This document shows positions 1-32,000 of a stretch of 32,000 nt of DNA, in pieces. The notes beneath the pieces were generated by a model that saw only the letters and a program-made list of their open reading frames with translations, had not been told where the DNA came from and did not search any database. Where the stretch lies: the NCBI GenBank assembly GCA_965250005.1, contig OZ252279.1, forward strand, positions 1,860,001-1,892,000. Reading direction: 5' to 3'. Made by a program: the position numbers and the translations under genes. The DNA comes from Demequinaceae bacterium (GTDB taxonomy: Bacteria > Actinomycetota > Actinomycetes > Actinomycetales > Demequinaceae). Positions within the stretch are counted from its first letter, which is position 1. Every line of letters begins with the position of its first letter.

Positions 1-208
1 CATCGCTGAGGGAGCGAACGTCCGTGATGCGGTCGCGCGCGCCCTCGAGGAGCTGTTGGCATCGAACGGCTAGCGCCTCGCCTCGCTCCCAGAGCGTGAG
101 CGAATCCTCAAGGGTCACCTCGCCGGCTTCCAACTTGGCGACGATCACCACGAGTTCATCGCGGGCTTGTTCGTACGTGAGGTTCTCGATTTCGACGGGC
201 GTATTCAC
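1..208 (-). CDS. xseB: Exodeoxyribonuclease VII small subunit (C-terminal end cut by the window start)
   Basis: Reverse strand from the GTG at 208-206 reads VNTPVEIENLTYEQARDELVVIVAKLEAGEVTLEDSLTLWERGEALAVRCQQLLEGARDRITDVRSLSD..., the helical XseB pattern. An in-frame TAG four codons upstream fixes the start. The ORF is open at the window edge, so it is missing from the ORF track. It is on the same strand as xseA and downstream of it. Confidence 0.8.
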   Translation of the reverse strand, partial: MNTPVEIENLTYEQARDELVVIVAKLEAGEVTLEDSLTLWERGEALAVRCQQLLEGARDRITDVRSLSD

Positions 209-352
209 GCCATCACGCTACAACCTCGCGGCGCACTCTTGTGGAGAAATCCTGCCAGTGCCAACATTCTTGTGAAAAACCGCGTCATAAGAGCACAGGT
301 CACGCCTCTCATTACATATAGAGCTACATCAGTACACAATGGGGTGAACGAC

Positions 353-793
353 ATGTTTAGTGAAGAATACGGTCGCCAGACGGCCCTTGGAAGTGCGAAG
401 AAGGCCCTTGATCCGAACTTGACCGACGATGAACTCGCCGGAATGGCACGTTCGGACGAAGTGAAGATTCGTGCAGTTGTGGCCGAGCGGACGCAAACGC
501 CGCTCACGTCGCTTCTGCAACTCGCGAACGACCCGGCGCCTGCAGTCCGTGCCGGCGTTGCTCGTAATCCGCGAACGGACATCCCGATTGATGTCCGCGA
601 CAGCCTTGCCCAGGATAAGAATCCCGAGGTCCTCCATGCGCTCATCCGCTGTGAGGCTGTGCCCCCGGAGATTTTGTCGCGACTGGGACGGTCGTGGAAC
701 CGTGACGTCGCAGCGGCAGCGAAGGTGCGCGCGAAGAGCCTCAAAACAGTTCCCCCGCTCGCCGTCGGTTCGGTGGGGCTCGCCTCCAGCTGA
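353..793 (+). CDS. Small repeat protein (LRV/HEAT-like repeats), function unknown
   Basis: ORF 167..793 trimmed to the ATG at 353 (MFSEEYG...). Repeated units of the type DEVKIRAVVAERTQTP / NDPAPAVRAGVARNPRTD / KNPEVLHALIRCEAVPP resemble leucine-rich-repeat-variant repeats. A strong terminator follows. The antisense ORF 205..822 is R/S/A-rich and looks non-coding. Confidence 0.6.
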   Translation: MFSEEYGRQTALGSAKKALDPNLTDDELAGMARSDEVKIRAVVAERTQTPLTSLLQLANDPAPAVRAGVARNPRTDIPIDVRDSLAQDKNPEVLHALIRCEAVPPEILSRLGRSWNRDVAAAAKVRAKSLKTVPPLAVGSVGLASS

Positions 794-832
794 GGGGGAG
801 GCGAGTTCGCCCGAACCGCCACATTCGACTTG

Positions 833-868
833 GAGCGGTCGGCGCTGTGAGGCGCCGGCCGCTCTTTT
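833..868 (+). terminator. Intrinsic terminator after the LRV-like gene
   Basis: GAGCGGtCGGCGC-tgtgag-GCGCCGgCCGCTC forms a 13-bp stem (12 Watson-Crick pairs plus 1 G.U) with a 6-nt loop, followed by TTTT (865-868). The T-tract overlaps the xseA stop codon on the other strand. Confidence 0.7.
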
Positions 869-2105
869 AGGTTGCCGGGCGCGCCTCGGTGACAGCCGCC
901 GCGGCCTCGCCTGCGGCGAAACGGATGGTGAGGGGATCGCCAGGAGTAAGCGTCCCGGCGTTCCTCACCACTTCTCCCGCCGGGGAGTGCACTACGGCGT
1001 ATCCCCGATCGAGCGTGGACTGTGGGGACAGCGCCCGCAGGCTCGCCTTCAACTCCGTGAGCCCTCCCTGGGCTCCGGAGAGAATGGCAACAAGGGCGCG
1101 TCCACTCGACTGAGCAACGCGGGCGAGTTCCTGCTTGTGCGGGTCGATGAGCATGTTCGGGTGGACCATTACTGGCCGTGTCAAGTAGGCGATGAGCGCT
1201 TCGGCTTCGCGATCGAGCCGGGATTCGATTGACGCTCGTATGCTCGCGAGCGCACCCGCCACTCCGCGCGCTTCTTGAGCGGCGTCGGGGACGATGCGCT
1301 TGCCTGCGTCGGTCGGCGTCGACGCGCGCAGGTCGGCGACCAGGTCGAACAACGGGTTGTCTTTCTCGTGGCCGATGGCGCTTACCAAAGGAGTGACACA
1401 GTTTGCCGCGACCCGGAGCAGGGCCTCGGCGCTAAACGGAAGAAGGTCTTCAAGAGAGCCACCGCCGCGCGCAACCACGATCACGTCAACGTCCGGGTGT
1501 GCGTCGAGTTCTCTTATCGCCGCGCTCGTCTCGGGGACGCAGTTGGCGCCCTGGACCGTGACCCGGCGGATCTCGAACTTCACAGACGGCCAGCGTTCGG
1601 TGGCGTTGACCAACACGTCATGTTCGGCGTCGCCCTGGTTTGCGCACACTAGGCCAACGAGCTTGGGGACGAACGGCAGCGGCACCTTGCGATCGTCAGC
1701 AAACAGTCCTTCCTTGGCGAGGGCCTCGCGCAGTTTCTCGATGCGCGCGAGCAGGTCCCCAATCCCCACGGCGCGCAGTTCGCGCGCGTTCAGTTGGAAA
1801 GACCCATTCTTGAGTCGCCATTCAGGCTTGGCGTGGAGAACCACCTGTGCGCCGTCCGCCAGTGGTTGGTCCAGAGCGTCAACTTCGCTCGCGGGAACCA
1901 CTGCGCTCAGCGACATCTCGGCCTCAGCGTCGCGCAGCGTGAGGAATACCAGTTGGCGCCAGCGCTTCACGTTGACAGCCTGCCCCTCGACCCACACGGG
2001 CGACATCTTGTCGACGTAGTCCTTGATCTTGGGGGAGAGGTGGCGAACGGGCCACGGGCGTTCGGGTGAGGTGTCCGATGCGGTCTCTGGCAGTGGCTGC
2101 GTCAC
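867..2105 (-). CDS. xseA: Exodeoxyribonuclease VII large subunit
   Basis: 412-aa ORF with an OB-fold-like N-terminus and XseA core motifs (VVARGGGSLEDLLPF, AIGHEKDNPLFDLVADLRASTPT). Confidence 0.92.
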   Translation of the reverse strand: MTQPLPETASDTSPERPWPVRHLSPKIKDYVDKMSPVWVEGQAVNVKRWRQLVFLTLRDAEAEMSLSAVVPASEVDALDQPLADGAQVVLHAKPEWRLKNGSFQLNARELRAVGIGDLLARIEKLREALAKEGLFADDRKVPLPFVPKLVGLVCANQGDAEHDVLVNATERWPSVKFEIRRVTVQGANCVPETSAAIRELDAHPDVDVIVVARGGGSLEDLLPFSAEALLRVAANCVTPLVSAIGHEKDNPLFDLVADLRASTPTDAGKRIVPDAAQEARGVAGALASIRASIESRLDREAEALIAYLTRPVMVHPNMLIDPHKQELARVAQSSGRALVAILSGAQGGLTELKASLRALSPQSTLDRGYAVVHSPAGEVVRNAGTLTPGDPLTIRFAAGEAAAAVTEARPAT

Positions 2106-2231
2106 GGCACCAGCGTGCCACGAGAGGCCTGGCTGTGCCTACTTCCGGGCAAGCGATGGCGCTGGTGACGGCACGCGCGCATATCGTGGAGGAGACTACG
2201 GACACCTGCGGGCAGACCAGTCGCAGCGGGC

Positions 2232-2258
2232 TTGATAGGTGCAGGCGCACCGTAGGAT
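2232..2258 (+). promoter_or_regulatory. Putative ispH promoter, leaderless-type
   Basis: TTGATA (2232-2237), 15 nt, then TAGGAT (2253-2258, TANNNT type) ending 6 nt before the ATG at 2265, with no Shine-Dalgarno in between. This is a pattern match only. Confidence 0.3.
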
Positions 2259-2264
2259 TGACCC

Positions 2265-3248
2265 ATGCCTGCACTCCTCGACAAGCGAGTTCTTCTTGCT
2301 GCCCCTCGCGGGTACTGCGCCGGAGTAGACCGCGCGGTGATTGCGGTAGAGAAGGCTCTCGAAATCCATGGATCCCCAATCTATGTGCGCAAGGAAATCG
2401 TCCACAACAAGTACGTGGTCGAGACGTTGAGTGATCGAGGCGCGATCTTCGTCAACGAAACTGACGAGGTTCCCGAAGGAGCCCGCGTGGTGTTTTCTGC
2501 CCACGGCGTCTCGCCTGCGGTACGGGATGCTGCAGACGCGCGCAACCTCATCAGCATGGACGCCACCTGCCCGTTGGTGACCAAGGTTCATAAGGAGGCA
2601 GTCCGTTTTGCCAAGGCAAATCAGACCATCTTGCTGATTGGGCACGACGGCCATGAGGAGGTTGAAGGTACGGCGGGAGAAGCGCCGGAGCACACTATCG
2701 TCGTCAACTCTCCCGCCGAAGCCGACACCGTTGAGGTGCCCGATCCAGAGAACGTGGTGTGGCTGTCCCAGACCACGCTCAGCGTGGACGAGACCATGGA
2801 AACCGTGAGTCGCCTGCGGGCGCGCTTCCCCGCGCTCCAGGATCCGCCCAGCTCCGACATTTGCTACGCAACACAAAACCGCCAGGTGGCCGTCAAGAAG
2901 CTCGCTCCTGATTGCGAGCTGGTGATAGTCGTGGGCTCGGCGAACTCGTCCAACTCGGTGCGACTGGTTGAGGTCGCGCTTCAACACGGTGCTGACGCGT
3001 CATACCGGATCGATCGCGCCGTCGAGATGGAGAACGCCTGGTTTGAGGGCGTCACTTCGGTGGGCGTCACGTCCGGAGCATCAGTGCCCGAGATTCTTGT
3101 GCGGGACGTGCTCGATGATCTCGCGAAGCGCGGCTACGAAACCGTTGAAGAGGTGCGCACGGCGACCGAGGACCTGATGTTCTCGCTTCCCCACGAGATC
3201 CGCGCAGACCTCAAGGCCAAAGAGGCCGAGAATGCGATGAAGGCATGA
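2265..3248 (+). CDS. ispH: 4-hydroxy-3-methylbut-2-enyl diphosphate reductase (LytB/IspH)
   Basis: 327 aa. Carries [48 protein letters not shown] and SANSSNS motifs, including the three cluster-binding Cys of IspH. Confidence 0.95.
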
Positions 3249-3424
3249 CCGGGCTGGAGGAGTTTTTTCACCCGGAGGCTGCGGACGCGCGCCGTGAGCT
3301 TGACGCACAGAAGGAATTGCTCGCCCCAGTTGCTGTACCCGGCGACCCGATTCTCACCGCAGACGGCATGGAAATCGTGATTCCCGATTTGAGCGACGTG
3401 CCGGTCGACCCGACGGACGATTAG
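3245..3424 (+). CDS. Small acidic ORF (59 aa) start/stop-overlapped with ispH, unknown function
   Basis: The ATG at 3245 overlaps the ispH TGA (ATGA). Its 59 codons are below the cutoff of the ORF track: [59 protein letters not shown]. Third-position G/C bias matches its neighbours. No family recognised. Confidence 0.35.
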
Positions 3425-3437
3425 TCCGTGCGAACAA

Positions 3438-4700
3438 CTAGTCCTTCGACTTCTCGATCTTCTTGACTTCGCGGACCTGCAGGTCCAGCGTCTCGGGCGC
3501 CTCGATCGCGTTGTCCACAACCTTGAGTTCGGCGAGGCGCCGCGAGCCGGGCAGCACGCTCTTCTCGTAGGAGCCGACGACGCCGTCGTAGGCCTTGCCC
3601 GCGGTGTCGAGCGCGCGTCCCAACTTCTGGAAGTGCTCGCCCATGGTGAGCAGGCGTTTGTGCAGTTCTTGGCCGGCGCTGAGCACGGACTGAGCGTTGT
3701 CGGCCAGCGCCGCCTCTTTCCACGCGTGCGCGACCGTTCGCAGCATCGCCACGAGCGTGGTGGGCGTGGCAATCACGACGTTCTTGGTGAACGCGTACTC
3801 CTGGAGCGCGGGGTCCTGTTCAAGCGCGGCCTGGTAGAACGCCTCGGACGGAACGAACATCACGACGAATTCCGGCGAGGGCGAGAACTGGTCCCAGTAC
3901 TTTTTGGAGGCGAGGTCGTCCACGTGCTTCTTGACGTGCCGGGCGTGCGCGAGCAGGCGCTCGGCACGCACCTTCTCATCCTCCGTCTCGAACGCCTCGA
4001 TGAGAGCGGCGAGCGCGACCTTGGAGTCGACGACGACGCTCTTGCCGCCAGCCAGGTTCACCACCATGTCGGGCCGCAGGTTGTTTCCCTCGCCATCCTT
4101 CACGTTTTCTTGTTCGGTGAAGTCCACGTTGTTCACCATGCCTGCGAGCTCGACCACGCGGCGCAGCTGGACCTCTCCCCAGTTGCCGCGCACATCGGAG
4201 CGGCGCAGAGTGTTGATGAAGTCCGTAGTGCTCTTGTCGAGCTTTTGGGACGCCGAGATCATGTGCGTTACTTGTTCGCGGAGCGCGGCCTGTCCCTCGG
4301 CCCGCATTTTGTCTGCCTCGCCGGTCTGTTTCTTCACCTCGTCGAGCGCCTTCGCCATGGGCTCGACCATTTTCTTCACGGACTCCTCGCGCTTGGCTAG
4401 CTCGGCGTCTTGGTGCTGCGCCGTGCGCTTGAAGCGCTCGTCCGCCATCTGGAGGAACTGTTCGGAGTTCTTGGCGAGCACGTCAGCGCTGAGCGCCTTG
4501 AACTGCGAGGACATCTGCGCGTACTGCTCTTTGAGATCGCCAATGCGGCGGTCGGCCTCTTCGCGAACCCGCGCTTCGCGTTCGTCGGCGCGCTTGTTGG
4601 CGACGGTCTCGGTGCGCGCTGAGGACCGCGCGACGGCGATGGAGTATGCGACGACGGCGCCCAGGGCAATGCCACTGAGAGCAAACAAGAGTTCAGTCAT
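3438..4700 (-). CDS. rmuC: DNA recombination protein RmuC
   Basis: 420 aa with an N-terminal TM helix, a long coiled coil and the RmuC nuclease core (RGNWGEVQLRRVVE, LRPDMVVNLAGGKSVVVDSK, EFVVMFVPSE). Confidence 0.9.
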   Translation of the reverse strand: MTELLFALSGIALGAVVAYSIAVARSSARTETVANKRADEREARVREEADRRIGDLKEQYAQMSSQFKALSADVLAKNSEQFLQMADERFKRTAQHQDAELAKREESVKKMVEPMAKALDEVKKQTGEADKMRAEGQAALREQVTHMISASQKLDKSTTDFINTLRRSDVRGNWGEVQLRRVVELAGMVNNVDFTEQENVKDGEGNNLRPDMVVNLAGGKSVVVDSKVALAALIEAFETEDEKVRAERLLAHARHVKKHVDDLASKKYWDQFSPSPEFVVMFVPSEAFYQAALEQDPALQEYAFTKNVVIATPTTLVAMLRTVAHAWKEAALADNAQSVLSAGQELHKRLLTMGEHFQKLGRALDTAGKAYDGVVGSYEKSVLPGSRRLAELKVVDNAIEAPETLDLQVREVKKIEKSKD

Positions 4701-4769
4701 GCGACAACTCTGTCACGCGCGTGCGACAGGGGAGCGGGTACGCGCCGATCTGTGTGTTGCGCGCGGGAT

Positions 4770-5306
4770 CTACGTGGCGAGCAGTTTCTTGAGCGTCGCA
4801 ATCGCGCGCACCGAGTAGTGAGCCTTGAACCGCGCCACATCGAGAGTCTTTTGGATCTTGCCCGCCGTGGTCCGGCCCTTGAAGGCCCAGTAGTACAGCC
4901 CGAGCGGAGCGGTTGCGAGCGCCTCGGCGGCTGGCTTCACCTCGGTGGTCTCCAAGATTTCTCGCGCTATCGCGGTGTCGTCCATGAGGATCGCGTAGTG
5001 CTGGCGCTCCGCGTCCGTTGGATCCCATGGGTACGCGTCCACCATCGCGCGCACGTCGTCGGCCTCAAAGCACAGCACAATGGTGTCGATCGAAAACTCG
5101 GTTTGCAGCACGATCTCAATGGCGGCGCGAGCGCGGGCTAAGGTCAGCGCAGTCGTCACGGACACGTTCCCGGACGCGAGCACCGTTGCGACGTCCGCGA
5201 ACCCCGTTCGCTCGAGTGCGCCCCTCAAGTCCGCCATCGCCACTAGGTTGTTCCCGCCAACGTTGATTCCCCGGGGAAACGCGAACACACGCCGGGCGTC
5301 AGTCAC
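4770..5306 (-). CDS. DUF1697-family protein
   Basis: 178 aa. The N-terminal FPRGINVGGNNLVAMADLRGALERTGFADVATVLASGNV matches the DUF1697 signature. Confidence 0.8.
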   Translation of the reverse strand: MTDARRVFAFPRGINVGGNNLVAMADLRGALERTGFADVATVLASGNVSVTTALTLARARAAIEIVLQTEFSIDTIVLCFEADDVRAMVDAYPWDPTDAERQHYAILMDDTAIAREILETTEVKPAAEALATAPLGLYYWAFKGRTTAGKIQKTLDVARFKAHYSVRAIATLKKLLAT

Positions 5307-5359
5307 GTGACTATCCTAATATGGAACCGAGGCTAGTGACAGGCGCCGACGCTTCGCGG

Positions 5360-5857
5360 CTACTCGCCCCAGGGCTCTGCTACGCCAACCCCCACGATGG
5401 CCTCGCCGTCTACGGAGAACTCGGCGTGATCGTGAGCGGCGAGATAGACCTCGAAAGTCGAGTCGAGGGTCCCGGCGGTGATGTGTGCGTCCGGCCCGTA
5501 GAAGCGGCCAATCTTCACACCGTCGACGTATATGTGCGCATGGCCTTCGCCTGCGACGCGGTCGCCGTTGACCAAATCCGGCGCCCACACGAAGTTCGTG
5601 GTCTCAATGTGCACGTTGAAGCCGGACGCCGCGTCCTGAATCACGGAGAATTCGACGGTGGGAACTCCGGCCGCGGGGACGTCAAAGAGCGTGTGTTCGG
5701 TCACCACGTTCGGCTCGGGCTCGGGTGGCGCGACCGTTACGGTCACGGCAGGTGTAGGTTCTGCGACGGCGGCTGCGCCGGTGAACGACCCAGTTAGTGC
5801 CGCGGCGCTCGCGGCAATGATGGCGAGCGCGACGCTCACAGCGAGTGCGGCTTTCAT
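5360..5857 (-). CDS. Secreted protein, unknown function
   Basis: 165 aa with signal peptide MKAALAVSVALAIIAASAAALTG, a Pro/Glu-rich spacer and a beta-rich domain containing GEGHAHIYVDG. No confident family. Confidence 0.6.
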   Translation of the reverse strand: MKAALAVSVALAIIAASAAALTGSFTGAAAVAEPTPAVTVTVAPPEPEPNVVTEHTLFDVPAAGVPTVEFSVIQDAASGFNVHIETTNFVWAPDLVNGDRVAGEGHAHIYVDGVKIGRFYGPDAHITAGTLDSTFEVYLAAHDHAEFSVDGEAIVGVGVAEPWGE

Positions 5858-5953
5858 GGTGGTGCTCCTCTGAACGGTGTGTGTACGTGTAACTGCACAC
5901 TTCTGACATTAGGTCCTTTCTCCTGATCGGGCGAAGTGCCTCGCGCGCGCCAG

Positions 5954-5959
5954 TAGACT
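5954..5959 (+). promoter_or_regulatory. Putative -10 hexamer for a leaderless ychF
   Basis: TAGACT (TANNNT type) ends 7 nt before the GTG start at 5967, with no Shine-Dalgarno. Pattern match only. Confidence 0.3.
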
Positions 5960-5966
5960 TTCGCGC

Positions 5967-7052
5967 GTGGCCCTAACTATCGGAATCGTCGGACTACCCA
6001 ATGTTGGTAAGTCCACCTTGTTCAATGCGCTGACGCGCGCGGAGGTGCTCGCGGCGAACTATCCGTTCGCGACTATTGAGCCCAACATCGGTGTGGTTCC
6101 GCTGCCGGATGCCCGCCTAGGCAAGCTCGCCCAGGTCTTCGGGTCAGCGCGCGAGCTTCCGGCCACGGTCTCGTTCGTCGACATCGCAGGCATCGTCAAG
6201 GGCGCGTCCGAGGGCGAGGGGCTGGGCAATGCGTTCCTCGCCAATATTCGCGAAGCCGACGCCATCTGCCAGGTGACGCGAGCGTTCGAGGACCCGGATG
6301 TGACACATGTGGACGGCAAGGTGGACGCGGCGTCGGACATGGAGACCATCTCCACTGAGTTGGGTCTCGCAGACCTGCAGACGCTTGAGAAGGTCATCGC
6401 GCGAGTGGAAAAGGAGGTGCGCATCAAGAAGGCTGAGCCTGGCTACCTGGACGCGTGCGTCAAGGCCAAGGCGATTCTTGAGAGCGGGCAGACTCTCTCC
6501 GCAGGTGCTTCTGCCGCCAAGTTAGACCTCGACGACATCCGCGACCTCTCCCTTCTTACGGCCAAGCCATTCATCTACGTCTTCAATACGGACGACGCGG
6601 GCCTTGCCGACGATGAGGCCAAGGCGGGCCTCGCCGCGCAGGTCGCGCCGTCTGAGGCGATCTTCTTGGACGCCAAGTTTGAGTCGGAGCTGGTTGACCT
6701 GACACCGGACGAGGCCGCTGAGATGCTTGCTGAAAGCGGCCAGGCAGAGTCAGGTCTCGATCAGCTCGCGCGCGTCGGTTTTGAGACGCTGGGCCTGCAG
6801 GCCTACCTGACCGCAGGCCCCAAGGAAGCGCGAGCATGGACCATCCATAAGGGATGGACCGCGCCTCAGGCAGCGGGAGTCATTCACACTGACTTCGAGA
6901 AGGGCTTCATTAAGGCCGAGGTGGTCTCGTTCGATGACCTCATGACTGCGGGCACCATGGCCGAAGCGAAGGCCGCGGGCAAAGTCCGCATGGAGGGCAA
7001 GGACTACGTGATGGCCGACGGCGACGTAGTGGAGTTCCGCTTCAACAACTAG
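5967..7052 (+). CDS. ychF: Ribosome-binding ATPase YchF
   Basis: 361 aa with a GTG start, P-loop GLPNVGKSTLFNALT and a YchF-type C-terminal domain (MEGKDYVMADGDVVEFRFN). Confidence 0.95.
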   Translation: MALTIGIVGLPNVGKSTLFNALTRAEVLAANYPFATIEPNIGVVPLPDARLGKLAQVFGSARELPATVSFVDIAGIVKGASEGEGLGNAFLANIREADAICQVTRAFEDPDVTHVDGKVDAASDMETISTELGLADLQTLEKVIARVEKEVRIKKAEPGYLDACVKAKAILESGQTLSAGASAAKLDLDDIRDLSLLTAKPFIYVFNTDDAGLADDEAKAGLAAQVAPSEAIFLDAKFESELVDLTPDEAAEMLAESGQAESGLDQLARVGFETLGLQAYLTAGPKEARAWTIHKGWTAPQAAGVIHTDFEKGFIKAEVVSFDDLMTAGTMAEAKAAGKVRMEGKDYVMADGDVVEFRFNN

Positions 7053-7196
7053 AACTTCGTCCAAGTTTGCTCCTCAGAGACGGGGGAGATGAGGACGAAC
7101 GAGACTCCATAGCATGTTTTCTAGCCCTTTTGCAGGACCTTAGTCCCTTTTTGGTTGCGAGAAACGAGAACTGGGCGTACTTTTGTGTTAGGAGCG

Positions 7197-7212
7197 TGTG
7201 ACGTTCGTCACA
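7197..7212. promoter_or_regulatory. Perfect CRP/GlxR-type palindrome, site 1
   Basis: TGTGAcgttcgTCACA matches all 10 positions of the TGTGA-N6-TCACA consensus. It lies 95-110 nt upstream of the ATG at 7307. Confidence 0.7.
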
Positions 7213-7219
7213 GGTTTCG

Positions 7220-7235
7220 TGTGATTCACGTCACA
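7220..7235. promoter_or_regulatory. Perfect CRP/GlxR-type palindrome, site 2
   Basis: TGTGAttcacgTCACA is a second perfect TGTGA-N6-TCACA. Its centre is 23 bp from site 1, and it lies 72-87 nt upstream of the ATG at 7307. Confidence 0.7.
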
Positions 7236-7306
7236 CTGCGTGGCCCGCATTTCGCCTTATACGTAGCGAAGGCCACAAAATAACTGGCACGAGGGAGATT
7301 TTCGAT

Positions 7307-8302
7307 ATGACTACTATTCGGGAATATCTTACGAGGGCGAACATCATGGCCCTCGTCGGCATGGTCGCGTTGGCAGTTGTGGCCGTCATGGCCGCCGCCC
7401 CATCGGCATCGGCCACAAGTAGCAGCAACAAGAATGGGACTGAGTACTGGCTCGCTGAGTACCCGGACGCACTGTACTGCTACAAGTACGACCCACCCGA
7501 GACCAGCACAAGCCATGGAGTCCTGTCGAACGGTGGCCTCTCGGTGACGCTCAGCACGTATGGCTCGAGTTGGCCTGGTGACCACTGGGAAGTTCTCATC
7601 GTCAAGGGCGGCAATTCCGGCCTCACAGGTGACGGTAACGCGGTCTACGAGCACCCATCTTCGGGAGTCGCCTACTATCCGCCGCTGAACTCGGGCGGTA
7701 GCGAGCCACTAGTGTCGCACTGGATCGTCTGTAAGGGTGAATACCCGACGCCAACTCCGACGCCAAGTTCGACGCCAACTCCGACGCCAAGTTCGACGCC
7801 AACTCCGACGCCGACGCCTACACCGACGCCTACACCGACGCCTACGCCGACGCCTACACCGACGCCTACACCGACGCCAACTCCGACGCCTACGCCTACG
7901 CCGACGCCTACGCCAACTCCGACGCCTACGCCAACTCCGACGCCGACGCCTACACCGACGCCAAGTTCGACGCCGACGCCGACGCCTACGCCTACGCCGA
8001 CGCCTACGCCTACGCCTACGCCTACGCCTACACCGACGCCTACACCGACGCCAAGTTCGACGCCGACGCCTACGCCGACGCCTACACCGACGCCAAGTTC
8101 GACGCCGACGCCTACGCCTACGCCGACGCCTACGCCGACTGAGACGATCGTTCTTGAAACGTTCGAATCGCCGACGGAAAGCATCCTCGCCGAAACTGGC
8201 GCAAGCGAAGACTGGTCGCGTACGGCTGGACTTGCTATCACGTTGCTTCTTGCTGGACTAGTCCTCATGTGGGCGCGTCCTGCGAACGAGCAGCAGCTGT
8301 AA
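7307..8302 (+). CDS. Cell-wall-anchored surface protein: signal peptide, small Cys-containing head, Thr-Pro stalk, LAETG sorting signal
   Basis: 331 aa. N-terminal hydrophobic signal ([26 protein letters not shown]), a head of about 110 aa, a (TP)n stalk with periodic PSST, then LAETG (8186-8200), the hydrophobic stretch [16 protein letters not shown] and a tail containing Arg. RBS GAGGGAG precedes the ATG. Confidence 0.88.
7745..8140 (+). repeat. Thr-Pro coding microsatellite (6-bp ACN-CCN periodicity, 132 codons)
   Basis: Runs of ccgacgcctaca / ccaactccgacg / ccaagttcgacg units. In frame with the gene it reads [12 protein letters not shown]... Confidence 0.95.
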
Positions 8303-8338
8303 CCGCACAGGTCACATAGAATTCTAGGGAGACGAGCC

Positions 8339-8839
8339 ATGATGTGGAACGGTCTGACAACGCCGGACGGCGGGGCGCGACGCGCCTCGCTGGCCGGGTT
8401 CGGAGCGCTAGCCCTTTCGGCGGCGCTTGCGGTAGTGGTCTCTTCGGGACCCGCCGCAGCTGATACCACAACCTCCGTTGCGAACCTCTCGGTGAGTGCG
8501 TCGGCCTCCATGGCTGACGCACTCCCCGGAGAGTCGCTCATTGTCGCCTTCGACGTGACGAACGACGGAAGTCAGGACGCGGATGGCGTGGCGATCTTTG
8601 CCGCCCTTGACGCGGGCTTGAGTCTCACGAATGCCGGCGCAGTGCCGGTGTCCGTGGATATCTCTGCAGGATCCTCGGTGACTCTCAGTTTCGAACTTGC
8701 CGTTGACCATGTTCTTGATACGGATGTTTCGGAACTGACGGTGGACGTGAGTACGTCCACGGGAGCGTCGGCAACCGTGACAGTTGAGGTCCTCACCCAG
8801 GAACTCGTGTCAATCGTCGGCGAAGAGCCGGCACCCTAG
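8339..8839 (+). CDS. Small secreted protein (DUF11/CARDB-like beta domain), unknown function
   Basis: 166 aa with an Arg-containing n-region, signal peptide (SLAGFGALALSAALAVVVSSGPAAA) and an Ig-like-looking repeat domain (LSVSASASMADALPGESLIVAFDVTNDGSQDADGV...). No anchor motif. Confidence 0.6.
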   Translation: MMWNGLTTPDGGARRASLAGFGALALSAALAVVVSSGPAAADTTTSVANLSVSASASMADALPGESLIVAFDVTNDGSQDADGVAIFAALDAGLSLTNAGAVPVSVDISAGSSVTLSFELAVDHVLDTDVSELTVDVSTSTGASATVTVEVLTQELVSIVGEEPAP

Positions 8840-8857
8840 GTTCGTCGTTTGCGAACC
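8839..8857 (+). terminator. Weak hairpin after the 8339..8839 gene
   Basis: GGTTCG-tcgtttg-CGAACC (6-bp stem) followed by ttcat. There is no clean U-tract. Confidence 0.3.
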
Positions 8858-9015
8858 TTCATGAATTCGCCGATCTCCCTCGGCGATGCGGGGGCTCGGG
8901 TGGCGCAAGCCGCCCGAGCCTTTCCCCCAGGGCAGGTGCGGGGAACACTGTGGAGTGGTAAGGCGTGCGGCAGCAAATGCGGCGGGCACCGGAATCGATG
9001 TGCTGTGGAGAAGCG

Positions 9016-10277
<1,262 letters not shown>

Positions 10278-10306
10278 CAGGAAACGCGTGCGATCCCGCG
10301 AGGGAT

Positions 10307-10361
10307 AGAAGAACCAGGAGGGGGCCCGGACCGGATTGACGGTCGGGGTCCCTGTTCTTCT
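10307..10361 (+). terminator. Long imperfect hairpin after the surface-protein cluster and upstream of typA
   Basis: AGAAGAACcAGG ... CCTGTTCTTCT outer arms enclose an inner GACCG-gattga-CGGTC stem. No U-tract follows, so it may be a terminator-like or processing structure. Confidence 0.4.
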
Positions 10362-10498
10362 GTTCAGAGGGCCCAACGGGAGCCCTTAGGCAAGCCTGAC
10401 GGCGCTATTACGATCCTGGGTAGGCTCACCGGGGTACACTAGGGCGGCCGACTCGCAGACGACCGGCTCCCCCTCATCATTCACGAAGCGAGATTCCT

Positions 10499-12400
10499 AT
10501 GCCCGCGCGCCAAGATTTGCGCAATGTTGCCATCGTCGCCCACGTCGATCACGGTAAGACCACGCTCGTCGATGCGATGTTGGTGCAGGGGGGTGCCTAC
10601 GGCGACCATGCACACGTGGAAGATCGCGCAATGGACTCGGGAGACCTCGAACGCGAAAAGGGAATCACGATTCTCGCCAAGAACACCGCCATCCGATATA
10701 CCGGCGCGTCGGCGGTGGACGGCGGCGTGACGATTAACGTCATCGATACGCCCGGGCACGCTGACTTTGGAGGAGAGGTCGAGCGTGGGCTGTCCATGGT
10801 CGACGGCGTCGTACTGCTGGTCGATGCGTCGGAGGGTCCGCTTCCTCAAACTCGCTTCGTGCTGCGCAAGGCGCTGGCCGCTCACCTACCTGTGATCATC
10901 GTTGTCAACAAGGTTGACCGCCCGGATTCGCGAATTGGTGCCGTGGTCGAAGAAACCCACGACCTACTGCTTGGCCTCGCGTCCGACCTGGAGGACGAAG
11001 TCCCCGATCTCGACATCGACGCACTCCTCGCGGTCCCGGTGGTCTTTGCCTCTGCGAAGGCCGGCCGAGCTTCGCTCAACCAGCCCGGTGACGGTGAGTT
11101 GCCGGATGCGGAGAACTTGGAGCCCCTTTTCCGCGTGATCATGGAGCGGATTCCCGCGCCCACATACGACGACGACGCGCCGCTGCAGGCGCATGTCACC
11201 AACCTCGACGCCTCGCCCTTCCTTGGACGACTGGCGCTACTACGTGTCTTCAACGGCACAATTAGGAAGGGCCAGATCGTTGCGTGGGCCAAGGCCGACG
11301 GCACCATCGCGAACGTCAAGATCACCGAACTTCTCGAAACCAAGGGCCTCGACCGGGTGCCGACACAGAGCGCCGGCCCCGGCGATATTGTGGCGGTCGC
11401 GGGCATCGAGGGCATTACGATAGGCGAAACTCTCACTGACGTGGACGACCCTCGTCCGTTGCCATTGATCGTGATCGACGATCCTGCGATTTCGATGACA
11501 ATCGGCATCAATACATCCCCGCTCGCTGGACGTGTCAAGGGCGCCAAAGTTACGGCCAGACAGGTGAAAGACCGCCTCGACAAGGAACTGGTGGGTAACG
11601 TCTCGATTCGCGTTCTTCCCACGGAACGCCCCGATTCGTGGGAGGTTCAAGGTCGCGGCGAATTGGCGCTAGCCATCCTCGTCGAGCAGATGCGCCGTGA
11701 GGGCTTCGAGTTGACTGTCGGCAAGCCACAGGTTGTCACCAAAGAGATCGACGGCAAGCGCCACGAGCCCATGGAGCATATGACGATTGATGTCCCCGAG
11801 GAGCACCTCGGCGCCGTCACCCAGCTCATGGCAACCCGCAAGGGCCGGATGGAAAGCATGTCGAATCACGGCACGGGGTGGGTCCGAATGGAGTTCATCA
11901 TCCCCGCCCGCGGCCTCATCGGCTTCCGGACGCTCTTTCTGACCGATACGCGCGGCACCGGAATCGCGTCGTCAATCGCGCATGGCTATGAGCCGTGGGC
12001 CGGGCCCATCGAACTGAGGACTACTGGCTCATTGGTCGCGGACCGCTCGGGCCCAGTCACGCCGTTTGCGATGATCAACCTGCAGGAGCGCGGGTCCTTC
12101 TTCGTCAAGCCGACCGCCGAAGTCTACGAGGGCATGATCGTTGGCGAGAACTCGCGCAATGAGGACATGGACGTCAACATCACCAAAGAAAAGAAGCTTA
12201 CCAATATGCGTGCTGCTTCGAGCGACTCGTTCGAGAACCTCACTCCGCCGCGCGAACTCACGCTCGAAGAGTGCCTGGAATTCGCTCGCGACGACGAGTG
12301 TGTTGAAGTCACTCCAGATCACACACGCATCCGCAAGGTGGTCCTCGATCAGCTTGAGCGTGGACGCACGACGGCGCGCGCCAAGCGTGCGGAGAAATAG
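10499..12400 (+). CDS. typA: Translational GTPase TypA/BipA
   Basis: 633 aa with [33 protein letters not shown] and NKVDR GTPase motifs and a BipA-type C-terminus. Confidence 0.96.
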
Positions 12401-12427
12401 TAGCCGTCAAGCCCTAAGGTTGGAGCC

Positions 12428-12784
12428 ATGCTCCGGAACCTCCTCGCCATTATCGCGCTCGCTGGCGCGGGTCTCTTCGTCGCGATAGTTGGCACCGCGG
12501 CGCACAGGTACGAGCCCTACTGGGGAATCGTCTTGGCGATCTTGCTGGTGCTCGTGTCCGCACTTTTTGCGCGTGCGTGGCGCGGGTGGATGGGGTTGAG
12601 CATTTTTTCAAGCGCGTGGACCGCGCTTCTACTCTTTCTTACGTATGTTGACGGGCCCGGCGGCAATATTGTCGTTCTCGAGGACGGCCTCGGATTCGCT
12701 TGGTACCTAGGCGGCGCCGCGGCAGTAATTGCGATTGCGTTTGTTCCCCGGCGATTCGTGAGTGAGAACACGGATGTCTCGTAG
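12428..12784 (+). CDS. Small integral membrane protein (3-4 TM helices)
   Basis: 118 aa, strongly hydrophobic (LLAIIALAGAGLFVAIV, GIVLAILLVLVSALF, AWTALLLFLTYV, LGGAAAVIAIAFV). Confidence 0.65.
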   Translation: MLRNLLAIIALAGAGLFVAIVGTAAHRYEPYWGIVLAILLVLVSALFARAWRGWMGLSIFSSAWTALLLFLTYVDGPGGNIVVLEDGLGFAWYLGGAAAVIAIAFVPRRFVSENTDVS

Positions 12785-15563
12785 CCGGCGCGAGGAGCTC
12801 AAAGTCGCCGAACAAGCCCTCGGCGCGCGCCGTCGCAAGGTCGCTCATCGCCAACTGCGAAGAGCCGTAGCGCGCTCGGGCGGCGAAGGCTCCGTGCGGC
12901 GAGATGCCCGTCTCAGATCCGCAATCTTCCCGCCGCTTCCGCCACCCGTGAGAGAATCTGAAGCTGATCTGACCATTGCTCCGCAAGCGGACATTCGAGC
13001 GGTGTTCGAGCCCACTGAAATGCCTGGCGTCCGGCATCGGTCGCCGGTCAAGAAGCCCGAATCCGTCGACGTGCCGTCAGCGAAGATCAAAACCAAGTTG
13101 ACGCCTAGTAAGGGCACGGGCTCCAAGTTCACGGGGGCCGCTGCGGTGATGAAAGGGGAAACGCCGAGGGCTGCTGTCAGCCCGACGTCACCTGCGAAGC
13201 CACTCGCAAAGACCGAGCCATCCAAGGTAGCCGCGCACCCTAAACCGGCGAAGAAGAAGGCCGCGCCTAAGAAGACCGAGAAACCAACTGTTCCTGCCCA
13301 GCCTGAGCCCTTTTCCCAATCCTCTGACGCGCAGGCTCCCACACTCGGGCCGTCAAGGATCGGCGCGCTCATCTCGGGGCTGGGCGCGGGGGCAGTTGTC
13401 GCTGGCGGCGGATTGGTCAAGGCGGTCCGTGCTGGAGCGCGCGAATCGCTCGCGGGAGCCAAGGTTGTCGGCCGCGCCACGCAGTCAGCTGCAACTGTCG
13501 TTGGCAATGCAGTTCTGTCGCGAGCCGAACATGCGCGCGTGGCTGCCGCGAAACGTGCTGTGGTTCGCGCGTCAACGCGCCAGGCCGCTGTAGACGAGAA
13601 GGCCGCGATTGCTCAAGCGGACGCCAAAGCGAAGGCGAAGGCCGCCGCCGAGGCAGCGAAGGTTGCGCGCGAAGAGGAGAAAGCGCGTGCCAAGGCCGAC
13701 GCGAAGGCGGCGGCGCTCGTCGCGACGAAAACTGACACTCTCACCGAGGTCGAGGCAGCACCCAAGCGCAAGCCGAAGCCGGAACCCAAGCGCAAGCCGA
13801 AGCCGGAACCCAAGCGCAAGCCGAAGCCGGAACCCAAGCGCAAGCCGAAGCGCGAGCCAGCGGTGGAGGCACCCTCAGTTCCGAAGGTCTTCCCGTCACT
13901 TCCCCGCATCACGGTTCCGCGCCCGTCCCTTCCGTCGCTTCCGAAGGTGGCGGTTCCACGCCCTACCCGGCAGCAGCTAGCTATCGGTTCGATTGCTGTC
14001 GCCGTGGCGCTGCTGGCATATGTTGGCGCCCAGGCATCTGTCGCTAACACCGTCGCGCCCAACACCGTAATTCTGGGCAATGAAATCGGGGGGCTCAGCA
14101 CGGACGCCGCGGTCGCAGAACTGTCGCTCAGATTCACGGACTTCGAGTCTCGGCCGGTCAGGCTTGAGGCTCATGGTTGGTTCGCCTACCTGGAGCCAGC
14201 TGATGCAGGTTTGAGTCTTGATGTGCAGGCGACGGTCGGTGACCTGACGGGATTTACGTGGAAGCCCGGTCGCCTGTGGAGTTTTGTCGTGGGTGGCGGC
14301 GAAGTTTCTCCAGCACTTGTTGTGGACGGCGCGGCTTTGGCGTCGTCCGTAATGGATGCTGTCGAGCAGCTCGAACAGACTCCCGCGAGCGCTACGGTCG
14401 AGTTCAGAAATGGCAATGCGTTCCCTGTTCCTGCCCGTGATGGGGTGGCTATCAACGCCAAGCTAGCTATCGAGGCAGTGGCAGACCGCTGGCTGGCGGG
14501 CCAGCCGATTGTGCTTGCCGCCGTGGTGCGGCCGCCGGGCATCCTCACGCCAGAGGCGGAGCGCGCCGCCACGGCATTCAATCAAGTAACGCTCGCGTCG
14601 CCGGTAGCGCTCGAGGGGCCGAACGGTTCTGCGGAAATCAGTGCGACAGACGTGGCTGAGTTTGGTGTGGTTGTTGCCGCGGGCGACCGGCTGGTACTCA
14701 TGATGGACGGTGAGCAGCTAGCAAACGCGCTTCTCGAGCGCAATCCGGGGCTGAATAGTGGCGCGCGCAATGCGAGGCAGTACTTTGACGGGAATCACAT
14801 GCTTGTGCTGGACGAGAGCGTACCCGCGCGGGTGCTTGATGTAGCGAGCCTCGGAGATGCGGCGGTTCTCGCGCTCAACAGCGTCTCCCGCGTGGGTGAG
14901 ATGCCGTTCCTCGAGACTCCAGCGGACGTGACAACGGTGGATCTCGCCGAGGGAGATTTTACTGCGCGGGTCTCGTCGTTTAGCACGCCGTTCACGCCGC
15001 GCGGCTGGGCGCGCGAACAGAACATCGCTAATGCGGGGCGGATCATTTCTGGAATGGTCATTCAGCCGGGAGAGACCTTTAGTTTGATCAAGGCGCTGAC
15101 GCCAATCGACGCGAGCAACGGGTTCAGAAGCGCGGGCGTCATTATCGGAGGTGAGCACGTCGATGCGCCCGGTGGAGGCTTGTCGCAGATGGCGACGACC
15201 CTATACAACACCGCGTACTGGGCGGGCCTTGAAGACGTGGCCCACCGGTCGCACACGGAGTGGTTTACGCGCTATCCAGCCGGACGCGAGGCAACCATTT
15301 TCACCCCGTCGCTCGACATGAAGTTCCGCAACGACACGCCGCACGCGATAGTTATTAACTCCTACGTCGACGGCGCGCGTATCTACGTGGATTTCTGGTC
15401 GACTCCGTACTACCGCGTTGAGGGCACGACCACCATCACCAGTGGTCGCGCGATCCAGGGATGCGGGTTCGGTGTTCTAGACAACCGCAAGGTGTACGTT
15501 GGAGACGATTTGGTGAAGAACGAGTCCCAGCGCTGGAGCTATCGCCGCACCGACTACTGCTAG
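12762..15563 (+). CDS. VanW-domain protein with a long Lys/Ala/Pro-rich N-terminal region and a single TM helix
   Basis: The C-terminus carries a VanW signature (GETFSLIKAL...NGFRSAGVI..., GGGLSQMATTLYNTAYWAGLE, YPAGREATI). The TM helix is LAIGSIAVAVALLAYVGA. The start is uncertain: GTG at 12762 or ATG at 12774, both overlapping the preceding gene. Confidence 0.85.
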   Translation: MRTRMSRSRREELKVAEQALGARRRKVAHRQLRRAVARSGGEGSVRRDARLRSAIFPPLPPPVRESEADLTIAPQADIRAVFEPTEMPGVRHRSPVKKPESVDVPSAKIKTKLTPSKGTGSKFTGAAAVMKGETPRAAVSPTSPAKPLAKTEPSKVAAHPKPAKKKAAPKKTEKPTVPAQPEPFSQSSDAQAPTLGPSRIGALISGLGAGAVVAGGGLVKAVRAGARESLAGAKVVGRATQSAATVVGNAVLSRAEHARVAAAKRAVVRASTRQAAVDEKAAIAQADAKAKAKAAAEAAKVAREEEKARAKADAKAAALVATKTDTLTEVEAAPKRKPKPEPKRKPKPEPKRKPKPEPKRKPKREPAVEAPSVPKVFPSLPRITVPRPSLPSLPKVAVPRPTRQQLAIGSIAVAVALLAYVGAQASVANTVAPNTVILGNEIGGLSTDAAVAELSLRFTDFESRPVRLEAHGWFAYLEPADAGLSLDVQATVGDLTGFTWKPGRLWSFVVGGGEVSPALVVDGAALASSVMDAVEQLEQTPASATVEFRNGNAFPVPARDGVAINAKLAIEAVADRWLAGQPIVLAAVVRPPGILTPEAERAATAFNQVTLASPVALEGPNGSAEISATDVAEFGVVVAAGDRLVLMMDGEQLANALLERNPGLNSGARNARQYFDGNHMLVLDESVPARVLDVASLGDAAVLALNSVSRVGEMPFLETPADVTTVDLAEGDFTARVSSFSTPFTPRGWAREQNIANAGRIISGMVIQPGETFSLIKALTPIDASNGFRSAGVIIGGEHVDAPGGGLSQMATTLYNTAYWAGLEDVAHRSHTEWFTRYPAGREATIFTPSLDMKFRNDTPHAIVINSYVDGARIYVDFWSTPYYRVEGTTTITSGRAIQGCGFGVLDNRKVYVGDDLVKNESQRWSYRRTDYC
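13761..13851 (+). repeat. Perfect 24-bp tandem repeat x3 plus a 19-nt partial copy (PKRKPKPE units)
   Basis: cccaagcgcaagccgaagccggaa occurs at 13761, 13785 and 13809, with a fourth copy diverging after 19 nt. It is in frame inside the VanW-protein N-terminal region. Confidence 0.95.
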
Positions 15564-15635
15564 GCGCAGGCGCGCAATCACCTCACGCGGGCTAGGTATG
15601 ATTGTCCCGGCATCGACCCTTCGAAAGGATTCCTC

Positions 15636-15959
15636 GTGACGTACGTCATCGCACTGCCCTGTGTAGACCTCAAGGACAAGGCGTGCATCGATGAGTGTCC
15701 CGTGGACTGTATCTACGAGGGCGATCGGATGCTCTATATCCACCCTGATGAGTGCGTGGACTGCGGCGCGTGTGAGCCGGTCTGTCCTGTCGAGGCCATC
15801 TACTACGAGGACGACACCCCCGACAAGTGGGCTGAATACTACAAGGCGAACGTAGAGTTCTTTTCCGAGATTGGCTCGCCCGGTGGTGCAGCGAAGATGG
15901 GTCTGATCGAGCACGATCACGACATCATCAAGGCGCTTCCGCCGCAGCCCGTCGGCTAA
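15636..15959 (+). CDS. fdxA: 7Fe ferredoxin (3Fe-4S / 4Fe-4S)
   Basis: 107 aa with a GTG start: TYVIALPCVDLKDKACIDECPVDCIYEG...HPDECVDCGACEPVCPVEAI. Confidence 0.93.
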   Translation: MTYVIALPCVDLKDKACIDECPVDCIYEGDRMLYIHPDECVDCGACEPVCPVEAIYYEDDTPDKWAEYYKANVEFFSEIGSPGGAAKMGLIEHDHDIIKALPPQPVG

Positions 15960-15992
15960 CACCACGTACTGCGATCGTGGCAGGCTGACCTC

Positions 15993-17114
15993 ATGGGACT
16001 GAACCCTGCCGCTCTTCCCGATTTTCCGTGGGATTCGCTCGCACCATACATTGAGCGAGCGAAGGCGCACCCAGATGGCTTGATTGCGCTCTCCGTTGGA
16101 ACGCCAGTCGACCCGACGCCAGAAGTCATTCGGCGCGCTCTCGCAGAGGCGGCGGACGCGCCAGGATACCCGGCGACGCACGGAACCCGGGAGTTGCGCG
16201 AAGCGATCGCCGGCTGGTATTCACGCCGCAGAGGTGTACCCGGAGTGGATCCCGATGCGGTGCTTCCCACCATTGGCTCCAAGGAGTTCGTGGCGTGGTT
16301 GCCAGCGCTGCTTGGTCTGGGCGAGAACGACGCGGTAGTAGTCCCGACCGCCGCGTATCCCACGTACGAGGTGGGCGCCACGCTCGCCGGAGCTACGACC
16401 ATCTGTGCAGATGACCTTGACGCATGGCGCGACAACCCTGCCGTCAAACTGGTCTGGCTCAACTCGCCCTCAAACCCCACGGGCGCGGTCGCTACTCGTG
16501 AACACCTGGCAGAAGTGGTGGCCGCAGTACGCAACCTCGGAGCCGTCGTGGCCTCTGACGAGTGCTACGCGGAACTGTCCTGGAGTGAGCCGCACGCGAC
16601 AAGTTCAGTACCGAGCGTCCTCGACCCGTTGGTCTGCGGTGACTCCCACCATGGAATTCTCGCCGTCTACTCGTTGTCGAAGCAGTCGAACCTCGCGGGC
16701 TACCGCGCTGCATTCACCGCGGGAGACGCGAAGCTTGTGGCCGACCTGCTTGAGGCGCGCAAACACGCGGGGATGCTCGTCCCAGGACCGGTGCAAGCCG
16801 CGATGATTGCTGCACTCATGGACGATGCGCATGTTGTGAAGCAGCGAGAGGTGTACCGGAATCGGCGGGACGTCCTCAGCGCGGCGATAGTCGCGTCGGG
16901 AATGGAGATTTCGCACTCGGAGGCTGGGCTTTACCTGTGGGCGACACGCGGTGAAGACTGCTGGGCCACGGTCGAGCGGTTCGCTGATCAAGGCATCGTT
17001 GTTGCGCCCGGAGCGTTCTACGGTGCTGCGGGTCAGCGGCATGTGCGTATTGCGATCACCGCGAGCGATGCGAGCATCGACGAGGCGGCGCGCCGCCTCG
17101 GCACAGCCCGATAG
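15993..17114 (+). CDS. dapC: Succinyldiaminopimelate aminotransferase (actinobacterial DapC type)
   Basis: 373 aa class-I aminotransferase (LPDFPWDSLAPY, LSVGTPVDPTP, SPSNPTG, YSLSKQSNLAGYR). It has the conserved fdxA-dapC adjacency. Confidence 0.85.
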   Translation: MGLNPAALPDFPWDSLAPYIERAKAHPDGLIALSVGTPVDPTPEVIRRALAEAADAPGYPATHGTRELREAIAGWYSRRRGVPGVDPDAVLPTIGSKEFVAWLPALLGLGENDAVVVPTAAYPTYEVGATLAGATTICADDLDAWRDNPAVKLVWLNSPSNPTGAVATREHLAEVVAAVRNLGAVVASDECYAELSWSEPHATSSVPSVLDPLVCGDSHHGILAVYSLSKQSNLAGYRAAFTAGDAKLVADLLEARKHAGMLVPGPVQAAMIAALMDDAHVVKQREVYRNRRDVLSAAIVASGMEISHSEAGLYLWATRGEDCWATVERFADQGIVVAPGAFYGAAGQRHVRIAITASDASIDEAARRLGTAR

Positions 17115-17163
17115 ACTGGAGCAAAGGCTCAGGGGATGGGCCGCGGCATTCTCCGGAGGATTC

Positions 17164-18462
17164 ATGGGACAGGTTGTAGACGCGCGACTCACGGTCGACG
17201 GAAAGACCCGTGAGCTCCCGCTTGAGCGCGCGACTGTGGGCAACGACGGGATCGCCGTAACCACGCTGTTGCGCGACACCGGACTGGTGACGGTAGACCC
17301 GGGATTTATGAACACCGCCTCATGTGAGTCAGCGATCACCTACATCGACGGCGAACACGGGATCTTGCGCTATCGCGGTTATCCCATCGATCAACTGGCT
17401 CAGCAGTCCACGTTTCTCGAGGTCTCGCACTTGCTGGTGCACGGCGACCTGCCCGCTCCGGACGTGCTCAACGCGCTTGAAAATCGCGTCGCGCGTCACA
17501 TGCAGGTTCACGATGGCATCAAGGCTTTCCTCGAAGCGTTCCCGCGCGACGCGCACCCGATGTCAGTGCTTTCTGGCGCGATCTCAGCGCTGGCCACGTT
17601 CTATCCCGACAGCGTGGGACGCGAGCCTGAGCAGGTGGAGCTTGCAACGGTCCTGCTACTGGCGAAGACGGCCACGGTCATCGCGTACCTGCAGCGCCGT
17701 GCGGCTGGCGGCGACTTCATCGAGCCCAAGAAGAAGGGCACGGAGTTTGTCGAAGAGTTTTTGCGGTTGACGTTTGCCCCAGGTGACGGCCCATACGATG
17801 TGGACCCCAAGATAGCGAAAGCAATGAATCTGTTGCTTATTCTCCACGCAGACCACGAGCAGAACTGCTCGACTTCCACGGTCCGCATTGTGGGTTCGAG
17901 CCAGGCAAACGTTTACGCTTCTGTGTCCGCAGGCGTCGGCGCGCTCTCGGGACCTCTGCACGGCGGTGCCAACGAGGCCGCGTTGCGCATGTTTGACGAA
18001 ATCAAGGCGTCCGGCGACAGCATCGAGCAGTTCGTGGGCAAGGTGAAGGACAAGGTTGAGGGCGCCAAACTCATGGGCTTTGGTCATAGGGTATACAAGT
18101 CGCACGACCCGCGCGGCGCTGAGGTCAAGAAGGTCGCGGACGAGGTCCTCGCGTCTCTCGGCGGCAACACCGAGTTATTCGACATGGCGCAGCGGCTTGA
18201 GGAGATCGCGCTAAGCGATGAGTACTTCATTGAGCGCAAGTTATACCCGAACGTGGACTTCTATACGGGCCTGCTCTATAAGGCGATGGGATTCCCCACC
18301 ACCATGTTCACGCCACTGTTCGTGCTTGGGCGCATGCCCGGCTGGGTGGCTCACTGGCGGGAAATGATTCGCGACCCGAGCACCAAAATCGGCCGCCCTC
18401 GTCAGATTTACATTGGCGAGACGGAGCGGAACTACGCGCCGATCGGCGAACGCGGCCTATAG
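17164..18462 (+). CDS. gltA: Citrate synthase
   Basis: ORF 16951..18462 trimmed to MGQVVDARLTVDGK... (ATG at 17164, preceded by GGAGGA). Motifs: ILRYRGYPIDQLA, HADHEQNCSTSTVR, GPLHGGANE, GFGHRVYK. The longer start would overlap dapC. Confidence 0.93.
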   Translation: MGQVVDARLTVDGKTRELPLERATVGNDGIAVTTLLRDTGLVTVDPGFMNTASCESAITYIDGEHGILRYRGYPIDQLAQQSTFLEVSHLLVHGDLPAPDVLNALENRVARHMQVHDGIKAFLEAFPRDAHPMSVLSGAISALATFYPDSVGREPEQVELATVLLLAKTATVIAYLQRRAAGGDFIEPKKKGTEFVEEFLRLTFAPGDGPYDVDPKIAKAMNLLLILHADHEQNCSTSTVRIVGSSQANVYASVSAGVGALSGPLHGGANEAALRMFDEIKASGDSIEQFVGKVKDKVEGAKLMGFGHRVYKSHDPRGAEVKKVADEVLASLGGNTELFDMAQRLEEIALSDEYFIERKLYPNVDFYTGLLYKAMGFPTTMFTPLFVLGRMPGWVAHWREMIRDPSTKIGRPRQIYIGETERNYAPIGERGL

Positions 18463-18573
18463 GCAGGACCGCGGTCCAGTTGGTCCGCTCGCGGGCATCG
18501 CGCTTTTCAGCGCGCGCGTTCGATGAAACTGCCCTAGTCTGACCCAAGGGCGGGGTTGAACTCAGGAGTTCTC

Positions 18574-19047
18574 ATGAAGATGGATTTCCGCCTTGAGTAT
18601 CAAGTCGACTGGGTGCGGGCCGAAGCGGATCGCATTCGCGCGTCTTTCGGTAACGCGATCACGGTAGTTGCTCATATGTCAGAAGGCGCGATGGGCGTGG
18701 GCAAGCGCGTCATTTCGCTGTCAGACCCCTCGGATCAAGGGACGGCTGCGGCCATTTGCATTACTAAGGCGACCGAAGAGGGCAGCCGTTGGAAGGTGGA
18801 GTTGCTCCCCGCGCTTGGCGACGACGACGTGGTGCCGGTGTCGCGCCCCATCGGCGCTGCCGAACTCGAGATGCGCTACGGAAAGTGTTACCACATCTCG
18901 CACGACGAGACCGTTGGCAAACCCAGCGGTGAGGATGGGTGGCCCGACCTAGGTGACGCGGTCGCTCACCTGATCGCAGGCAAGTTCAAGGTGGCCAAGA
19001 AGCGCAGCCTGGGCGGCACGGTCGCCAAACCGTACGCCGCCCTCTAG
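18574..19047 (+). CDS. Hypothetical protein
   Basis: ATG at 18574 with AGGAG 5 nt upstream, about 157 aa. No recognisable family. Its stop overlaps the convergent gene stop in the tetranucleotide CTAG (19044-19047). Confidence 0.5.
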   Translation: MKMDFRLEYQVDWVRAEADRIRASFGNAITVVAHMSEGAMGVGKRVISLSDPSDQGTAAAICITKATEEGSRWKVELLPALGDDDVVPVSRPIGAAELEMRYGKCYHISHDETVGKPSGEDGWPDLGDAVAHLIAGKFKVAKKRSLGGTVAKPYAAL

Positions 19048-19940
19048 GGTCGTCCGAACGTCACGGTCACGTCTGTGGCGCCACAATCCACCTCGGACTC
19101 AAGTGCGGCATCCGTTGCCCACTGCGCGCTTTCGCGGGTCCAAACTGTGCCACACCATCGGACGTCCGCAATGTTGAACTCTCCTGCGGCGGTGACGGAC
19201 CACGAGGCCAGGGCACTGCGCAACTCGATGCTCGGGTAGTCAAGGGAGACGACGGGATTGCCCTCAGTGTCTGCCCCAACCTGAACGCTCACTCCGTTGC
19301 CCCAGTCCGCAAGCACACGGTCCGCGTACACGCTCGCCGCGCCGTGCGTGGGCTCAACGTCCGCGTGGCTACATGTAACCGCTGCCAGCCCACTGTTGCC
19401 CGTAAGCGCCGACGCCCAGAGGCGTGCCTCAGGCTCATGGTCTGCGTACGCTTGGGGGAACGCCGAGTTCTGGACCGCCTGGGCTGCCACCGTGACTTCG
19501 AGCGTCTGCCATCCGTCAACCTTGACGAGTGCGTCGTAGAACGCATTGGACGCGTAGTAGGGGTCCGTGATCTGCTCGATGGTGCCCCAGCCCTGGGACG
19601 GGCGCTGCTGGAACAGCCCGAGCGAGTCGCGGTCGCCGTAGTCGAGGTTTCGGAGGTCGGACTCCTGGATCGCCGTGGCGAGCGCGATGGTTGCCGCCCG
19701 GGCGGGCAGGCCCCGCTGAACCGACGTCGCGGTGATGAGGGCTGCGTTGTTGGCCTGCTCGGCGCTCAGCGTGTGGGTGTTGTCTCCCAGGCTCACGGTG
19801 CAAGAGGACGTGGAGAAAAGCCGGTCACCATACCGGTCTACGAGGCGGGGGCCAAGGTACATGGCGGCTAGCACCGCAACGGCGACAACGACGAGTGCGG
19901 CCAGCCCAATACCGCGCCGCCCCTGTTTCAGCCCAGCCAT
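19044..19940 (-). CDS. Conserved actinobacterial membrane-anchored exported protein (SLGLFQQRPSQGWG motif)
   Basis: ORF 19044..20171 trimmed to MAGLKQGRRGIGLAALVVVAVAVLAAMYLG... (ATG at 19940), because the longer form overlaps dapD. It starts 14 nt downstream of the dapD stop on the same strand. Confidence 0.7.
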   Translation of the reverse strand: MAGLKQGRRGIGLAALVVVAVAVLAAMYLGPRLVDRYGDRLFSTSSCTVSLGDNTHTLSAEQANNAALITATSVQRGLPARAATIALATAIQESDLRNLDYGDRDSLGLFQQRPSQGWGTIEQITDPYYASNAFYDALVKVDGWQTLEVTVAAQAVQNSAFPQAYADHEPEARLWASALTGNSGLAAVTCSHADVEPTHGAASVYADRVLADWGNGVSVQVGADTEGNPVVSLDYPSIELRSALASWSVTAAGEFNIADVRWCGTVWTRESAQWATDAALESEVDCGATDVTVTFGRP

Positions 19941-19954
19941 CCGCGGTGTGACCC

Positions 19955-20902
19955 CTAGTTGGCGTGCAGCGCCGAATTGAGCGCGACGCCGTCGCCCTTG
20001 CGTGCCACTGCCTCGAGTGCGCCGGACATGGAGTTTCGTCGGAAGAGAATACCGTTCTGTCCCGCGAGTTCGCGGGCTTTCACCACGATCGGCTCGCCGT
20101 CTTCGTCCTTCTGGTCTACCAACAAAACCTTGGAGCCGGCGGTGACGTACAGTCCGGCCTCGACCACGCAATCGTCGCCCAGCGGAATGCCCAGCCCGGA
20201 ATTCGCTCCCAGCAGCGAGCGCTGCCCGATCGAAATTACTTCCTTGCCGCCTCCAGAGAGCGTTCCCATGATTGACGCGCCGCCGCCAATGTCCGAGCCG
20301 TCGCCCACCACCACGCCCGCGGAGATGCGGCCCTCGACCATCGAAACCCCCAGCGTCCCGGCATTGAAATTCACAAAGCCCTCGTGCATGACCGTGGTGC
20401 CTTCGGCCAGGTGGGCGCCTAGGCGCACGCGGTCGGAGTTGGCGATACGGACGCCGGAGGGGACCACATAGTCGAGCAAGCGCGGGAACTTGTCGACACT
20501 GTCAATGGCTAGGTGCAAGCTGGATGCGCGGAACCGCATGCGCGTGTCATCGAGGCCGCTCAGCGCGACCGGGCCGTGGCATGTCCACGCGACGTTGGGG
20601 AGTACGCCAAAGATGCCGTCCAGGTTCATGGAATTGGGGCGAACGATGCGGTGGCTGAGCAGGTGCAGGCGCAGGTACGCATCAGCGACAGTTGCGGGAG
20701 GTTGATCGCAATCGATTTCCATGAACACAACTGAGATGTCGACGTTTCGTAGTGCGTCGTGCCGCTCGCCGGTACTCACGGAGGTGGGGGCAGCGTGGCC
20801 CGCCGCGGGCTCGCCTAGTTCGGGGGCGGGAAACCAGGTGTCCAGCACGGTGCCGTCGGCGCTTGTCGTGGCAAGGCCGTAGCCGTGTGCAATGCGATTC
20901 AT
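19955..20902 (-). CDS. dapD: Tetrahydrodipicolinate N-succinyltransferase
   Basis: 315 aa with left-handed beta-helix hexapeptide repeats (GVRIANSDRVRLGAHLAEGTTVMHEGFVNFNAGTLG...) and the actinobacterial DapD C-terminus ...ALNSALHAN. Confidence 0.9.
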   Translation of the reverse strand: MNRIAHGYGLATTSADGTVLDTWFPAPELGEPAAGHAAPTSVSTGERHDALRNVDISVVFMEIDCDQPPATVADAYLRLHLLSHRIVRPNSMNLDGIFGVLPNVAWTCHGPVALSGLDDTRMRFRASSLHLAIDSVDKFPRLLDYVVPSGVRIANSDRVRLGAHLAEGTTVMHEGFVNFNAGTLGVSMVEGRISAGVVVGDGSDIGGGASIMGTLSGGGKEVISIGQRSLLGANSGLGIPLGDDCVVEAGLYVTAGSKVLLVDQKDEDGEPIVVKARELAGQNGILFRRNSMSGALEAVARKGDGVALNSALHAN

Positions 20903-20960
20903 GGCCCATAGCCTACGGGTCGCGCGCCGCGTTTCCGGTAGGCCTGACTAGGCTGAACGG

Positions 20961-22046
20961 ATGCACCTTGATCTGGCCGCGCCCGTTGACGCGCTCGCAA
21001 TCCAGTTGATCGACATTGAGTCGGTGAGCGGTAACGAGAGCGCAATCGCCGACGCCGTCGAAACCGCCCTCCGCGCGCAGCCGCACCTAGCGGTCATCCG
21101 CGACGGAGACGCGATTGTGGCGCGCACCAGTCTGGGCCGCGACGAGCGAGTTGTGGTCGCGGGGCATCTCGACACAGTGCCCGTCGCGGGCAACCTCCCG
21201 GCGCGCGTGGACGGCGGCGTGATTTGGGGTCGGGGGACAGCGGACATGAAGGCTGGAGTCGCCGTGCAACTCTCGCTGGCCACCGCGCTTTCCGCGCCCA
21301 GCCGCGATGTGACGTGGGTGTTCTACGACCATGAGGAGGTCGAGGAGTCGAAGAGCGGCCTTGGACGCCTCGCGGCCAACCACCGCGAGTTGCTAGAGGC
21401 GGATTTCGCCGTGCTGTGTGAGCCCACGGGTGGACGGATCGAGGGAGGCTGCAACGGAACACTGCGCGTGGCCGTCACCATCCCCGGCGTCGCCGCCCAT
21501 TCCGCTCGGGCTTGGAAGGGTGCGAATGCGATTCACGCGGCCGCGCCGTTGCTCGCAGTTCTCGCAGCGTATCAACCCGCGACGGTGACCGTGGACGGCC
21601 TCGACTATCGTGAGGGCCTCAACGCCGTGAATGTCTCGGGCGGGATCGCGAGCAACGTGATTCCTGACGCCTGCGCCGTGACCATCAACTACCGGTACGC
21701 GCCGGACAAGACAGTTGAACAGGCGCTCTCGCACGTACACGCCACGCTCGACGGGATGCTCCCCGAGCGCTCCACCTGGGACGTGACCGACAGCGCGAAC
21801 GCGTGCCGACCCGGACTCGACGCGCCGCTAGCGCAGAGTTTTGTCGAAGCCGTCGGCGCGACGGGTGCCGGAACGCCTCGCGCCAAACTCGGGTGGACAG
21901 ATGTCGCGCGGTTTGGCGCACTTGGTATCCCTGCCGTGAACTACGGTCCGGGCGATCCGGAATTCGCGCACAAGGATGACGAGCACGTGAGTATCGAGCA
22001 GATCCATCAGGTTCGCGAAGGGTTGGCAGCATGGTTAAGCGCGTAG
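20961..22046 (+). CDS. dapE: Succinyl-diaminopimelate desuccinylase
   Basis: 361 aa M20 peptidase (VVAGHLDTVP, GRGTADMKAGVAV, EPTGG), divergent from dapD. Confidence 0.9.
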   Translation: MHLDLAAPVDALAIQLIDIESVSGNESAIADAVETALRAQPHLAVIRDGDAIVARTSLGRDERVVVAGHLDTVPVAGNLPARVDGGVIWGRGTADMKAGVAVQLSLATALSAPSRDVTWVFYDHEEVEESKSGLGRLAANHRELLEADFAVLCEPTGGRIEGGCNGTLRVAVTIPGVAAHSARAWKGANAIHAAAPLLAVLAAYQPATVTVDGLDYREGLNAVNVSGGIASNVIPDACAVTINYRYAPDKTVEQALSHVHATLDGMLPERSTWDVTDSANACRPGLDAPLAQSFVEAVGATGAGTPRAKLGWTDVARFGALGIPAVNYGPGDPEFAHKDDEHVSIEQIHQVREGLAAWLSA

Positions 22047-22813
22047 CGGGGACACCGAGCGTGGGGGCCTACCGCAAGGGGCCGGTGCTCTTGAGAGGTA
22101 GTCAGGTGCCCGAGTCCTCTAGCTCGCAGCGGCTGCTCGCCGACCGCGACGCCCCCGACTGGCTTCACGAGGACCCGTGGCGCGTGCTGCGCATCCAGAG
22201 CGAGTTCGTGGAGGGCTTCGGTGCGCTTGCAGAGATCGGTACGGCGATCTCGGTGTTCGGGTCAGCGCGCACCGAGCCCGGAACGCCTGAGTACGCGTGG
22301 GGCGAGACCGTCGGCCGTCTGCTGGCCCACGCGGGATGCGCGGTCATCACGGGCGGAGGGCCCGGCATCATGGAGGCTGCGAACAAGGGATGTGCGGAGG
22401 CCGGGGGAGTCTCTGTTGGGCTCGGGATCGAGCTCCCGCACGAGCAGGGTGTGAACGAGTACGTCAACGTCGGCATCAACTTTCGTTACTTCTTCGCTCG
22501 AAAGACGATGTTCGTCAAGTACGCGCAGGGCTTCATTGTGCTTCCAGGCGGGTTTGGGACATTCGACGAGCTTTTCGAGTCGCTCACGCTGGTGCAAACG
22601 GAGACCGTGAAGCATTTCCCCATTGTGTTGATAGGGCACGATTACTGGGATGGGCTGGTCGCGTGGCTGCGGGGAACCGTCGCTGCGCGCGGGAACATCG
22701 CGGTCGAGGATCTCGACTTGATTCACGTCACCGACAGCCCAGAGAAGGCCGTCGAGATTGTGCGAGAGTACGCCGAGCGCGCGGGCGCTGAATTAGGCGA
22801 GGCCGCCGACTAG
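22031..22813 (+). CDS. LOG-family (TIGR00730-type) nucleotide phosphoribohydrolase
   Basis: 260 aa with ISVFGSAR, VITGGGPGIMEAANKG and the LPGGFGTFDELFE (PGGxGTxxE) motif. The start overlaps dapE by 16 nt and could lie further downstream. Confidence 0.88.
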   Translation: MVKRVAGTPSVGAYRKGPVLLRGSQVPESSSSQRLLADRDAPDWLHEDPWRVLRIQSEFVEGFGALAEIGTAISVFGSARTEPGTPEYAWGETVGRLLAHAGCAVITGGGPGIMEAANKGCAEAGGVSVGLGIELPHEQGVNEYVNVGINFRYFFARKTMFVKYAQGFIVLPGGFGTFDELFESLTLVQTETVKHFPIVLIGHDYWDGLVAWLRGTVAARGNIAVEDLDLIHVTDSPEKAVEIVREYAERAGAELGEAAD

Positions 22814-22915
22814 CGGGAGATTCGAGCCGCTGGTTTTCGCGCGTCGGTACGAGCGCGTAGAATAATGGTATTGCTGCAGATAACGCGGCAGGCCAATCGA
22901 GGAGAAGAACCACAC

Positions 22916-23089
22916 ATGGCTGCAATGAAGCCCCGCACCGGCGACGGACCCATGGAGGTCGTCAAGGAAGGTCGCAGTTACGTTATGCGCGTTCCGCTTG
23001 AGGGCGGTGGCCGTCTCGTGGTCGAAATCAACGCAGACGAGGTCAAAGAACTGGGCGATGCCCTCCAGACGGCGCTCGTTCCCCGCTAG
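22916..23089 (+). CDS. DUF3117-family small protein
   Basis: 57 aa: MAAMKPRTGDGPMEVVKEGRSYVMRVPLEGGGRLVVEINADEVKELGDALQ..., a highly conserved actinobacterial sequence. RBS GGAGAAG lies upstream. Confidence 0.85.
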   Translation: MAAMKPRTGDGPMEVVKEGRSYVMRVPLEGGGRLVVEINADEVKELGDALQTALVPR

Positions 23090-23094
23090 AACCG

Positions 23095-23730
23095 CTAGCG
23101 CTCCTTTACGGCGACAAGCAGTCCATCGCCCGACGGCAACAGCACCGTGGTCAGCCGCTCGTCGGCGCGTACCTGCTTGAGCGTTTCCCTGATAGCCGTC
23201 GTGTCGTGATCCCGCTGGGCCGGATCCGCTACGCGTGAGTGCCAGAGAGTGTTGTCGATAGCGAGCACTCCGCCGGGACGCAGCATCCGCACGGCCTCTG
23301 TCACGTACGTCGGGTACTCAGACTTGACCCCGTCAACAAGCACCATGTCGTAGCCGCCGTCCGTGAGTCGCGGGAGCACGTCCAGCGCGGCGCCCGCGAT
23401 CATGCGGGCGCGCGTGGCCGCGAACCCCGCTTCCGCCAGAGTCTCTTTGGCGGCCTTCTGGTGCTCGGGCTCCACGTCGATAGTGGTGATTGTGCCCTCG
23501 GGGTTCATGCCGCGCAGCAGGTAGACGGCGGACACGCCGGCTCCGGTGCCGATCTCCGCCACTGCGCGCGCGTCGATCGCTGCGGCGAGCGTCTGGAGCG
23601 CTGCGCCGGAGCCCGGGAAGATGGGCGCGCAACCCAACTCCGCCGCGACCTCGCGCGCCTTGAGCAGCACGGCGTCCTCCGGGATGAACTCCTCGGTGTA
23701 CGCCCAGTTGGCTGATGCCTCGTCAGTCAT
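23095..23730 (-). CDS. Class I SAM-dependent O-methyltransferase (caffeoyl-CoA OMT-like)
   Basis: ORF 23095..23754 trimmed to MTDEASANW... (ATG at 23730, perfect AAGGAG upstream). Motifs: VAEIGTGAGVSAVYL, YDMVLVDG, LRPGGVLAIDN. Confidence 0.88.
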   Translation of the reverse strand: MTDEASANWAYTEEFIPEDAVLLKAREVAAELGCAPIFPGSGAALQTLAAAIDARAVAEIGTGAGVSAVYLLRGMNPEGTITTIDVEPEHQKAAKETLAEAGFAATRARMIAGAALDVLPRLTDGGYDMVLVDGVKSEYPTYVTEAVRMLRPGGVLAIDNTLWHSRVADPAQRDHDTTAIRETLKQVRADERLTTVLLPSGDGLLVAVKER

Positions 23731-23736
23731 GTGGCT

Positions 23737-23944
23737 CCTTGTCTCTGATCGCATCGTATCTCTGTGGACGTGGGCGGAAGCGCGGCTTAACGGGTGCGGC
23801 GCCCATGCTTGGCTATACCCCTATAGGTATGCAAAACGGCCTAAACTGCTTTCGATGGGGGTGTTCTGCGCTAAATGTTGCGGGGTTTCTTGGGACCCGT
23901 TAGGTTGCAGATTACACAGATCACTTTTTGAGGGAACTGGGTTG
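23737..23944 (+). repeat. 208-bp direct repeat, copy 1 (flanks the IS)
   Basis: Identical to 25283..25490 except for one position (T at 23850 vs C at 25396). It begins inside the O-methyltransferase Shine-Dalgarno region. Confidence 0.95.
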
Positions 23945-23995
23945 GAGCCAACCCCGCTTTCCCGGACACGGGGTGTGTGTATCGCCCCGGGTTTG

Positions 23996-24913
23996 TTAGA
24001 GACTCGTGAATGCCCGCTCCGGGTTCGGCGCGGGGTTGTTCTGTGAAGCGTAGTGGGCTTGCTCGTATTCGACTGGTGGGACGTGTCCAATCTCGCCGTG
24101 GAGGCGTCGGTGGTTGAACCAGTCGATATATTCGACGACCGCGATCTCGAGGTCGGTGATGGATCTCCAGGGCCCCCGGTTTCGGACCAGCTCGGCTTTG
24201 AATAGCGAGTTGAAGGCTTCCGCGAGGGCGTTGTCGTAGGAGTCGCCGCGGGAACCGACGGAAGCGACGACGCCGGCCTCGCAGAGGCGTTGCGTGTAGC
24301 GGATAGCTCGATATTGAACGCCCCTGTCACTGTGATGAATCAGAGCAGTCACGTCTCGCCCGTCACGATGCCGCGACCACAATCCCATTTCCAGGGCATC
24401 CAAAGCCAGGTCGGTGCGTAGCGACGTCGATAGTTGCTAGCCGACGACCCGTCGGGAGCACACATCGATCACGAACGCTGCGTAAGCCCAGCCACTGAAG
24501 GTGCGAATGTAGGTGATGTCCGCGACCCACAACTGGTCAGGACGTTCGGCCCTGAACTGGCGATCCACGAGGTCCAAGGGACGTTCCGTTTCGCCCCCAG
24601 GGATCGTCGTGCGAGGAGACTTCACCCGGGCAATGCCTCGTAAACCCTCCCGACGCATGAGACGTTCTACGGTGCACCGAGCAACCCGGTGACCTCGCCG
24701 AACCAGTTCACCATGGACTTTCCGTACCCCATAGACACCGTAGTTCTCGGCATGGATTTCACGGATCAAGACGAGAAGACCCGCGTCCCGGACGGCTCTG
24801 ACCGACGGCGGCCGCGACCGGGCCGCATAGTACGTCGCTGGGGCGATCGGCAACTGTGCGCAGATCGGCTCGACCCCGAAGACATCCTTGTTCTCGTCAA
24901 TGTAGGTGATCAT
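23996..24913 (-). pseudogene. IS3 transposase orfB (rve/DDE integrase core) interrupted by an in-frame amber codon
   Basis: ORFs 24437..24913 and 23996..24403 are one reading frame: ...VIDVCSRRVVG-TAG-QLSTSLRTDLALDALEMGLW...HSDRGVQY...DNALAEAFN. The TAG at 24437-24439 replaces the Trp of the conserved VVGW motif and lies between the first and second catalytic Asp. Confidence 0.85.
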
Positions 24914-25230
24914 CGTGTCGGTGGGCGGTCGAGCTCCGCCGCGAAGAAAGCCGAAGCACTCTTCAAGATCGCATTCGCTCGACGTAGCTCTCGAACCTCA
25001 CGCTCCAACACCGCGATCCTCGACGCATCATCGGTCGTGGTCCCCGGACGATGCCCCCCATCCACCTCCGCGCGCCTCACCCACGTCCGCAACGACTCCC
25101 GATGGATCCCCAACTGGTCAGCAATCCTCGCCATCGACCCCCGGCTCGTCGCCGGGTCCCGTCTCGCATCAAGCGCCAACCGTGTCGCCCGCTCCCTAAG
25201 TTCCGGCGAATACTTCCTCGGTGCTCCCAT
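24910..25230 (-). CDS. IS3 transposase orfA (HTH and leucine zipper)
   Basis: MGAPRKYSPELRERATRLALDARRD...IADQLGIHRESLRTWVRRAE...LEREVRELRRANAILKSASAFFAAELDRP. The RBS is GGAAGGA. orfB starts in the -1 frame across the orfA stop (ATGA). Confidence 0.85.
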   Translation of the reverse strand: MGAPRKYSPELRERATRLALDARRDPATSRGSMARIADQLGIHRESLRTWVRRAEVDGGHRPGTTTDDASRIAVLEREVRELRRANAILKSASAFFAAELDRPPTR

Positions 25231-25282
25231 AGTCCTCATCCTTCCCTGCAATGAAAGTCTCCGCCAAACCCGGGGCGATACA

Positions 25283-25490
25283 CCTTGTCTCTGATCGCAT
25301 CGTATCTCTGTGGACGTGGGCGGAAGCGCGGCTTAACGGGTGCGGCGCCCATGCTTGGCTATACCCCTATAGGTATGCAAAACGGCCTAAACTGCCTTCG
25401 ATGGGGGTGTTCTGCGCTAAATGTTGCGGGGTTTCTTGGGACCCGTTAGGTTGCAGATTACACAGATCACTTTTTGAGGGAACTGGGTTG
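25283..25490 (+). repeat. 208-bp direct repeat, copy 2 (abuts the IS right end)
   Basis: See copy 1. It starts at the first base after the IS terminal CA and ends 36 nt before the GTG at 25526. Confidence 0.95.
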
Positions 25491-25525
25491 CCTGTGAGGG
25501 TTTGCTTGTTCGGAGCGGGGATATT

Positions 25526-27520
25526 GTGGCGATTTTGAGACGTAGCGTGCGTGTGTGCGCCATTTCGGCAGGTGCTGTTGCTGTGATGAGTTTGGGATTG
25601 TTGACTACTAGTGCGGTGGCTGCCGTGATGGTGGATGGTACGCCGGCTGATGTGGAAGCTACGCTTTACGTTGGTTTGCCTGAGTTGACGGCGCCGTCGG
25701 CTTACGATGCGCAGGTTCTTGCGCGCGAGACCGGCAAGGATGTTGAGGATCTTTCGCAGCGCACTAGCACGCAAGCTGTTGTGGCTTTGCCCGATGGGTC
25801 CTGGCGTACGCATGTGCATGGTGCTCCGCAGTGGGTGTTGACTAGCGGGGATGGTACGTCGGATGCGGATTGGAGTCCGCTTGATTCGACGTTGGTGGTT
25901 CGTGCTGATGGTTTCATTGTTCCGGTTGCGCACACGGAAGGTTTTGTGATTGCGCCTGGTGGTGAGCGAACTGATCTGATTCTTGAGACCACCGATTCTG
26001 AGTCTGGTGAAACGGTTTCTTTGCTCTGGGATGGTTCGTATTTGCCGCCCGCGCAGATTGACGGCGCGCGTGTGACGTATCCCGAGGTGAAGCCTGGCAT
26101 TGACTATGTGATCGAGTTGTCACCGGTGGGTTATGAACAGTTTTATGTGGCTAAGAATCGTGGAGCGCTCAGAGCTGCAGGTGATTTGTTTCTAGATTTT
26201 TCGGTCGACGGCGGCGAGATTACGTCTGATGGTGCTGGTGGTGCGACGTTCCTTGATAGGAACGAAAACACGATCGCGTTTGTGCCGGTTGCTGTGGCAT
26301 GGGATGCCGAGACTGATGTCAGTCGCGGTAACCCTGTGTTGAAGCCTTGGCGCGGTGACCCGCGCAGGCCGTTTGGTGGTGACCGTGAAATGCCGGCAGG
26401 GCAGGGCAGTTGGCGTATCGGCTTTGATGCTGATGTTGAGTTTCAGGAAGAGGCAGTCGAGGTTGAGGTGGAGCCCCGCGAGGGTGGTGCACGGTTGAAA
26501 CTCAATTTGCCTGCGGGCTGGGCGGATGACCCGTCGACTCGGTTCCCTGTGGTGATTGACCCTTACGTTGTCCTCTATCCAACATATGACACGTACTACC
26601 AGACCAACAGTTCGGTGAACCATCAGTCCTATTCGTATTTGCTGATGGGGACGCCCAACAGCGGCAGCGTCAAGTACCGCACGTATCTGAATGTTACGAC
26701 CACACCCATCCAAGGACTGACTGTCACTGCTGCGCATTTCAACATTTGGAATTATCATTCGTGGTCGTGTTCTGCACGCAGTTGGCGTGCATATGCCGGC
26801 ACCAATGTCACTAGTCAGGTGTCATGGCCCGGACCGGGGTATGACGGTGGCGTGTATGGCGAGTCGTCTGCGACGTTGGGGTATTCGAGTTCGTGCAATG
26901 ACGGCTGGGTTTCGACGGATATCACAGCGCCCGCACAAATGTGGTCAGAGGACTTGGCCGATTCGTATCATTCGTTGGCGCTCGTTGCTGGAAGCGAGAC
27001 GAACAACTATTACTGGAAGCGGTTCTATTCGCTGTCGGCTAGCTCCCATCATCCGCATTTGGTTGTGTATTACAACCAGCCACCAGACGTGCCGTCTGGT
27101 GTGCTTGTGAATGGGTTCAGTTTGGATAGTTCTGCGTTGACGTTGACGGATCCGTATCCGGTGTTGGAGGCGACGGTTTCGGATTTGGATGGTGGGATGG
27201 TGCGCGCGGTTTTCGATATTTATGATGGCGTGGATTTGCTTGGCAGTTTTGATGGATCGTTGGTTGCTTCGGGTGGGACGTCGATGATTGTGTTTGCGAC
27301 ACCATTGGATCCTGATGTGGCGTACACGGTTAAGGTGCGTGCTTCGGACACGTTGGATGAGTCGGCGGTTTTGACTGTTCCTAACACGTTGACGTATGTG
27401 GTTGCGGCCCCGGATTTGCCGTCTGCAGGGTTGGTTGATGTTCCTGCGTATTGCGATGACGATATTGGTGCGGTTGTAGCGCCTAGCCCGGCACCGTGCA
27501 CGGGGGCTCCCGGTGTTTAG
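25526..27520 (+). CDS. Secreted protein with a DNRLRE-like carbohydrate-binding/beta-sandwich module and a C-terminal Ig-like region
   Basis: ORF 25502..27520. The preferred start is the GTG at 25526 (GGAG 10 nt upstream), giving signal peptide VAILRRSVRVCAISAGAVAVMSLGLLTTSAVAAV. The central segment YDTYYQTNSSVNHQSYSYLLMGTPNSGSVKYRTYLNV...GLTVTAAHFNIWNYHSWSC...NDGWVSTDIT...WKRFYS...PHLVVYY follows the DNRLRE-domain pattern as I remember it. This has not been checked by a search. Confidence 0.6.
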   Translation: MAILRRSVRVCAISAGAVAVMSLGLLTTSAVAAVMVDGTPADVEATLYVGLPELTAPSAYDAQVLARETGKDVEDLSQRTSTQAVVALPDGSWRTHVHGAPQWVLTSGDGTSDADWSPLDSTLVVRADGFIVPVAHTEGFVIAPGGERTDLILETTDSESGETVSLLWDGSYLPPAQIDGARVTYPEVKPGIDYVIELSPVGYEQFYVAKNRGALRAAGDLFLDFSVDGGEITSDGAGGATFLDRNENTIAFVPVAVAWDAETDVSRGNPVLKPWRGDPRRPFGGDREMPAGQGSWRIGFDADVEFQEEAVEVEVEPREGGARLKLNLPAGWADDPSTRFPVVIDPYVVLYPTYDTYYQTNSSVNHQSYSYLLMGTPNSGSVKYRTYLNVTTTPIQGLTVTAAHFNIWNYHSWSCSARSWRAYAGTNVTSQVSWPGPGYDGGVYGESSATLGYSSSCNDGWVSTDITAPAQMWSEDLADSYHSLALVAGSETNNYYWKRFYSLSASSHHPHLVVYYNQPPDVPSGVLVNGFSLDSSALTLTDPYPVLEATVSDLDGGMVRAVFDIYDGVDLLGSFDGSLVASGGTSMIVFATPLDPDVAYTVKVRASDTLDESAVLTVPNTLTYVVAAPDLPSAGLVDVPAYCDDDIGAVVAPSPAPCTGAPGV

Positions 27521-27584
27521 GCGGGCAAGCGGTTCGGGTGCGGTTGGAGAGGTGTTTGAGGGCAGTGCGATCAGAGGGTTGAAC

Positions 27585-32000: not shown

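Follow-up and report, generated by a model that had tools for sequence, protein, structure and literature searches.

Two perfect TGTGA-N6-TCACA palindromes lie end to end upstream of a gene for an LAETG surface protein, and they are best read from their sequence as two abutting high-affinity operators for a regulator of the Crp/GlxR family. Binding by a protein of this family, with either sign of regulation, is probable. Our preferred reading, to which we assign a probability of roughly 0.45, is that Crp/GlxR dimers occupy both palindromes and that the operon downstream is most likely repressed; it is more likely that the operators switch this operon off than that they switch it on.

Two perfect CRP/GlxR-type palindromes in the spacer downstream of ychF

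The window analysed here is a stretch of 32,000 nt, to which all coordinates refer unless a locus is named (Table 1). A pattern scan found TGTGA-N6-TCACA without mismatch at two places in the window, 7197-7212 and 7220-7235, with centres at 7204.5 and 7227.5. The sites are thus 23 bp apart centre to centre, in agreement with the initial annotation. Read directly, the sequence of 7194-7240 is gcgTGTGAcgttcgTCACAggtttcgTGTGAttcacgTCACActgcg. Both operators match all ten specified bases of the CRP, Rv3676 and GlxR consensus, and all four half-sites read (G/C)TGTGA(C/T). They are located in the non-coding spacer between ychF and gene 1 (7053-7306, 254 bp), 72 and 110 nt upstream of the gene 1 ATG at 7307, the same distances as had been given. 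Position and translation agree that the sites are intergenic and correctly oriented 5' of the surface-protein gene. The spacer had been described as unusually A+T-rich, and its G+C content is indeed 50.4%, compared to 61.6% for the whole window.

The pair had also been judged very unlikely to occur by chance, and this was borne out by several estimates. Shuffled versions of the window that preserved dinucleotide composition contained a mean of 0.07 perfect sites and a maximum of one, and none of the 100 shuffles contained two or more. Base composition predicts 0.014 perfect sites in 32 kb and 1.35 in 3 Mb; for two such sites no more than 30 bp apart, the expectation is 3.7e-5 pairs per 3 Mb. 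As an empirical background we used 80 ychF loci from related Actinomycetota (951 kb in total), in which there were 13 sites with one mismatch and no perfect site. When up to two mismatches were allowed, the window contained 10 matches against 10.7 expected, so only the tandem pair stands out and the window is otherwise at background level. A short direct repeat that had been reported in the same spacer is present, as TAGCCCTTTT (7122-7131) and TAGTCCCTTTTT (7141-7152). It is short and probably meaningless, a product of chance or part of a T-rich promoter-proximal tract.

Table 1. Coordinates of genes and of known or candidate regulatory features around the two operators.
Feature	Coordinates	Strand	Details
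ychF (ribosome-binding ATPase)	5967-7052	+	Pfam YchF-GTPase_C (5e-39) and MMR_HSR1 (8e-22)
Hairpin	7057-7098	+	-19.1 kcal/mol; directly after the ychF stop codon, without a T-run (RNA folding; not flagged by the terminator scan)
Candidate sigma-A-type promoter	7155-7183	+	TTGCGA (7155-7160)-N17-TACTTT (7178-7183)
Operator 1	7197-7212	.	TGTGAcgttcgTCACA; perfect CRP/GlxR-type palindrome, in fact a 7+7 palindrome (TGTGACG-TT-CGTCACA)
Operator 2	7220-7235	.	TGTGAttcacgTCACA; perfect CRP/GlxR-type palindrome, 7-nt gap after operator 1
Imperfect inverted repeat	7240-7276	+	GTGGCC..TTCGC-N10-GCGAA-GGCCAC; -13.4 kcal/mol as RNA; between the operators and the Shine-Dalgarno
Shine-Dalgarno	7293-7298	+	GGGAGA; 8 nt 5' of the ATG at 7307
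Gene 1	7307-8302	+	signal peptide, conserved domain of about 110 aa, long TP repeat, LAETG sorting signal with hydrophobic and basic tail
Gene 2 (secreted DUF11/CARDB-like protein)	8339-8839	+	Pfam DUF11 (1.8e-5); starts 37 nt after gene 1
Terminator-like hairpin	8893-8920	+	12-bp stem, GCAA loop, -27.5 kcal/mol, then TTTCC; not flagged by the T-run-based scan

The operators precede a probable two-gene operon for exported proteins

The closest relatives of the YchF protein are from Demequina (83-84% identity to Demequina mangrovi and a related MAG), on which basis we regard the organism as Demequinaceae-like, within Micrococcales (Actinomycetota). The 3' end of ychF faces the operators, so ychF is not the regulated gene. 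The hairpin that follows its stop codon may be a weak terminator or may stabilise the ychF mRNA.

Gene 1, on the other side of the spacer, had been called a surface protein of the LAETG sortase-anchored type, and the translation confirms the sorting signal and its tail: the C-terminus carries LAETG followed by a hydrophobic stretch and then a basic residue. LAXTG is the signal of class E sortases in Actinobacteria (PMC5148588), and gene 1 has the defining features of a class E sortase substrate, namely an N-terminal signal peptide and a C-terminal LAXTG motif with hydrophobic segment and basic tail. Within the 32-kb window we saw no sortase gene. Gene 1 has no match in Pfam. Its N-terminal domain (within 7307-7750) contains two invariant cysteines (C58 and C142) and the motifs WPGDHWE and VSHWIVCKG, and an AF2 model of the domain (pLDDT 79) consists mostly of beta strands (six). 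Comparison of the predicted structure with PDB folds yielded no significant match. No terminator was found between gene 1 and gene 2, which are probably co-transcribed as a two-gene operon (7307-8839), and the hairpin downstream of gene 2 is likely the end of that operon.

A third surface-protein gene, which looks frameshifted, lies at 9016-10277. The open reading frame at 9016 encodes a signal peptide and a different N-terminal domain, then continues in an Arg-rich nonsense frame until 10239. The other frame (9417-10277) encodes a TP repeat and a LAETG sorting signal nearly identical to that of gene 1. This reflects a pseudogene, an error in sequencing or a repeat junction prone to slippage. 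It is followed by typA/bipA, identified by Pfam, at 10499. Elsewhere in the window, an IS3-family element occupies part of 23737-25490, with an HTH_21/rve transposase fragment at 24437-24913 (minus strand) and an ALIL frameshift pseudoknot at 24839-24952 (minus strand, 79.9 bits). It is flanked by 208-bp direct repeats that are 100% identical (23737-23944 and 25283-25490) and far longer than a normal target-site duplication.

The surface-protein cluster between ychF and typA (7053-10498) is absent 3' of ychF in D. mangrovi and the related MAG (L001 and L002), both of which carry different genes there, and it looks like a lineage-specific insertion. Homologues of the gene 1 N-terminal domain are few, with seven among 5.8e9 clustered proteins and none above 55% identity (the closest at 53-55% or less). 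All seven share the same architecture of signal peptide, domain, T/P/S-rich linker and LPXTG-like signal. Several are encoded on phage-like contigs, one of which is 58,463 bp long and present in 36 samples, and another homologue adjoins SNF2, PDDEXK and AAA_24 genes. Three homologues are on IMG/VR contigs (loci L081-L084 and L208-L210 were examined for the domain), and a tblastn search of GenBank phages with the domain gave no match. Allowing up to two mismatches, we found no CRP-type site in the promoter regions of five homologues: two on phage-like contigs (L081 and L084), two located 3' of tig-clpP-clpX (L085 and L206) and one with only 83 nt of upstream sequence (L207). As far as these sequences can be compared, the operators are specific to the present locus among the homologue loci.

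Candidate promoters and the sign of regulation

On the plus strand of the spacer there are two TANNNT hexamers, TAGCAT at 7110, which has no -35 element, and TACTTT at 7178, which is preceded at a spacing of 17 bp by TTGCGA, a 4/6 match to the -35. TTGCGA-N17-TACTTT is the sole -35/-10 pair in the spacer and lies 5' of both operators. Its -10 is weak (3/6 to TATAAT), and it scores below a stricter E. coli-type promoter scan, which found nothing. Transcription from this pair is predicted from the sequence to start at about 7189-7191. Downstream, between the operators and the ATG, there is no TANNNT -10; the hexamer TATACG (7258-7263) matches TATAAT at four of six positions and lacks the T at -7. 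The imperfect inverted repeat that follows the operators could form a 5' leader hairpin or could be a further operator, the site of a second regulator.

According to our preferred reading, each 16-bp site would bind one dimer of a regulator of the Crp/GlxR family (CRP-FNR superfamily), which in Actinomycetota is the global cAMP-responsive factor, and the target would be the operon of gene 1 and gene 2, which encodes an LAETG wall-anchored protein and a secreted DUF11 protein. The footprints of such dimers, about 22 bp each, touch at a spacing of 23 bp, so both sites probably become occupied at once, and binding at one may favour binding at the other. If transcription starts near 7190 from the promoter at 7155-7183, the dimers would lie at about +15 and +38. 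Such positions are those of a repressor or roadblock, and from there the dimers would block promoter escape or elongation. ChIP-seq of M. tuberculosis CRP showed that binding near the transcription start accompanies repression (PMC4117774). If the promoter instead lies 3' of this, the abutting dimers would be centred at -64.5 and -41.5 and would exclude the alpha-CTD, as happens at whiB1. A negative effect would be expected under either promoter model, because perfect sites should fill together and because of the whiB1 precedent.

The one well-studied case of abutting sites in actinobacteria is the whiB1 promoter of M. tuberculosis, which has two sites for CRP(Mt), CRP1 (-58.5) and CRP2 (-37.5), 21 bp apart (Stapleton et al. 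2010, PMC2844151). As here, an actinobacterial promoter carries two adjacent Crp sites on roughly the same face of the helix. Occupancy of one whiB1 site helps occupancy of the other, and when both are filled the alpha-CTD is excluded and transcription is repressed (PMC2844151). At whiB1 neither site is perfect (7/8 and 6/8 of a looser consensus), the affinities differ and the spacing is 21 bp, whereas both sites are perfect and spaced by 23 bp at the present locus. The targets differ too, a Wbl regulator in one case and a surface-protein operon in the other. At whiB1, low levels of Crp-cAMP activate and high levels repress (PMC2844151); such a two-step response would not be expected here since both sites are perfect.

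A counterpoint to repression is that the promoter call leans on a weak -10, while TATACG would set operator 2 at about -41.5, the textbook class II activating position. The same Crp/GlxR regulator could then activate the operon from operator 2, with TATACG as the -10 and a start at about 7269-7270, and operator 1 at -64.5 would modulate activation or add cooperative occupancy. Promoters that depend on an activator often match the consensus poorly, which counts in favour of this model, as do the exact distance (7227.5 is -41.5 from 7269) and the 4/6 match of TATACG to TATAAT. The upstream Crp site at whiB1 is, moreover, an activating one. However, the T that is almost invariant at -7 is missing from TATACG, and no TANNNT occurs 3' of the sites. 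A centre at -64.5 misses the class I face by 3 bp, and the abutting dimers leave no room for the alpha-CTD, the arrangement whose equivalent at whiB1 represses. Both sites are equally perfect, so that graded occupancy is not expected. We consider activation possible but doubtful, and less likely than repression.

The same geometry tells against a combined class I plus class II activator arrangement, which had been raised as a possibility for these sites. Placing operator 2 at -41.5 puts operator 1 at -64.5, 3 bp away from the class I face, with abutting sites, no space for the alpha-CTD and no TANNNT downstream. The class III promoters of E. coli resemble the locus in having two CRP dimers 5' of a single promoter, provided that transcription does start from the downstream promoter. 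In class III promoters the alpha-CTD must find room between the dimers or next to them, and the sites must be in helical phase, at -61.5, -71.5 and further such positions (PMC2844151). The definition of a class III promoter (a site at about -41.5, a partner phased at -61.5, -71.5 and so forth, and room for the alpha-CTD) does not describe the abutting sites at -64.5 and -41.5. What remains of the proposal of cAMP/CRP-family control of the surface-protein gene is the reading of the sites as CRP-type operators, for which consensus match, rarity and intergenic position speak, without the activator geometry.

Which protein would bind the operators

TGTGA-N6-TCACA is the consensus of E. coli CRP, and Rv3676 and GlxR bind it as well, by means of a conserved recognition helix (PMC10187061; PMC5449483). 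[quoted passage not shown] In Corynebacterium glutamicum, another high-G+C Gram-positive bacterium, GlxR recognises the same 16-bp palindrome (PMC10187061). The C. glutamicum regulon, which has carbon and energy metabolism at its centre, comprises more than 200 target genes, and its sites are typically single and imperfect, in contrast to the paired and perfect sites upstream of gene 1. The actinobacterial family of Crp-like proteins is very large: at least 7,978 clusters match Rv3676 at E<=1e-30. Among the matches listed in that search (the best 120 of at least 7,978), only Mycobacteriales-like proteins appeared. A tblastn search found no Crp/GlxR gene in the 32-kb window or in the loci that we fetched, and we infer the presence of such a regulator, which would combine a cNMP-binding domain with an HTH that has the R-E-x-x-x-R helix, from the affiliation of the organism with Actinomycetota and Micrococcales. 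In the literature we found no example of a sortase substrate or surface protein controlled by Crp, and nothing relevant on Demequina and Crp.

The palindromes might instead bind another dimeric helix-turn-helix protein, either a further CRP/FNR-family paralogue or a repressor acquired together with the surface-protein cassette by horizontal transfer. The genes of the ychF-typA interval are absent 3' of ychF in Demequina relatives and the spacer is low in G+C, as would suit an acquired cassette; homologues of gene 1 are found on phage-like contigs, and tandem perfect sites also occur in viral contigs. On the other hand, no regulator gene adjoins the operon and there are no phage genes nearby, and a perfect match to the consensus of a global regulator is more economically explained by that regulator. 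We regard a different helix-turn-helix protein as unlikely.

Rex, a further candidate that the initial annotation had not considered, senses NADH/NAD+ and would keep the operon repressed from both sites until the cell is reduced. The Rex operator (Streptomyces ROP), TTGTGAA-N4-TTCACAA, shares its ten core bases and their spacing with the present sites (PMC5355995): its consensus, TGTGAACNNNTTCACA / TTGTGAANNNNTTCACAA, has a TGTGA-N6-TCACA core. In Streptomyces and Firmicutes, Rex also acts from sites that overlap promoters or lie 3' of them (PMC5355995), as the operators here would under the upstream promoter. The flanks argue against Rex. While the core matches at 10/10 positions, the Rex-specific flank positions match at 0/8, the half-sites being (G/C)TGTGA(C/T) and not TTGTGAA, and the T/A flanks of Rex operators are missing from all four. 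The gene class differs as well, since known Rex targets are respiratory and fermentation genes and not surface proteins, and the few Rex-flanked tandem pairs in metagenomes are spaced by 5 or 9 nt among the matches listed. Control by Rex appears quite improbable.

A role at the RNA level is very unlikely. The palindromes would in that case serve as hairpins that end or stabilise the ychF transcript, or that structure the leader of gene 1, and not as protein operators. In favour of such a role, the terminator scan picked out operator 1, the two sites can pair as a 41-nt hairpin (-21.2 kcal/mol), and the leader (7185-7310) folds with a z-score of -3.1. Any pair of palindromes folds in this way, however, and the stems taken singly have little stability (-6.4 and -4.2 kcal/mol) and no proper U-tract. 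Structure alone would not need the exact CRP half-site letters that are present in all four arms, and the spacer has no Rfam match at gathering thresholds, nor at E<=1 over 7000-7400. Operator 1 was also considered as an intrinsic terminator and rejected: it has a 6-bp stem and a weak T-run, and was detected by a permissive scan only, which found one terminator where 0.5 was expected.

A pair that arose by chance, or was copied as part of a dispersed repeat element, is negligible as an explanation given the expected number of pairs (3.7e-5 per 3 Mb), the uniqueness of the pair in the window, its absence from 951 kb of related DNA and the absence of the exact sequence from more than 160 tandem matches in metagenomes and viral contigs.

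Tandem CRP-type pairs in metagenomes and viral contigs

In JGI metagenomes, a scan for perfect sites paired at a gap of 4-10 nt gave at least 120 stretches (L086-L205). After retaining pairs with differing inner hexamers and one pair per locus, 81 pairs remained among the matches listed, some of them from related families. Gaps of 6 and 7 nt accounted for 18 and 28 of these 81 pairs, respectively, a distribution that departs from uniform (chi-square p = 1.3e-6), and the preference is carried by pairs that lack Rex-type flanks, of which 38 of 60 among the matches listed had a gap of 6 or 7 nt. A spacing of 22-23 bp, at which 22-bp footprints touch, thus seems to be favoured for CRP-type pairs, and the present locus conforms to it. 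In IMG/VR, gaps of 6 or 7 nt were present in 43 matches, and in 35 of them the gap was 7 nt; these come mostly from one conserved low-G+C phage family, so this preference is not independent support.

That family comprises around two dozen viral contigs of 36-40% G+C (within L212-L251) that share the element gagcgtgggc..TGTGATAAGCATCACA-N7-TGTGATAAACATCACA..aaatgtccga. The element, for example at 6798-6836 of L212, is a tandem CRP-type pair with 23-bp spacing located among small ORFs, and it may tap a CRP-family regulator of the host. A different viral contig (L235, 64% G+C) has a tandem perfect pair with a 7-nt gap at 7744-7782, in a divergent intergenic region between a large gene of 538 aa, terminase-like as judged by sequence alone, and a gene on the minus strand. 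On a metagenome contig of 67% G+C (L158), a tandem perfect pair with a 6-nt gap (2050-2087) stands 7 nt away from the start of a divergent gene for a CRP/FNR-family regulator, which suggests autoregulation via a double site. Finally, L141 has tandem perfect Rex-type operators, TTGTGAAAACTTTCACAA / TTGTGAAAAATTTCACAA, 23 bp apart at 10179-10217 and 5' of a gene with N- and C-terminal CxxCH haem-binding motifs; the core pattern used in the scan therefore captures Rex sites too.

Implications for surface display in Demequinaceae

In sequence, the sites themselves are textbook CRP/GlxR operators, and the tandem pair at whiB1 is their closest precedent. It is mildly unusual that both are perfect and abutting, and that their target belongs to a rare sortase-anchored family that is also found on phage-like contigs. 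A broader proposal would be that abutting perfect pairs at 22-23 bp represent a distinct and widespread 'double-clamp', an all-or-none, cAMP-dependent off-switch of bacteria and some phages, which here gates the display of a rare, phage-associated, wall-anchored family encoded on a horizontally acquired cassette. We consider this generalisation speculative and rather unlikely.

The prediction is credible yet ordinary as regulatory predictions go, and it does not overturn current understanding. If it is true, an operon for cell-surface display would join the Crp/GlxR regulon of the Demequinaceae, a little-studied family of marine and soil bacteria. The locus would be a clean natural case of two abutting Crp operators of equal and maximal affinity, complementing the unequal pair at whiB1, and such an equal pair would help to test how the filling of both sites decides between activation and repression. 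Control through cAMP would also suggest conditions under which the very small and uncharacterised gene 1 family could be studied.
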